A DNA stretch of 64,000 bases from Ignavibacteriota bacterium (GTDB lineage Bacteria; Bacteroidota; Ignavibacteria; UBA10030; UBA6906), in assembly GCA_963801355.1 (NCBI GenBank), contig CAWDEM010000008.1, positions 928,001-992,000 of the forward strand, written 5' to 3'. The position numbers and the translations under genes were made by a program. The notes under the pieces were generated by a model. That model was not told the DNA's origin and made no database searches. It saw nothing but the letters and a program-made list of their open reading frames with translations. Positions 1 through 64,000 of this stretch are shown here, in pieces (within the stretch, counting starts at the first letter, position 1; every line of letters begins with the position of its first letter).

Positions 1-666
1 GGCATCCTCGGGTTGATCGGGTGGACCTATCTCATCTGCTCTGCCGCATTTCTTCTGTTCGGGGCGAACATCCCGGCCCTGACCGCATTGCTCGCGCTCT
101 CCGTCTGCCTGTACATCGGCGACAGAGCCGGGGCGCTCGCCTTCCTCGGGCCGGTCAACGACGTGCTCTGGATCGGCGGGCATATCGGTGGACATGTTTC
201 CATTGCGGCAGCGGGCATGATTGCCGGACTTCTGTTCGCCCCATTGTCACCGGCGCCGACGTCCGGGGGGAAGGTGTACTGGCTCATCGGCATGGCCGTG
301 GCACTGGCCTGCGCCGGATACCTGCTGAGCCCACTTCACGGCATCTCCAAGAACATGGCGACACCAGCCTGGTCTCTGTACAGTGCTGCGATTTGCTGTC
401 TTGCGTTCATCGTGCTCTACTGGATTGCCGACATCCGCCTGAGAGGGAGTCTCTTCAAGTTCGCCGAACCTGCAGGCGCAAATCCACTTCTGGCCTATAT
501 ACTTCCTGACATATTCTATGGGATATTGGCCATCGTCGGAATTGAGCAGTTGTGGGGAGGGATCGGCTCAGGGATTCCGGGCATCGCCCGGTCGGTCGTT
601 TTCTCCCTGGCGATCGTGTGGCTGACTGGAAGGCTTACTCGGCTGGGACTGAGGCTAAAGTTGTAG
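1..666 (+). CDS. DUF5009/HGSNAT-like multi-pass membrane acyltransferase-family protein, 5'-truncated by the window edge
   Basis: Frame is open from base 1 (GILGLIGWTYL). Motifs GISKNMATPAW and AGANPLLAY; many hydrophobic segments. Confidence 0.65.
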   Translation, partial: GILGLIGWTYLICSAAFLLFGANIPALTALLALSVCLYIGDRAGALAFLGPVNDVLWIGGHIGGHVSIAAAGMIAGLLFAPLSPAPTSGGKVYWLIGMAVALACAGYLLSPLHGISKNMATPAWSLYSAAICCLAFIVLYWIADIRLRGSLFKFAEPAGANPLLAYILPDIFYGILAIVGIEQLWGGIGSGIPGIARSVVFSLAIVWLTGRLTRLGLRLKL

Positions 667-676
667 GGGTGGGGAT

Positions 677-738
677 GTTAGGCTTAAGTTAGGCTTTAAA
701 GTCAGGCTTCAAAGTCAGGCTTTAAGGTTTGGGTTTTT
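677..738. repeat. Short degenerate tandem repeat (~13-bp unit GT[C/T]AGGCTT[T/C]AAA) between convergent genes
   Basis: Units gttaggcttaa / gttaggctttaaa / gtcaggcttcaaa / gtcaggctttaag, then gtttgggttttt. A related copy lies at 14303-14365. Confidence 0.75.
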
Positions 739-763
739 GGGGAAGCTGCAGGAGGGGAGGAAT

Positions 764-1924
764 TTAGGATTTTATTCTGGGGGGTCTGAGCGGGAGCCTC
801 ATCCAGGCAAGGCCGATGTCACGACGGGTGTGCCCCTTCCCCTCTCCTTCGACCCCGTCATAGAAAAGGGCCAACCGTTCCCCGAAACGGATGACGCTCG
901 GGAGCCCGATCACCCGCTTTGACCATTTGCAGTTGCGGCCGTCCAACGCCACGGCCTTCTGCGACGGATCCCACTTCTCGATATCCTTCGACCAGTAGAC
1001 CCAGATGGCATCAGTATACTCGTCATCTCCCTCGTACCATCCAACATGGTTTGTGAAGAGGAACCATGTATCGTTGGCCTCTTCATAATAGAGTGCGGCA
1101 TTTTCGATCTGTTCTTCCAGAGGCAGGATCGGTTCGGGCGACATCACCCAGTTGCTGTCAAGATTCCGGGTCCTCGCTATGCCGAGTGTCCGCCTGATGG
1201 CACCATCGGTCAACACCGCTGCGCTGAAGAACTGCAGATACTCGCCATTGCGCTTGATAATCTGACCCGGACTGGTCGTATGGGAATAATACGTCCCGGG
1301 AACAGGACGGAGCGGAACGATGCCGCGCTGTTTTGTCCACGGACCGTAGGGCGTATGGCTATGTGCCTTCAGCGTCAGGTACGGCAGTGAGGGCACGCGT
1401 TCCGGCGGGGGCGAGGTGAACTGTGTTCCCAGGTAGAACATGTGCCATCCCGAGTCGTCCGCGACCGTGAGGCCATAGGAAGCACTCTTCGAGTCTTCCT
1501 CGCCTTCTTTTCCCAGGGCAAGCACGGGGCCGTCGACCTTCCAATTCAGGAGATCGGTTGAGCGGGCACGGACGGTCAGCCACCCTTGCGGTCCGGCACC
1601 GTCGTAGTGCATCAGGAAGTCGTTGCCTGCTCTGAAGACCCAGACATCCCGTGCACCATACAGATCGCAGCTGTCCGGACCCGATCCATGGCGAAGAACG
1701 ACGCCATGGTCCCGGGCATTCAAGCGATGATCGGAATGCGGCCGTCTGTCGACGTACCGGCTGGTCGTCCCGCAACCTGCAAGCAGCAGTGCAGCGGTCA
1801 ACAGCGCAAATCCTCCCACGTGATTCAAGGACGTCGCTGCGCGATGCCGGGGGGACCCGGGGAAATGCACGGGAGCGTGCGGGGTGTAAGCCCTTTCGAG
1901 GGCGTTGGCGACACTCTGGTTCAT
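764..1924 (-). CDS. Five-bladed beta-propeller glycoside hydrolase (GH32/43/130-like), probable lipoprotein; start uncertain
   Basis: Lipobox LLLAGC; motifs DLYGARDVWVF, MHYDGAG, IENAALYY, LFYDG..DIGLA. ATG 1924 lies just after the rmuC stop; TTG 1828 is an alternative start. Confidence 0.6.
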   Translation of the reverse strand: MNQSVANALERAYTPHAPVHFPGSPRHRAATSLNHVGGFALLTAALLLAGCGTTSRYVDRRPHSDHRLNARDHGVVLRHGSGPDSCDLYGARDVWVFRAGNDFLMHYDGAGPQGWLTVRARSTDLLNWKVDGPVLALGKEGEEDSKSASYGLTVADDSGWHMFYLGTQFTSPPPERVPSLPYLTLKAHSHTPYGPWTKQRGIVPLRPVPGTYYSHTTSPGQIIKRNGEYLQFFSAAVLTDGAIRRTLGIARTRNLDSNWVMSPEPILPLEEQIENAALYYEEANDTWFLFTNHVGWYEGDDEYTDAIWVYWSKDIEKWDPSQKAVALDGRNCKWSKRVIGLPSVIRFGERLALFYDGVEGEGKGHTRRDIGLAWMRLPLRPPRIKS

Positions 1925-1925
1925 A

Positions 1926-3140
1926 TCAAAGGCCGGGAGCTTCATCGGTATTCGCCTTCTCTTCATCTGCCTGCGGCAAAATGCCGCGTTGCTGCCGGAG
2001 ATCCTCGATCTGCTTGAGGGGGCGCTCAAGTGCGCGGCGTCTCGTGGAGATCAGTTGCTGGTATTCTGACTGTGCATCTTCGATGCGCTTCCCCATTTTC
2101 TCAAACCCCGCAACGAACAGCTCCCATTGCTTGCCAAAATTGCCGAGCAGAGACAGGATTTGGGCGGCGGTCTGTTCGAGGTTGAAATTGTCCACCGCCT
2201 GCCGGACCACCGCGAGAATGGCATACAGTGTCAGGGGTGAACAGAGAATGATCTTCTGTCGCAGGGCGTCATCCATCACCGTCCGATCGTTCTCGTTGAT
2301 GAACGCATAAATCTGTTCATTGGGAATAAAGACAAGCGCGTAATCGATGGTCTGCTCGGCGGGATTGACGTACCCGCGTCCCGTCACCTCTTTGATGCGA
2401 TTCCGCACATCGGAAAGGAATTTCCGCTTCGCCGCCTGCCGGTCGACTTCGGCCTCGGCCTCGATATACAGCATATAGTTGTCAAGCGGGAATTTCACGT
2501 CCATATTCAGACGCCGATTCTGTGGGAGTAAGAACGTGAAATCCGGGATAGTGGTTCCTCCGGGAACCGCACGCTGCTTGACATAGTTGATGCCTTCGAC
2601 GAATCCTGCCAGACGGAGCACATCTTCCGCCATACGCTGTCCCCATTGGCCACGGACGTCGCGGCTCGCGAGCGCGCGGCGCAGGTGCTCAGTGGTTTCA
2701 CGCAGCCGTTCTGTCTCCCCGGCGGTGCGGCGGAGCTGATCGGTCACCTCGCCAAACTTCTGCTCCCGGTCCCGTTCGAGCCCGCCGACCATATCCTGAA
2801 CGCTGGCGAGGTCCTTCTCGATCTGCATGAGTGACGCATCGATCAGTTCCTTTTTTCCTTCAAGATCCTTCTGGCCGGCCAGGGATTGGCGGGCGAGAGT
2901 CTCGTTTGCCAGGCGGAGGAATTCGTTGCTGTTCCGGGTGAGGGCATCGAGGGAGAGCGTACCGAAGGCATCTCTTACACGGTCAAGCAGGAGCTGCGTT
3001 TCGCGGGATCGTTGTTCGTTATTCTCCGCAAGCAATTGTGCGGCCACCTCCCGCGCGTGGCGTGCGTACAGCACACCGATGACAAGCACGATCAGCGCGC
3101 CCGCAACGGCACCCAGGATGAGAGCGAGAGTTGTGTCCAC
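1926..3140 (-). CDS. rmuC: DNA recombination protein RmuC
   Basis: N-terminal TM anchor, coiled coil, RGQWG, PD..DVKFP nuclease-like motif, FIPNE and SPLTL. Start GTG 3140 is estimated. Confidence 0.9.
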   Translation of the reverse strand: MDTTLALILGAVAGALIVLVIGVLYARHAREVAAQLLAENNEQRSRETQLLLDRVRDAFGTLSLDALTRNSNEFLRLANETLARQSLAGQKDLEGKKELIDASLMQIEKDLASVQDMVGGLERDREQKFGEVTDQLRRTAGETERLRETTEHLRRALASRDVRGQWGQRMAEDVLRLAGFVEGINYVKQRAVPGGTTIPDFTFLLPQNRRLNMDVKFPLDNYMLYIEAEAEVDRQAAKRKFLSDVRNRIKEVTGRGYVNPAEQTIDYALVFIPNEQIYAFINENDRTVMDDALRQKIILCSPLTLYAILAVVRQAVDNFNLEQTAAQILSLLGNFGKQWELFVAGFEKMGKRIEDAQSEYQQLISTRRRALERPLKQIEDLRQQRGILPQADEEKANTDEAPGL

Positions 3141-3299
3141 ATCTACCACAGGGGAGTCATCATGCCCAAATATACCTTCATTCGTCCTGCAAATCAAGGA
3201 ATCGTCGTTCGACTCGATCTATCAATCAGGCAACCAGGGAATCGAATCAGAACGCCCTCCAACGCTTCGCCCGGTGACCGGGAAAACCGGCCGGGCGCA

Positions 3300-3328
3300 T
3301 TGACATCACGGGCGCAGATTTGTATCAT
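3300..3328 (+). promoter_or_regulatory. Sigma70-type promoter of nitroreductase-tadA
   Basis: TTGACA-N17-TATCAT, with TG at the 3' end of the spacer. Confidence 0.6.
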
Positions 3329-3380
3329 GAGCATTGTCGCAACCGGAAGATCACACGCACAACACATCGGCGGAACCACT

Positions 3381-3890
3381 ATGGACGCACTTGAGGCATT
3401 GTTCAGCAGGAGGAGCATCCGCCGGTATCTCGCCGGCGAGGTCGGCCCGAACGACCTCAAACTGATTCTGCGGGCGGCCATGGCGGCCCCCTCCGCCGGC
3501 AACGAGCAGCCGTGGCACTTCGTCATCATCCGGGATCGGCAGACTCTCATCGAGCTCAGTACGACCCATCGCTACGCTGAGATGGTCGCACATGCTTCAC
3601 TGGCCATTCTCGTCTGTGCGGACATGAACATCGTGAAGCATACCGATTACTGGCCCCAGGATTGTGCGGCGGCAACGCAGAACATGCTCATTGCCGTACA
3701 CAGCCTCGGTCTCGGAAGCGTCTGGGTGGGAGTGTATCCACGGCAAGCCCGGATGGACGAGGTTCGCCGGGTCATTGCCCTCCCGGAGAACATCATTCCG
3801 TTCAGCTTGCTGCCCGTAGGCTTCCCCGATGAGAAGAAGGCCGGCGCCGACCGGTTCTTGACAGAGAGACTACATGAGGACAAGTGGTGA
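3381..3890 (+). CDS. Nitroreductase family protein
   Basis: [36 protein letters not shown]. The real start is ATG 3381, not the track start at 2886. Confidence 0.9.
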
Positions 3891-4360
3891 ACGAGATCCT
3901 GCCCCCGCCCGACGATGAACGGTGGATGGAATACGCGCTGAAAGAGGCCGGCCAGGCATTGCGACGCAAAGAAGTGCCCATCGGCGCGGTACTTATACAG
4001 GAAAACCGGATCATCGGACGCGGATATAATCAGACGGAGTCGCTCCAGGACCCGACCGCCCATGCGGAGATGATTGCGATCACTGCAGCGGCGACGCATC
4101 TCGGGAGTCGCCGGCTGGAGGGATGCACGCTGTACGTCACCCTGGAGCCATGCGCGATGTGTGCCGGTGCGATCGTACTGGCGCGCATTCCAAGACTGGT
4201 ATTCGGCGCATTCGACCCCAAGGCCGGCGCGTGCGGCACACTGTACAATCTTGTTCAGGATGCCCGGCTGAATCACCGGGTGGAGATGGCGGGCGGGATC
4301 CTTGCGGAAAAGTGCGGGGGGATGCTAAAAGAATTTTTTGCGGGGGTACGGGACAAGTAG
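3887..4360 (+). CDS. tadA: tRNA adenosine(34) deaminase
   Basis: [28 protein letters not shown]; GTGA overlap with the upstream stop. Confidence 0.92.
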
Positions 4361-4366
4361 GCCCGG

Positions 4367-4409
4367 ACCAATGGACAATAGTCCATTGACCATTGACAAT
4401 TGTCAATCG
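4367..4409. repeat. Heptamer-based quasi-palindromic intergenic element between convergent tadA and prfA
   Basis: caatgga-caatagt-ccattga-ccattga-caattgt-caat. The reverse complement of 4376-4402 matches 45973-45999 at 26/27 nt. Confidence 0.75.
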
Positions 4410-4410
4410 A

Positions 4411-5481
4411 TCAGGCCCCGTCACCTTTGAGCTTTTCGGCGCGTTCGGCCACCTTCAGCTGCTCCAGCAGCTCGTCGAGACGGCCGTCGATGATTTCTGC
4501 GAGATTGTACAGGGTCACCCCGATCCGGTGATCGGTCACGCGGTTCTGCGGGAAGTTATAGGTCCGTATCTTTTCGCTCCGGTCGCCGCTCTTGACCATC
4601 ATCTTCCGCTGCGCTGCCACATCCCCCGTCTGTGACCGGACCGCCGCTTCATACAACTTGGCCCGGAGCATCTTCATGGCCCGCTCCCGGTTCTGAAACT
4701 GTGAGCGTTCCTGCCGGCAGACAACAATAATGCCGCTCGGTTTGTGCGTGATGCGCACCGCCGTCTCCACTTTGTTGACGTTCTGCCCTCCTTTGCCTCC
4801 CGAACGGAACGTATCAATTTCCAGGTCAATGGGATTGATATCCACATCCACCTGCTCGACTTCAGGAAGCACCGCCACCGTGGCCGCGGATGTATGCACG
4901 CGCCCCTGAGCTTCGGTTTCGGGTACCCGTTGCACCCTGTGCACACCGCTCTCAAACTTCATACTCCCGTACACATCTTCGCCGACGAGACCGAACGATA
5001 TTTCCTTTATTCCCCCGAGTCCGGTATCGTTGATGTCCAGCACATCCACCTTCCACCCTTTTTTCTCGGCAAAGCGGGAGTACATCCTGAAGAGATCAGC
5101 AGCAAACAGTGCAGCCTCATCGCCGCCCGTGCCGGCCCGGATCTCGACGATGACGTTCTTGCTGTCATTGGGGTCTCGCGGGATGAGCAGAACCTTCAGC
5201 TCCTCCTCCAGCGCCGCAAGCGTGGCTTTGGCCTCGTCCATCTCCGCGAGAGCCATCTGCTTCATCTCCGCATCCCCCGAATGGTCCACGATTTCCTTGA
5301 GACCGTTCAGGTCCGTCTGCGCTTTTATATAGCGCCGGTACGCGTGCATGAGAGGTGTGAGGTCGCTGTGTTCCTTGCTGAGCTGTCTCATCCGGTCCTG
5401 GTTTCCCAGTGTGGCTGGGTCGCTCAGCAGACGGGTCAATTCCTCGTAGCGTTTCACCACCTGATCGAGTCGACGGAGCAT
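4411..5481 (-). CDS. prfA: Peptide chain release factor 1
   Basis: GGQ motif ([11 protein letters not shown]), RF1-type PxT motif (RVPETE), [25 protein letters not shown]. Confidence 0.96.
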
Positions 5482-5487
5482 TGTATT

Positions 5488-6471
5488 TCAGGCCTCCGTT
5501 GGGAGGGCGGGTGAAGGGGCCGGGGTTTCTTGCCAGTCAGGCGCGAGTGAAGCCCGGAGTGCCGTGAGCGCCACCTCCAGCTGGCGGTCATCCGGTTCCC
5601 TGGTGGTGATGCGCTGCAGCCAGAGTCCCGGTGCCGAAAGCCAGCGGGCCCATGTACGATGCGCGTTCCGCGCAGAGAGGCGGATCACTTCGTAGGAAAG
5701 TCCGGCAATACAAGGCACAAGCGGGAGGTGGACAGCGAGGCGGATCCAGATGGTGATGGATCCCCTCCACTGGATGACAAGCGCATCCACGATCGCAAAG
5801 AAGAGGATGGCGCTCAGCATGACGATGAGCAGAAAACTGGTTCCGCAGCGCGGGTGAAACCGGGAGCACATCCCCGCTTCGCGCACCGAGAGGTCGCGGC
5901 CCAGCTCATACGCAAAGACACTTTTGTGTTCCGCCCCGTGATACGCGAAGAGCCTCTGGATATCCTGTAGTTGCGCAATGACTGCAAGGTACACCAGGAA
6001 GACGATCATGCGGATAATGCCCGCAGCCAGATTGAACAGCAGCGGATTCCCTTCCACATCGAAAAGAAACGTCGCGAGGAACAGGGGTGTAACAAAGAAC
6101 AGCAGGAGACCGAACAGGAGTGCGATGATCACGGTGGCGGCGAGCGCGAGGTTGCCGGACTTCTTCGGTTTCACTCCATTCTTGCCGGGGACATCCTGCA
6201 TCGCGATGTCCGCGGAGAAATTCAGTGCACGCATGCCGACGAAGAGCATTTCGATCATACCCACTGCGCCCCGGAGGAACGGGAGGGCAAACAGCTTGAT
6301 GCGTGAGGCGACCGGTGAGAACTCTTCGGTCTGCACGGCGATCGTGCCGTCCGCACGCCGCACTGCAGTCGCGATGCGTCCCGGGCCGCGCATCATGACA
6401 CCTTCGAGAACTGCCTGGCCGCCCAGGAGTATTGACGACTCGGAGACTTTGTCTGGTTTGGATGTGATCAT
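5488..6471 (-). CDS. DUF1385 (YqhQ-like) membrane protein
   Basis: GGQAVLEGVMM, YHGAEHK, HPRCGTSF, TTREP. Confidence 0.88.
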   Translation of the reverse strand: MITSKPDKVSESSILLGGQAVLEGVMMRGPGRIATAVRRADGTIAVQTEEFSPVASRIKLFALPFLRGAVGMIEMLFVGMRALNFSADIAMQDVPGKNGVKPKKSGNLALAATVIIALLFGLLLFFVTPLFLATFLFDVEGNPLLFNLAAGIIRMIVFLVYLAVIAQLQDIQRLFAYHGAEHKSVFAYELGRDLSVREAGMCSRFHPRCGTSFLLIVMLSAILFFAIVDALVIQWRGSITIWIRLAVHLPLVPCIAGLSYEVIRLSARNAHRTWARWLSAPGLWLQRITTREPDDRQLEVALTALRASLAPDWQETPAPSPALPTEA

Positions 6472-6505
6472 GATCTTTCAAGCTACTAGTTTGGAGAGAC
6501 AATTG

Positions 6506-8005
6506 CTATTCGTCGATCGAAGGCGGTGCACTCCGGGCTCTCGACACTCCGAGGGAACCGGCCATTCCCGCGAGGAGTTTCAATTCGCCCGGGACGTAGA
6601 ATTTCAAGCCGTACAGCAGCAGCGGGAACAAGAGAACCAACGCGCCCTTGAGTACGAGTCCGCCGGGAGCGCTCCCCGCAAGCAGTCCCGCAACGATGAC
6701 CACGGTTGCCGCACACGCGATCTTCGCAAGTCTCCCCCACTCATAGGGGACAGGATAGATGCGTCTCACGATCCCATACAGCATCACCGCCATCACGAAG
6801 TAACTGAGGAGAGTGGCTACTGCCGCGCCCATGAGACCCCACGGCGGGATGAGCAGGAAGTTGGCAACCACATTGACCGCGGCAGCCGTGAAGGTCACAC
6901 CCGGGAGAAGCGCGGTACGTTTGGTGATATAGATACCGGCAATCAAGTTGTTATAAATGCCCAGAAACAGGTATGCGAGGAGGATCACCGGCACGATCTC
7001 CAGGCCGGCCCAGAATTTCGGCGCGATCAGTGATTTGCCAAAGAAAATGTGCCATTTCACGGCATCCCCGAGAAACAACGTGAGCACGACGAGCACGCCG
7101 GAGAGCACGAGCACCACGTATGTCATCACCCGGGCAAACAGCGGGCGTGCGTCAGGATCGTCCGCATGTGTCAGAAAGAACGGGCGCCATGCGAAATCGA
7201 ACATGGAGACCAGGAGCATCATGAAAATGCCCAGCCGGTAGTTCGCCTGGAACACCCCCACGGCGGCAGCGCCGCTGAGGGCCTTCATGATGGGCCGGTT
7301 GATGACCTGAATCATCATCCCCGCGATTCCCGATGGCATCGACGGCAGTCCGAACCGCAGCAGGGCCGGCAGAAGCGGCGAAGGCAGCGAGAAGGTGAGA
7401 TTCTTCAGAATCACGGGGAGGAGCATCAGCAGGCTCGCCGCCGAGGAGGCCACGCCGCTCAGGAATATGCCTTCCACGCCCATATTCAGAACAAAGAGGG
7501 AAACGATATTCAGAGCCACATTGAGAACGATACTTGCGATTTTCACCGCGGCGAAGAGTTTCGCTTTTGACTCCATGCGCAGCATCGCAAACGGGATGAG
7601 TGTCGCCGCGTCGAAGAACAGGATCATTCCGGCACACGGAAGCACGCGATCGTAGATGCCCGGGACATCCAGAAGCTCCGCAAGGGGGGAAGCGAAGCCA
7701 ACGATGAGCAGTGTGAAGAGAGTCGATGTAGCAAGCACCGCAAGGAACGGCACGCTGAAGACCTGTTTCCTGTCACCGATTTCCCGGGTGGCATAATACT
7801 TCATAAACGCGCCTTCCATGCCGTAGCCGTAGATCACATTGAGGAAGGCGATATACGCGTAGACGTACGCCACGATGCCGAGATCCGCGGCGGAGAGTGC
7901 GTACGTATAGAGAGGCGTCAGGATGAAGGTGAGGAACCGCCCCAGAATCGTGCTGATTCCGTAGATGGCGGTCTCGGTCCCCAGGCGCTTGATCTTATCC
8001 AGCAT
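6506..8005 (-). CDS. Oligosaccharide flippase (Wzx/MOP family)
   Basis: About 14 hydrophobic segments; N-terminal IYGISTILGR..LTPLYT; AWRPF. Confidence 0.85.
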   Translation of the reverse strand: MLDKIKRLGTETAIYGISTILGRFLTFILTPLYTYALSAADLGIVAYVYAYIAFLNVIYGYGMEGAFMKYYATREIGDRKQVFSVPFLAVLATSTLFTLLIVGFASPLAELLDVPGIYDRVLPCAGMILFFDAATLIPFAMLRMESKAKLFAAVKIASIVLNVALNIVSLFVLNMGVEGIFLSGVASSAASLLMLLPVILKNLTFSLPSPLLPALLRFGLPSMPSGIAGMMIQVINRPIMKALSGAAAVGVFQANYRLGIFMMLLVSMFDFAWRPFFLTHADDPDARPLFARVMTYVVLVLSGVLVVLTLFLGDAVKWHIFFGKSLIAPKFWAGLEIVPVILLAYLFLGIYNNLIAGIYITKRTALLPGVTFTAAAVNVVANFLLIPPWGLMGAAVATLLSYFVMAVMLYGIVRRIYPVPYEWGRLAKIACAATVVIVAGLLAGSAPGGLVLKGALVLLFPLLLYGLKFYVPGELKLLAGMAGSLGVSRARSAPPSIDE

Positions 8006-8861
8006 GAGGTGCCAGCTCGAGGGATATATCCAGAGCCTTCACGGAGTGTGTCAGTGCGCCGATGGAAATCACATCGACACCAGTTTCCGCAACGGCGCGG
8101 ACGTTCGCGAGGGTGATGCCGCCCGACGCTTCCACTTCCACCCTGTGGCCGACAATCTGCACGGCTTCACGCATAGTCGCGGGGTCGAAGTTATCGAGCA
8201 TGATGCGCGTCAGACCAGTGCACTGCAGCGCCTCCCGCACCTGGTCCAGTGACGTCGTTTCGACTTCTATACCCATGGAAAGTCCGCGGGCGCGCAGATA
8301 CGCAACACAGCGATCCACTGCGATGGTGAGGCTTCCTGCGGCGGCAATGTGGTTGTCTTTGATGAGCACCATATCGTCAAGACCGAAGCGATGATTGACG
8401 CCGCCCCCGGTCTTCACCGCCAGCTTGTCGAGCCAGCGGAGTCCCGGCACGGTCTTGCGTGTATCGGTGATACGCGCCCGTGTCCCGGCAACGGCATCCA
8501 CATAGAGGCGCGTCGCGCTTGCGATACCGCTCATGCGCTGGAGGAAATTCAGCGCAGTGCGTTCGCCACGGAGGATGGCGCGCACGGGTCCGCGCACTTC
8601 AGCAAGGCGATCCATCCGCCGTACGGCGGCTCCATCCTTGACTGCAGGAAGGAACTCCATTTTCTCTTCGCACAGGAAAAACACGAGCGCCGCGACGTCA
8701 AGTCCGGCAACAACGCCGTCTTCCTTGCAGAGAAAGATCCCTTCTCCCGTCTGTAATTCAGGGACGGTGGCATTGCCGGTGACGTCCCCGAGCCCGACGT
8801 CTTCGAGCAGCGCGGATTCAACTGCCCGGAGGATCCGGCCGTCTTCAAGGGCGGGTTTCAT
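7995..8861 (-). CDS. nadC: Nicotinate-nucleotide diphosphorylase (quinolinate phosphoribosyltransferase)
   Basis: ERTALNFLQRMSGIA, DTRKT, LIKDNH, IMLDNF, EASGGI; GGAGG RBS before ATG 8861. Confidence 0.95.
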   Translation of the reverse strand: MKPALEDGRILRAVESALLEDVGLGDVTGNATVPELQTGEGIFLCKEDGVVAGLDVAALVFFLCEEKMEFLPAVKDGAAVRRMDRLAEVRGPVRAILRGERTALNFLQRMSGIASATRLYVDAVAGTRARITDTRKTVPGLRWLDKLAVKTGGGVNHRFGLDDMVLIKDNHIAAAGSLTIAVDRCVAYLRARGLSMGIEVETTSLDQVREALQCTGLTRIMLDNFDPATMREAVQIVGHRVEVEASGGITLANVRAVAETGVDVISIGALTHSVKALDISLELAPHAG

Positions 8862-9012
8862 GATCCTCCACAATCATGATCGGGATATCGTTTCGTACCG
8901 GGTAGACGATTCCGCACCGGGTGCAGGTCAGGGTTTCCTTTTCCGGCGCATAGAGCAGATCGCTTTTGCATTTCGGACAGCAGAGAATGCCGAGCAGGTC
9001 TTTCCTGAGCAT
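8845..9012 (-). CDS. Trm112/YcaR (UPF0434) family small zinc-ribbon protein, 55 aa, absent from the ORF track
   Basis: Manual translation MLRKDLLGILCCPKCKSDLLYAPEKETLTCTRCGIVYPVRNDIPIMIVEDHETRP: two CxxC pairs and a YPVxxxIPIM motif. TGATG coupling to the upstream gene. Confidence 0.88.
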   Translation of the reverse strand: MLRKDLLGILCCPKCKSDLLYAPEKETLTCTRCGIVYPVRNDIPIMIVEDHETRP

Positions 9013-9443
9013 CACGGTTCCCTGCGCTGCGGCCGTTGCAGCGCGTTTTCGACAAGTTCAAGGAAATGTGCAGGCGCGCGGGTGGGTTTGCCGGTTTCTG
9101 CATGCACAAAGCTGTGGATGGTATACCCTTCCGCCACCACTTCCGTGCGCGTTTCGTTGAATATGCGGTAGTCCAGACGAACCCGGGCCACCGGTTTGTC
9201 CTTCATGACGGTGACAATGTGCAACAATTCGTCGTAGCGCGCGGGTTTCTTGTACACCGCGTGGGCCTCAATCACCGGGAGCTGATACCCCATTGCCTCA
9301 AATTCGGGATATGGCAGGCCGATGTCACGCATCAGATCGGAACGTCCCTGCTCAAAATAGGCGAAGTAGACACCGTAGTAGGCGTGACGCATCTGGTCGG
9401 TATCTGCATAACGTACGCGAAGACTGCTTGTACATTCAATCAT
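9012..9443 (-). CDS. Acyl-CoA thioesterase, YbgC/FadM hotdog family
   Basis: RVRYADTDQM..YYGVYFAYFEQGR, YKKPARYDE. Confidence 0.9.
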   Translation of the reverse strand: MIECTSSLRVRYADTDQMRHAYYGVYFAYFEQGRSDLMRDIGLPYPEFEAMGYQLPVIEAHAVYKKPARYDELLHIVTVMKDKPVARVRLDYRIFNETRTEVVAEGYTIHSFVHAETGKPTRAPAHFLELVENALQRPQRREP

Positions 9444-9458
9444 GCTCTTCTCTCCTCA

Positions 9459-10409
9459 TCATCCGACAAATACTCCCATCTTCGAGAACTTCTCTATTCT
9501 TCGTTCGACGAGCCGTTCGGGTTTCACTTTTTTCAGGGTCTTCATTTCCGAGATCAGGATTTCCTTCAGGATCTTGGCCATCTGCTGGTGGTCCCGATGT
9601 GCGCCGCCGAGCGGCTCCGGCACGATGAGATCGATGATACCCGCCTTTTTGAGATCGGGGGCGGTAAGTTGCAGCGCTTCCGCGGCCTGCTCCTTGTAGT
9701 CCCAGCTCCGCCAGAGAATGCTCGAACAGGATTCGGGAGAAATGACGGAGTACCACGCGTACTCGAGCATCAGGATGCGGTCTCCCACACCGATGCCGAG
9801 CGCGCCGCCGGAGGCGCCCTCACCGATAATCACCACGATGATCGGGGTTTTCAACCGGGCCATTTCGAAAAGGTTCCGTGCGATCGCCTCCGCCTGTCCG
9901 CGCTCTTCGGCCTCCAGCCCCGGGAACGCCCCGGGGGTATCGAGGAGAGTGATCACCGGCTTGCCGAATTTTTCCGCTAGCTTCATCAACCGGAGGGCCT
10001 TCCTGTAGCCTTCCGGATTGGACATGCCGAAATTGCGGTAGAGGTTTGACTTCGTGTCGCGCCCCTTTTGCTGGCCGATGATCAGCACCGACTGGTCATC
10101 GATGCGTGCGAAGCCGCCGACCACCGCCTTGTCGTCGCGATACGCCCGGTCACCGTGCAACTCAATGAAATCCTGGGTCATCAGATGGATGTAGTCCAGC
10201 GTGTACGGTCGATCGGAATGGCGGGCAAGTTGCACTTTTTGCCAGCGTGTCAGTCCGGAATAAACGCTTTGCTGCAGCTGCCGAACACGACCTTCAATCC
10301 TGGCGATTTCCTGCACGACGTCGGGGTTGTCCGCATACTTCCGCATCTCTTCGATCTTCCGCTCAAGTTCGAGGATGGGCTTTTCAAAATCCAATACCAT
10401 TTTTGCCAT
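9459..10409 (-). CDS. accA: Acetyl-CoA carboxylase carboxyltransferase subunit alpha
   Basis: [41 protein letters not shown]. Confidence 0.97.
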
Positions 10410-10422
10410 GCTGGACCCTCCG

Positions 10423-12453
10423 TTAGCCCCCGGTTGCGTTCATCATCCATTTGAAGAGAATTTCTACGTCAAGCAGCAGCGACTGGTGCTTCGCGTAGTA
10501 CAGCTCGTACCGCTCGCGTTCATCCCGTGTGAGATTCCTGGCGGAATGGAGTTGCACGAGGCCCGTGATCCCCTGCGGACCGAGATAGGTGCTTTTGAGT
10601 GCGAAGGGGGATGGATGGTCTTCTGCCGTGCCATTCGCGGCTTCCAGAGAGCGTCCGACAAGACTCAGATCGCCTCTCAGCACGCGCGGGAACAGCTCCA
10701 ACGTCTTCGCCGACGGACTCGTCGCCGGGAGCAGGCGTACGACCCGCAGCAGGCGGTCCACCGGGTACACCGTGAGGAGTACCAGACTGGAAATCACCAG
10801 ATCGAAGACCCGTTTCGCAGTCCGGTTGCGAAGCCGGTGGATATTGTAGTCGATATCCACAAGGGGAAGCGTATCCAGATCGTCAATGCGGGTTTTGCCG
10901 ATGATAGATTCAAGACTGGTCGGCACGAGCCGGAAATTCACATTCCGGTTGTTGCTCCGGGCGATCACCGCAAGGATTGCGGTGTACGGGATCTCCTCCG
11001 TGGAGAAAATCAAATCCGTGATACGCCGTTCGTCGACGACCTTGCCCACATTTTCCAGGCTTCCGACGATTTCCACGCCGTTGATCCGGTCACCGATGCG
11101 CGCGCTGCTTGTATCGATGAACCCTTGCACGTCATAGCCATCGTCGACCCGGGCACGCAGGCGCCGGAGCACTTCCTGTGCGGCGGATCCCGTACCCACG
11201 ATCAGTGTGCGGCTTCCAAAAATTCCCTGATTGTGTTTTCCCGTTCCCAGGCGGCCGCCCGCCAAACGCACCAGCACGCGCCATCCCGGAAGCAGGATGA
11301 GAGCCATGCCGCCGGAGATGGCCGCAACCACACGGCTGAAGGCAAACGTCTTCACAAAAAAGACCGTTGCAGCGATCAACACATAGCTGATGATCACCGC
11401 GGCAGCGGAACGGCGGATACTTCCCCGGTGTGTTGCATACACGCCGAGGAACGTACCGACCACCAGCACCGTCGCCGCCGGGATCAACCACATCGCAGGA
11501 TACGCATAGGGGGGAAACCGGAAGAGATGCCCGAAGTAGAGCAACTCAGCACCCACGAGCGTCCCCACCACGAGCACGCCGTCGACCAGCCCGAAGAGAA
11601 GCGGCCGTGCGGACCGGGCAATGAGCGCGGCTGCGCCCCTCAACCAGATGCCCAGCCTGAGGAAGAACCGGCCCACGCGAGACCCGCTGAAGTGTTTCTC
11701 GACAAACAGCTCCATTGCACCGTAGAACACCTCTACTTCGTCAATATTGCTTCTCCGCGTACTCTCCCCTTTGTAGTGCACGATCTGCGTCGAGTGAACG
11801 TACGAAATGCCAAAACCGGCCTGACGGACCCGGAAACACCAATCCAGATCCTCGCCATACATGAAGAAAGACTCATCGAGTCCACCGACCTTTTCGTACA
11901 CGGTTCTCCTGAGCATCATGAAGGAACCGCTGACCGCTTCCACCTCATACGAAGCATCGGGGTCGAGATATGTCAGATTGTAGCGGCCAAACAGGCGCGA
12001 CCCGGGAAACAGCGTACTGAGGCCGGAGACTTTTGTGAACGCAACCCAGGGGGTCGGAAAACTCCTCCTGCACGGAAGCTGGAATGATCCGTCGGGATTC
12101 AGGATTTTGCAGCCCGCAAGGCCTGTCTCCGGGTGGGTGCGGAAAAAGTCCAGCATCACACGGAATGTATCTTCCTGAACTACCGTGTCGGGATTGATCA
12201 GGAGCAGGTACTCCCCCTTCGCAACAGCCAGCGCAAGATTGTTTGCCCGGGCGAACCCCAGATTTTCCGTGTTCGCAATGACGCTCACCGCGGGAAACTT
12301 CTCCCGGACCATGGCCACGCTTCCGTCATCCGAAGCGTTGTCCACCACAATCACCTGTCCGTCGATTCCCTCCAGCGCCCTGAGGACGGATGTCAGCGCG
12401 TTCTCGAGGAATTGCCGGACGTTGTAGTTCACTATGATTACAGAAAGCGTCAT
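10423..12453 (-). CDS. GT2 glycosyltransferase fused to TM, CoA-binding and degenerate phosphoglycosyl-transferase-like domains
   Basis: N-terminal [27 protein letters not shown]; C-terminal KRVFD..GDLSLVG..GITGLVQ. Confidence 0.85.
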
Positions 12454-13184
12454 AGCTTGCCGACGAAACTCATTAGACGGAGTTTGAGGAGCATGAAGAA
12501 CGCCTCGTACACGATGGACTTCGACATCTTGGAGGAGCCCGATTGCCTGTCAAGGAACACGATAGGGATTTCCTTCAGGCGGAAACCCTTCCGCCAGGCT
12601 TTGTAGCTCATCTCGATCTGGAACGCATAGCCGTTCGAGCGGATGTTTTCAAGGTCGATCGCTTCGAGCACAGCACGCCGGTAGCATTTAAATCCGCCTG
12701 TTGCATCGTGGAGGGGCAGCCGGAGCAGGAACCGGGTGTAGACATTGGCGAAGAAGCTGAGCAGCAGGCGGTTGATGGGCCAGTTCAGGACGCGCACGCC
12801 GTTTGTATAGCGAGAGCCGACGACGAGATCAGCATCCTGGATTTGTTTCAGGAAGTTCGGGATCTCATTAGGATCATGGGAGAAATCCGCATCCATTTCG
12901 AAGACGTAGTCAAAACCATGTTCGATGGCAAAACGGAAACCGGCGACATAGGCAGTCCCGAGTCCCTGCTTCCCCTGCCTGACGAGCAGGTGCACGCGCG
13001 GATCCTTCTGTGCCATCTCCTGTACCAGTGCCGCGGTACCGTCCGGTGAACCGTCATCGACAACCAGCACATCCAGCGGGCCCTGCCGTAAAATGGCGGG
13101 TATGAGAACGGGGATATTCTCCGCCTCATTGTAGGTAGGCACGACCACAAGCGCACGCGCCTCCTTCGTGTCAGTGGCTGGCAT
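12450..13184 (-). CDS. Polyprenol monophosphomannose synthase (DPM1-like GT2)
   Basis: PTYNEAENI, DDGSPDGT, GLGTAY, EMDADFSHDP, GYAFQIE. Confidence 0.88.
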   Translation of the reverse strand: MPATDTKEARALVVVPTYNEAENIPVLIPAILRQGPLDVLVVDDGSPDGTAALVQEMAQKDPRVHLLVRQGKQGLGTAYVAGFRFAIEHGFDYVFEMDADFSHDPNEIPNFLKQIQDADLVVGSRYTNGVRVLNWPINRLLLSFFANVYTRFLLRLPLHDATGGFKCYRRAVLEAIDLENIRSNGYAFQIEMSYKAWRKGFRLKEIPIVFLDRQSGSSKMSKSIVYEAFFMLLKLRLMSFVGKL

Positions 13185-14277
13185 AGAATCCCTTGATTGC
13201 ATCGGTGATGTATGTGAGTTGATCTTCCTGCAACTCTGTGTGCATCGGGAGCGAGAGCACTTCTGTTGTTGCCTTTTCCGTCACCGGGAAATCGCCCTTT
13301 GTGTTGCCCGCCATTGCGAATGCCTGCTGCAGATGGAGGGGGACGGGATAATAGACAGCGTGGGGGATCTCCTTCTGCTTGAGATGGGAAGCGAGTTCGT
13401 CCCGGCGTGGGACCCGGATCGTGTACTGGTGATAGATGTGGAACGCCCCCGGCAACACGAATGGAGTAACGGCCGGGGTTCCCTGCAGCAGGGTGTTGTA
13501 GCGTTCCGCCGCTTTCCGACGGGCCGCATTCCACCGGTCGAGATGGGCGCACTTCACTCCCAGGATCGCCGCCTGGATTGTGTCGAGCCTGCTGTTGATG
13601 CCGAGCACCTCGTGGTAGTAGCGGACGCGCGAGCCGTGCGCCGCGATGATGCGCATCCTGGCCGCAAGGTCCTTATCGTCGGTGACCACCATCCCGCCGT
13701 CGCCGAACGCGCCCAGGTTTTTGCTCGGGAAGAAGCTGATGCACCCCACGTCGCCGAATGTGCAGACCTTCTGACCCCGGTACGAGGCCCCTAGTGCCTG
13801 CGCCGAATCTTCGATCACCTTGATGCCGCGGCGCCGTGCGATCTCCATGATAACGTCCATCGCGGCGGGCTGTCCATAGAGGTGCACGGGAATAATTGCG
13901 CGAGTCCTGGGTGTAATCGCGCGTTCGATCAGGTGCGGGTCGATATTGAAAGTCCGGGGATCGATATCCACGTACACCGGTTTTGCGCCGAGCAGCCCGA
14001 TGACTTCGGCGGTGGCGACAAACGTGAATGGCGTGGTGATCACCTCGTCGCCGGGTCCGATGCCCATCGCCATGAGGGCAATTTGTAGTGCGTCGGTGCC
14101 TGACGCGCAGCCCACAGCCTCACCGGTTCCCAGATACGCCACAATCTGCCGCTCGAATTCCCCCACCTCCTTGCCCTGGATAAACTGGCCTGATTCCAGC
14201 ACCCGGTGGATTGCGGCGTCCACATCGGCTTTGATGATCTGATACTGCCCTAATACATCAACCATTTGGAGTTTCAT
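13171..14277 (-). CDS. DegT/DnrJ/EryC1/StrS sugar aminotransferase
   Basis: SGTDAL, PVHLYGQ, IEDSAQA, SFFPSKNLGAFGDGG (PLP lysine), NSRLD. Confidence 0.93.
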   Translation of the reverse strand: MKLQMVDVLGQYQIIKADVDAAIHRVLESGQFIQGKEVGEFERQIVAYLGTGEAVGCASGTDALQIALMAMGIGPGDEVITTPFTFVATAEVIGLLGAKPVYVDIDPRTFNIDPHLIERAITPRTRAIIPVHLYGQPAAMDVIMEIARRRGIKVIEDSAQALGASYRGQKVCTFGDVGCISFFPSKNLGAFGDGGMVVTDDKDLAARMRIIAAHGSRVRYYHEVLGINSRLDTIQAAILGVKCAHLDRWNAARRKAAERYNTLLQGTPAVTPFVLPGAFHIYHQYTIRVPRRDELASHLKQKEIPHAVYYPVPLHLQQAFAMAGNTKGDFPVTEKATTEVLSLPMHTELQEDQLTYITDAIKGFYASH

Positions 14278-14376
14278 GGAAGTTCCTTTTTATTACCGCC
14301 CCTTAAGTCAGGCAAAAAAGCCTGAGGAAAAACCCAGACTTAAAAGTCAGACTTTAAAGTCAGGGAAGTTCCTTTT
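14278..14376. repeat. AAGTCAG[G/A]CTT-type repeat insert flanked by a 13-bp direct repeat
   Basis: GGAAGTTCCTTTT at 14278-14290 and 14364-14376. The interior has aagtcaggc..gcctga and agacttaaaagtcagactttaaagtcag. Confidence 0.7.
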
Positions 14377-14380
14377 CTTT

Positions 14381-15787
14381 TCACCGGCCTTTGCCCAGGA
14401 GCATATGCGACACGGTGTTAAACAAAATCTTCAAATCCATCCGGAGCGACATGTTTTCGATGTAGAACAGGTCATATTGCACCTTTTTGCGCACGTCGTC
14501 GATGGACTCGTCGTACTTGTGTTTCACCTGCGCCCATCCGGTGATGCCGGGGCGGACCTTGAGCCGCCGGGGGTACAGAGGAATTTCACGCGACAGCTGA
14601 TCGACGAACATCGGCCGTTCGGGCCGCGGTCCGACGAGGCTCATGTGCCCGGAGAGTACGTTCCAGAGCTGGGGGATTTCATCCAGATGGAGTTTCCGGA
14701 TCAACCAGCCGATGCGGGTGATCCTGGGATCCCGCCTGTGCGACCATACGGGCCCGGCACGTTCCGCGTGATCAACCATGGATCGGAATTTGATAATATT
14801 GAAGTGTTCCCCGTCCTTGCCCACGCGTTCCTGCTTGTACAGCACCGGTCCGGGGGTTTCGATTTTGATTGCCGCTGCAACCAGCAGCCAGAGAGGGAGT
14901 CCCACAATCAGCGCAATCGCCGAGACCGCGACATCAAGGAGTCTCTTGGTGGCCTCCTCCCATGCGGGCATGAGCACCGGAGAGATCTCGATCAGCGGGA
15001 ACCCATAAATCTGGTTCGTGCGGGCCTGACCGCTGATAATATCGTACAGGTCCGGCACGATCTTCAACCCCACGGGATGCCCGCTGCAGCGCGCAATGAT
15101 GTCAAGCAGGCGCGCATGGTCCTTGGAGTCAAGCGCAATGAGCACTTCGCGGACACCGTTCTCCCTGATCAGGGCGGAAAGGTCTTCCAGGGAGCCCAGC
15201 GTCTTCAGTCCGCGTTCACGTGTTGCAGGCTTTTTCTTGTCCGGTTTGTCGATACGCACCCCGCCAAGAACACGGTAGCCGAGCGCAGGGTACTTCGACA
15301 CTTCATCATACAGTTCGCGTGACCGGACCTGGGAACCCACGATCAGCGTGTTATGGGAACCGATACCCGCGATCAACATCCGGCGCTGGATGCTGCGCAG
15401 GAGCAAGCGTCCGGCAACAACGCAGACAAACAGGAACCCCCAATAGACCCCGATGAGCAGACGCGAATTGGTGCCCGGTGGAGTTCCCGCATCGTCCATG
15501 AAAATGGCGAAAAAGAGAATCACCGATCCAAGCACGAGTGTCTTGAACAGCAGCGCAACTTCATCGAAGCGTGATTTGGCATACCAGGGACGATACAGGC
15601 CGACAACGAAAAAGAGCAGCAGCCAGAAGAGGGTCACCACGATCATGGGCAAAAAGTAATCCGGTTCCGCACTGACGATAAGCCAGCCGCTCCGGACGCG
15701 GAAGAGAAAGTACAGCGACCATCCCAGCGAAATGGTGATGATGTCGACCAGGAGCAGCACCAGCTTTTCGTGTCGCGTGGTGATCAT
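14381..15787 (-). CDS. Initiating undecaprenyl-phosphate sugar phosphotransferase (WcaJ/WbaP-like)
   Basis: KRLLD, KFRSM, DPRIT, LDEIPQLWNV..MSLVGPRPE, PGITGWAQ, DLFYI. Confidence 0.93.
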   Translation of the reverse strand: MITTRHEKLVLLLVDIITISLGWSLYFLFRVRSGWLIVSAEPDYFLPMIVVTLFWLLLFFVVGLYRPWYAKSRFDEVALLFKTLVLGSVILFFAIFMDDAGTPPGTNSRLLIGVYWGFLFVCVVAGRLLLRSIQRRMLIAGIGSHNTLIVGSQVRSRELYDEVSKYPALGYRVLGGVRIDKPDKKKPATRERGLKTLGSLEDLSALIRENGVREVLIALDSKDHARLLDIIARCSGHPVGLKIVPDLYDIISGQARTNQIYGFPLIEISPVLMPAWEEATKRLLDVAVSAIALIVGLPLWLLVAAAIKIETPGPVLYKQERVGKDGEHFNIIKFRSMVDHAERAGPVWSHRRDPRITRIGWLIRKLHLDEIPQLWNVLSGHMSLVGPRPERPMFVDQLSREIPLYPRRLKVRPGITGWAQVKHKYDESIDDVRKKVQYDLFYIENMSLRMDLKILFNTVSHMLLGKGR

Positions 15788-16941
15788 GCGTTCATCTTTT
15801 CCTGATCGCCTGCCAGCAGGCGCGTATAGACATCCAGGATGCGGTCGACCATTCTCCCGGCGGTGAATTCCTCCAGCGCGCGTTCTTCCGCCTGCCGCCC
15901 CAGGCGTTCCCGCAGTCCATCGTCATGGAGAATTTCGCGCATGGCTCGTGCCAGCGCATCAGCGTCTCGTGGCGGGACAGTCAGACCGGTCACTCCATGG
16001 CGGTTGACGAACGTGGTGCCCGTGTTGATCTGTGTGGAGATGACGGGTTTCCCCGACGCCATCGCCTCGATCTGCACCAGCCCGTAGGCCTCACTCCGCT
16101 CGGTGGAGGGGAGGACAAACAGATCACACGCTTCATAGTAGGCATGTAGTTCCTCATCTTCAAGATGAGGCAGCAACGATACCCGGCCGGCCAGTCCCAG
16201 CGCGGCAATCTGCGCTTCCAGTTTTCCCTGGAGTGGGCCGGACCCGATGATCGCCAATCTGGCTTCGGGGAGTTTCGCCATTGCCTCGACCAGGTACTGC
16301 ATGCCTTTGTAGTAGACCAGCCGGCCCACACAGAGGACAAGCGGTGTACCCAGCCGGCGACGGATCTCAGCAACGCGGGGCAGGCGCGGTGTCCGGTCGC
16401 GTGTCCAATCCAGCGGCACACCCAGCGGCACCACCTCGCAGCGGTGGCTATAGGGACGCAGAAAATCCGAGTTTTCCAGCAACGCAGGGGCGCTCACGAG
16501 GATGCGGTCGACCTGCGGGAGGAAGCGTTCGATGAACGGACGGTAGACCGTGAGAGCCCATTTCTGGCGCACGATATCTGAATGCCAGGTCACGACAATC
16601 CGCTTGAACTGCCGCCTGATGCGGGGAAACAACGCCACCGAAAGGTCGACCAGCGGAAACGGCTCATGCACGTGAAGGATGTCACCGTGCAGGCTCGCAA
16701 GGTGTGGCAGATAGTTGGGACTGATAGGGAGAGAAGCGATGGAACCCCAGCGGGGCATGTAGGTGACCTTCACGCCGTTGATCACATTGGTTTCGGTCGC
16801 CAGCGTCCGGCGCGCGTTGCACACCAGTGCCTCCACACTCAACCCTGCCCTTTTGCTCAAACCCTCCGCGAGGACTGTTACGGTTGTTTCCACTCCGCCA
16901 ATTACGGGAGCATATGCCTTATTTGTCTGCAGAATCTTCAT
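15784..16941 (-). CDS. GT4 glycosyltransferase
   Basis: GRLVYYKG, PSTERSEAYGLVQIEAMASGKP. Confidence 0.9.
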   Translation of the reverse strand: MKILQTNKAYAPVIGGVETTVTVLAEGLSKRAGLSVEALVCNARRTLATETNVINGVKVTYMPRWGSIASLPISPNYLPHLASLHGDILHVHEPFPLVDLSVALFPRIRRQFKRIVVTWHSDIVRQKWALTVYRPFIERFLPQVDRILVSAPALLENSDFLRPYSHRCEVVPLGVPLDWTRDRTPRLPRVAEIRRRLGTPLVLCVGRLVYYKGMQYLVEAMAKLPEARLAIIGSGPLQGKLEAQIAALGLAGRVSLLPHLEDEELHAYYEACDLFVLPSTERSEAYGLVQIEAMASGKPVISTQINTGTTFVNRHGVTGLTVPPRDADALARAMREILHDDGLRERLGRQAEERALEEFTAGRMVDRILDVYTRLLAGDQEKMNA

Positions 16942-18074
16942 GATGGCGTGCGTGCTCTTCCGGCGACAGACTCTTCATAGATCTTCAGCGTCGCTTCCGC
17001 CGTGGTTTTCCACGGAAAGTGCTCAGCCCGCGATCTTCCCCGCCGTCCGAGCTCCAATCGCAAACGGTCGTCAGTACAGAGCGTCGTGATGGCCCGGGCG
17101 ATGTCTGCGGGGTCGCGGGGCTTGATGTACAACACGGCGTCCCCGCCAAGCTCGGGCAGAGACGCGGCGCCCGATGTAATCACGGGGACTCCGGCGGCCA
17201 TAGCTTCCAGAACCGGGAAGCCAAAACCTTCATACAGCGAAGGATAGACGAACGCTGCTGCAGCGGCCATGAGTCCTGCAACCGTGCTGTCATCCAGATA
17301 GCCCAGCAGATGGATTCCTTCGGCGGCGAGTTTCTCCACCGTACCGTACGATTCGGCAAATCCCCTGGGGTTGTCGCCCACGATCCCGAGTTGCAGTCCG
17401 GGAATCCCGGCACGTGCGAGCCGGACTGCTTCAATCAGGGTGCCCGTGTTCTTGTGCGGCTTGAAGTTGGTCACGGTCAAGAGCAACGGCCGGCGCAACC
17501 GCAGCCGGGCCAGCAGTGCCTCATCGACGTAGGGCTCGCGATACTTCACGTGATCGATTCCCAGGTATACCATCCGCAGACGCGAGGGATCCGTGCCCAG
17601 GTGCTCGATCATATCGCGCCGTGTATGTTCCGACGACACGATCACCGCGGTCGACTTTCGCACTCCCGCACGCACAAGCAGAGAGAGGTAGGCCGACGAA
17701 ACGGTGTTGCGCAGACCGCCCCTGCCGAAACTCCACGGACTGAGGAGCGGCAGTATGTCATGCACAGTCATCACCGCCGGTCCCCGGTACGCCACGGGCA
17801 GGGAAAAGTGGAGGGCGTGGAATACGTCCAGGTGCAGCGGCGCGAGCAGCCGCGGGAGCGTGATCTGCCCGCGGATGTCGAACCGGCCCTCGCGGACCAC
17901 GATTTCTCTGAATCGCTCGTCATACACAAACGACATGTGCGTCAGGGGGTTTTTCAGAACGACAAATTCATGCGCGTCGTCCCGTCGCGCATACTCCCTC
18001 AAGAGCTCCGCCGCGTACCGGCCGATGCCGTCGGTGACCTTCATCGCTCCCCGTGCATCAATGCCGATGCGCAT
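16938..18074 (-). CDS. GT4 glycosyltransferase (MtfB/WbpY-like)
   Basis: MRIGIDAR start, GIGRY, PHKN, PSLYEGFGFPVLEAMAAG. Confidence 0.9.
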   Translation of the reverse strand: MRIGIDARGAMKVTDGIGRYAAELLREYARRDDAHEFVVLKNPLTHMSFVYDERFREIVVREGRFDIRGQITLPRLLAPLHLDVFHALHFSLPVAYRGPAVMTVHDILPLLSPWSFGRGGLRNTVSSAYLSLLVRAGVRKSTAVIVSSEHTRRDMIEHLGTDPSRLRMVYLGIDHVKYREPYVDEALLARLRLRRPLLLTVTNFKPHKNTGTLIEAVRLARAGIPGLQLGIVGDNPRGFAESYGTVEKLAAEGIHLLGYLDDSTVAGLMAAAAAFVYPSLYEGFGFPVLEAMAAGVPVITSGAASLPELGGDAVLYIKPRDPADIARAITTLCTDDRLRLELGRRGRSRAEHFPWKTTAEATLKIYEESVAGRARTPS

Positions 18075-19305
18075 CGCCACTCCCTGTCCCGCGGTCACCG
18101 GTGAGTTCACCACACCGGGCGATGATTTTCCCGAGGTTTGTGTCCGCATTAAATTCCAATTCTGTCTTCCGCCTCCCCGCGCGTCCGAGAGCTTCGCACA
18201 GCGGCGCATCTGCAAGGAGCCGCACAACCGCGTCGGCCAGCGCTTCCACGTTGCCCCGTTCGACGAGGAGTCCGTTTACCTCATGCTGGATCAAATCCTC
18301 CATATGCGGAGAGCGGAATGCCACCACGGGTTTGCCAAAACCCCAGGCTTCGATCACCGGACGCGAAAAGTGGCTTTCCATCAAGGGCGCCACAAGCAGG
18401 TCCGACGCCTCGAGCAACTCAAGCGCACTGGTGATTTCGCCCAGGTAGCGAAGCCCTCCGGAGTGTTCGAGGTCCTTCATGAGTTTCATGCACGTGTCAT
18501 GGTACGCGCGCCTTTCGGGGTTGTCGCTCATCCGTGCACTTCCCGCCAGGGCGAGGAACGCCTCTGGACGGCGCTGGAGGATCAGGGCTCCCGCCGTCAG
18601 GAATTCCCGGGTGCCTTTGATATCCAGAATGCCTCCGATCATCGTGACTACTTTCCGGCCGGCAGGCAGTCCCAGGCGGCACATCACATCGGCCACTACT
18701 GTATCACGGTTGCCCGAAACCGGAAAGAACTCGCCTGCCACCACGATCTTTTCACGGTCGGCGGGTCCCGGATGGAGCTGGTCGGCCTCACTTCGTGTGA
18801 TCGCGAAGATCGCATCGTTCCACTTGAGCACCCAGCTTCGCATGAGCCTGCGGCGCAGACCGAACAGGCCGGAAAGCATCTGGCTTCGTATGTGGACCAC
18901 TGCAGGGACGTGGCATACGCGCGCGGCCAGTGACGCCTGCACGACGCTGTATTCGTTGAGATAGACCAGATCTGGTTTGATGGTGCGAATAGCCCGTCGG
19001 ACGACGAAAAACCCGGCGACGAATTTCACAAGATCCTTCAGGATATTCTTCATTCCAGCGAACGACAGGGGGGAAGCGGTGTACATAAAATGGAAGCACA
19101 TCGTCACCGTCGTGAAGCGGCCCCATCGTCCATCGAGAAGTGTCGCCGAGGAGCGGAGAACCGTCTTCGTCCATTCCTCCTGCTTCCAGGTAAGCACCGC
19201 GACCTCATACCCTGCCTTCTTGAAACCCTGCGCCAGATACTCAAGGCTCACGGTTGCGCCGTTCCGTTCCTGATCCTCATCGATAAAAAGGACGCGGCGG
19301 CTCAT
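18058..19305 (-). CDS. GT4 glycosyltransferase
   Basis: GT-B pattern: IKGTREF; HFSRPVIEAWGFGKPVV (variant EX7E). Confidence 0.8.
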   Translation of the reverse strand: MSRRVLFIDEDQERNGATVSLEYLAQGFKKAGYEVAVLTWKQEEWTKTVLRSSATLLDGRWGRFTTVTMCFHFMYTASPLSFAGMKNILKDLVKFVAGFFVVRRAIRTIKPDLVYLNEYSVVQASLAARVCHVPAVVHIRSQMLSGLFGLRRRLMRSWVLKWNDAIFAITRSEADQLHPGPADREKIVVAGEFFPVSGNRDTVVADVMCRLGLPAGRKVVTMIGGILDIKGTREFLTAGALILQRRPEAFLALAGSARMSDNPERRAYHDTCMKLMKDLEHSGGLRYLGEITSALELLEASDLLVAPLMESHFSRPVIEAWGFGKPVVAFRSPHMEDLIQHEVNGLLVERGNVEALADAVVRLLADAPLCEALGRAGRRKTELEFNADTNLGKIIARCGELTGDRGTGSGDAHRH

Positions 19306-20084
19306 GCACTCTTTGCTCGCTTTCCCGTTCCGCGGATCACTCCATGCAGTTTCCTGATCCAGGCAAACGAGAGCGCGTACTTGGCTGTGAGAAACCGGAG
19401 AATCCGTGGGGTCAAGCGGACCTTGTTTTTTCTGTACACTGCCAGGATCTCCAGGGCCTGGCGCCGCCTCATCGAGACACTTTTGTTCTCGTCATAGTAC
19501 CGGTAGCAGCTTATCGTCATCGGGAGGTAGTGGAACTGATATTTCCGGGCGGCACGAAGAAAGAAGTCAAAATCCATCACCAGGTGCAGGCTTTCATCGA
19601 CACCTCCCTGTTCTTCCACAAGCTTTTTGCGCCAAAAGAAACTGGGCTCGCGGACGATATCGGGGCACTCCGTCAGACTCCTGTAGTTGATTGTATCGCC
19701 GGTGTAGCTGTAGAGCTTCTTGCCTTCCTTGTCCACGAACGTAATATCACCGTACAGCACCATGCACTCCGGGTGTTTGGCAAAGTGCCAGGCAACGGCG
19801 CCGAGCACATTTGGTTCATACCAGTCGTCGGAATTGAGACACGCAACGATTTCACCTGTGGCTTTCCGGAACCCCTTATTGATGGCGTCACTCTGTCCCC
19901 GGTCCTTTTCCGACACCGATTTCAGGTGCGGATACCGGGCGAGTATCTCGCGCGTGTTGTCCGTCGACCCCCCATCCATCACCAGGTGTTCAATGTCGTC
20001 GTGGTCCTGCGCAAGGACAGACCGGATGGTTTGTTCAATGAACATGCCCTGGTTGTACGATGTGGTAATGATTGAGATTCTCAT
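19302..20084 (-). CDS. GT2 glycosyltransferase
   Basis: TTSYNQ, DGGSTD, GQSDAINKG, LNSDD, MDFD. Confidence 0.9.
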   Translation of the reverse strand: MRISIITTSYNQGMFIEQTIRSVLAQDHDDIEHLVMDGGSTDNTREILARYPHLKSVSEKDRGQSDAINKGFRKATGEIVACLNSDDWYEPNVLGAVAWHFAKHPECMVLYGDITFVDKEGKKLYSYTGDTINYRSLTECPDIVREPSFFWRKKLVEEQGGVDESLHLVMDFDFFLRAARKYQFHYLPMTISCYRYYDENKSVSMRRRQALEILAVYRKNKVRLTPRILRFLTAKYALSFAWIRKLHGVIRGTGKRAKSA

Positions 20085-20093
20085 GCCGGTTTC

Positions 20094-21662
20094 CTAAGCT
20101 CCTGGGGCGGGCAGTGTTGGGGGAGCGTGTTTACACAGTAGGTGCGAGACCAGTCGTGCGGCGGGCGTATTATCGCCGAGATAGCGGGCAACATCCTTCA
20201 CACTGATGACCCCGGTGGTTCTGTAGGTCACGAGCGCAAGCAGGCCCACGGCGAGCACAGGCAGAAGCACGGCCAGCTTGCCGGTCCCTGCCAGTGGGAA
20301 GAGCAGACCCACGGCGGCGGGAGCGCCCATCACCAGGGCAATAGCTCCACCCTGCCTCCAGTTGTCGAGCACTCCCGTGCCCAGTAAGCGTTGCTGGTAC
20401 CAGTAGAGCAGCAGCCAGGCACAGAGATTTGACATCACGTTGCCTGCCACCGCGGCATAGTACCCCATGGAGGGCAGGAGCACAAAAAAGACCACGGTAT
20501 TGACGATGACATTCACCGCCTGCGCCAGCACCGTCCGCGATGCGTAACCCTTCGCCATCAGGAACTGGTAGAAGGGAGTAATCGTCAGGCTTCCGAGGAG
20601 ATAGGATGCTACCATCCAGATAATCGTGACGGACAGCACTCCGACATTTGCATCGAAGAAGAGCGAGACCAAAGGCGTTGTGGCGAGGATTGTCATCCCC
20701 ACCATCGGGGCGACCAGGAGCACTGATTTCTGTTCGACATCGTGCACGATGGACCTGATGCCCTCGGGGTCACTCCTGGTTGACAGGAGAGGATAGAGCG
20801 GATAGAGCAGTTTGAACACCAGTCCGGTGACGAGATTCCGGGCACGGAGACCGATTTCGAACAGCCCGACTTCGCGCATGCCGAGGAACTGTGCGATGAG
20901 GATGCGGACAAGCGGCTCGTAGAAGAAGTTGATCAGGCCGGCAGAGAAGAGCTGGAGGCCATAGGTGAGCTGTTTGCGTGCCAGGCGTGCAAAGTCCGCC
21001 CGTAAGCCGGCGACCACAGGCATTCCCCAGGTCTTCAGCATGCTGATCACCACAGTCCCGAACCAGATAACGGTAGCGACGAGGACAGCAATCGCGAGCA
21101 GATGGAATGAAGCCCAGAGGCGGACAACAATGAGGATCGAGCCCCAGTACAGCACCGCATAGACCATCTGACACATATTCGTCACATGGACTTTCTGTTG
21201 CGCATCGAGGACGGCGGTGAACGTCTGGCCGATGAGCACCAGACCATTGCTGACCAGCATTGACCGGTACACCCAGACCGCTCCGCCGCTCATAGCTGGC
21301 GGAACATTCAGAACCTTCAGGATCACGAACTGTTCAAAGACAAATCCGAGCACCGTCAGGGGCAGCGTCACAGACACCAGCAGAAGCAGCGTCACGAGAA
21401 TGTCGTGGTCCGACTCGCGGGTCTTGCCCTGCTCGGCCAGAAAGCGTACCAGGGTGGAATTGAGTCCCAGGTTGGCGAAGGTATTGGCGCTTCCCACCAA
21501 TGTAAGCACAGAGAAGACACCCCACGCTTCCGGGCCCAGCGTCTTGATGAAAAGCGGGATCGTCAGCACGACGAGCACTGTGGCCACGACGACCTGGAGC
21601 GCCCCGGAAACGGAGCCCCTGGTGAGGTCAGAACGCAGTGTCGACTTTCGTGCCGCGCTCAT
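20094..21662 (-). CDS. Wzx polysaccharide flippase
   Basis: Multi-TM protein starting MSAARKSTL at an ATGA overlap with the upstream stop; LGPEAWGVF..ANLGL. Confidence 0.85.
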   Translation of the reverse strand: MSAARKSTLRSDLTRGSVSGALQVVVATVLVVLTIPLFIKTLGPEAWGVFSVLTLVGSANTFANLGLNSTLVRFLAEQGKTRESDHDILVTLLLLVSVTLPLTVLGFVFEQFVILKVLNVPPAMSGGAVWVYRSMLVSNGLVLIGQTFTAVLDAQQKVHVTNMCQMVYAVLYWGSILIVVRLWASFHLLAIAVLVATVIWFGTVVISMLKTWGMPVVAGLRADFARLARKQLTYGLQLFSAGLINFFYEPLVRILIAQFLGMREVGLFEIGLRARNLVTGLVFKLLYPLYPLLSTRSDPEGIRSIVHDVEQKSVLLVAPMVGMTILATTPLVSLFFDANVGVLSVTIIWMVASYLLGSLTITPFYQFLMAKGYASRTVLAQAVNVIVNTVVFFVLLPSMGYYAAVAGNVMSNLCAWLLLYWYQQRLLGTGVLDNWRQGGAIALVMGAPAAVGLLFPLAGTGKLAVLLPVLAVGLLALVTYRTTGVISVKDVARYLGDNTPAARLVSHLLCKHAPPTLPAPGA

Positions 21663-23065
21663 GCGGGTGTGCCTTCTTGTTGGCGCCTGTACATCGCCTG
21701 CACCAATCCGACGATGATGCCGAACAGCACGATCCCCTGCCCGTAGATCCAGGAGTCCGTCAGGACCATCGAGAGTGTGCAATAGATCATGACCGCGAAT
21801 CCGACAGTCGCATAGCGCAGTTCCTGCAGCCCGGAGGCCCGGCGAACGGTGCGGGCGGCCAGGCGGACGATGGACACGATGAGGAACAGAAAAGCGGTCA
21901 ATCCGACGAGGCCGGCCTCCGCAGCCACTCCCAGATATGTGATGTGCGCGGAGTTGCCCCGCACGTAGAGTTCGTACAGGAGGGTGGGCACACGGCAATA
22001 TTCGTACGAGGCATCGATAAACCCATACATGCCGATCCCGATCCACGGGTGCGCAAGGAACGCTTGAAACGCCGTGTCCCAGATAATCAGGCGGGTCAGC
22101 AGCGTATTGCGGATGATGATCCCTTCCGCAGTCTCCTGGGTATTGGGATCCGTGATATCGGCGGCCCGGCTGCCCACCGACGGGTTCAGCGCAATTGTTG
22201 CCACTGCGAGTATGGCGAGGGCCCCAATGCAAACCAGGGTAATGGTGATCATCCGTTTCCGCGTTACCCCCGCGATATGGGGGGAGCGGATGAGAAAGGC
22301 ATAGCTCACGATCAGTGTTACGCCTGTGGCGATCCACGCATTGCGTGTCTGCGTCAGTATCAATCCCATCCCGATCACTGCTCCGGCAATCAGCAGGACA
22401 AGACGGCGCCATCCGTGCGAGAACAACGCCACCAGTGCCACCACATTCACTGCGATCCCTGCATAGTCGACGAACATCACACCTGAGAAGCCGTAGTCCC
22501 GTTTCCCGGTCGCAAGAGCCACCGAGATCACATCCGCGCCGGTCACCACCGTCATCACGAGAAACACGATAACGAGACGGCGCATCGCGTCGAGTGAACG
22601 GACAGTCATGAGGACGGCGTACATTGCGATGAGAAACGCCACCAGATTGTACATTTTGGTGATGCTGTGTGCAACGTCGACCGCATTGATGAGCGAAGGA
22701 AGCACCGCGAGTCCAAATAGCATCAACGGCTTCGAGAGCGGCGTGGAAAACTCTTTCCAAGCGAAGTCGCGGTGGTGCAGGACGAACGACAACGCGACGA
22801 TGGGTGTAAACAAGACTCCGCCGACGAACAACGACACATGGAGATCGATGAACAGGAACACTGTGAGACCGATGAGGGCCAGCTCAGGACTGCTGAGTGC
22901 GAGCAGGACAAGTGCCATCGCGGGGAGGAGCAGGAGGGAGGCGGGGGTCCCGTTCCCCCAAACCTGCGCAATGGCAAACAGCAAGGAAAGCGCAATCCCG
23001 CTCAGAATGGCAAAACGGTACTCCTTCTGAAGCGGTGCGCCGCTGATGGACGGCGCAGCATTCAT
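21659..23065 (-). CDS. O-antigen ligase / Wzy polymerase family membrane protein
   Basis: TQTRNAW, RLIIW..HPWIGIG, AHITYL..AEAGLVG; many TM segments. Confidence 0.85.
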   Translation of the reverse strand: MNAAPSISGAPLQKEYRFAILSGIALSLLFAIAQVWGNGTPASLLLLPAMALVLLALSSPELALIGLTVFLFIDLHVSLFVGGVLFTPIVALSFVLHHRDFAWKEFSTPLSKPLMLFGLAVLPSLINAVDVAHSITKMYNLVAFLIAMYAVLMTVRSLDAMRRLVIVFLVMTVVTGADVISVALATGKRDYGFSGVMFVDYAGIAVNVVALVALFSHGWRRLVLLIAGAVIGMGLILTQTRNAWIATGVTLIVSYAFLIRSPHIAGVTRKRMITITLVCIGALAILAVATIALNPSVGSRAADITDPNTQETAEGIIIRNTLLTRLIIWDTAFQAFLAHPWIGIGMYGFIDASYEYCRVPTLLYELYVRGNSAHITYLGVAAEAGLVGLTAFLFLIVSIVRLAARTVRRASGLQELRYATVGFAVMIYCTLSMVLTDSWIYGQGIVLFGIIVGLVQAMYRRQQEGTPA

Positions 23066-24264
23066 ACCCTGGTTTTCCTCGAGGTCCACTTCCACCGCCG
23101 CATGTCAGCGAACAGGGTCTTCAATTTCTGGTCTTCGGTGTGATCGATCGCGTCACGGATCAGGAGGGAGACGTACACCAGGAGTGTGACGGACAGCGCA
23201 CCGATCAGAGAGAACAACACCCGCGGGGGGTAGCTTTTCTTGGCCGGGGGTATGCCGTAGTCGATCACCTGGAGCACGGGATAGTCTTTTGCCTCCTCGA
23301 GTTTTGCCTGTTCGTAGAGCGGAGTAATGAACTCCAGAATGAGATTCCCGATTTCCACTTCCCGGTACCGCCGGAGATATTCCACTGCCGTTCGCGGCAG
23401 AGTTTTCAAGGGAAGGAGCGTGCTTCCGGGGGCGCTCTTCGAACGTAGTTCGACAAGTTTCGACTCGAATGCGGAAATCTGCATCTGCGCTTCGCGGACC
23501 TGCGGCGATTCACGGTCGTACATCTTCTCCAGAATGCCCTCCTGGATGCGCTTCGCGGCAAGTTCGGCCTCCAGTGTCGCATGGGCCGTCACGATGCCTT
23601 CGAGCTGCTTCTTGGCATCCATGAGGCCTGTGCGCTCCTGGTATGTCCGGAGCGAATCTTCTGCGGTCTTCAGCTGCTGCCGCACTTCATCCAGACGCTT
23701 CTCGAGAAAGATCCTGTTTTGCCTCGAACGGGCGGTATTCAACGCCACGATGCGTTCGTTCATTTTGCGCACGATCGTGTTGGTGATGTCGGCGGACTTA
23801 GCGGCAGTGTTGGCGCGCGCCGTTATTATGTACGACCATTCCTCGGTCTCCTGGGTGAACACCTCCTTCCGCAGTCGCTTGATCGCCTTCTCCATGTGTT
23901 CGACGTCCGACGTGTCCAGATCGTAGCTTTCAAGCAAGCCGAACGTTTTGATGATATCTTCCATCATCGTCCGGCTGTAGATGATGGTGGCGTAGAGATC
24001 CATCTCGGAACGCGGTGTCCGGCTCCCCAGGCCGAGCGAGATCCCCTTCATGCTGCGCAGGAGGCCGCTTGCGAGCGACTGGGATTCCTCGCCACGGGGG
24101 ATCAAGACGGCTGTCGACTCGTACTCCTCTTCGACGAAGAAGTAGACCCCCAGGTAGACGACGACCAGGGAGATCATGAACACAGCCAGGAACATTTCCT
24201 TGCGTTTGATCGCGAAGGTCAGATAGTCGAGCAGGTGGAACTCTTTGCTGTTGATTGCGGGCAT
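23062..24264 (-). CDS. Wzz/GumC-like chain-length regulator without a kinase domain
   Basis: N- and C-terminal TM segments, coiled coil, VIDYGIPPAKKSYPPR. Confidence 0.82.
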   Translation of the reverse strand: MPAINSKEFHLLDYLTFAIKRKEMFLAVFMISLVVVYLGVYFFVEEEYESTAVLIPRGEESQSLASGLLRSMKGISLGLGSRTPRSEMDLYATIIYSRTMMEDIIKTFGLLESYDLDTSDVEHMEKAIKRLRKEVFTQETEEWSYIITARANTAAKSADITNTIVRKMNERIVALNTARSRQNRIFLEKRLDEVRQQLKTAEDSLRTYQERTGLMDAKKQLEGIVTAHATLEAELAAKRIQEGILEKMYDRESPQVREAQMQISAFESKLVELRSKSAPGSTLLPLKTLPRTAVEYLRRYREVEIGNLILEFITPLYEQAKLEEAKDYPVLQVIDYGIPPAKKSYPPRVLFSLIGALSVTLLVYVSLLIRDAIDHTEDQKLKTLFADMRRWKWTSRKTRV

Positions 24265-24308
24265 GGTTTCGCCGGATCAGTGTCAGGTCATTGGACGAAT
24301 GTGCGTGG

Positions 24309-25985
24309 CTATTTGCCCATCTGGATTGCAAGCAGTGCGATGCTCACAGCGGCGCTCAGCACCGCCGCGGATTGGGCAACGATATTCAACACGTAACCGA
24401 AAGGTCTTTCCGGATCCATCGGCACCCAGACATAGTCGCCTTCGGAGACTACCTGGTCTTCCGGAGAAATCCATTGGCGTGTGCGGGCCTTCACGATCTT
24501 GACATCGCTTTCCCTGGCCCGGTCTGTGACTCCACCGGCCCGCTGGATATAGTACCAGGCATCCCGCCCCGGGATGAACTCGATATGCCCCGGATTGAGG
24601 ACCTGGCCGAACACATAGATGGTCTTGCTGATCTGCGGTACAACGATGAGATCATTGTCCTGCAACAGGACGTTCTGTGTTGAATCACCGTGCAGGAAGA
24701 GCGCGGCGAAGTCCACCTGCACAAGTTCTTTACGGAGGCGGAGCGAGGTCTCGAGGTGGAAATACAAACTGTCTTCTTCTGGCACTCCACCCCTCTGGCT
24801 TTGCAGCCGTTCGATTTCGATTTCCGCCGGATCCACGGAGCGACGTATCAGCTCCGCGGAGGCCAGAGAAGCATCAGCAAGAAATCCCCCGGCACTCCGG
24901 ATGATATCTGCCAGTCGTGTTGAATTCCTGGTGACCGGATAGACTCCGGGGTTTTTTACCTGTCCTCTCACCGACACGACGTAGTCGCCCCGGAGGTCGG
25001 AATAACCCGGCACCACCAACCGGTCGCCCGGCTGGAGCGGAAAGTCCCCTTCGCCCCGGGAGAGAATTGCATCGCCGTCGAGGAGGCGGCGCATCAACAC
25101 GTTGCCCTGAAGGTCCTGCCGGATGAATACCACGCTATCTTTTTTGGCGAACGAACTGAAGCCAAACGCTATCCTCAGCGCATCTCGCACGCTGTCTCCG
25201 ATGGCGAATTCATATCTCCCGGGAACATTGACATGCCCGTAGACCCCAAACACGTTGCGGGAGAAATCATTGACCGGAACGACGATAATGTCTCCCTCCC
25301 GCAGGTAGGGATTCCAGCGGTCATCCTTTGTCACCAGGAACTTCTTCAGGTCCACACGCGACTGTGTGCCGTCATTGTGGCGGACGAGGATACGCCGTGT
25401 GGACATATCGCCTTTCATGGTCGCCACATCACCGGTCAGGAGTGGGTCGATCGTCCGGTCGGCCTCCTCGATAGCCTTGTCCACCCGTGCGTATGCGGGG
25501 AGCACATAAGAGCCGGGTTTGACGACCCGGCCCTGCACCGTAACGACGACTGAACGGGGCGCAATCAATGTGATGGAAGCATCCCCGAACTTGTAGCGTT
25601 TTCGGATTTCCGCTCCGAGCTTTGTGCGGGCATCTGCGAGTGTCATTCCTGCCACCGCGAATTCCCCCACGGTCGGCACGATCAGCGTCCCTTCCGGGGT
25701 CACCGTGAGACGGAGCGTGCGCGGCGGATCGGTCCATATGCTTACACCGAAGCCATCCGAAGGGCCCACGACGTAGTTGTTCGGATTGATGACCGACTCC
25801 AGCGCCGGACCCGGGGTGGCGGGTTGAGTCAATGCTTCGAGCGAGGGTGATTCCTTCTCACGGGTTCCCAGGCGCTCCAGGAGTGATCCCGGGGGGTTCG
25901 TCTGGGAGGAGGCCGTTGAGAGCATTGTGATGAACGCCAGCGCCGCAAACGCCATCCTCGTGAAATGTATGCGCTTACCGACCAT
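24309..25985 (-). CDS. Polysaccharide export protein with SLBB repeats (Wza/KpsD-like)
   Basis: Signal peptide, YVVGPSD, repeated V.V.G.V..PG motifs, C-terminal amphipathic helix. Confidence 0.85.
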
Positions 25986-26988
25986 AGTACATTTCCTCAT
26001 AGTATTGCTTGTAGGCGCCGCTGGTGATCCGCTGCCACCATGCTTTGTTGGCAAGATACCAGTCCACCGTGCGGGCCAACCCCTCATCAAACTTCAGTGA
26101 CGGAGCCCAGCCGAGCTCCCGCGAGATTTTTGCGGCATCAATGGCGTACCGGCGATCGTGGCCGGGCCGGTCCTTCACAAACCGGATCAACGTATCCGGC
26201 TTGTCGAGCTTCTTGAGCAGCAGGCGCACGATGTCGATATTCGCCCACTCGTTGTTTCCGCCGATGTTGTACACCTCCCCGATCTTCCCCTGCCCCATGA
26301 CGGCGTCGATGGCGGCGCAGTGGTCTTCCACGAACAACCAGTCGCGCACATTCAACCCGTCGCCGTACACGGGCAGCGGCGTGTCGTGCAGGGCGTTGAT
26401 GATCATTAGGGGTATCAGTTTCTCGGGAAACTGATATGGGCCGTAGTTGTTTGAACAGCGGGTCACGACAACGGGGAGGCCGAACGTATGTCCGTAGGCC
26501 AGCGCCACCATATCCGAGGATGCCTTGCTCGCCGCGTAGGGGCTGTTGGGGTGCAGGGGGGTCGACTCCGTGAACTTTCCCTCGGTGTCGAGCGAACCGT
26601 ACACCTCATCGGTGGAGACATGCACAAACCGCTCGATGCCGGTCTCCTTCGCCACATCCAGCAGGACCTGTGTGCCCAGGACGTTGGTTGTGATGAACAC
26701 CCCGGCGCCGAGTATGCTCCGGTCCACGTGCGACTCGGCGGCAAAATGAACCACCGTATCTATGTGATGGTTGCGGAATGCGCTGTCAACCTCTCCCCGC
26801 TCGCAGATGTCGCCCCGGACGAAGTGGTACCGCGGATCGCCTTCACATTCTTTCAGATTCTCCAGGTTCCCGGCATACGTGAGCTTGTCGAAATTGACGA
26901 CGTTGACATCGTCATGGGTACGCAGAATGTAGCGGACAAAGTTGCTGCCAATGAAGCCTGCACCGCCTGTGACAAGGAGATTTTTCAT
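25975..26988 (-). CDS. rfbB: dTDP-glucose 4,6-dehydratase
   Basis: [44 protein letters not shown]. Confidence 0.96.
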
Positions 26989-26991
26989 CGT

Positions 26992-27465
26992 TCAATCCAG
27001 GAGGAAGATCGTTCCGGGATCATTCTCGTGGCGTACTTCGTCGACCGGGTCGCGCCTGCCCTTCCCGGCGAAGAGCGTATTGGGCAGGTTGACAACCATG
27101 CCGGGATGCACGCCGACATTCCGGTAGGCGTGGACGATCCCCGGCGGGATGATCAACGTTCGCGGGGAATCTTCCCCCGCATAGACAATCTGTCGGACCA
27201 TGAATGTCGGGGAATCCTTGCGGTTATCCCAGAGATATACTTTGAAATTTGAGGGTCCGAGGAACGCGAAGTAATCAGCCTGGGCCACGTGTTCATGCGG
27301 CCCGCGGGCGACAGATGGGAGGGTCGTGGAGATGTAGGCCATCACCGGAAGATACGCCGGGGAGACCTCGTCAGAACGATACAGCTCGGTCAGCCAGCCC
27401 CGTTCATCCAGGTATTTCACCATATCTTTCACCACGACATCGTGGATCTTGCCGTTCTTGAACAT
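26992..27465 (-). CDS. rfbC: dTDP-4-dehydrorhamnose 3,5-epimerase family cupin
   Basis: DERGWL.E, RGPHEH, D.RKDSPT, IPPGIVH; adjacent to rfbB. Confidence 0.75.
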   Translation of the reverse strand: MFKNGKIHDVVVKDMVKYLDERGWLTELYRSDEVSPAYLPVMAYISTTLPSVARGPHEHVAQADYFAFLGPSNFKVYLWDNRKDSPTFMVRQIVYAGEDSPRTLIIPPGIVHAYRNVGVHPGMVVNLPNTLFAGKGRRDPVDEVRHENDPGTIFLLD

Positions 27466-27617
27466 AAGTATCACCTGTGTAGTGTACGAGCTTTTCGCGT
27501 CCTACCGCATGCTGGGAAAGGGCAAAGACCCGGAGCACCGGGGCGAAGGTTTCTTGACGATCAAGACATCAGTAGCAAGATGAGGAGAGGGGACTCCCTT
27601 ACGTATTCAATTCACAC

Positions 27618-27646
27618 AACTTAACAAATCATCCCTGAAAAGTCAA
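27618..27646 (-). promoter_or_regulatory. Sigma70-type promoter of the polysaccharide operon
   Basis: TTGACT-N17-TAAGTT on the minus strand in an AT-rich intergenic region. Confidence 0.55.
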
Positions 27647-27677
27647 TTCCAGGTTTTCGGCCAAAAAACGGCGAAAT

Positions 27678-29312
27678 CTACATTTTTTCGGGGGCACTGA
27701 TGCCGAGGATGGCAAAACCATTCCGGAGGACGATCTGGACGGCATGACAGAGCAACAACCGTGCGGAGGTCATCGGGATGTCATCCGTGACGACCCTGTG
27801 GACGTGATAGTAGGTATGGAACAGCCCCGCCACATCGTGAAGGTAGTCTGCGAGCCGGTGGGGCTCATACGTCATTGTGCAGGACTCCACCGTTTCGGGA
27901 AACTGCAGAATTCTTCTGATGAGTGCCATTTCTTCCGGCGCGGTCAGGAGATCCACGTCGCTGCTCTCGACCGTGCCTGGACGCCCTTCCTCTCCGGCAA
28001 CCCGCTGGATATTGCATATGCGGGCGTGGGCGTACTGAACGTAATACACCGGATTGTCGAGGGAAGTCTGCCGTGCGAGCGCCAGGTCGAAATTGAGGTG
28101 GCTGGAGATTGTGCGCATCAGGAAGAAAAATCGGACCACATCAGCACCCACATACGCGATCAACTCATCCAGCGTGATAAAGTTGGCTTTGCGGGTTGAC
28201 ATTTTGACTACTTCGCCGCCCTGCGAGATGGTGACGAACTGATGGATAAGCACTTTTACCTTGTTTTCCGCGTACCCGAGGGCCTTCAGGGCGGACAGAA
28301 CGTCGGGATATGTCGCAATATGATCGGCGCCGAAGATATCGATCATCAGGTCATAGCCGCGGCGAAATTTCTCAACATGGTAGGCGATGTCGGGGAGCCG
28401 GTAGGTCGGTTCCCCCGAGCTTTTCACAATCACCTTGTCCTTTTCGCTGCCGAGCGTGGAGGTCTTGAACCACAGCGCTCCGTCCTGTTCGTACGTCAGG
28501 CCCCGGTCTTTAAGCGCCTGGATCACCTCGTTGATTTTGCCGTCGGTGTAGAGCGAATGTTCGTTGTAGTAGTTCTGGAAGACGATGCCGAGTGACTGGA
28601 GGGTTTTCCGGATATCCGCGAAGATCTCTTCCTCCGCGATGGTCTTGAAGAACCCTTCCGCGGGTTCATCGCGGAGTGAGTCTCCTTTCTGCGCGCGGGC
28701 GTGCAGTGCGATGTCACGGATGTATTCGCCCTGGTAGTAGTCGGCGGGGAATTCGACGGGTTCGCCCAGTTCCTGGAGATAGCGAAGCCGGACCGAGTCG
28801 CCGAGGATGCGCATCTGCCGGCCGGCATTGTTGAAGTAGTACTCCCGCTCAACCCGGTGGCCGGTCCATTCCAGCAGTCGCGAAAGGGTATCGCCGAAGA
28901 CGGCGCCGCGTCCGTGGCCGACAGTCAATGGCCCCGTCGGATTGGCACTGACGAACTCCACCTGCACGCGTTTGCCGTCGCCGGAAGCCGATCGGCCGAA
29001 CTTCGTATCCTGAGCGAGCACCTGTGCCAGCTGGCGACGGAAGAAGGCTTCCGTGAATGTCACGTTGATGAATCCCGGTCCGGCCACTTCCACCTTCGCC
29101 ACTGTTGCCGGATCGACGGCGAGGTGCTGCGCGATGCGTTGTGCGAGGTCGCGCGGTTTCATGCCCGCCTGTTTGGCAGTTGTCAGGGCAACGTTGGTTG
29201 TCAGATCGCCGTGACCTTCCTGCCGGGGGCGTTCTACGGTAATGCCTCCCGGTGATGTGATTCCGTTCTGCTGCAATGACGCCGCAATGGCGGCGCGGAG
29301 GTAGTCTCTCAT
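27678..29312 (-). CDS. argS: Arginine--tRNA ligase
   Basis: VAGPGFIN, EFVSANPTGPLTVGHGR, KMSTRK, YVQYAHAR, SAPEKM. Confidence 0.97.
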   Translation of the reverse strand: MRDYLRAAIAASLQQNGITSPGGITVERPRQEGHGDLTTNVALTTAKQAGMKPRDLAQRIAQHLAVDPATVAKVEVAGPGFINVTFTEAFFRRQLAQVLAQDTKFGRSASGDGKRVQVEFVSANPTGPLTVGHGRGAVFGDTLSRLLEWTGHRVEREYYFNNAGRQMRILGDSVRLRYLQELGEPVEFPADYYQGEYIRDIALHARAQKGDSLRDEPAEGFFKTIAEEEIFADIRKTLQSLGIVFQNYYNEHSLYTDGKINEVIQALKDRGLTYEQDGALWFKTSTLGSEKDKVIVKSSGEPTYRLPDIAYHVEKFRRGYDLMIDIFGADHIATYPDVLSALKALGYAENKVKVLIHQFVTISQGGEVVKMSTRKANFITLDELIAYVGADVVRFFFLMRTISSHLNFDLALARQTSLDNPVYYVQYAHARICNIQRVAGEEGRPGTVESSDVDLLTAPEEMALIRRILQFPETVESCTMTYEPHRLADYLHDVAGLFHTYYHVHRVVTDDIPMTSARLLLCHAVQIVLRNGFAILGISAPEKM

Positions 29313-29815
29313 GAAGCTTTCTTCCTCTGGGGTGCAGCTTTCTTTGTCTGAGGGCCGGTTTTCTTCGTCTGAGGGCCGACCTTTTTTGTATGAGGGCCGG
29401 CTTTCTTTCCCCGGGGGGCTGCTTTCTTCGAGGCGACTCTACGGGCCGTCTTTTTGAGTTTCGGAGCGGGGACTTCATCCCTCACCCGTTTGATCTCCGC
29501 ATCCCCCCAGAGTTTTTCCAGATTGTAAAATGGCCGGATATGTTTGTGGAACACATGCACGACCACATCCACATAATCCAGCAGCACCCAGTTCGGACTG
29601 CCCACTTCACGATGCCACACCGGGATCCCTTGTTCCGCAAGTCCGGCAGTTATCCCGTCAGCAATTGCTTTGATCTGCGTGTCGGTATCACCTGAACAGA
29701 CAACAAAGAAGTCGGTGACGCTGCTCAGGCCGCGGAGATTCATGATCACCACGTCCTGTGCCTTCTTGCTCAGCGCCAGATCTGCAACGTGCTTTGCCAG
29801 GATTGAGGGTTTCAC
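29309..29815 (-). CDS. rsfS: Ribosome silencing factor with a Lys-rich repetitive C-terminal tail
   Basis: KKAQDV, DFFVVCSG, WVLLDYVDVVVHVF, FYNLEKLW. Confidence 0.93.
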   Translation of the reverse strand: MKPSILAKHVADLALSKKAQDVVIMNLRGLSSVTDFFVVCSGDTDTQIKAIADGITAGLAEQGIPVWHREVGSPNWVLLDYVDVVVHVFHKHIRPFYNLEKLWGDAEIKRVRDEVPAPKLKKTARRVASKKAAPRGKKAGPHTKKVGPQTKKTGPQTKKAAPQRKKAS

Positions 29816-29828
29816 CGTGTGTGGCTCC

Positions 29829-30287
29829 TTATTGTGCGGGTTTCAGTGATTGATGATCCATACCGATCAGCACCGACACATCCACAAAGTAGTCGGGATT
29901 GATCTGCTGGACGATATGCGGAGCTTCGATACCCAGTGCGGTCGCGACCTTTTCGGCGTTCCGGAGATTTGCGGTCCGCGCGACAACGATGGTATGACGG
30001 ACATCAAAGCGGTGGTAGTTCCGCACTTCGACGACATCATATCCCCTGTCGCGGAGGTACTGTGTGAAGCGCGTGCCCACCTTTGCCGTGCCGCACCCGT
30101 TGATGACGTCCAGCTGTATCGGCTTTCCTTTCGGATCGCCGTCGCGCGCCGGATCGAGGCTGGGTGCGACCGTGAGCCGGAGCACGAAGGAATACGCGAG
30201 GTACGCCACCACGAGGAGGAGGACGATGATGGCCAGATTGAGGAGAGCGCCAGTCGGAAATTTGCGTGCGGAGAATCTGTTTTTCAT
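29829..30287 (-). CDS. LytR C-terminal domain membrane protein
   Basis: One TM segment, then IQLDVINGCG..G and DVSVLIG.D. Confidence 0.82.
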   Translation of the reverse strand: MKNRFSARKFPTGALLNLAIIVLLLVVAYLAYSFVLRLTVAPSLDPARDGDPKGKPIQLDVINGCGTAKVGTRFTQYLRDRGYDVVEVRNYHRFDVRHTIVVARTANLRNAEKVATALGIEAPHIVQQINPDYFVDVSVLIGMDHQSLKPAQ

Positions 30288-30305
30288 CTCTCCCACTTAC
30301 AGAAT

Positions 30306-30347
30306 GAAAAACCGAGGAACCATCCACCGAACGCGGATGTCCTCGGT
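30306..30347 (-). terminator. Intrinsic terminator downstream of the secreted hypothetical gene
   Basis: Minus strand ACCGAGGA-CATCC...GGATG-GT-TCCTCGGT followed by a T run. Confidence 0.7.
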
Positions 30348-30386
30348 CTGTAGACACACCTCGATGTCAGCACGCGATACGCTGTG

Positions 30387-30878
30387 TCAGTACCCATCCC
30401 CACCAAACCAGGGTGATGCAAACGGTGAGTAGTAGTACCCGTACGGCAGCTGCCGGTATTGGATCTGCACCGAAAAATTCTCCCAGGGTTTGTAGTTCAA
30501 TTCAGCCCGGCTGAGATAGATCGAGCTCAGGCTGTTTTTCACACCCTGGGTCATCAAGGAATTACTCGCAAACGGTGAATAGCTCATGCTCACGTCGGCG
30601 CGCGCGTTCAGGTTCTCCGCAAATTCGTACCGCATGCTGTTCGTGTACGTGCCGAGGGAAACGCCCTGGCCACCCATGGTCATATAGGAGAATGAGAGTG
30701 AATGGCTCATGTGGAATTTTTCCGGATTGAACCATCCGAAAAGAAACGACGGCGTAGATTGCTGCAGGATGCCGCTTGAGATGCGTGACTCCTGCTCAAC
30801 CTGCGTTTTGAACTGGGCCCGGGTCGCCGGAGCAACCAGAGCCAGCGTCACAAGTGCCATAACGGTGTACAGTTTCAT
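30387..30878 (-). CDS. Secreted hypothetical protein, beta-strand and aromatic rich
   Basis: Sec signal peptide MKLYTVMALVTLALVAPATRA-Q; has its own promoter and terminator. Confidence 0.75.
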   Translation of the reverse strand: MKLYTVMALVTLALVAPATRAQFKTQVEQESRISSGILQQSTPSFLFGWFNPEKFHMSHSLSFSYMTMGGQGVSLGTYTNSMRYEFAENLNARADVSMSYSPFASNSLMTQGVKNSLSSIYLSRAELNYKPWENFSVQIQYRQLPYGYYYSPFASPWFGGDGY

Positions 30879-30923
30879 CGCTTCTGCCCTTCAGTTCACC
30901 TTATGCGGGAAAGCTCCCCATTC

Positions 30924-30952
30924 AACATACGGAATCGTCAATGATTTGTCAA
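30924..30952 (-). promoter_or_regulatory. Sigma70-type promoter for 30387-30878
   Basis: TTGACA-N17-TATGTT; the -35 overlaps the upstream stop codon. Confidence 0.62.
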
Positions 30953-31737
30953 CCCTTTCGCCGCGCAAACTCCGCCCTGGCGGCATCCAGCTGTTCCACG
31001 GTGTTGATTCCCTGGACCTCGACCGGTTCTTCTACAGGAACAGCCCTCACCGTGAGCCGGTTCCGCCAGAAATATCCGAAGACGTCCGTCAGGTAGTACT
31101 CGTGCTGCGTATTGGTGTCGGTGATATGTTTCAGCCCATCGAACAGCTGCTCCTTGTCAAACACATAGATACCGGTGTTGATTTCACGGATTTTTTGCTG
31201 CTCCGGGGTGGCATCGCGGTGCTCCACAATACCGAGGACATGTCCGGACTCGACTTTGTGCGGGCCTTCGGTGAGGCTGGAACGGTTATCCCTGAGGATA
31301 CGGCCGTAGCCGGTCGGATCATCAAGTATGGCGGTCAACAACGTTGCTGCTGCGGGTGCGGCACGGTGATACGCGATGAGTCCCTCAACGGTGGCCTTTG
31401 AGAGGAGCGGCACATCTCCCGAGAGCACCAGCACATCGCCCGAGAACCCGCGCAACGGCTCTTCCGCCTGCATCACGGCGTGCCCGGTACCGAGCTGTGG
31501 GGTTTGTTCCACGCACATGACGTTGTGGCCGGTGCGGCTGAGGTGGTTGATGACCGAGTCCTTATGCCAGCCCACCACGGCGACGATGCGCGACGCTTTG
31601 AGATGGAGAGCGAGGTCGACGACGTGTTCGACCATGGGCTTTCCCCCGATGGAATGCATGACCTTTGCCATCGTGGAATTCTTCATGCGGGTACCTTTTC
31701 CCGCAGCCATGATGACCACTGCAAGCTCTCTTTTCAT
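30949..31737 (-). CDS. GlmU-like sugar-1-phosphate nucleotidyltransferase, N-terminal domain only
   Basis: MAAGKGTRMK, QLGTGHAV, LSGDVPL, DPTGYGRI, EINTGIY, EYYLTD; no hexapeptide domain. Confidence 0.85.
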   Translation of the reverse strand: MKRELAVVIMAAGKGTRMKNSTMAKVMHSIGGKPMVEHVVDLALHLKASRIVAVVGWHKDSVINHLSRTGHNVMCVEQTPQLGTGHAVMQAEEPLRGFSGDVLVLSGDVPLLSKATVEGLIAYHRAAPAAATLLTAILDDPTGYGRILRDNRSSLTEGPHKVESGHVLGIVEHRDATPEQQKIREINTGIYVFDKEQLFDGLKHITDTNTQHEYYLTDVFGYFWRNRLTVRAVPVEEPVEVQGINTVEQLDAARAEFARRKG

Positions 31738-31759
31738 GCGTGCCGCATCACCCCTTTCG

Positions 31760-32635
31760 TTATGTGTGTGAACCGGGAATCAGGATATTGTCGATAAGCC
31801 GTGTCGTCCCGAAGCGGACAGCCAGGGAGATCAGGACACCGCATTCCGGCACCCGTCCGCGGAGCTCCAGCAGGGTTTCGGCGTCGGCCACCGAGACATA
31901 GTCAATTACACCGGATGATGAAGAGGTGATACACGCACGCATCTCTTCAATCACCGTTGCGGCGTCCGCATTGCCGTCCCGGATCCGTCGTTCCCCGAGC
32001 TGCAAGGAGCGGAAAAGCACCGGGGCCTCACTCCGTTGTTGCGGCGTGAGGTATGTATTACGGGAGCTCAGCGCGAGCCCGTCGGCTTCGCGGACAGTCG
32101 GCACTATGACCATCCGGCAGTCGATGTTCAGGTCGTTGACCATCCGTCTGATCACCGCCACCTGCTGTGCATCCTTCTGACCGAAGAAGGCCATGTGGGG
32201 TTTAACGATATTCAGAAGTTTTGTCACGACGGTGGCCACGCCGCGGAAATGGCCGGGACGGGAGGCGCCTTCAAGCGCCGTTGTGATTCCCTCGACTTCG
32301 ATGAACGTCGCATAGCCCGCGGGATACATCGCGCCGGGCTCCGGAGCAAAGACGAGGTCGACGCCGGCCTCCGATGCCATCTGCATATCTCGCTCGAGCG
32401 GGCGGGGATATCGGGAGAAGTCCTCTCCCCGGCCGAACTGTGTGGGGTTGACGAACACCGAGGCGACAACTACATCCGCCTGGCTTCGCGCCTGGCGCAT
32501 CAGCGTCGTATGACCTTCATGAAGGGCGCCCATGGTGGGGACAAGGGCGATCTCCTTGCCGGCGGCGCGCCATGCATCCGCCCGGCGTTGAACGACGTCA
32601 GGGAGTTTCTCAAGGACGGCGCGTGTGCCACTCAT
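31760..32635 (-). CDS. panC: Pantoate--beta-alanine ligase
   Basis: VPTMGALHEGH, FVNPTQF, RPGHFRGV, FGQKDAQQ, LALSSRN, TRLIDN. Confidence 0.96.
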   Translation of the reverse strand: MSGTRAVLEKLPDVVQRRADAWRAAGKEIALVPTMGALHEGHTTLMRQARSQADVVVASVFVNPTQFGRGEDFSRYPRPLERDMQMASEAGVDLVFAPEPGAMYPAGYATFIEVEGITTALEGASRPGHFRGVATVVTKLLNIVKPHMAFFGQKDAQQVAVIRRMVNDLNIDCRMVIVPTVREADGLALSSRNTYLTPQQRSEAPVLFRSLQLGERRIRDGNADAATVIEEMRACITSSSSGVIDYVSVADAETLLELRGRVPECGVLISLAVRFGTTRLIDNILIPGSHT

Positions 32636-32643
32636 GGGGCTGT

Positions 32644-33486
32644 TCACTCCTGCCACATGGAGAGCAGCTGGTACACCGTCTGCCGCATCTCCTTCCGGTG
32701 GACCACCAGATCGAGGAAACCGTGTTCAAGGAGGAACTCGGCACGTTGGAAGCCGGGAGGCAGGTCCTTGCCGATGGTTTGCCGTATCACGCGGGGGCCC
32801 GCAAAGCCGATGAGGGCTCCGGGCTCACCGATGTTCACATCCCCCAGCATCGCATAGCTGGCCGTAACGCCCCCCGTGGTCGGATCAGTCAGAATGGAAA
32901 TGAATGGAACGCGGGCATCCGACAGGCGGGCCAGCTTGGCGCTTGTCTTCGCCAGCTGCATCAGCGACAGCGCACCCTCCATCATCCGTGCTCCTCCGCT
33001 GGACGACACGATGACCAGCGGGGTGTGCGATTTCCAGGATTTGTCAACAGCCCTTCCGATTTTCTCCCCTACCACCGATCCCATGCTACCCCCGATGAAT
33101 CCGAAATCCATGGCCGCCACCACAACGGGGAGCTTCTGGATTGTCCCGTTCCCCCACCGCACGGCATCGTACAGGTGGGTTTTCTTGATCGCTTCAGCGG
33201 TGCGATCCTTGTAGCGTTTGGTATCGACGAATTTCAGCGGGTCGCTGGAGCGCATCCGGCGGTCATGTTCCTTGAAGGAGCCGGGATCCAGCAGCAGTTC
33301 GAGGTACTGCGTGCTGCCGATCCGGAAATGCGCCCCGCATTTCGCGCAGGTATAGAGGCTCTTCTGCAGTTCCGTCTTGTGGATGATCTCCCCGCATCCT
33401 TGGCACTTTGTCCAGAGCCCGTCGGGGATATCCCGTTTTTGCGTTTCCGCAGCAATATTATCTTTCGATCGTTTGAACCAGGACAT
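32644..33486 (-). CDS. accD: Acetyl-CoA carboxylase carboxyltransferase subunit beta
   Basis: GLWTKC..C zinc finger, FIGGSMGSVVGE, SGGARM, PTTGGVTASY, GFAGPRVI. Confidence 0.96.
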   Translation of the reverse strand: MSWFKRSKDNIAAETQKRDIPDGLWTKCQGCGEIIHKTELQKSLYTCAKCGAHFRIGSTQYLELLLDPGSFKEHDRRMRSSDPLKFVDTKRYKDRTAEAIKKTHLYDAVRWGNGTIQKLPVVVAAMDFGFIGGSMGSVVGEKIGRAVDKSWKSHTPLVIVSSSGGARMMEGALSLMQLAKTSAKLARLSDARVPFISILTDPTTGGVTASYAMLGDVNIGEPGALIGFAGPRVIRQTIGKDLPPGFQRAEFLLEHGFLDLVVHRKEMRQTVYQLLSMWQE

Positions 33487-33490
33487 GGCG

Positions 33491-34192
33491 TCACTCCGGT
33501 TTGCGGAGAAAGAACTCCTTGATGTATCGAGGTTCCAGAACGGCAACATCCTCATTGGCCCCGGCGGCCAGCAAGGCGGCACCGCATTGCGCCACCGCGA
33601 CCGCAGAGCATTGAGCGACAGATTCCGGCACGAGGAACGCACACGCGTCATTTCCGCCGGCAGAATTCAGTACGCCCCCAACGGAGATCCGGGCATCGCC
33701 CGTTATCGCGATTTTCCCCGGTGGCATGAGCTCGGGCAGGCGGCGGATCTCTCCATCGCTGACGTCCGTGAGGGCGCGTGGGCCTCCGGGTGTCAGGTCA
33801 AACAGCTGCCAGTAGACTTCTTCGCGCCGCGCATCAAGGACCGCAAGAATCTTCCCGATGCCGGCATCCCGCACTTCCGGAACCGCACGCCACGCGAGGG
33901 CCTCCAGCGTGGGAACGGCAACCACCGGGACTCCCGTCGCGACGTGCAACCCTTTGACGACACTCAGACCTATTCTCAGTCCTGTAAAGGACCCGGGGCC
34001 GATAGAGACCGCGATCCCCTGCAGGGCCTGGAGCTTCACCCCTGCGCGTTCCAGAACGTCATCAAGGAAGCCAAAGAGCTTTTCGGCGTGCGCGTACCGC
34101 TCCAGGACGGATTCTTCGGCGAGCACCGCGCCGTCACGCAGCAGGGCCACGCCGCAGACTGCTGTGGCGGTCTCGATGCCGAGGATGGTCAT
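33491..34192 (-). CDS. tsaB: tRNA threonylcarbamoyladenosine biosynthesis protein TsaB
   Basis: MTILGIETAT, GPGSFTGLRIG, DARREEVY, LEPRY. Confidence 0.93.
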   Translation of the reverse strand: MTILGIETATAVCGVALLRDGAVLAEESVLERYAHAEKLFGFLDDVLERAGVKLQALQGIAVSIGPGSFTGLRIGLSVVKGLHVATGVPVVAVPTLEALAWRAVPEVRDAGIGKILAVLDARREEVYWQLFDLTPGGPRALTDVSDGEIRRLPELMPPGKIAITGDARISVGGVLNSAGGNDACAFLVPESVAQCSAVAVAQCGAALLAAGANEDVAVLEPRYIKEFFLRKPE

Positions 34193-34626
34193 CGTGTGCT
34201 CTCGTCCGGTTGCCGGATGGTGATCCGGCGCTCTGTTGCACCACCGCAATGCTCGAAGGATATAAGATAATGGCCTGAAGGGAGGAGATCAAGGATATGT
34301 TCCGCCCATTCGATAAAACAAATATAGGGGGGGCGAAAGTACTCCACCAGCCCGATTTCGGCCATTTCCCCGCGCGAGGCAATACGGTACATGTCCGCGT
34401 GAACAACCGTCACCGTTCCCGCGGGGTATTCGTTGATGAACGTAAACGTGGGGCTCCCGAAGTGGCCAGTCGCGCCCAGCGCAGCACAGGCCCCGGACAC
34501 GAAACTCGTCTTCCCGCTCCCGAGAGGACCCATCAGCGCAACGATGTCCCCGGGTTTCAGCATTGCGGCGAATCCCGCTCCTGCGGACTCGGTCTCTTCG
34601 GCGGCCTGTGTGACGACCGTGATCAT
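34189..34626 (-). CDS. tsaE: tRNA threonylcarbamoyladenosine biosynthesis ATPase TsaE
   Basis: GPLGSGKT, SPTF, HADMYR, IEWAE. Confidence 0.93.
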   Translation of the reverse strand: MITVVTQAAEETESAGAGFAAMLKPGDIVALMGPLGSGKTSFVSGACAALGATGHFGSPTFTFINEYPAGTVTVVHADMYRIASRGEMAEIGLVEYFRPPYICFIEWAEHILDLLPSGHYLISFEHCGGATERRITIRQPDESTR

Positions 34627-36191
34627 CCGCGTGCTTCCATTCTGACCACGGGAAGGATCACCTCTTCCATCGACACCCCGCCATGCTGGAAACTGTCGCG
34701 GTACTGCGCAAGGTACTTATGGTAGTCGGTGGGATACACGAAGTAGTAGTCCTCCTTGGCGAAGATATAGTTCACTGCGACCCCCCGTTCGGGCAGCCGG
34801 AACTCCGCCGGATTCTTCACGAAGATTGCGGTCTTCTCATCGACCTTCAAGTTTCTCCCGTACTTGTACCGGAGATTTGTTGATGCTTCCCGGTCGCCCA
34901 ACACTTTCGAGCCCCGCAGGCTTCTGATGCTGCCATGGTCGGTGGTGAGCACAATAGTGACGTTCTTGTTCCGCGACAGTGTCTTGAGCATGCCGAACAA
35001 CGACGAGTGCACAAACCACGAGCGAGTCAACGAGCGGTAGGCGGATTCGTCCGGCGCGATCTCCTTGAGCAACGACGAATCGGACCGGCCGTGTGCGAGC
35101 ATATCCACGAAGTTCACCACGATCGACGTCAGGGGGGTCGCCGCGTAGGAATTGATGGTTGATTCGATGGTGCGTCCGAACTCGGGATCAAGGATCTTCA
35201 CGTACTTCGGCTCGGGTTTCAATATGATCCGGCGGCGTTCGAGGAGTTTTTCCAGGTACTGCCGTTCGTAGCGGTTTCTGCTGCTTTCATCGTCTTCCGC
35301 TTTGTCCCACAGTTCCGGGTTCCGTTTTTCCAGATCGGCCGGAAACGATCCGCTGAAGATGGCGTTGCGTGAGTACGGCGTCGCCGTCGGCAGGATGCTG
35401 TAGTAGTACCGGCGCGACATATCGAAGTACTCGCGGAGCAGCTCTTCGAAGACCAGCCATTGATCCAGTCGCAAGCAGTCGATGATGAAGAAGACCACTG
35501 ACCTGCCTTGTTGCAGCTCGGGAATCACAAACCGGTCCACAACTTCATGCGAGAGTGCCGGGCGGCCCTCCGGTTGCTCCATCCAATCGCGGTAATTGCG
35601 TTCGATGAATTTGCCGAAGGCAAGGTTGCATTCGCGGAACTGATCCTGCAGGGTCTGTCGCAGCCCGAGTTCCGGATGCCGATCGAATTCCAGTCCCCAG
35701 CCGACCAGACGCGCATAGATGTCGATCCACTCTTCATAGCCCGGCGATTGCATCAAGGCGAGAGAGATCTCGTTGAATTGCCGGATGTAGTCTTTCGACA
35801 GGGCCGCGCCCGTAATCTTCCTCCCCTCCAGGAATTTCTTGCAGGCCATCAGGACCTGGCTCGGGTTCACGGGTTTTGTCAGGTAGTCGCTGATTTTGCC
35901 GCCGATGGCATCTTCCATCAGCGATTCCTCTTCGTTCTTGGTAATCATGACGACGGGCACGGCGGGGCGGATTTCCTTGATTTCCTGGAGGGTCCGCAGT
36001 CCTCCCATGCCGGGCATCATTTCATCGAGAAACACCAGGTCATACGGGTTCTGTCGCACCATGCCCACGGCATCTTCGCCGTTGGTGACGGTTTCTACGG
36101 TGTATCCCCGCTCCACGAGCAACCGTACGTGAGAGCGGAGCAGGTCGATTTCGTCGTCAACCCAGAGTATGCGTCCCTTGGATTCTTCCAT
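34623..36191 (-). CDS. porX: PorX-like response regulator (REC plus PglZ/alkaline-phosphatase domain)
   Basis: ILWVDDE, FLDEMMPG, IDCLRLDQW, SILPTATPYSRNAIF, TTDHG, SFQHGGVSMEE. Confidence 0.85.
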   Translation of the reverse strand: MEESKGRILWVDDEIDLLRSHVRLLVERGYTVETVTNGEDAVGMVRQNPYDLVFLDEMMPGMGGLRTLQEIKEIRPAVPVVMITKNEEESLMEDAIGGKISDYLTKPVNPSQVLMACKKFLEGRKITGAALSKDYIRQFNEISLALMQSPGYEEWIDIYARLVGWGLEFDRHPELGLRQTLQDQFRECNLAFGKFIERNYRDWMEQPEGRPALSHEVVDRFVIPELQQGRSVVFFIIDCLRLDQWLVFEELLREYFDMSRRYYYSILPTATPYSRNAIFSGSFPADLEKRNPELWDKAEDDESSRNRYERQYLEKLLERRRIILKPEPKYVKILDPEFGRTIESTINSYAATPLTSIVVNFVDMLAHGRSDSSLLKEIAPDESAYRSLTRSWFVHSSLFGMLKTLSRNKNVTIVLTTDHGSIRSLRGSKVLGDREASTNLRYKYGRNLKVDEKTAIFVKNPAEFRLPERGVAVNYIFAKEDYYFVYPTDYHKYLAQYRDSFQHGGVSMEEVILPVVRMEARG

Positions 36192-36207
36192 GCGCTTCCT
36201 CCCTCCA

Positions 36208-39200
36208 CTACTGAATCGAAATATGAATATCCAACCCCGCCTCGTTGGTCTTGCTTCCCGGGATGCGTGAGCCTGAATCGTCGGGTTCAATACTGGTGTA
36301 CCGGAAGTACACCGATGCGGTCACACGCTGGCTCAGCACATACTTGATGCGCGGTTCCATGACCGTGCGCGTGGTGCCTTCCAGCGGCGTTCCCTGTATG
36401 TTGATGTCGAGCTTTGAAACATCGTACGTCAGGCGGGAGTTCTTTGTGACCGAATAGGAGAAGCTGATATCGATGTCGTTGTTCAGCGCAAGGCCGAAGA
36501 ACGGGATCTCAAACCCCCGCCGGGAGTACGATGACGTGATCGAGAGTTCCCGCGAAAAGGCTTCCACGATATTCCGGGAGGACGTCGTCAGGTCGTACGA
36601 CGTCGTACTGTTGATGCGCACATTGGCGCCGAAGCTCCCCTTCCACAGTTCCTTGAACGTGAAATTCATCCCCACGATCGGCGAAAAACCGTACATCACG
36701 CGCTGGCCATCGGTCCGCTCCCCGCCCCCGCCGGGGCGATTCTGGTACTGGCGGGTATAGTTCGAATTGTAGGCATGATCCAGCGACATGCGGGTCACGA
36801 AGCTGGAAAAGAACGGGATTTTTTCCAGGCCGTCCCAGCGAAAGCTCCAGTTCACGCGGGGGGCGAAATCGCCGAACACTTTGCGCAGGATGGGCAGCGC
36901 TTCGAAGCCCTCGATGAATGCCTGGTTCAGTTTCTCTTCGTCAGTTTTGGTGTCCGACAGGTCGGACTTGAGTTCGGCGTAGCGCTTGCTCACATCCTTG
37001 AGACTCGTCTTGAACGAACTCAGGAACAGGAAGTCCGGGAGGGTCAGAAACGACCGGTCGACGCTTCCCGACGTGGTTGTGTTCAGCAACGTCGGTACAC
37101 CGAGGGAGTCGGTCTGCAGATTATCCGTGCGGTTGTATGCCCAGCCGACGTTCCAGTTGAGGTCAAGCCGCGCGCCTTCCCAGAGTGCACGCGACGTTTT
37201 GAATGTCAGCCTGTTGTTCTGCCGGAAGGAATTCACAAGCACTCCTCCCGGCGCACGGAGTCCGGGTTCGACATCCCAGCCAAACCACGGGAACTTCGGG
37301 CGTCCGCCGAAATTCACCAGACGACCGCTGGGGTCGCTGATGAGCCCTAGCTGGTACAGACGGGAAGGACCGTATTTGATGTCCGCATCCTGAATGAACG
37401 GCAGACGTCCCCAGAAATTGACGAAGCCGGCGGAGCCGACCACTCCGCTGTTTTGCGAACTGTTGGTCTGCGTAAACGACACGTTCACGTTGTCATAGTC
37501 CAGCAGCGGGATCTTGATGAAGATGCGCGCGAGACTTCCGAGTTGTCCGAGGAGCTTGTCCAGTCCCCCGCCAGTCGCCGTGGAATCCGCCACTTTTGTC
37601 GTATCCGTGGTACCGGTCTGTTCCTGGTTTTCCCCGCTCCCTCTCCTCCCGCGGGACGGCGCCGGGGGAGCTGTTGTGGCGGCGGGCTTGGTTTCGAACA
37701 ACGGGTCAAAGAGCTGCTTCATCCGGAAGTTCAGTGACAGGTTGATATTCGCATTGTACCCGGCGGACTTGCCGAGATCTCCGCGGGTCAGGGTGTTCTG
37801 CCAGCTGTAGTCCACCCCGTAGGATGCCTGGATGTCAAGGAAGCGTTTGATGTTGAAGATGTTCGGGATGTTCGGCTTGGAAACGAAACTGTTCCGCTGG
37901 CTGTAGCGCGTGTCCTCCCCGAAATCGATCAGGTGATCGCCGAAGAAGATGTCGCCCATGATCTGAGAAAACGAACGCTGCTGCTTGAACTGATCGAGTT
38001 CGAGGTTGAGGAGGCTCGACTCCACGCTCACGGAGTAATCGCCGGAGGGATTGATCATACCGCCCTCCGTGAACTTCCAGGAGAAGCCAGCCTGACGCGA
38101 CGCCGAGAAATTGCGGGAGATGATCTCCTGGGCCCCGACGGTCCGCTGCAATGACCTGTCGCGCGAACGCATGGCGTTGAACGCCCAGTTGAACGTCGTC
38201 GGCGAATAGTAGATCTTGATGTCCTTGTACTCCTCAAGGAACCAGACGCCGTCGAACAGGCTCTTGAATGGCTGGACGTAATAGTCCGAAGGGAACGTCA
38301 GGGCATACGCAAGGCGCGCATTCCAGGACCACGTAGTGCGGTCAACGAGCGCAGGGCTGTGTTCCGTCGAGCGCGTGTAGCTGAAGCCGAACGTCAGCTT
38401 GTTGAATGTATCGCGGATGTACCATGCGTTTGACGGGACGTTGATGCGGAAGCTCGGGGCGGCGTAGGTGTCCGTTTTCCTCATCGTCTCGGATTCAAGG
38501 ATCTCCTTATCGGCGGCGGCCTGCGCTTCCTGCTCGGTGCCGCCGTTTTGCAGCACCCTGTTCTTGCGTTGTTCGGCCGCGGCGCTCACGAGCACGTCGG
38601 AATTCGGCTTGTAGCGCGGCGTCATTTTGCCTTCGGTGTGCGAATAGGAAATGGGGATGGAGGTCCCCACCCAATCGTCGGAGAGGAGCTTCTCCAGCTG
38701 AAACGACGTGTTGAGTCCCCAGTTGGTCGAAAGCTGCCGGGAGCCGAAGCGCGCTTCCAGCGTATGGAAATTCGGGTCCACCCTCGAGTAGTTGAAAGAC
38801 ACCGCCCCGATGTCCGCAAGCTTTAGCTGTGTGTCAAACCGGTACGCCCAACCCGGAGTATCATCGACCGATGTGAGGCGCATTTCGTTAAACCAGACTT
38901 GTCCCACCAGGAGCTTGCCGGGAACCTTGCCCGCCGGGTCATCTCTCCCTCTCCGCGGGTTCGCGTTTGTCACGCCGACGGAGAGGTAGACGATTTGCGT
39001 CAGCGAGGGATTGCCGAGTACCCGGTACGTCGAGCCAGGAGGTCCGCCGGGAACGGGTATGGGGTCAGAGAGTTTACCGACCGAGTCGCGTGCCTGCTTC
39101 GCCGCCGTAATGTTTTCGAACTGGATGACCACATCGTTCGCCGGATCCCATCCGGGCCTGACGGGAGCACGGTACTCGTAGTAGTTCAGACTGTCAAGTC

Positions 39201-42200
39201 CGAACCGGAAGAAGATCTCCGCATCGTACTCGGTTGCGCTGATATACCTGAATGTCGGATCCCCGTGGACGAACATCTTCAGGGTTTTGTAGTTGAAGAG
39301 GTCGAGCGCGCGATAGGTGTAGAATTTCACTGCCTGGCGGGACTGCCCGGGGGGTAGACCTTCGAGCTTCAGTGCAAGTGACTGCTCGTTCGCATACACT
39401 TCCTCCTCGGGCCGCGTGCGATCACGTTCCTGGGTCACGCCCGGAGGCGGGTTGTACTCGGGATTGTCTTCGATGCTGACCACTGTGACGTCGAATAACG
39501 AATCTCCTGCGTCGCGTGCGAGTTTCTGCCACTGATTCCCGACCAGGGAAAAGTCGGCGATGCGGACGGCAATGGTGTCCGTGGCATTCACAAAGGCGAC
39601 CCGTATGAACTCGATATTCTCCTGGGAGGGAGTCCCCACCTGCCGTTCATATTCGCGGACGGGGATCCGGAACTGGTACCATTTGGAATAGCTCCCGTCC
39701 TCTTTCTGGCCGCCGCCGCCCACGATGCGCGGATTGTTGGCACGCACCGTATCGAGCAGCAGCTCGTACTCGAAATACGAATTCGCAAGATCCGGGACCC
39801 CGTTGGCATTCAGATCTTCGGTATCGGGGATACGGCCGGATGGGCCGTCTTTGTTGTTCTCTGTGCCGTTAATATGCGAGAAATCCTCCGCAGGCGTCCC
39901 GACGGTGGCATTGGTGTAGTAGTAATCGTCGCCGGAAGGATCGCCTTGCATGGCAGGGTATTTGGCAACCATCGCGGCATACCGGGCGCGCTCCTGGTCA
40001 TCATTCAGCATGTCAATCCCGATGTCTTCACCCTCCTGCAGCACACCGTTCGGGTAGGAGCTCAGCACGAGATCTTCGGAGTTCAGTGAGCGGTTCGGAA
40101 TGGCATCCTCGCTGATCGCCCCCATATCGATGATCATCTTTGTGCCCGGAGGAGCGCGGTCCACACGCATCCAGATCTCGATGAAGTTGACGTTCTCCTT
40201 CGAAAGGTTGATTGCCGAGACCGACAGGGGTTTCATGAGGGCGCCCCAGTTCCTGAACGGCGTCAGGGTGTTCTCGATGTCCGTGCTGTAGTTGTACTGC
40301 CCTCGCAGCGAAGGGTAGTAGCGGAAATCCAGAACGGTGGCCTGGTCGTTGGCGGCATTGCCCGGCTTCTTGCGCGGGTAGATTTCCGTGAGCGGCACGT
40401 CGGTGGGAATGCGGTTGAACCAGACCATCCGGCCCCTGGACAGCGCTTTGGTCGTATCCGGAAGCGTTCCCCAGTGGAAATTGTCGCCGAGCGGACTTGA
40501 GAGGGACCACGCGGCGTATGAGATGCCGACGGGTATTGCCCTGCGTGCCGCCTCGAAGTCGTCGATATACGCGATGCCTTCACCGTTGTCGCTCGGGATG
40601 GTACTTTTCTTTGTGTTCGGGTCGGGCGACATATAGGCCGCTTCACCGCTCACTTTGAGCTGGGATGCTTCGCGGGTCTGGAAGATCGGCAGCGCATCGA
40701 GCGCCCGGGTGAGGAATGGCAGGTCGAACGTCGCCGCCCCGTCGATGCCCATAATCGTGTTGTTGTTGGGCTCTTCGCCGAGGCGAACCTTGTCGCTCAG
40801 TGTCTGTTGATTCAGGTTCATGATGGTGAACCCGAAATTCAGATTCTGGGATATGGCAAGATCTCCGCGCGCGCCGAGGAGGGTCTTGGATGCCAGCTGG
40901 AACAGATCATTCTGTTCGTATTTGATCTGGAGGTTGGCACCGGGTACGAGCGCGCGGTCGTTCTTGATGACCACTTCGCCGATAATATAGTCGACGGTAT
41001 AGTCGATGTTGGGGGTAAGCGCACGGCCGTCGAGCAGCACCTGCACGCTCCCTTCCACCACGTTGAACCCCAGGGAGTATCGTGACGTCGCCTCGCCCGT
41101 GGCTTTCCCCTTGATCAGATACCTGTTGCGCAGGGCCTGCTGGGCAAACGTCACGGTCGTGTCATACACTTCCGGATACAGGAACTCCGAGGTGTCCGCC
41201 AGAACGTTCCCCTTCTCCGCAAAATACGCCTTCACGCCGTCGTCAAACGGACGCAGGACCGGGAAGATAATTTCAGCGCGTGCCTGGTTGACAGTTCTCC
41301 CCGAACGATAGTCGAATTGCCCGTCGCCGTTCGGCGCGGGTGTGTCATCGGCGTTGTACTTGTCAACGCCGAACACGCGCAACAACGGTTCGTTCAGGAT
41401 GCTGTTCTGATCTTCCCCTCCCGGAATTCTCCGGACGATATCAAGGGTAAACCCCTCTTTCTTCGCGTTGCGCCCGATTCCCTGAATTGGATAGATGTTT
41501 TTGAGCATCTGATTCCAGGCGACGGCGTACGAGCGGCCGTTGGACACGAGGTTTTTCGGCTTGAGCATTTTCAGGATCAACCGGCGGGAGAGAGCAGTAC
41601 TGTCGGTACCGAGATCACGCGCGAACTCTCCCGTCTGCACGCCGGCGGCATTCCGGTACGCAATGGCCACGATCTGCTGGTCGCCGACGCTTGCGTTCAG
41701 GGAAACCACCCCGAGGTACCCGTCGCCATCCAGCTCGTACTGGGAGCGGTCGAGCTTGATGAACGGGCCGGTCTCGATTTTTCCCGGATCGTCCACCGTC
41801 CCCCTCAACGCTTCGGGGTAGCCCCCTCCGATCGCAGGCAGGGTAATAAATGCGATGCCTTGCCGTTCATTCGGATCCGGTATGCCTCCCTGCCGCTGCA
41901 CCCACACTTCCTCTTCGACGATCTGCCCGTCACTGTTGACCAGCGGAGGCTCGTTGAGGTAGTAGTCCGCATACCGCGCGGCGTACGAAACATCCACAAA
42001 GAAATGATTCGTGGCATACTCGTACGCACGCATTTCGAACGTTTGCTCCTTCGCACCGCCGGACACCGCGACTTCTTTGATTTGTCCTTTCTTTTGCGAT
42101 GCGAGGGCCGTCAGGGTGAGCGGCCCCATCTGGAATTTCGCCTTGGCGCCGAACAGTGCCTGGCTGCTGCCGATAAACGACGAGGGGGTCTGGAGGGAAA

Positions 42201-43239
42201 CGTTGCCGGCTTCCACGCTCTGCACGACTTCGTCGTCGTAACCGGTGTATTTGATTTTCAGCTGATTCTCGTATTCGAACGTGCGTTGCGTGTTCCAGTC
42301 GGCCAGAATGTTTAGTTTATCGCCGATCGTGCCGTTCACGTTCACCTGAACGTCCTGGCTGAAATCCGGTTCGTTGCGGCTCTGATCGAGACGGGAGATG
42401 GTTGTCTGGTCGGTTTGGGTGTTGCGGAATCCCGCCTTGATGTCCACCGCGCCGCTGATGCTCAGGTTGATCTCATTCTTTCCAAAAATGCTGAAGAGCG
42501 GGTTCGGGGGGACGGGAATGCTGATCTTGGTGATGTTGCTGAGCAGTTCACCGAGATCATCACGGGCAACGAGCGCCTTCGGCCGTCGCGCCTCGTCAGC
42601 CATGAGTTTCCGGAATTCATCTTTCTCCCTGAGCCGGATGTAATCGCTGAGCGGCAGTGTGAGGGGGAAACGGACATCCTGTCCCCCGACGCTTTCCCTG
42701 AAGCCGACCCTGGCGCCGGTTGAGTCGATGCTCACATCGCGCTTGTAGCCCGGTGCTTTCCGCGCGCCGAAGAGCGGATATGTTCGCCGGGGGAAGTATT
42801 CCACATGCAGGGGATCACGCCGGTAGTCGTTCCACTGGGCGATGCGTGCCGAGGAATCCAGGCAGACCACGTATGTCGTGTCGATTTTCATGGTCTGGGT
42901 CTTCAGGGAGTCGCGACGGAGGCTGTCGGCCAGCATGGTTGCGCGCAGACTGTCAGCAGCAGTGCGGTATTTGGTGGTGTCGGTTCTTGAAGTGTCCTGC
43001 TGCCCCGGAAACAGCGGTGGCAGTCTTTTCGTAGTATCCTGAAGCCCGGGGAGACCGGACGGCGGCGGAATCCCCTGTTGTTGCGGCGTGGGTGTCCCCG
43101 GTGGTTGCGGTGGGGCGTACGCAAACGCAAACACCGCGGCACTCAGTACCAGAACGGCGGCGCTGCCGAATGCTGTCCAGAAAGCCCGGGATTGAAGAGG
43201 CAAGAGATATGTGGCGTATTTTGGCCGCAAGGAGTTCAA
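36208..43239 (-). CDS. sprA: T9SS outer-membrane translocon SprA
   Basis: 2343 aa; QVNVNGTIGDKL..FEYENQLKIKYTG..VEAGNVS, YIDDFE, PDTEDLN, VWFNEMRL; beta-rich C-terminus. Confidence 0.9.
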   Translation of the reverse strand: MNSLRPKYATYLLPLQSRAFWTAFGSAAVLVLSAAVFAFAYAPPQPPGTPTPQQQGIPPPSGLPGLQDTTKRLPPLFPGQQDTSRTDTTKYRTAADSLRATMLADSLRRDSLKTQTMKIDTTYVVCLDSSARIAQWNDYRRDPLHVEYFPRRTYPLFGARKAPGYKRDVSIDSTGARVGFRESVGGQDVRFPLTLPLSDYIRLREKDEFRKLMADEARRPKALVARDDLGELLSNITKISIPVPPNPLFSIFGKNEINLSISGAVDIKAGFRNTQTDQTTISRLDQSRNEPDFSQDVQVNVNGTIGDKLNILADWNTQRTFEYENQLKIKYTGYDDEVVQSVEAGNVSLQTPSSFIGSSQALFGAKAKFQMGPLTLTALASQKKGQIKEVAVSGGAKEQTFEMRAYEYATNHFFVDVSYAARYADYYLNEPPLVNSDGQIVEEEVWVQRQGGIPDPNERQGIAFITLPAIGGGYPEALRGTVDDPGKIETGPFIKLDRSQYELDGDGYLGVVSLNASVGDQQIVAIAYRNAAGVQTGEFARDLGTDSTALSRRLILKMLKPKNLVSNGRSYAVAWNQMLKNIYPIQGIGRNAKKEGFTLDIVRRIPGGEDQNSILNEPLLRVFGVDKYNADDTPAPNGDGQFDYRSGRTVNQARAEIIFPVLRPFDDGVKAYFAEKGNVLADTSEFLYPEVYDTTVTFAQQALRNRYLIKGKATGEATSRYSLGFNVVEGSVQVLLDGRALTPNIDYTVDYIIGEVVIKNDRALVPGANLQIKYEQNDLFQLASKTLLGARGDLAISQNLNFGFTIMNLNQQTLSDKVRLGEEPNNNTIMGIDGAATFDLPFLTRALDALPIFQTREASQLKVSGEAAYMSPDPNTKKSTIPSDNGEGIAYIDDFEAARRAIPVGISYAAWSLSSPLGDNFHWGTLPDTTKALSRGRMVWFNRIPTDVPLTEIYPRKKPGNAANDQATVLDFRYYPSLRGQYNYSTDIENTLTPFRNWGALMKPLSVSAINLSKENVNFIEIWMRVDRAPPGTKMIIDMGAISEDAIPNRSLNSEDLVLSSYPNGVLQEGEDIGIDMLNDDQERARYAAMVAKYPAMQGDPSGDDYYYTNATVGTPAEDFSHINGTENNKDGPSGRIPDTEDLNANGVPDLANSYFEYELLLDTVRANNPRIVGGGGQKEDGSYSKWYQFRIPVREYERQVGTPSQENIEFIRVAFVNATDTIAVRIADFSLVGNQWQKLARDAGDSLFDVTVVSIEDNPEYNPPPGVTQERDRTRPEEEVYANEQSLALKLEGLPPGQSRQAVKFYTYRALDLFNYKTLKMFVHGDPTFRYISATEYDAEIFFRFGLDSLNYYEYRAPVRPGWDPANDVVIQFENITAAKQARDSVGKLSDPIPVPGGPPGSTYRVLGNPSLTQIVYLSVGVTNANPRRGRDDPAGKVPGKLLVGQVWFNEMRLTSVDDTPGWAYRFDTQLKLADIGAVSFNYSRVDPNFHTLEARFGSRQLSTNWGLNTSFQLEKLLSDDWVGTSIPISYSHTEGKMTPRYKPNSDVLVSAAAEQRKNRVLQNGGTEQEAQAAADKEILESETMRKTDTYAAPSFRINVPSNAWYIRDTFNKLTFGFSYTRSTEHSPALVDRTTWSWNARLAYALTFPSDYYVQPFKSLFDGVWFLEEYKDIKIYYSPTTFNWAFNAMRSRDRSLQRTVGAQEIISRNFSASRQAGFSWKFTEGGMINPSGDYSVSVESSLLNLELDQFKQQRSFSQIMGDIFFGDHLIDFGEDTRYSQRNSFVSKPNIPNIFNIKRFLDIQASYGVDYSWQNTLTRGDLGKSAGYNANINLSLNFRMKQLFDPLFETKPAATTAPPAPSRGRRGSGENQEQTGTTDTTKVADSTATGGGLDKLLGQLGSLARIFIKIPLLDYDNVNVSFTQTNSSQNSGVVGSAGFVNFWGRLPFIQDADIKYGPSRLYQLGLISDPSGRLVNFGGRPKFPWFGWDVEPGLRAPGGVLVNSFRQNNRLTFKTSRALWEGARLDLNWNVGWAYNRTDNLQTDSLGVPTLLNTTTSGSVDRSFLTLPDFLFLSSFKTSLKDVSKRYAELKSDLSDTKTDEEKLNQAFIEGFEALPILRKVFGDFAPRVNWSFRWDGLEKIPFFSSFVTRMSLDHAYNSNYTRQYQNRPGGGGERTDGQRVMYGFSPIVGMNFTFKELWKGSFGANVRINSTTSYDLTTSSRNIVEAFSRELSITSSYSRRGFEIPFFGLALNNDIDISFSYSVTKNSRLTYDVSKLDINIQGTPLEGTTRTVMEPRIKYVLSQRVTASVYFRYTSIEPDDSGSRIPGSKTNEAGLDIHISIQ

Positions 43240-43381
43240 TTCGATTCTCGCAAGGTTCGCACACCCGGACTACCGGCAGCACCGCCCTCGCGCACACCTC
43301 GTATCAAACGAAATCGATATTGGACTCCTTCAGTGATGCAGTGCCGAATAATAGCCAAAAGGATTGAAAAACGCAAGCAGT

Positions 43382-43410
43382 TTGGAAAATCCCCTCCCCT
43401 CCGCTATATT
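43382..43410 (+). promoter_or_regulatory. Putative promoter of lptFG
   Basis: TTGGAA-N17-TATATT ending 8 nt before ATG 43419. Confidence 0.45.
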
Positions 43411-43418
43411 ACGTGGCC

Positions 43419-44813
43419 ATGATCCTTTACCGGTACATCCTCCGTGCCCACCTGGGTCCCTTCATCTTCTCGCTGGGGACCCTGATGTTTATTTTCCTCC
43501 TCCAGTTCGTCATGAAGTTCATTGACCAGCTGGTAGGCAAAGGGCTGACGGCTTGGGTGATCATGGAATTAGTGGCCCTTAACCTGGCCTGGATGCTGGT
43601 CCTTGCCGTTCCAATGTCCGTGCTGGTCTCCACGCTGATGGCATTCGGCGACCTTTCCTCGCGAAATGAGATTACCGCCATGAAAGCCGGCGGTGTCAGC
43701 ATTTACCGTATGATGCTGCCGGTGCTCCTTGCCGGAATCGTCGTAGGCGGGATCATGGTATGGTTCAACAACCATGTGCTCCCCGAATCCAACCATCGAC
43801 TGAAGGTGCTCACGACCGACATCCGGAGGAAGAAGCCGACCATCGCCCTTGTCAACGGCGTGTTTTCACAGGACATCCCGGGCTACAGCCTTCTAGTTCG
43901 AAAGGCTTCCGAGACCGGGAATGACCTTGAAGGCGTGACGTTGTACGACTATACTGACCCGTCGACGAACATCGTGATCACGGCCGAACGGGGGAGCATT
44001 GCGTTTTCGCCGGACTACCGCAAGATACTGTTGTTTCTCGAGCGCGGAGAGATCCATGAGCTGAATCTGCAACAAATGAACAGCTACCGGACGATCCGCT
44101 TCACCCGTCATCGCATTGCGATGGACGTTGAAGGGTTTGATTTCGAACGCTCCCAGACCTCAGCCTTCTCGCGTGGCGACCGGGAAATGGGAGCCCGCGA
44201 GATGCTGGTCGTGGTGGACAGCCTCCAGCGGGAGCGAGGTGTCGTGATGCAGCATCTTGCGGAGATCACCGCAAGCGAAATGACGACACTGGCTGACGGC
44301 CGTTGGCGTGGTGCGCTGCCGGGCGGGGGGACTCCCGGTGGCGGTGACCCTCAGACGGCATTGATACGGGCACGATCGCTCAGCGCTGCCGTCACGACCG
44401 ACCTTTTCCGGGTCGAGGCACTCGAGCGGCAGATCGACCAGTATTGGGTGGAGATTCACAAGAAATACTCCATCCCGGCGGCATGCATCGTGTTCGTCCT
44501 TGTCGGACTTCCGCTCGGCGTCATGGCACGCCGGGGAGGGTTCGGCATTGCCGCATCATTGAGTCTCGGGTTCTTTGTCATATACTGGGCGTCTCTGATC
44601 GGTGGGGAGAAGCTCGCCGACCGGGCGATCCTTTCCCCGTTCTGGGGAATGTGGATCGCAAACATCATACTCGGGGCGGTGGGCGTCTACCTCACCTATC
44701 GTGTGGGGCGAGAGGCATTGCTGATCGACTGGAGCATTTTCAGCCGTCTTGTGCCGCGCAAATGGCGCACCTCGCTTCCCGATGAAGCGCAAACCGGTGC
44801 CGTGGTCAGATGA
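43419..44813 (+). CDS. lptF: LPS export ABC transporter permease, LptF/LptG family
   Basis: ILYRYILR, LAVPMSVL, NEITAMKAGGVS, EIHKKYSIP. Confidence 0.85.
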   Translation: MILYRYILRAHLGPFIFSLGTLMFIFLLQFVMKFIDQLVGKGLTAWVIMELVALNLAWMLVLAVPMSVLVSTLMAFGDLSSRNEITAMKAGGVSIYRMMLPVLLAGIVVGGIMVWFNNHVLPESNHRLKVLTTDIRRKKPTIALVNGVFSQDIPGYSLLVRKASETGNDLEGVTLYDYTDPSTNIVITAERGSIAFSPDYRKILLFLERGEIHELNLQQMNSYRTIRFTRHRIAMDVEGFDFERSQTSAFSRGDREMGAREMLVVVDSLQRERGVVMQHLAEITASEMTTLADGRWRGALPGGGTPGGGDPQTALIRARSLSAAVTTDLFRVEALERQIDQYWVEIHKKYSIPAACIVFVLVGLPLGVMARRGGFGIAASLSLGFFVIYWASLIGGEKLADRAILSPFWGMWIANIILGAVGVYLTYRVGREALLIDWSIFSRLVPRKWRTSLPDEAQTGAVVR

Positions 44814-45895
44814 AACTCATTGACCGCTATATCATCCGCCAATTCCTGTCGACCGCGGCCTTTTCCCTCCTGGCCGTGCTTGTGGTCTTCATCGTCATCG
44901 ATTCGATGGAGAAACTCGACGACTTCATCGACCGTCAGGCGTCGTGGGACATCATTTTGCTTTATTATTTCTATTTCGTACCGGAAATCATCAAGCTGAT
45001 TATTCCGGTCGCCATGCTCCTTGCCAGCCTCTTCGTCACAGCCCGCCTTTCCACGCAGAGCGAGTGGACCGCTCTGAAATCAAGCGGCGTGAGCCTGTAC
45101 CGGTTGATGGTGCCCTTCCTGGTAGTGGCATTCACGATCAGCCTGCTCTCGGTGTATTTCAACGGGTGGGTCGTGCCATTCGCCAACAAGAAGAAGTACA
45201 CGATCGGGCGGGTCTATCTGCACAAAGACGTGGTCAGTGCATCGGGTGCGAATATTTATATCCAGGATACGCCGACGAGAATCCTCTCACTCGGCTATTT
45301 CGACGACACACGAAACCTCGCGTCGCGGGTGAGCATCCAGGACTTCGACGTGGCTGACCGCACCGTGTTGCTGACGCGCGTGGACGCGTCGACAATGGTC
45401 TGGGATTCCACGCAGCAGCAGTGGCTTCTGCAGAACGGCACCCGCCGGTGGTTCACCACCGGGCAGGAGCGGATGGAGTCTTTCGTGACACAACCTGCCG
45501 GTCCGCTCCACTTCAATCCTGAGGAGCTGCGCAAGAAGCAGGAAAAGCCCGACGAAATGAGTTACTACGATTTGAAGGATTTCATCCGGAACCAGCAACG
45601 AGCGGGGCAGGATGTCTCGCGCTGGCTGGTCGACTTCTATAGCAAGATCTCTTACCCCTTTGCCACGGTCATTGTCGTGTTGTTCGGTGTGCCGTTTGCA
45701 TCCATCCGCCGTCGGGGCGGCATTGGCGTGCAATTGGGGGTGTCGCTGCTGATCTGCTTCGTGTACCTGATCTTCATGAAAGTCAGCGAAGTATTCGGGG
45801 ACAACGGTGACATTCCCCCGTTGCTGACCGCCTGGTCTGCAAATATCATCTTCTTTGCAGCGGCGGTGGTCGTGACGCTGAGGGTGCAGAAGTAG
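44810..45895 (+). CDS. lptG: LPS export ABC transporter permease, LptF/LptG family
   Basis: MKLIDRYI, SEWTALKSSGVS, KISYP, PPLLTAW; ATGA overlap with lptF. Confidence 0.85.
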   Translation: MKLIDRYIIRQFLSTAAFSLLAVLVVFIVIDSMEKLDDFIDRQASWDIILLYYFYFVPEIIKLIIPVAMLLASLFVTARLSTQSEWTALKSSGVSLYRLMVPFLVVAFTISLLSVYFNGWVVPFANKKKYTIGRVYLHKDVVSASGANIYIQDTPTRILSLGYFDDTRNLASRVSIQDFDVADRTVLLTRVDASTMVWDSTQQQWLLQNGTRRWFTTGQERMESFVTQPAGPLHFNPEELRKKQEKPDEMSYYDLKDFIRNQQRAGQDVSRWLVDFYSKISYPFATVIVVLFGVPFASIRRRGGIGVQLGVSLLICFVYLIFMKVSEVFGDNGDIPPLLTAWSANIIFFAAAVVVTLRVQK

Positions 45896-46029
45896 TGGGG
45901 TCAGACCCGAACCAATTGTCAATAGTCAATGGACTTTTGACTATCATCAATCGGTTGGGGTCAGATCCGAACCAATTGTCAATAGTCAATGGACTATTGA
46001 CTATCATCAATCGGTTGGGGTCAGATCCC
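45896..46029. repeat. 60-bp tandem repeat (2.2 copies): GGGGTCAGA[C/T]CC box plus heptameric CAAT/ATTG core
   Basis: 45901-45960 and 45961-46020 are 58/60 identical. A third partial copy overlaps the stop codon at 46021. Confidence 0.92.
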
Positions 46030-46905
46030 TACCTTGACTTGTACCATCCCCATCCACGCATAATGATCTCCAACCGGCATGAGTCGCATGCTGGCGGACG
46101 CTTGCGCGCGATTGTAACGGATGGCCGACCAGGCTGCATCGCCAGCGGCAAGGAGATGGTTCACTAGAGCCACGGTGATCCAGCTCGTCGCCGTGGTGTA
46201 GTATGAGTTTGCCTTCCCCCGTTCCCCGGAATACCAGAGGAAACTCGGCGTCAGGGGATCTCCGTACGCAAACGTCGGCGGAGCATCATCCCATCCCTGG
46301 TTGAACTGAGGATATTTGCCGATCAGCTCGTAGTACTGCTGTTCGTTGTACGCAGGCAGCGTATGCGAATAGTAGCCGGCGATATCCCGCTCCATCCGGT
46401 TGATCTCGTCCCAGTTCACCTGCGTCCACGGACGGTCAAAGGGATCCATACCCTCGGTGCCGGGTTTGCGCCAGTTATAGACTTTCCCGGGCGCGGTGAG
46501 CGTCTGCGCATATTCGGCGTACTTCACCACACTCCAGTGCTTGTTGGCGAAGTCCTGGAATAAATCCGTCTGCCTGTCCCCCTTCTTGTCATACTGATAC
46601 GCCGCGATCCATGCGAGGGCATCCACAGCAACGAAGAGTGCCGCCTCCCAATAGCTTTCCGTATAGATCTGTCCCGAGCCCGGTACGAGGGCCGACATGC
46701 CCGCAGCCAGCCAGGGAGATCGTCTGGAGGGCAATGCCAGCGGGGCTTGATCCTGACGGAGGTCAGGGGCATCCGCGAGGCGCTGGAGTCCGAATAGATC
46801 CACGCGCAGATTTCCTGTCATCGCTGGGGGATGTTGTTTCTCTTCGGCCCAGAGCGTCCCTGCGGAGATGAGGAGTGCACAGCCGATGACACGCAAATGA
46901 CTCAT
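46021..46905 (-). CDS. Secreted/membrane hypothetical protein with a DUF5683-like PGxGQ motif
   Basis: Signal peptide, SALVPGSGQIY, QQYYELIGKYPQF..GWDD. Confidence 0.7.
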   Translation of the reverse strand: MSHLRVIGCALLISAGTLWAEEKQHPPAMTGNLRVDLFGLQRLADAPDLRQDQAPLALPSRRSPWLAAGMSALVPGSGQIYTESYWEAALFVAVDALAWIAAYQYDKKGDRQTDLFQDFANKHWSVVKYAEYAQTLTAPGKVYNWRKPGTEGMDPFDRPWTQVNWDEINRMERDIAGYYSHTLPAYNEQQYYELIGKYPQFNQGWDDAPPTFAYGDPLTPSFLWYSGERGKANSYYTTATSWITVALVNHLLAAGDAAWSAIRYNRAQASASMRLMPVGDHYAWMGMVQVKVGI

Positions 46906-46917
46906 CCTGACTTTCTC

Positions 46918-49900
46918 CTAATCAAAGTCGAAGCCGAACAGAATGCCGAAGTAGAAGCGCCATTCTCTGCCGTATGTTACGGTCTGGTCGCGGCTCCGGA
47001 TATAATGGTCAAACCGGTTGAACCCGTACGCCGCGTTGAAGAAGATGCGAGTCGGGTACATGTAGTATGAAAACGATTCCAGGCGCAACTCCACGCCGGC
47101 ATCGGTCTTGAAATCCTTCAGGCGGGGAGACGAGGCCGTCCATGCATTGCCCGCGTCGGCGTATATCGAGGCATAGAGTTTGTCAAAATAGAGCTGGGCC
47201 ACACGCACATCGATGTTATGTACGAGCGGGAAGCGGTATTCCAATCCGGCCGAAGCCATCTCGTTGCCGCCGAGGGCATAGAACGGATATCCCTTCATCC
47301 CGATCAGTCCGCCCGCGTAGAAATCAAAGAACTCATCCACCTCCGGCCCCAGGATTGAGCCGCCGCGCAGTTTGAGTGTCAGTGTGTGGTTCTTGAAAAA
47401 GAACGGCATGTACTCCTTCCACTGCGCGTCGATCCGGGTGAAGTTCACGTTCTTGTACACGGGCGTCAGGCCGGTGGATGTGACTTCATATTCGCCGTCG
47501 CCGTTGAATTTGTTTAACTCGCGGTCGATCCTGAGACGGATGCGCCGCCCCATCGGATTGATGTCCTGCGTCCGCGCGGGGACGATCGCGTCGACGAGCA
47601 TAGTCAGGGAAAGATCGTTCGCAATGAGATAGAGGTCGCTCGAGCTGCCGATCAATTGCGGCGGCGGGTCCTGCGTGAAGAACGATCCGATGCTTGACGT
47701 ATACCGGCTGTGCGCCCAGCGGAACTCCGCATCGACGAACTGAGAGAAGACCGGTTGCCGCAGGGCAAGGTCGAACTCCAGCAGGTTGTACCCCACGTCG
47801 ACAGGTATGGAGTAGGCGGGAAGGCTGATGACATTGTCGGTCTTGCGTGTGATATTGTAAATCTCAGCGGTGGCCGTCGGTTCGAAGCCAAGCTCATAGA
47901 GCAGCGGTATGCGTCCGCGGTAGGTGAACTGGAAGAAGATATCCCTCTCCATCTGCCGGTTGATCGTTGCCCCCGCGAAGAAGCCGGTCTTGTCCAGCAC
48001 GTCATTCGAAAACGCGTAGACCCCCGCTTTGATGACGTCAATCCCCTTGCTCTTCGGATTGTAGTTATCCACCCTGATCACGGGGACGAACATCGTGCTG
48101 CCGAAGATGGCCTTGTGCGGCTTCTTGTCCAGCGGCGCGAGCTGCAGATCGTCGTAGTTCTGCAGACGGGACAGCGCGGCACCTCCGTTCAGCGGTGCAC
48201 CGGCGAGCGCGGCCTGCGGGGATTTCCCCGTGGGCACGGTGGAAAGCCATCTGATATGCCGGGCGGTCGGCAGGCAACGCCTGAGGCCGGTCGAGGGAGT
48301 AGATCTTGTATCCGCCGGATGTGTACGCTGCATACGTCAGAGTCCCGCCCGCGCTCATGGTCGGATAGAACGCGCCGCCGAGAACGTTCGTCAGCTGGCT
48401 GATTTCGCGCGTGGAGAGGTCGTACGCGTAGATGTTGAAGATGCCCGTACGGTCAGAGCTAAACACAATCTTTGCGTTGCCCTCTGCGAACCGTGCCGCG
48501 CGTGAATCGTCACCGCCCGTGATCAGGAACTCCAGGTCCGTGCCGTCGGGTCTGACCCACGCGATGTCCCGCCCGTCGCGTACGGAGTAGTCGAAGAGGA
48601 TACGTTTTCCGTCCGGGCTCCAGCAGGGGTTGTACACCTGTTCGCCGTTGCTGTATGGAGTCACCCGCCGGATTCCCGAACCGTCGAGGTTTGCGACCGC
48701 GAGATTGGATGTTCCGTCATGGTTCGTCACGAACACGATCTGTGTGCCGTCCGGAGACACGGAGGGATTAATTGCGCGCGCTCCGGTGGTGACCCGGCGT
48801 TCATCTTCCGACTTCAGGTCGTATTCAAAAATGTCAAACTGGAACGACCAGTGCGGGTTGTCTCTGGTTGCACGGCCGTAGTAGAGTTTCGTTCCGTCGG
48901 GCGACCAGGCTGGAGCGGTGCGGACGCCGAACTTCAGCTGTTTCTCTTCCTTCGTGGCGACATCGTACACGTACAGCGAGGAAAGCGCAAAGTAGTCGCC
49001 GTTCTTCGCGCTGGTATAGGCGAGCATCGTGCCGTCGGGAGAGTAGACCGGATAGAGGTTGGCAAACCCGAGTGTCGCCGGCACAGGCTGCATCGGCGCG
49101 AACTCCCTGGGATGGAGCATGCCTTCCAGTTTCTGCTCCTCGCCTGCCGCGGATGTCGAGGATTCTTCCTTCACATCAAGCTGATGCCCCTGCTGCAGTT
49201 CCCCCTTAAGGGGGCCCACACGCGCGGCATAGTCGCGGATCACGGCCGCCTGCCATTCGTCGTAGACCTGTTTTCCGTCTTTCCCAATGGCGCGTTCTAT
49301 CGCCCCATCGATCGTCATGGCGCTGAATGAGGAAAGATTCCGGGAGATCTCCAGGAGTTTCTCCGCACCATATGTCTGTGCAATGTAGCCGACGAATGCA
49401 AAGCCTGCATTGTACGAGGATTCGTTCCCCAGGCTCGTTTTCCCGAACACCCCCATCTGCTCCCACGACAGCATGTTTCCATCGAGCGCATAGGACCGGA
49501 GGATCATGTCGCGATGCGAGTCCCAGAAATCGTATGCAAGATGCGGATGATTGTACTGTGCGACTCCCTCGGCAAACCAGGCGGGCACGACGAATCCGGA
49601 GAACGGGTACGACGCGACAACGTTGGGGTAACCGTACAACACGTCCACACGGCGCTCGGCCTCATAGTTCAACCACTGGAGATAGAACGATGGCATCCGC
49701 CTGCCGAACTTCATGGTTGTCTGGATTTGGATAATGTGCGTGAACTCATGTGTGATGACGTTCCGGAGCCAGTTATGTGTCCCGCGCAGCTCAAAATCCA
49801 TGCTCGGCGCGAAGATGTCGATCTTGTTGTCGTAGAAATACGCCGCACCGTTGGAAATGTCATCGTAATCTTTGATGATCAGCGAGACTTTCTGATCCGG

Positions 49901-50248
49901 CTTGTGGTTGTAGAACGTCGTGATGGGTTCGAAGATCTCTTCCGCAATTTTGGAAACCACCCGTGCGGTCCGCTCGGCACCTTCATGGTAGTGCACGAGG
50001 AAATGTTCGCTTTCGATGGTGCTCCAGCTGAGTTCCGGATGCGGGAAGTCTTCCTGTGCAGAGGCAGGGGCGAAGGCAAGCAAGAGGGAGATGAAGATGG
50101 CGAGGACATGTACATTCGCATGTGGGATTGCGTCGCCAGAAGAGGGCTCGCAATGACTGGGCACACCCGTATGCAAGGGTGAGATTGCGTCGCCGGAAGA
50201 AGGCTCGCAATGACAGAAGGCCAGTGTCCTTGTCATTCGTGGCTTCAT
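46918..50248 (-). CDS. Gluzincin peptidase + PD40/TolB-like beta-propeller + Omp85-like beta-barrel protein, split by an apparent +1 frameshift near 48225-48260
   Basis: ORF 48065-50248 has a signal peptide, HEFTH..EG and SPDG repeats. ORF 46918-48333 has GGLIGMKGY, DAGNAW and a C-terminal FYFGILFGFDFD. The two ORFs overlap in different frames. Confidence 0.75.
50124..50214. repeat. Two 34-bp REP-like hairpins inside the coding sequence
   Basis: G[G/A]GATTGCGTCGCC[A/G]GAAGA[G/A]GGCTCGCAATGAC at 50124-50157 and 50181-50214; ATTGCG/CGCAAT arms. Confidence 0.85.
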
Positions 50249-53200
50249 CAGTGCACGACGGCGATCTTGATGACGGCGGTGCCGTTCGTCGTAGCGCCCG
50301 TGGCATTCAGGTGGGCGAAGTAGATGCCGCTCTGCACGCCGGTGACGTCCCAGACTGTTTCGTTGTCCCGTCCGCCCCAGCCGGGCGCGTCGAATTCCGT
50401 GACAAGATCCCCCGCGAGGTCATAGATTTTGATATGCACCTGCGCATCTTCGTTGAGGTAGTAGCGTATCTGCGTGGTGCGGTCGTAGACCGGGTTCGGC
50501 CAGTTGTATGCGCGGACTTTCGCGAAGAACTCATTGCTCAGCGGTGCGCCGGTGATTCTCGACATGTCAACTCCAGAGTGCAGGGCATCATGCTGATATT
50601 GTGGCCAGGGATAGAGGCTTGCCTTCGCGTTCCCGGATGTGCGGCCCGTTAACCATGCCGACACCGAGCCGGTCGCTGATGAAGCCACTGCAAGGAACAC
50701 CGAATCACCGGAGGTGAAGATCGCAGCCGTCTGCTTCCCCTGCCCCGCCACAAGCGGAAAGCCCCGCACCGGTTTCCCATGCCCGTCATACGCCACAACC
50801 AGTCCCCCGAGTGAGACGCCGACGACGTCCACACTGCCGTTGCCGTCCACGTCGCCGAGGATCGGGGGGGATGCGAGAGGATGCTCAGCCGGGAGCGTGA
50901 CGGGAAATCCGTCCAGGAGCACGCCGAGGGCGTTATATGCCAGGATCCGGTTGTCGCTGAAGACCAATATGTCGCGTTGCCCATCGCCGTCAAAATCTCC
51001 GATCGCGGGGGGAGCGTCGATCCGCTCGCCGGCCATCACTGGAAATCCGGCCATTGGGGCAAGATCCGCATTGAGAAGGAAGAGCCACCCGTCGCGAGTA
51101 GTCACGGCAAGATGAGGTACAGGAACGCCCGATGAGAAAAACCAGCCGATCGCCGCAGGACCGGCGATGGGATGCCCCAGACGGGTCTTATTCTCTGCAG
51201 GTAGCGGGCCGGCAAGTCGCGGGTCCGCAAAGGTCGCCACGGTACCGTCGCTGCCTGTTACGAGGCCGGCGTACGGGGCGGGAAACGCACTCACTCCTGA
51301 AACCGCTCCATTGGTGTCGGCCAGCAGTCTCAATTCGCCTATGCTGCCGCCGTCGTTGCCGAAGAGGTGTACGCGGCCGCGATCGTCGCCAAAGAGCAGG
51401 AGATTCCCGGAGACGGCGGGTGGAATCGTGCCTGAACCGTTCAAGGTGATCGTGAAGAGTGAATCCGCAAGACTGTCGGCATTGGCGTCACGTGGGGTCA
51501 GGACACGGGCATGCAGCGTTGCTGCGTTATCTCCTATGAGAATTTCTTGAATCCCATCGCCGTTCACATCGGCCAGCAGCGGCCCCGGCACGAACCCCGC
51601 CGCCGGGGTGTTGTCCTGCGCGATGCGTCCGTCACTGAATCCGCCCGGCAGAGCGGGCTTGCCGTCGGGGAGCCAGCCAAACAGCCGGGCGTCCACAGTC
51701 GCCGGATACAGCTGGCTTGCACGGGGTGACGGTACGGTATCTTTGAGCGTTGAAACGACAAGGGCGGGGGGTCGTCCGGCGGAAAGCGGCCCGACGACAA
51801 GCGATGGAGCCGGCAGCCGCTGATTGGTCAACCTGGGGAACCCGGGCAGCACGGTGACTCCGCTATCGCCTATGCTGACCTGCACGGTCATGTACGGTCC
51901 GCGCACGCTGAAATTCTTCATGACGACGTGGCTTTCGCCGTCGTCATTGCTGCGTGCCGGGGGGAACGATGCCGAGGAGAACTCATTCGTGTTCACAGGT
52001 GAATTGCTCCCCGCGTACCAGAAGTCGAGCGGTGTACCGGTCTCGCTGCCGCTCCCCGCAGTGAACGACCCGTAGCTCTGGCCGAGGTCCTGGGATCCGT
52101 CCGCTTCTTCCAGGTCCACGCCGCGGTGTTGCGGATCGGCGTTCACACCGTTCGTTGCAATGTTCGCAGCGATAATCCGTTCGTCGATATGCCACACCAG
52201 CACCCCGCCGTCATAGAATGCCGAATCATCCACACCACCGGGGAGGCTCCAGTCCAGATCTTGCACGTCGGTCACATTGCCCTGCAACGAGGAAACGTCA
52301 AACGCGTTAAAGCCGGCGGTGTCTTGCTTGAACGTGAGCGATGTGGTGACGTTGTTGTACCTCATCGTCACAGTCTGTCCGTTCCTTTGCGCATCCCTGT
52401 TCCGGTTCTCGACCAGGTAGTATTCTCGCGGGCCGATGGGGACTCGATAGATGGTATCGGCAAGCGACACGGCCGGAAGTCGGAGCAGCGTGCTCCCGTT
52501 TTCGACAGTGATGGGGTCGATCCATCCGAGCCAGTACTTTTCCCAGGCGGAGGGCTCCGGCGGGAACACGCCGTTGAAGCTGAAGATTCCCTGGCCGTCC
52601 ATGAGGCCGAATCGTCCGATCGCGGTGGCACCGGTTTTTGTATCGAACAGATCCGGCAGACCAAGGAAGTTTCCCAGCGAAGCACAGAGCAGGCCGTTGA
52701 TGCCAAACTCGAGGAAGACATCTCCGCCGACGCCGGGGATGGAGCGGCCTTCTGTTTCAGGGAGGACCAGCGAGTTTCTCACATAACTGCCGCCTTGCAC
52801 CGGGATGCCGGGAGTCCCCAGTGCTTCCTGGAGCGCCGATTGTCCCAGATACAGCGAAGGAATGTCCCGGTCCGTCGGGTCGTATCCCAGAACGGACACC
52901 AGATCGATGTCCCGTCCGACGCCGGCGTGGAATATCACAAACGCATCATACGCGGCAAATGACGGAACCAGGGAGAGACTGTCGACCTTCCGCCAAGTAT
53001 CCCGTGCCAGCAGGGCCACCGGAGTATTGGGTCCGGTCTTCAAGGGTGAATACGTGCTCATCACATTGGGCAGCGTGACCACAACCGGGATGAGCGTTGA
53101 AGTGACGACAACCTTTCCTTTGGACGCTCTTTGAAAGTAATTGGCAAGAAAAGTCAGGTGATCGGTGAAGTAGGCGGCATTCCTGGGAGGGGCATCCACA

Positions 53201-53442
53201 GGGATGTTGCCCGAGGTGACATGCGATGTATCGAACTGGCCGTTACCTGTTGTCCGCGTGTCCGTGTCCTGCTGAAACTGCACCATGACTGCGAGGACGT
53301 TCACGGTCATTGCCGCGTTGAGCCTGGCGCGGGGGGCGGTTGACGCGTCACCCGCATGGGCGGTGAGAGGATGGTACAGGAGTTGCGCAGGCAGCGCGGC
53401 CGGGATCAGGAGAGCGAGAAGGAGGGTTCGCAGTATTGTCAT
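50248..53442 (-). CDS. T9SS cargo-like protein: M6/InhA-like peptidase domain with degenerate zinc motif, FG-GAP repeats and C-terminal sorting domain
   Basis: Signal peptide; IFHAGVG, LGLPDLFD, GLMD.G, SAWEKYWLGW, EYYLVENR; DVNGDG/DFDGDG repeats; YNWPNP..IKIYDLAG..SGIYF. Confidence 0.8.
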   Translation of the reverse strand: MTILRTLLLALLIPAALPAQLLYHPLTAHAGDASTAPRARLNAAMTVNVLAVMVQFQQDTDTRTTGNGQFDTSHVTSGNIPVDAPPRNAAYFTDHLTFLANYFQRASKGKVVVTSTLIPVVVTLPNVMSTYSPLKTGPNTPVALLARDTWRKVDSLSLVPSFAAYDAFVIFHAGVGRDIDLVSVLGYDPTDRDIPSLYLGQSALQEALGTPGIPVQGGSYVRNSLVLPETEGRSIPGVGGDVFLEFGINGLLCASLGNFLGLPDLFDTKTGATAIGRFGLMDGQGIFSFNGVFPPEPSAWEKYWLGWIDPITVENGSTLLRLPAVSLADTIYRVPIGPREYYLVENRNRDAQRNGQTVTMRYNNVTTSLTFKQDTAGFNAFDVSSLQGNVTDVQDLDWSLPGGVDDSAFYDGGVLVWHIDERIIAANIATNGVNADPQHRGVDLEEADGSQDLGQSYGSFTAGSGSETGTPLDFWYAGSNSPVNTNEFSSASFPPARSNDDGESHVVMKNFSVRGPYMTVQVSIGDSGVTVLPGFPRLTNQRLPAPSLVVGPLSAGRPPALVVSTLKDTVPSPRASQLYPATVDARLFGWLPDGKPALPGGFSDGRIAQDNTPAAGFVPGPLLADVNGDGIQEILIGDNAATLHARVLTPRDANADSLADSLFTITLNGSGTIPPAVSGNLLLFGDDRGRVHLFGNDGGSIGELRLLADTNGAVSGVSAFPAPYAGLVTGSDGTVATFADPRLAGPLPAENKTRLGHPIAGPAAIGWFFSSGVPVPHLAVTTRDGWLFLLNADLAPMAGFPVMAGERIDAPPAIGDFDGDGQRDILVFSDNRILAYNALGVLLDGFPVTLPAEHPLASPPILGDVDGNGSVDVVGVSLGGLVVAYDGHGKPVRGFPLVAGQGKQTAAIFTSGDSVFLAVASSATGSVSAWLTGRTSGNAKASLYPWPQYQHDALHSGVDMSRITGAPLSNEFFAKVRAYNWPNPVYDRTTQIRYYLNEDAQVHIKIYDLAGDLVTEFDAPGWGGRDNETVWDVTGVQSGIYFAHLNATGATTNGTAVIKIAVVH

Positions 53443-53476
53443 AGAGGATCGTTTGTTCGGGGTCTTCGTATGTACC

Positions 53477-53534
53477 AGGGTGTGCTTGCATCGCTCGCCC
53501 CTCCGGAGGGGGGCGACGCAAGCACGATCGCCCT
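53477..53534. repeat. GC-rich intergenic palindrome (REP-like)
   Basis: Arms AGGG/CCCT, GTGCTTGC/GCAAGCAC, TCGCCC/GGGCGA; no U-tract. Confidence 0.6.
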
Positions 53535-53540
53535 TCATTC

Positions 53541-54656
53541 TTACACGCCTCCCCACGCGATCAACAGCGAGAAGCGGATGGTATCGGACAGTGGATGATT
53601 TTCCGAGGCCGAGATATAGCTGAAATCGAAGCCATAGATATCGTACCGGATGCCGGCGCCGAACGTCATGAATTTCCGGTTGCCGAAATCCTTGTGCTCC
53701 TGGAAAAAGCCCAGGCGCAATGCGATCAATCGCGGGGATCCGTACCAGTACTCAGCACCACCGCTGACGATCACTTTTTTCAGGCCGCTTGAGTCGCCCC
53801 ACGCGCTGATCAATGCCTTATAGAAGGGGTCCGAGGTCCCGTCCGCGTGACGGCGCACAAGGAGGCGGCTGAAGTCGACGCCCAGCTGGAGGCTGTTGAA
53901 TTCATCATCCAGCACTTTGTATCCCATGCCGACCCGGAGGTTTGTGGGGAGGGGGTCGGCCTGTGCTGCATCGACGTATGTTACTTTCGGGCCGAGGTTC
54001 GAGAGGTTCACGCCCGCGCTGAACCGCTTGCCGATGTCGCCGAGGAGGGGCACCTCGAGTGCTTCGGGGCGGTACATCATTGCCAGGTCGAAGCTCACCG
54101 TCGAGGCAATCCCGTTCCCCGCTTCCGACTCCGTGCCGATGGGCGAGAGGGCGCTATGGATGAATCGAACGTTGAGGCCCACGCCCAGATCGTCGAACGC
54201 CTTCGTTGCATAGCCGGCGGTGACGGCATACTCGAACGCCTTGAACTTGTCGATGACGGTCGGACCGTCCGAGCCCGTCACGGCGAATTCCCCCAGACTC
54301 AGGTAGGTCACGCTCGCACCGATTGTCCCGCCGATTTCCTCCAGGTCCATCCTGTAATTCAGGTGATCATAGAAGAGATCGGGCAGATTGAACTGCGGCA
54401 GCCAGTTTGCGTGCGTGATACTGACCTCCTGTCCCTTGAGGAAGGCCAGTTGGCCGGGATTCCAGTAGATGGCGGATGCGTCATCCACCCATCCGGTGCC
54501 GGATTCTCCCATCCCGCTCGCCCGGGAATTCGGGGCTATGAGGAGGAACGGAACCGCCGACTCCCCTTGTGCCCGGACTTCGGTCAGGGTCATCACCGAC
54601 CCTGCGACCACAAGGGCGAGCCCAATCGCAGTGCGGAACCGCATGATCTTCTTCAT
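53541..54656 (-). CDS. porV: T9SS shuttle/outer-membrane protein PorV
   Basis: AVPFLLIAPNSRASGMG, IYWNPGQLAF, SNLGPK, PLPTNLRVG; directly downstream of porU. Confidence 0.88.
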   Translation of the reverse strand: MKKIMRFRTAIGLALVVAGSVMTLTEVRAQGESAVPFLLIAPNSRASGMGESGTGWVDDASAIYWNPGQLAFLKGQEVSITHANWLPQFNLPDLFYDHLNYRMDLEEIGGTIGASVTYLSLGEFAVTGSDGPTVIDKFKAFEYAVTAGYATKAFDDLGVGLNVRFIHSALSPIGTESEAGNGIASTVSFDLAMMYRPEALEVPLLGDIGKRFSAGVNLSNLGPKVTYVDAAQADPLPTNLRVGMGYKVLDDEFNSLQLGVDFSRLLVRRHADGTSDPFYKALISAWGDSSGLKKVIVSGGAEYWYGSPRLIALRLGFFQEHKDFGNRKFMTFGAGIRYDIYGFDFSYISASENHPLSDTIRFSLLIAWGGV

Positions 54657-54732
54657 ATGTACTCCCTTCAAGTGAAAAGATGAACGCTGTGCATCACCCA
54701 CCCACACTGCATCTCCACCACACACAACACTC

Positions 54733-57700
54733 TCAACGCACGATTGCAAGTCTGCCGATTGCTTCGCTTGCGAATCGGCCGTCCACCGTGCGCACAATCG
54801 TCTTATACAAATATACGCCATTGGCGACTTTGTCGCCTTCCCGGTCGCGCCCGTCCCAGGGCACACGCACCATCAACTCTCCGACCGATGTCGAGTGCAG
54901 TTCCTGGATCAAGCGGCCCGCGATGGTATAGACCTTGATTTCCACATCCAGGGGAGACTGCTGATTCTGGCGGAACGTGAACTGTGTCTCGTCACCGAAT
55001 GGATTGGGATAATTGAACATATCCGAAATGCTCAGCCGGTCCGAGGATTCAACCATGAAGTACGTTTCAGCCGACGCAGAATTGTTGTACGAATCCCAGG
55101 CGCGTACGCGGATGGTGTTCCGCCCGAGCGGCAGGTCTGAAAGTTGCAGCTGCACTACACCTTCGCGGAAATCATCGCGCTTGCTCGTGTAGTATTCCGT
55201 CAGGTCGAGGCTTTGCACGCTGTTGTTGACCCAGCCCTCGATGCGGTGGCCGATACCCGCGGTGGATGTGTTGATGCCGTTGGCATCGCTGAGGTCGACG
55301 ATAAGCGTGGGGCGTTCCGTGACCACGTCGCCGGGGCGGAAGCTCCGGTTTCCGAGCGCAATGCGGATGGTCGGACCTTCGCCGTCAGAAGCCGCCGTGG
55401 AATCCGTGCCGTTGATGCGTACGGCACTGGTGAAACCGGCACCGTCGTCCTCGGTCCGGCTTACATAGGCCACCAGGCGGCCCCGGCCTGTGGTGTCGGC
55501 GTAGGAGATATCCTTCGGGACAACGAAGCTGGCGCGGAATCCGCCCTCCGCAACCGAGTTCTCCCCTTTGTAAATAGTGGCTCCCGACGACTGATACTGC
55601 CAGTTGTACCCCGGATAGAAGTTGACAATGGTCTGCTGACGGGTGACGTCGTTCACGCGCAGGGTGAGTGTACCGGTGAAGCCCGCGTCGCGGTTGTTGG
55701 CTGCATCGCGCACCGTGCCCGTCACCGTCACGTGGGAAAGCGCCTTCAGGGTGATCGGCGTGGTGCGCGCCGCCCCATCCACGCTGTCCACGGGCTGTCC
55801 GTTGATGCTGTCAATGGACGCGAACCCGCGCGGGAATGCCAGGCGCATGGTCGGATCACCCATGAAGAAGAACTTCTGATCGTTGTCGTAGTTGAAACCC
55901 GCTGCCTTGTAGAGGAAGAGCGCGGTGGCCGGACGCTCCAGAATGATGCGGTTGTACGGATCACGGACGAACATCCGGCGATACGTCCCCTGGTTCAGTG
56001 CGGCATTGCCGCTTGCATACACCTTTCGTGACGCGGAGATCACGCCAGAAGCCCCGCCGTCCGGTTTGTTCATCAGCAGCTCCGACCCGGTGTAGTTCTT
56101 CGGGTCGTCGAACTGTGAGAAATTGCAGGTCGCCAGGAAAAACACCGAGAGTCGATCGGTGTTCGTCAGCTGGGGAATGGACGTGTTGACTTCAAAGACC
56201 AGCTCGTGGGCCCACACTTTCGGGTTTCCGTGACCCGAATAATTCACCATCAACGCGCCCTGGTTGATATTGTCAATGATGTCCTGGGCGGCCCCCGGTT
56301 TACGGCGTCCCTGCGAGGTGTAGACTGTCGGGTATTCGGCGATGTAGATCTTCTTCTTCTCGAACTCTTCCGGGGTGAAGTTACGCGCGAGGGTCTCGGC
56401 ATCATCGCTGTGCTCGGTCCGGTCGCCCACCTCTCCTCCCTCGGACGTCCACGCGTCATCTCCCACAAACAGCATGCGTGTCTTCCAGCTGTCGCGCGCG
56501 CTCTGGTTTTCATAGCGGATGATCTTGTCCACCACCGTGTTCGCTTCGGCCACGGTGCGGGATGATATCCGGCCGCTCACGAGCGAGGGCACCATGCCGG
56601 AACCGAAGGCAGTAAAAAAATCATCCGTTGCATAGCTGTTGACGTCGTGACGCGATTCCGGTGTCTGCCAGGTCGGCACGTACGTCGATTTCGAGCCCAG
56701 GATTCCCTTGTAGTCGTATGACGCCCCGCCGAAGAAGAGCACGAATTTCGGCTGCGGGGTCCAGCCGTTGAACGCATACTTCAAGAAGTCGCGGATTGCG
56801 GTCACATCCGGAACACCACCGCTGAATTCGTTGTAGATGTGCGCGACGTCGATGACCAGGGTCTTCACACCGCCCCCTTCCGGCCGTTCGCGATACGCTT
56901 TCAGCCCGTCAGCGGCAGCCTTGAACTCTGCGCTCGTGACGATGATGAAGTCTGCGCCTTCTGCATACCCGTGGAGATCCTGGTTCGACATTTTCTGAAT
57001 GGCAGCGGGGGTCTTCCACGCGGAAGATCCCGCCGCGCAATATTCGCTGACGGAGCCCCCGGTCAGAGAGGCTCTGAACATATAGGACCCGCCGACGTCG
57101 TTGATCAGTTTCACGTTTGCGTAGTCTGTGACATCAAAGACCATCGGCATTGCGGAGAACTGCTGCAGCCGGAACTCCGCAACGCCGGTGGTGTCGGGGG
57201 ACCGGAAGCGCAGGTAGTTGTTCACACCCCAGAGCATGCGGGGGAAGAGAATCTCGATCCAGTCAATCCATCCCTCCGATGCGTTGCTCGGAGACGAAAA
57301 CGCGATGTTCAGCTGGCTTGTGTTATTGCTGAGCGACGATGTGCCGAGCGCCTGCCCTGTGTATCCCGTGGCATACAGGTAATCGAAGCCGGGAGCCAGG
57401 GCGTACACACCGAGCGTGGTCCCCCCCTCTCTCACGGTGAATTGCGGGGAGGTTCCGTCATGGGCTACAAGGGAGTACCGGTACGTGATAACGTCATTCG
57501 GCACAAGACCGGGAAGGAGGTTGACATAGGTGAACGATCCGCTCGGCCCGCTGAGCGACTGCCCGAGCCAGTCCTTGCCGGAACTCAAGACGTTCACCTT
57601 TTCATCTTCGATGAAGAGCGCATCCACGAACCGTTCGACAACGACGTCGGCGGACGCTGCAAGCGATGGTTGCGATTGCATGCGTTTTCCCGGCGTCCCG

Positions 57701-58827
57701 CCGAACGTCAGCCAGTAGTAATTGACATCGCTGTAGTGGTGGATATAGTGTCTCGGGGCGTGGGCGGCGGCATCGTAAGCAATCCCCCGCGTGCCGCGCC
57801 CGTAGAAAACGACATAGTCTCCGGCGCCCATCTGGCCGTCACTTTCCCCTTCCACGTAGATGGCATTCTCCACAAGGTCGGACGGCCGCGGCGCCGCATT
57901 GTTCTCCGGAACTTCTCTTCCGCCGTTGCCGTAGATCTTGATCGTGCGGGGGTCGACGGACCCGGCATTGATGCCGGCGGCCGCAAGGTACGCTGCGTCG
58001 ATCTTATATATTCCCTCTCCCGTGACGGTCAGGCGGTACCAGTCGCCGGCCGCCAGCACGCTGGGGGATGCTGCGATTTTTGCCGGCGGGGTGGCATCGG
58101 ACTGCAGGCGCCGGAGCATGTCGGGGTTCGCGACCGCGTTCGACAGGAAGGTCACATCGCCGCTCCGGACGGGTTCCGGCGGACCGCCGGCAAAGGTGAC
58201 TTCCACGACGATACGGGAGTATGTGCGCAGAACTCGTGAGCCCGGGTCATATTGCGCGGGCCAGATGTGGACGGCGCCTATCAATGCACTTCTCACATTT
58301 GCAGGAGCGACAAGCTGCGCGATGGATCCCGGAAAGATGCCGGACGGCATGTCCTGGCGTTCCGCATAACCGGCCGGTTCGAGATAGCCGTCGCGTTCTT
58401 TGAGTGATGGCACGGGCAGGACCGCAACGCCCCGCACCTCTTCATAATCCGCGGCCACCACCCGCACCGAATGCGGGCCTGGAGCCGGGAACGCAAGGGG
58501 GATGTGACGCCACGGGAGATCCGGCAAGCCGGCCTCCGTGATGGGTGAAGGTCTGACACCTTCGTCGATGACGACGCGGAGGTAGCTCCTGTCTGCCACC
58601 ATCACCGTGTCGAACCGCATCGACGCCGGACGGAATTCCACGCGCAGTGTGTTTGCTCCGGTGGCGCTCGTGGTGACTTCGGGATCGCGCGGCGCCCGCG
58701 CCTGAACCTCCGCTGCGGATGCCGGACCCGCAAGAGCGGCAAGCAGCGCGGTCGCGCAGGCGAGGACGCACGCCTGGCCACCCGGCGCCATCCCACCCGA
58801 TCGCAAACGGCGGTTCAGCACGGTCAT
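54733..58827 (-). CDS. porU: T9SS sortase PorU (peptidase C25)
   Basis: IYGNGG, IYNEFSGG..D..AIRDF, NYSGHG (His), ATCNF (Cys), MGDP, GINT..GIGH, AWDSYNNS, YPNPF C-terminal domain. Confidence 0.9.
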   Translation of the reverse strand: MTVLNRRLRSGGMAPGGQACVLACATALLAALAGPASAAEVQARAPRDPEVTTSATGANTLRVEFRPASMRFDTVMVADRSYLRVVIDEGVRPSPITEAGLPDLPWRHIPLAFPAPGPHSVRVVAADYEEVRGVAVLPVPSLKERDGYLEPAGYAERQDMPSGIFPGSIAQLVAPANVRSALIGAVHIWPAQYDPGSRVLRTYSRIVVEVTFAGGPPEPVRSGDVTFLSNAVANPDMLRRLQSDATPPAKIAASPSVLAAGDWYRLTVTGEGIYKIDAAYLAAAGINAGSVDPRTIKIYGNGGREVPENNAAPRPSDLVENAIYVEGESDGQMGAGDYVVFYGRGTRGIAYDAAAHAPRHYIHHYSDVNYYWLTFGGTPGKRMQSQPSLAASADVVVERFVDALFIEDEKVNVLSSGKDWLGQSLSGPSGSFTYVNLLPGLVPNDVITYRYSLVAHDGTSPQFTVREGGTTLGVYALAPGFDYLYATGYTGQALGTSSLSNNTSQLNIAFSSPSNASEGWIDWIEILFPRMLWGVNNYLRFRSPDTTGVAEFRLQQFSAMPMVFDVTDYANVKLINDVGGSYMFRASLTGGSVSEYCAAGSSAWKTPAAIQKMSNQDLHGYAEGADFIIVTSAEFKAAADGLKAYRERPEGGGVKTLVIDVAHIYNEFSGGVPDVTAIRDFLKYAFNGWTPQPKFVLFFGGASYDYKGILGSKSTYVPTWQTPESRHDVNSYATDDFFTAFGSGMVPSLVSGRISSRTVAEANTVVDKIIRYENQSARDSWKTRMLFVGDDAWTSEGGEVGDRTEHSDDAETLARNFTPEEFEKKKIYIAEYPTVYTSQGRRKPGAAQDIIDNINQGALMVNYSGHGNPKVWAHELVFEVNTSIPQLTNTDRLSVFFLATCNFSQFDDPKNYTGSELLMNKPDGGASGVISASRKVYASGNAALNQGTYRRMFVRDPYNRIILERPATALFLYKAAGFNYDNDQKFFFMGDPTMRLAFPRGFASIDSINGQPVDSVDGAARTTPITLKALSHVTVTGTVRDAANNRDAGFTGTLTLRVNDVTRQQTIVNFYPGYNWQYQSSGATIYKGENSVAEGGFRASFVVPKDISYADTTGRGRLVAYVSRTEDDGAGFTSAVRINGTDSTAASDGEGPTIRIALGNRSFRPGDVVTERPTLIVDLSDANGINTSTAGIGHRIEGWVNNSVQSLDLTEYYTSKRDDFREGVVQLQLSDLPLGRNTIRVRAWDSYNNSASAETYFMVESSDRLSISDMFNYPNPFGDETQFTFRQNQQSPLDVEIKVYTIAGRLIQELHSTSVGELMVRVPWDGRDREGDKVANGVYLYKTIVRTVDGRFASEAIGRLAIVR

Positions 58828-58844
58828 ACCACCTTCACATAAAC

Positions 58845-58881
58845 AAAAAACCGAACGTTAGAAGACATCCATAACATTCGG
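58845..58881 (-). terminator. Intrinsic terminator within the porU leader
   Basis: CCGAAUGUUA-11 nt loop-UAACGUUCGG plus U6, 17 nt upstream of the porU ATG. Confidence 0.75.
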
Positions 58882-59020
58882 CCGCAGATGGAGTCCATGG
58901 AAGTGCCAGCCTTTGTGATAGACAATGTTCGTTAAAGGGATCCGCTCTCTGCGGTCCGCACCATACAACCTTTAACCAAACACCTCTATAGGCTGATCTC
59001 CACGACTTATGAAAGTTCTC
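58845..59020 (-). ncRNA. Candidate structured leader RNA or sRNA upstream of porU
   Basis: Bounded by a promoter and a terminator; 116-nt rod of 37 bp with 6 G-U pairs at 58892-59007, folded by hand. Confidence 0.55.
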
Positions 59021-59027
59021 GAATACA

Positions 59028-59056
59028 AATATAGAAATCGGCACCCTGAATGTCAA
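59028..59056 (-). promoter_or_regulatory. Near-consensus sigma70 promoter facing porU
   Basis: TTGACA-N17-TATATT(TG). Confidence 0.7.
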
Positions 59057-59169
59057 GCGCTGCTCTGTCCCGGCGCCGTAATTTGATTGTTCGCGCAGAA
59101 TTGTGTACATTTCTCGACAATGTACTGTAACCAAATGCGTAAACCCAATTATCACACCAACTTCGCAGT

Positions 59170-60654
59170 ATGCCTCGTCCCCTAAACGTTCTCTTTCTTT
59201 CGAGTGAAGTGGAGCCTTTCGCCAAGACCGGCGGGCTGGCCGACGTGTCTGGCGCGCTCCCCCAGGTGATCCGGGAAATGGATCACGAAATCCGCATCAT
59301 GATGCCCCGCTACAGCTGCATCAATGAGCGGAAGTCCAGGCTGCACGAAATGATCCGGATGAAAGACGTCATGATTCCGGTCGGGAAACAGCAATACGCC
59401 GCCAACCTGAAATCATCATTCATCGATACGACCCACAGCAAGGTTCAGGTCTACATGCTGGATAATCCGGAGCTGTTCGGCCGGACGGGCCTGTATGTCA
59501 ATCCCGATACCCGCAAGGACTATCCCGACAACGACATCCGGTTCACGTTTTTCTGCCGCGGGGCTCTCGACATGCTCAAGCGCCTCGGCTGGGCTCCCGA
59601 TGTCATTCATTGTAACGACTGGCCGACGGGACTGGTTCCTGCGTTCCTGAAGACGCTCTACGCGAACGACCCCTTTTACAAAGACACGCGCTCCGTCTTC
59701 ACGATCCACAATATGGCGTATCAGGGAGTGTTCCCCCACACTTCATTTGCGCGTACGCTCCTCCCCAAAGCCCTTGACTCCGAACAGGGGGTCATCGCGT
59801 TCGGCAATCTCAATTTTCTGAAGGCAGGGCTGGTGTTCGCCGACGCGATCACCACCGTCAGCGAAAAATACGCGGAGGAGATCCGCTCCTCCGACGAATA
59901 CGGATGCGGCTTGCAGGACATCGCGGAACGCCGCGCGCACGTGCTCCGCGGGATTCTGAACGGCGTGGATTACAGTGTCTGGGATCCTGCGGTGGACGAG
60001 CTGATACCCCACCGGTATGACGTGAAGTCCCTCGATCTCAAGGCGGAAAATAAGCGGGCCTTGCTGCAGCGCATGGGGCTTCCGTACGACGCCGCCGTGC
60101 CCGTCATCGGGATCATCTCCCGTCTTGCAGATCAGAAGGGTTTCGACCTGATCGACATGATCATGGATGACCTCATGAAGATGCATGTGCAGCTGGTGGT
60201 GCTGGGAACCGGAGAAAAAAAGTATCACGATCTCTTCGAGAAGGCCGCGCGGAAGCACCCCGGCAAAGTGGGTGTCGCCCTCCGTTTCGACGACGAGCTT
60301 GCGCATCTCATCGAAGCGGGGAGTGACATGTTCCTCATGCCTTCACGCTACGAACCATGCGGTCTGAATCAGATCTACAGCCTGCGGTACGGCACCGTGC
60401 CGATTGTCCGTGCCACCGGCGGGTTGGATGATACGATCACGGAGTTTCAGCCGTCGACGGGGACCGGCACGGGTTTCAAATTTGCCCGTTATGACAGCGG
60501 TGAGTTGTTGAAGGCGGTGCAGCGGGCTGTTGCAGTCTTCGCCGACACGACCGCCTGGCACAAGTTGATGAAGCACGGCATGGCCCAGGATTTCTCGTGG
60601 GAGACTTCCGCCAAGAAGTATATCCAGGTGTATAGGAGTCTCGCACACAAGTGA
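59170..60654 (+). CDS. glgA: Glycogen synthase
   Basis: PFAKTGGLADV, HCNDW, TIHNMAYQG, RLADQKG, PSRYEPCGL. Confidence 0.95.
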   Translation: MPRPLNVLFLSSEVEPFAKTGGLADVSGALPQVIREMDHEIRIMMPRYSCINERKSRLHEMIRMKDVMIPVGKQQYAANLKSSFIDTTHSKVQVYMLDNPELFGRTGLYVNPDTRKDYPDNDIRFTFFCRGALDMLKRLGWAPDVIHCNDWPTGLVPAFLKTLYANDPFYKDTRSVFTIHNMAYQGVFPHTSFARTLLPKALDSEQGVIAFGNLNFLKAGLVFADAITTVSEKYAEEIRSSDEYGCGLQDIAERRAHVLRGILNGVDYSVWDPAVDELIPHRYDVKSLDLKAENKRALLQRMGLPYDAAVPVIGIISRLADQKGFDLIDMIMDDLMKMHVQLVVLGTGEKKYHDLFEKAARKHPGKVGVALRFDDELAHLIEAGSDMFLMPSRYEPCGLNQIYSLRYGTVPIVRATGGLDDTITEFQPSTGTGTGFKFARYDSGELLKAVQRAVAVFADTTAWHKLMKHGMAQDFSWETSAKKYIQVYRSLAHK

Positions 60655-61250
60655 TAGACGGACGCATCGCGGTTTTTTTCGATCGTGACGGGACGCTGAT
60701 TGAGGATGTGGGATATCTACGAACACCCGATGAAGTCCGTCTGATCCCGGGTGCGGCTGCAGCGGTCCGTCTGTTGAATGAGCGGCGGATCTTTACCTGC
60801 GTGGTGTCCAATCAATCCGGTGTGGCCCGCGGATTCTATACCGAAGCGGATCTGGTGCCGATTCATGACCGGCTGCAGAGAGAACTTGCCTCGGGGGGGG
60901 CACATCTCGACCGCATCTATTATTGTCCGCACCACCTGACGGAGGGGCGCCCACCGTACAACATCGACTGCACGTGCCGCAAGCCACGCACCGGCATGGT
61001 GCAACGGGCCGCTTCCGAAGTGCCGATCGCACTGGAGAAGTCGTTCGTCGTCGGCGACAAGGTGTCCGACATCGAACTCGGCAAGGCCGTCGGCGCGCAG
61101 AGCATCCTGGTGCTCACAGGTTTTGGCCGCCCATCGCTGGTGGAGTCTCGCGAGAACGGGATTTTCCCCGACTATGTCGCTCCCACCGTGACCGAAGCGG
61201 TTGCGTTCATCATGCAACATCTTGAAGGAGTATCTCATCCTCATGCATAA
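60651..61250 (+). CDS. gmhB: D-glycero-D-manno-heptose-1,7-bisphosphate phosphatase-like HAD enzyme
   Basis: DRDGT, SNQSGVARG, YCPHH..CTCRKP..GM, VGDKVSD. Confidence 0.8.
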   Translation: MIDGRIAVFFDRDGTLIEDVGYLRTPDEVRLIPGAAAAVRLLNERRIFTCVVSNQSGVARGFYTEADLVPIHDRLQRELASGGAHLDRIYYCPHHLTEGRPPYNIDCTCRKPRTGMVQRAASEVPIALEKSFVVGDKVSDIELGKAVGAQSILVLTGFGRPSLVESRENGIFPDYVAPTVTEAVAFIMQHLEGVSHPHA

Positions 61251-62442
61251 CGGTATCAGTCGCGGCCTGTTCCTGCCGCTTGTGCTGTCCGTGCTTACCG
61301 TGCTGTTGTCCGCGTGCAGCGACGACCCGACAGAGCAGAACGCTCTCCTTACACCCCAACTCCCCTTCATCGAGATGTCGGTGCGCGAAAGCACCATTGT
61401 CGCAATCGGAGGTGCTACGTTTAAACAACCGGTCGCGATGAACGGCTCCGTAAACCTCGTGGGACGCACGGGAAACTACACCGCTTCCACGGTGCTCGCA
61501 TTTTTTTCCAACTACTTCCCTACCCGTGACACCGTGAATGTGGTCTCCGCGACACTCTACCTGCACGGGGCGACGTTCTACGGCGATTCCACGGGTCAGC
61601 TGAGCTTTACGGTACACCGGATTGAGCGTTCGTGGAACCAGGTGACATTGACCTGGGACAGTGTACAAACCGGATTTTACGACGCCTCCGTGGTTCGTGG
61701 AACCTATGCCGGCACCATCGGAGCTGATACCGAACAGGTAGCGATCGAGCTCGACACAACCATGGCGCGCCAGTGGCTGTTCACACCCCCGACGACCGAC
61801 AACATATACCGCTACGGGATGATCCTTGTGCCCACCGCATCGGGGACGGTCGTCCGCGGGTTTCGGTCGTTCGAAAACGACTCCTCCAGCTGGAACCCGA
61901 GCGTTCGTCTCATCTGTCGGAACGTTGCGGGCACGGTACTCGACACGACAACCTACTACCTCGGCATCGACACCTTTGTCGGGAATATTGACAATCTCGA
62001 CACGGATTCAAAACTCTTCTACGTACAGGCGGGAGTCGTCTACCGCAACATCGTGAATTTTGACGTCTCGTTCATTCCGAAGGGAGCCATTGTCAACGCG
62101 GCGGCACTGACGCTGCAGGGCGACGCGGCGACGACCAGGGTCAACCGCTTCGCGGGAGATACGGCCATTGCGGTGCACCTCATGCAGGGTGCGACGACGA
62201 GTTCCGATTTCAATGCCTCCGGAGTCTCCATGCGGCTCGTGCCGGGGTCGTCAACGACGTACCGCGCCGATATCGCCGCGGATGTGCAGTCGTGGGTGCG
62301 GGGATCAAATTACGGGGTCCTGCTGCGCATCGACGGCACGCGCGAGTTTCAGTCGTTGGATCTTGTGACAGTGTGGAACCACCTCGCGGATGCGTCGCGT
62401 GTGCCGCGCCTGAAGATCATCTATTCCGTGCCGAAGAATTGA
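61243..62442 (+). CDS. Lipoprotein, hypothetical (possibly DUF4270-like)
   Basis: Lipobox LLSAC-SDDP; beta-rich; C-terminal PRLKIIYS; lies near glgA. Confidence 0.7.
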   Translation: MHNGISRGLFLPLVLSVLTVLLSACSDDPTEQNALLTPQLPFIEMSVRESTIVAIGGATFKQPVAMNGSVNLVGRTGNYTASTVLAFFSNYFPTRDTVNVVSATLYLHGATFYGDSTGQLSFTVHRIERSWNQVTLTWDSVQTGFYDASVVRGTYAGTIGADTEQVAIELDTTMARQWLFTPPTTDNIYRYGMILVPTASGTVVRGFRSFENDSSSWNPSVRLICRNVAGTVLDTTTYYLGIDTFVGNIDNLDTDSKLFYVQAGVVYRNIVNFDVSFIPKGAIVNAAALTLQGDAATTRVNRFAGDTAIAVHLMQGATTSSDFNASGVSMRLVPGSSTTYRADIAADVQSWVRGSNYGVLLRIDGTREFQSLDLVTVWNHLADASRVPRLKIIYSVPKN

Positions 62443-62455
62443 GGAGGCCAACCAC

Positions 62456-63709
62456 GTGAGCAGACGGAACACATTCCTGGCGCTGACCATCGCGCTGGCC
62501 TCACAGACCCTTCTGGCGGGGAGCGGCGGATCCATTTATTCCCTCATCGGCATCGGTGACCTCAGGTATATGCCCGGTGTTCGCGCCACCGGGATGGGTT
62601 ATGCAGGGTACGCCCTCACCAGTCCGTATGCTATCAATACGCTGTCGCCTGCGACATGGGGCAAAATCGAACGGCCGCGCGTTGAGGCAAGCATGCTGTA
62701 CGAGGGCTTCAAGTCATCCAACGTGACGACCTCCCGCTTTCTCGCCCGCGGAGACGTCAGCAGCGCAATCCTGGCCTTCCCCCTGTCCACAGCGCGGGGC
62801 ATCGTCCTTGCCGCGGGATTCACTCCCTTCAGCAAGGTGGACTATGACACCTACTCCGCCGCCGGATATACCACGGCGACGGATACGATGGAATACAGCC
62901 TGCACCATACCGGGACGGGCGGGGTCAGCAAAGGGCTGATCGGAGTTTCCTACACGCCTCTCCGCGGCTTGAACCTCGGGGTGTCGGTCAATTATCTGTT
63001 TGGCACCATAGAACGCGCCATCACCATGACCCCGCGTGCTTCGACATTTAGCCCCGGGAGCCGGAATGAAGAAACGACATTGAGCGGCCCGACCTTCACT
63101 CTCGCGGTGATGGTGGACAGCCTTGAGGGCGTCGCCGGGTTTCTCCGTCCTTTCGCGTTCGGCCTGGTTGCCACCACGCGGTCAAACCTGACCAGCACGC
63201 ACAGGTTCACTTACACGTACAGCGGTCTCCAGGATACGTCGAGTGAGGAAACCAATAACATATCGATCCCCGCATCGTTCGGTGTGGGCGTTGCGTATTT
63301 TCCGTCCGAACGGTGGATACTCGCGTTCGACTACTCAATGCAACCCTGGGCCAGTATGGAGTTCCGGGGCCGGACACCGGACGGTATCCGTAATTCATGG
63401 AGGGCGGGATTCGGTGTGGAGCGTTTGCCGGCGCGCGAAGCGGGCGTGCCGCTGCTTGACCGGCTCGCCTACCGTCTCGGCTTCACGTATGAGTCCACCT
63501 ACTACAGTCCCAACGGTCTGGGCATTGATGCCTGGGCGGTGACGGGAGGTCTCGGACTTCCGGTGAGTTCCGACGCGAGGCTGAATCTCGCCATTGAATA
63601 CGGGTCGCGCGGCATGGTCGACAACGGCCTGATCAAAGACAACATACTGCGGTTCTCCGCATCGCTCTCCATCAGCGAATTGTGGTACCAACGCCCCGAC
63701 GAGGACTAA
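62456..63709 (+). CDS. FadL/PorV-like outer-membrane beta-barrel protein
   Basis: Signal peptide, [24 protein letters not shown]-terminal SISELW. Confidence 0.72.
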
Positions 63710-63710
63710 G

Positions 63711-64000
63711 ATGCTCACGCTGCAGCAGCAGGATCCTGAGGTTTTCGCGGCGGTCCGGAGTGAGACCCGCCGCCAGAACACCACGCTGGAATTGATCGCT
63801 TCGGAAAACTTCGTGAGCCAGGCCGTGCTGGAGGCGGTCGGCTCGCCGCTGACAAACAAATACGCGGAAGGATATCCGGGCAAGCGATACTACGGCGGCT
63901 GCGAATTCGTGGACCAGGCCGAAACCCTTGCCCGCGATCGCGCCAGGGAACTTTTCGGCGCAGCCTACGCCAATGTGCAACCCCATTCCGGGTCCCAGGC
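63711..64000 (+). CDS. glyA: Serine hydroxymethyltransferase, 3'-truncated by the window edge
   Basis: Manual translation [49 protein letters not shown]. Confidence 0.96.

Follow-up and report, generated by a model that had tools for sequence, protein, structure and literature searches.

A conserved leader RNA heads porU-porV in Ignavibacteria and porV in a KSB1-like phylum and is a candidate attenuator of T9SS genes

The window analyzed here, a stretch of 64,000 nucleotides from the genome of an Ignavibacteriota bacterium, contains an intergenic region between glgA and porU in which a first-pass annotation, made from the letters alone, had seen a candidate structured RNA or attenuator of T9SS genes. 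Does this region encode a conserved RNA, and could such an RNA control the genes that follow it? The annotation had placed the RNA at the head of a porU-porV operon, and Pfam assignments put porU, then porV, directly downstream. The first gene 3' of the leader RNA, porU (54733..58827, minus strand), is a 1364-aa ORF for a Peptidase_C25 with its propeptide (PF01364, Peptidase_C25, 4.7e-89; PF08126, 2.9e-20). The porV ORF (PF19572, 2.1e-36) is listed at 53541..54866 on the same strand, and its true start is probably later than the listed one. The gene after porV encodes an FG-GAP protein that carries a C-terminal sorting domain of the T9SS, and the divergent gene 5' of the RNA encodes a glycogen/starch synthase. 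Within the 4.8-Mb genome the intergenic region occurs only once, which rules out a repeat or mobile element.

The leader RNA has its own promoter on the minus strand, found at the positions given by the first-pass annotation: a -35 hexamer TTGACA (59051..59056) and a -10 hexamer TATATT (59028..59033) with a 17-nt spacer between them. A promoter scan of 58600-59400 returned this as the sole promoter-like site, with a score of 11/12. A transcription start near 59021 is predicted. The same TTGACA-N-TATATT arrangement stands at the equivalent place, with no more than two mismatches, in 84/90 homologous loci, all 84 of them with a 17-nt spacer. On the explanation favored here, a strong promoter of the sigma-70 type transcribes the leader RNA. 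The U-run of the terminator and the first in-frame start codon of the long ORF that follows are separated by a median of 18 nt, and by no more than 60 nt in 48/54 loci. Because this distance is short and the promoter is so widely kept, porU and porV appear to be transcribed from the promoter of the leader RNA, through its terminator. Four metatranscriptome contigs of a relative, of 90-99% likeness, lie on porU and glgA coding sequence only.

Read on the minus strand, the transcript contains a 116-nt rod (59007-58892) of six helices (4+6+7+5+7+8 = 37 bp, with 6 G-U pairs), and its coordinates, helices and pairs all hold as first described. Unconstrained MFE folding of 58828-59030(-) recovered the rod and the terminator at -64.8 kcal/mol (z = -2.78; 2/200 shuffles as good), versus a worse fold of -44.3 kcal/mol (z = -1.99) for the plus strand. 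The element is a structured RNA on the minus strand, as the first-pass annotation had it.

All parts of the rod named here lie on that strand. The 5' strand GGAG of the basal helix (58998..59001) pairs with UUCC (58902-58899), and the pairs of this GGAG/UUCC helix (8-170, 9-169, 10-168 and 11-167) are formed in 18-21 of 22 sequences. The following segment, CAGCC-UAUAGAG (58984..58995), comprises the basal-helix 5' strand X and a conserved GCCUAUAG box. In the MFE fold X (CAGCC) pairs with Y, the GGCUG at 58911-58907; the box is near-invariant in alignments A1, A3 and A4, and its partner strand varies. The core-helix 5' strand S1, GUUAAAGGUU (58967..58976), is the most conserved element of the family, with columns that are invariant or near-invariant in A3 and A4. 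Between S1 and its partner lies an apical domain (58939..58966) composed of GUAUGGUGCGGA, a CCGC-AGAGA-GCGG hairpin and AUC, which is variable in the family: the two core strands are 24-81 nt apart (median 54), and the apical sequence is unconserved. The core-helix 3' strand S2, CCUUUAAC (58931..58938), is a candidate switching strand whose sequence complements S1 and also, in most lineages, the terminator 5' half and loop. The remainder of the rod 3' strand (58892..58930) includes Y and UUCC. Downstream of the rod, Z (CGGCC, 58880..58884) is a copy of the 5' strand X and shares with the terminator stem the two C residues that open it. No K-turn or loop-E pattern was found by eye in the internal loop.

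The intrinsic terminator (58845..58881, minus strand) consists of CCGAAUGUUA (58881-58872), an 11-nt loop, UAACGUUCGG (58860-58851) and U6 (58850-58845). The description of a 10-bp stem with U6, ending 17 nt 5' of the porU ATG at 58827, is exact on the minus-strand reading, and a GC-containing hairpin with a U-run thus stands between the promoter and the start codon. A simple terminator scan with a loop limit of 8 did not list this terminator because its 11-nt loop exceeds that limit. The 17-nt spacer that follows (58828..58844, minus strand) carries a Shine-Dalgarno-like AAGGUGG before the porU start.

The first-pass annotation had recognized no known riboswitch, T-box, SRP or 6S RNA in the element, and Rfam searches agree. 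With Rfam 15 at E<=10, cmscan of positions 57000-61000 of the window gave no match inside 58828-59169, and at E<=1 six diverse members gave no match on the RNA. SRP RNA is ruled out, as the RF00169 match of the genome lies elsewhere (contig C8:391572-391669, 66.2 bits). The 6S RNA model RF00013 found no match in the whole of the organism's own genome at E<=10. That a genome without any Rfam 6S match carries a rod-like RNA of ~175 nt could be taken to mean that this is the 6S RNA of the organism, and the near-palindromic DNA of the terminator arms could be taken for a DNA-level operator, with inverted repeats bound by a transcription factor. We consider this pair of readings extremely improbable. 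The MFE fold has small internal loops only and lacks a central bubble, which, with the missing RF00013 match, speaks against 6S RNA; the element is confined to lineages with this gene arrangement and is duplicated along with porU. A terminator loop whose length differs widely among members is a poor fit to an operator of fixed spacing, and the G-U pairs and compensatory changes fit RNA. The leader RNA belongs to a conserved family for which Rfam 15 has no entry.

The extent of this family was traced from the intergenic region outward. BLAST against 61 relatives detected conserved blocks well beyond the genus. In an alignment of 23 glgA-porU spacers the promoter is almost invariant, the 5' strand is conserved (GGAG, N3, CAGCC-UAUAGAG and UGUUCGGUUAAAGGUU), the apical part varies in both length and sequence, and the 3' strand and the terminator sequence GCCGAAUGUUAU...AUAACGUUCGGUUUUUU are conserved. 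A covariance model built from 22 of these 23 spacers (R1) matched 61/68 genomes of the window's family, 63/151 of its order, 11/151 of its class (including 2/7 in a family of another order) and 10/151 of its phylum, the last all within the window's own order. Each genome had one match, save two genomes with two each. On the reverse strand of the same loci R1 scored ~10-21 bits, versus 28-151 bits on the forward strand. Weak R1 matches were accepted only in a porU/porV context because terminator-only chance matches reach ~33 bits.

A scan of genome contigs with the terminator pattern returned mostly unrelated terminators; with membership judged by full-length R1 or by R2, a covariance model of the 5' domain only, 11 family members were present among the 80 loci listed of 119 stretches. 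Full-length R1 matches among those listed included MAGs labelled KSB1, 'Cytophagia', 'Bacteroidota' and 'Deferribacteres'. We infer that these four MAGs represent a second, KSB1-like phylum, since they share one GTDB phylum whose even sample differs from that of the window's phylum. In this second phylum R2 matched at least 11-12 of 101 genomes, a lower bound because the strict filters missed the known carriers G320 and G322. The leader RNA of this family would be about 165-230 nt long.

Linkage of the leader RNA to porU or porV is strict in both phyla. At 49 of the 50 loci L039-L088, the gene immediately 3' of the RNA, read in the same direction, encodes a PorU homologue, and at the fiftieth the contig runs out; glgA is missing upstream at six loci of this set. 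Each of the two genomes with two porU paralogs has a separate RNA copy for each paralog, the second copy being without glgA. In the second phylum, porV lies directly downstream of the RNA at L183, L144, L117 and L182, and an FG-GAP/CTD protein follows porV at L183 and L117, the loci that reach far enough. At the further second-phylum loci L238-L249, porV is present in 12/12 and lies directly downstream of the RNA, which has its CCGAAUG...CAUUCGG-U-run hairpin, in 11/12.

Comparison of family members showed that the rod core and the terminator covary beyond shuffled controls. In a set of 34 diverse sequences, pairing in the core helix plus terminator stands at 92.7%, compared with 88.0% in shuffles, and 11 pairs are changed on both sides, compared with 5.0; 0/500 shuffles reached the observed value on any of the five measures, and slid controls were 30-48% paired. 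The core helix alone is 90.2% paired in these sequences. For the full structure as first described, in 22 same-family homologues, the corresponding values are 80.6% versus 76.4% paired and 20 versus 12.5 pairs changed on both sides, with slid controls at 34-50%; 0/500 shuffles reached the observed values on four of five measures, and 10/500 did so on the fifth (further pair types). Two helices are weakest in the fixed alignment: UCAGCCU/AGGCUGG, whose register shifts outside the genus and which therefore reaches only 59.9% pairing, and AUAGA/UCUAU, which is formed in just part of the window's family. From A1, RNAalifold recovered the core helix and the terminator alone; for the basal helices the columns were set by hand on account of a register shift.

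The architecture itself is shared. MFE folds of 42 diverse members all consist of a rod, a linker and a terminator, on a common plan of basal helix, internal loop with the GCCUAUAG box, core helix GUUAAAGGUU/AACCUUUAAC, variable apical domain, linker and terminator. The basal helix covaries between lineages (GGAG/CUCC versus GGUG/CACC in one second-phylum member; CGCCUAUAC/GUAUGGGCG), and in a swap test cognate basal strands paired at -13.0 kcal/mol versus -9.0 kcal/mol for non-cognate strands (p ~5e-5). The terminator stem is 94.9% paired in the 34 diverse sequences, with changes on both sides in 9/11 pairs. Its hairpin is present in the MFE fold of 57/59 members, a U-run of at least 5 nt in 59/66, and the base CCGAAUG/C(A/G)UUCGG is kept in sequence across both phyla.

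Two side observations concern this terminator. The CCGAAUG of its base persists in L068 and L087, where the U of this motif has no partner, and termination alone does not explain that. At L066 the hairpin is kept and the U-run is degenerate.

A near-consensus promoter in 84/90 loci, a strong terminator in the MFE fold of 57/59 RNAs and a very stable rod are also what would be expected of an independent, abundant trans-acting sRNA, or of the RNA of an RNP, with porU-porV transcribed from a constant, unregulated leak through the terminator. Such a product would fit two further features: the core-helix strands and terminator base are kept in sequence and not just in pairing across two phyla, as protein recognition would require, and L066 retains its hairpin despite the degenerate U-run. 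We nevertheless think this explanation, raised in the first-pass annotation as a ~175-nt sRNA with read-through, unlikely. The RNA is never found away from porU/porV, be it in the loci of L039-L088 that can be judged (49/49), at the paralog loci (4/4) or at the second-phylum loci (11/12), and it occurs as a single copy per porU/porV locus. Its 5' strand has no long antisense target in its own genome, and the apparently co-evolving complementarity between the rod 3' strand and the terminator 5' half, described below, would have no role.

The conserved 5' strand also raises the question of translation. In leader-peptide attenuation, a ribosome moving from an AUA, AUC or AUU after AGGAG to the UAA within GUUAAAGG would cover the 5' strand and free the antiterminator. 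An AGGAG does lie 6-8 nt 5' of AU(A/C/U), and the core-motif UAA falls in frame with it in 41/60 unique 5' regions, compared with the one third expected. By a count of rows by eye, these in-frame cases fall in two lineages in which the stretch hardly varies in length, and by a grouping made by hand just 3/13 members of the other Ignavibacteria families are in frame. Within the window's family, close relatives are out of frame (L021, L045, L047, L057, L090 and L094), most members have no canonical start codon, and helix geometry explains the fixed spacing equally well. Leader-peptide attenuation is thus very improbable. As a general feature of the leader the mini-ORF was rejected, its reading frame not being kept across lineages.

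The first-pass annotation had proposed an alternative fold in which apical CCGCAGA (58954-58948) pairs with UCUGCGG (58888-58882). These segments are complementary in the window; the pairing, however, is not conserved among relatives. Read by eye from the rows of A1, one pair is lost in the closest relative, whose intergenic region is 91% identical; the pairing is absent in two other same-genus rows and shrinks to 4 bp in the fifth. In four of the five same-genus A1 sequences it is therefore not kept, and beyond the genus the apical domain bears no resemblance to that of the leader described here.

A different competing pairing emerged from the terminator itself, whose 5' half and loop resemble the 5' strand of the rod (for example ...CCGAAUG-GUUAAAGGCGA in L246, compared with GUUCGUUAAAGG). 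Home-made swap tests, in which any register was allowed, were applied to two strand pairs. The first sets S2 against S3, the 16 nt running from the terminator 5' half into its loop; the second sets Y, the basal-helix 3' strand, against Z, taken here as the first 5 nt of the terminator together with the 10 nt ahead of it. Over 25 cluster representatives, cognate S2:S3 pairing was -9.69 kcal/mol versus -6.77 kcal/mol for non-cognate pairing, a value that 0/20000 permutations reached. With the window's family set aside (n=15), the values were -11.31 versus -7.60 kcal/mol (p ~5e-5), with the cognate strand the best partner in 7/15; within the family (n=10) the signal was weak, at -7.25 versus -6.03 kcal/mol (p=0.044). 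Tested against 300 shuffles each, S2:S3 reached p<=0.05 in 26/58 unique RNAs. In the window's own RNA S2:S3 is no better than shuffles (z=-0.71, p=0.24), and the signal is weak in its genus. In a fixed register on A3, S2:S3 hardly exceeded shuffles, with 67.8% paired versus 66.5% (75/500 shuffles as high); the number of changes on both sides alone was distinct, at 18 versus 11.9 (10/500 shuffles).

Cognate Y:Z pairing likewise exceeded non-cognate pairing, both over the 25 representatives (-8.17 versus -6.38 kcal/mol, p ~1e-4) and within the window's family (-12.25 versus -10.69 kcal/mol, p = 0.016). In 31/31 sequences of that family, 1-5 terminator-stem bases are drawn into the best Y:Z duplex; in some members, such as L084, the Y:Z hairpin lies off the terminator. 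In the window's RNA, X:Y is worth -20.7 kcal/mol versus -9.4 kcal/mol for Y:Z, and only Y:Z remains there of the competing fold. The control strand pairs gave no signal, with p=0.84 (S1:S3), p=0.54 (X:Z) and p=0.07 (S2 versus the terminator 3' half). Judging by how the segments follow one another, the two pairings nest within a single hairpin, Y:Z on the inside and S2:S3 on the outside; therefore, Z-S3 can be regarded as a downstream copy of X-S1. Collectively, the free-register swap tests suggest that the alternative complementarity of the rod 3' strand with this downstream copy co-evolves.

The two folds are far from equal in stability. The rod and terminator fold is ~20-30 kcal/mol more stable than folds in which the 5' strand is kept free by a constraint that leaves it unpaired, and with the 5' strand blocked in this way the terminator is still present in the MFE fold of 37/59 RNAs. 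Before its own partner exists, the terminator 5' half pairs upstream in 58/59 RNAs with the 5' strand blocked; this constraint test discriminates poorly, because it is also positive in 41/59 with the strand free.

Dominance of the rod-plus-terminator fold, a long and near-perfect double-stranded rod and the fact that no effector was found would all suit a constitutive 5' structure without a sensor, whether an element for stability or processing, such as a substrate of RNase III, or a fixed 'valve' behind a strong promoter that keeps porU-porV low. An element of this kind would not keep GGAG, GCCUAUAG and GUUAAAGGUU in sequence across two phyla, nor would it keep an apparently co-evolving downstream copy of its 5' strand, and we judge it improbable.

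Regulation of termination fits these observations best. The leader RNA is probably a terminator/antiterminator attenuator of the porU-porV operon that answers to a putative effector. The idea of an attenuator of T9SS genes, already raised in the first-pass annotation, thus stands as the best fit to the linkage, the covariation and the co-evolving pairing, and the apical fold proposed along with it is not supported. In the default OFF fold, GGAG, GCCUAUAG and GUUAAAGGUU of the 5' strand would pair with the 3' strand to form the long rod; the downstream hairpin and U-run would then form the terminator 17 nt before porU, and an RNA of ~175 nt would be released. Switching would require that the conserved 5' strand be held from pairing while the variable apical domain is transcribed. 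In the ON fold, the 3' strand of the rod would instead pair with the downstream copy of the 5' strand, located before and inside the terminator 5' half and loop. Since this pairing would occupy the terminator 5' half, the terminator would be blocked and RNA polymerase would enter porU. This model presupposes a working terminator, formation of the ON fold in cells and an effector that chooses between the folds. The double duty of S2, Y and the terminator 5' half would explain why helices are conserved over loops.

Given the large stability advantage of the rod over the ON fold, a putative factor (a protein, an RNA or a ligand) that holds the conserved 5' strand would be the likeliest trigger; alternatively, a putative factor might stabilize the rod. 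The gene context points to no particular ligand, and none of the results favors the cyclic dinucleotides or pGpG named in the first-pass annotation. PorU and PorV are secreted or outer-membrane proteins, which makes autoregulation by either of them unlikely. A wider proposal is put forward tentatively, as falling somewhat short of probable: the leader may belong to a new class of sensing leaders, either an orphan riboswitch or the target of an RNA-binding regulator, that makes production of the T9SS attachment complex, with PorU, PorV and the FG-GAP/CTD protein, depend on a cellular signal through strand displacement, with a terminator that holds a copy of the sensor 5' strand. Such a class would either be older than the split between Ignavibacteria and the KSB1-like phylum or have moved with porV.

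For research on the T9SS, this family offers a new and directly testable regulatory input, an RNA tied to a single operon in two phyla. For research on riboswitches, it provides a clean orphan candidate in which conserved helices have two partners each and the terminator holds a copy of the sensor strand. Genome annotation would gain as well, since porU and porV in carrier genomes are probably without a promoter of their own.

The closest mechanistic parallels are the three-hairpin attenuators of Bacillus, such as those of the pyr operon with PyrR and the trp leader with TRAP, in which an upstream structure, an antiterminator and a terminator share strands. Like these, the leader RNA would be a strand-sharing leader in which the decision falls during transcription, and the controlled genes start right after the terminator. 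In contrast to them, it has no sequence or family relation to either system, its genes encode parts of a secretion apparatus and not biosynthetic enzymes, and its upstream structure is a very stable rod of >100 nt. Because of that stability, the default here is probably termination.

Among riboswitches, the HMP-PP (thiS) riboswitch is reported to have its aptamer embedded in the terminator (PMC6478431). The leader RNA resembles such platforms in being a cis-acting 5' leader, with mutually exclusive folds on the model proposed above, and in having a conserved terminator whose sequence is informative beyond its pairing. It differs from riboswitches in that it has no Rfam riboswitch match, in that its most conserved bases lie in Watson-Crick helices and not in junctions, and in that it regulates, on the model proposed above, one locus per genome. 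With 6S RNA (RF00013) it shares a rod-like shape, a similar length and a strong promoter; unlike 6S RNA, it has no model match and no central bubble, is linked to porU/porV and is duplicated with porU.

Known regulation of T9SS component genes is reported to run through PorY-PorX-SigP (PMC4800418), a cascade of proteins that works at promoters in Porphyromonas. In the present case, met in Ignavibacteria and a KSB1-like phylum, a sigma-70-like promoter is followed by an RNA element. Neither an RNA leader of porU/porV nor RNA-level control of the T9SS turned up in searches of the open full-text literature. The RNA family and its association with these genes appear to be new, and the built-in copy of a strand is unusual; the manner of working proposed for it is that of known attenuators and riboswitch expression platforms.

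The terminator of the leader RNA, a hairpin with the stem base CCGAAUG/C(A/G)UUCGG common to both phyla, was compared among relatives. In two loci of family f8 (L068 and L087), CCGAAUG was kept at the terminator base even though its U opposes C (CCGAAUGAGAA...UUCUCCUUCGG). Therefore, sequence conservation at this site exceeds the needs of terminator pairing. An anchor search did not find the CCGAAUG hairpin in loci L067 (genome G080) and L107 (genome G167) of genus g20. Locus L067 carried a run of nine U directly 3' of the rod, and in this genus the rod and U-run may themselves serve as the terminator.

Variation was also observed within single genomes. Genomes G172 and G173 each encode two porU paralogs, with a separate leader RNA copy for each paralog (loci L109-L112). 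The second copy had a poorer promoter and a divergent rod sequence, in which CUGC/GCAG or CAA(A)C/GUUG replaced CCGC/GUGG.

In the minimum free energy fold of the window's leader RNA, the 5' leader ACUUUCAUA (59008-59016, minus strand) was paired with UGUGAAGGU (58831-58839, minus strand), which surrounds the porU Shine-Dalgarno sequence. The CUUUC of the 5' leader was kept among sequences of the same genus. Judged within the genus, this predicted pairing may add a translational layer.

On the opposite strand, a sigma-70-like promoter of the divergent glycogen synthase gene was located at 59083-59111 (plus strand), with a -35-side box TTGATT (59083-59088) and a second box TACATT (59106-59111) separated by a 17-nt spacer. 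The glycogen synthase ATG lies at 59170 (plus strand), approximately 58 nt downstream of this promoter. Both boxes were conserved columns in an alignment of 23 glgA-porU intergenic spacers. This promoter was absent from a simple promoter scan because its score was only 8/12.

Comparison with known RNA families revealed no match to the Rfam 6S RNA model (RF00013) at E<=10 across the whole of the window's own genome, which is 100% complete. A 6S RNA of this lineage, if present, escapes the current RF00013 model. In one second-phylum genome, a sub-threshold match to Rfam DUF805b was detected at L246:1950-1988 (minus strand; 20.7 bits versus a gathering score of 35.6, E=0.08). This match, which precedes the leader RNA by approximately 330 nt, is probably due to chance.

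Downstream of porV, domain content identified an FG-GAP protein with a T9SS C-terminal sorting domain (window 50248-53556, minus strand). Proteins of this type also follow porV in the second phylum (L183:4428-7511 and L117:4696-7839), with sizes of approximately 1030-1100 amino acids across the three loci. The operon may thus far extend to this protein as a third conserved component, and that it plays a PorZ-like role is only a guess.
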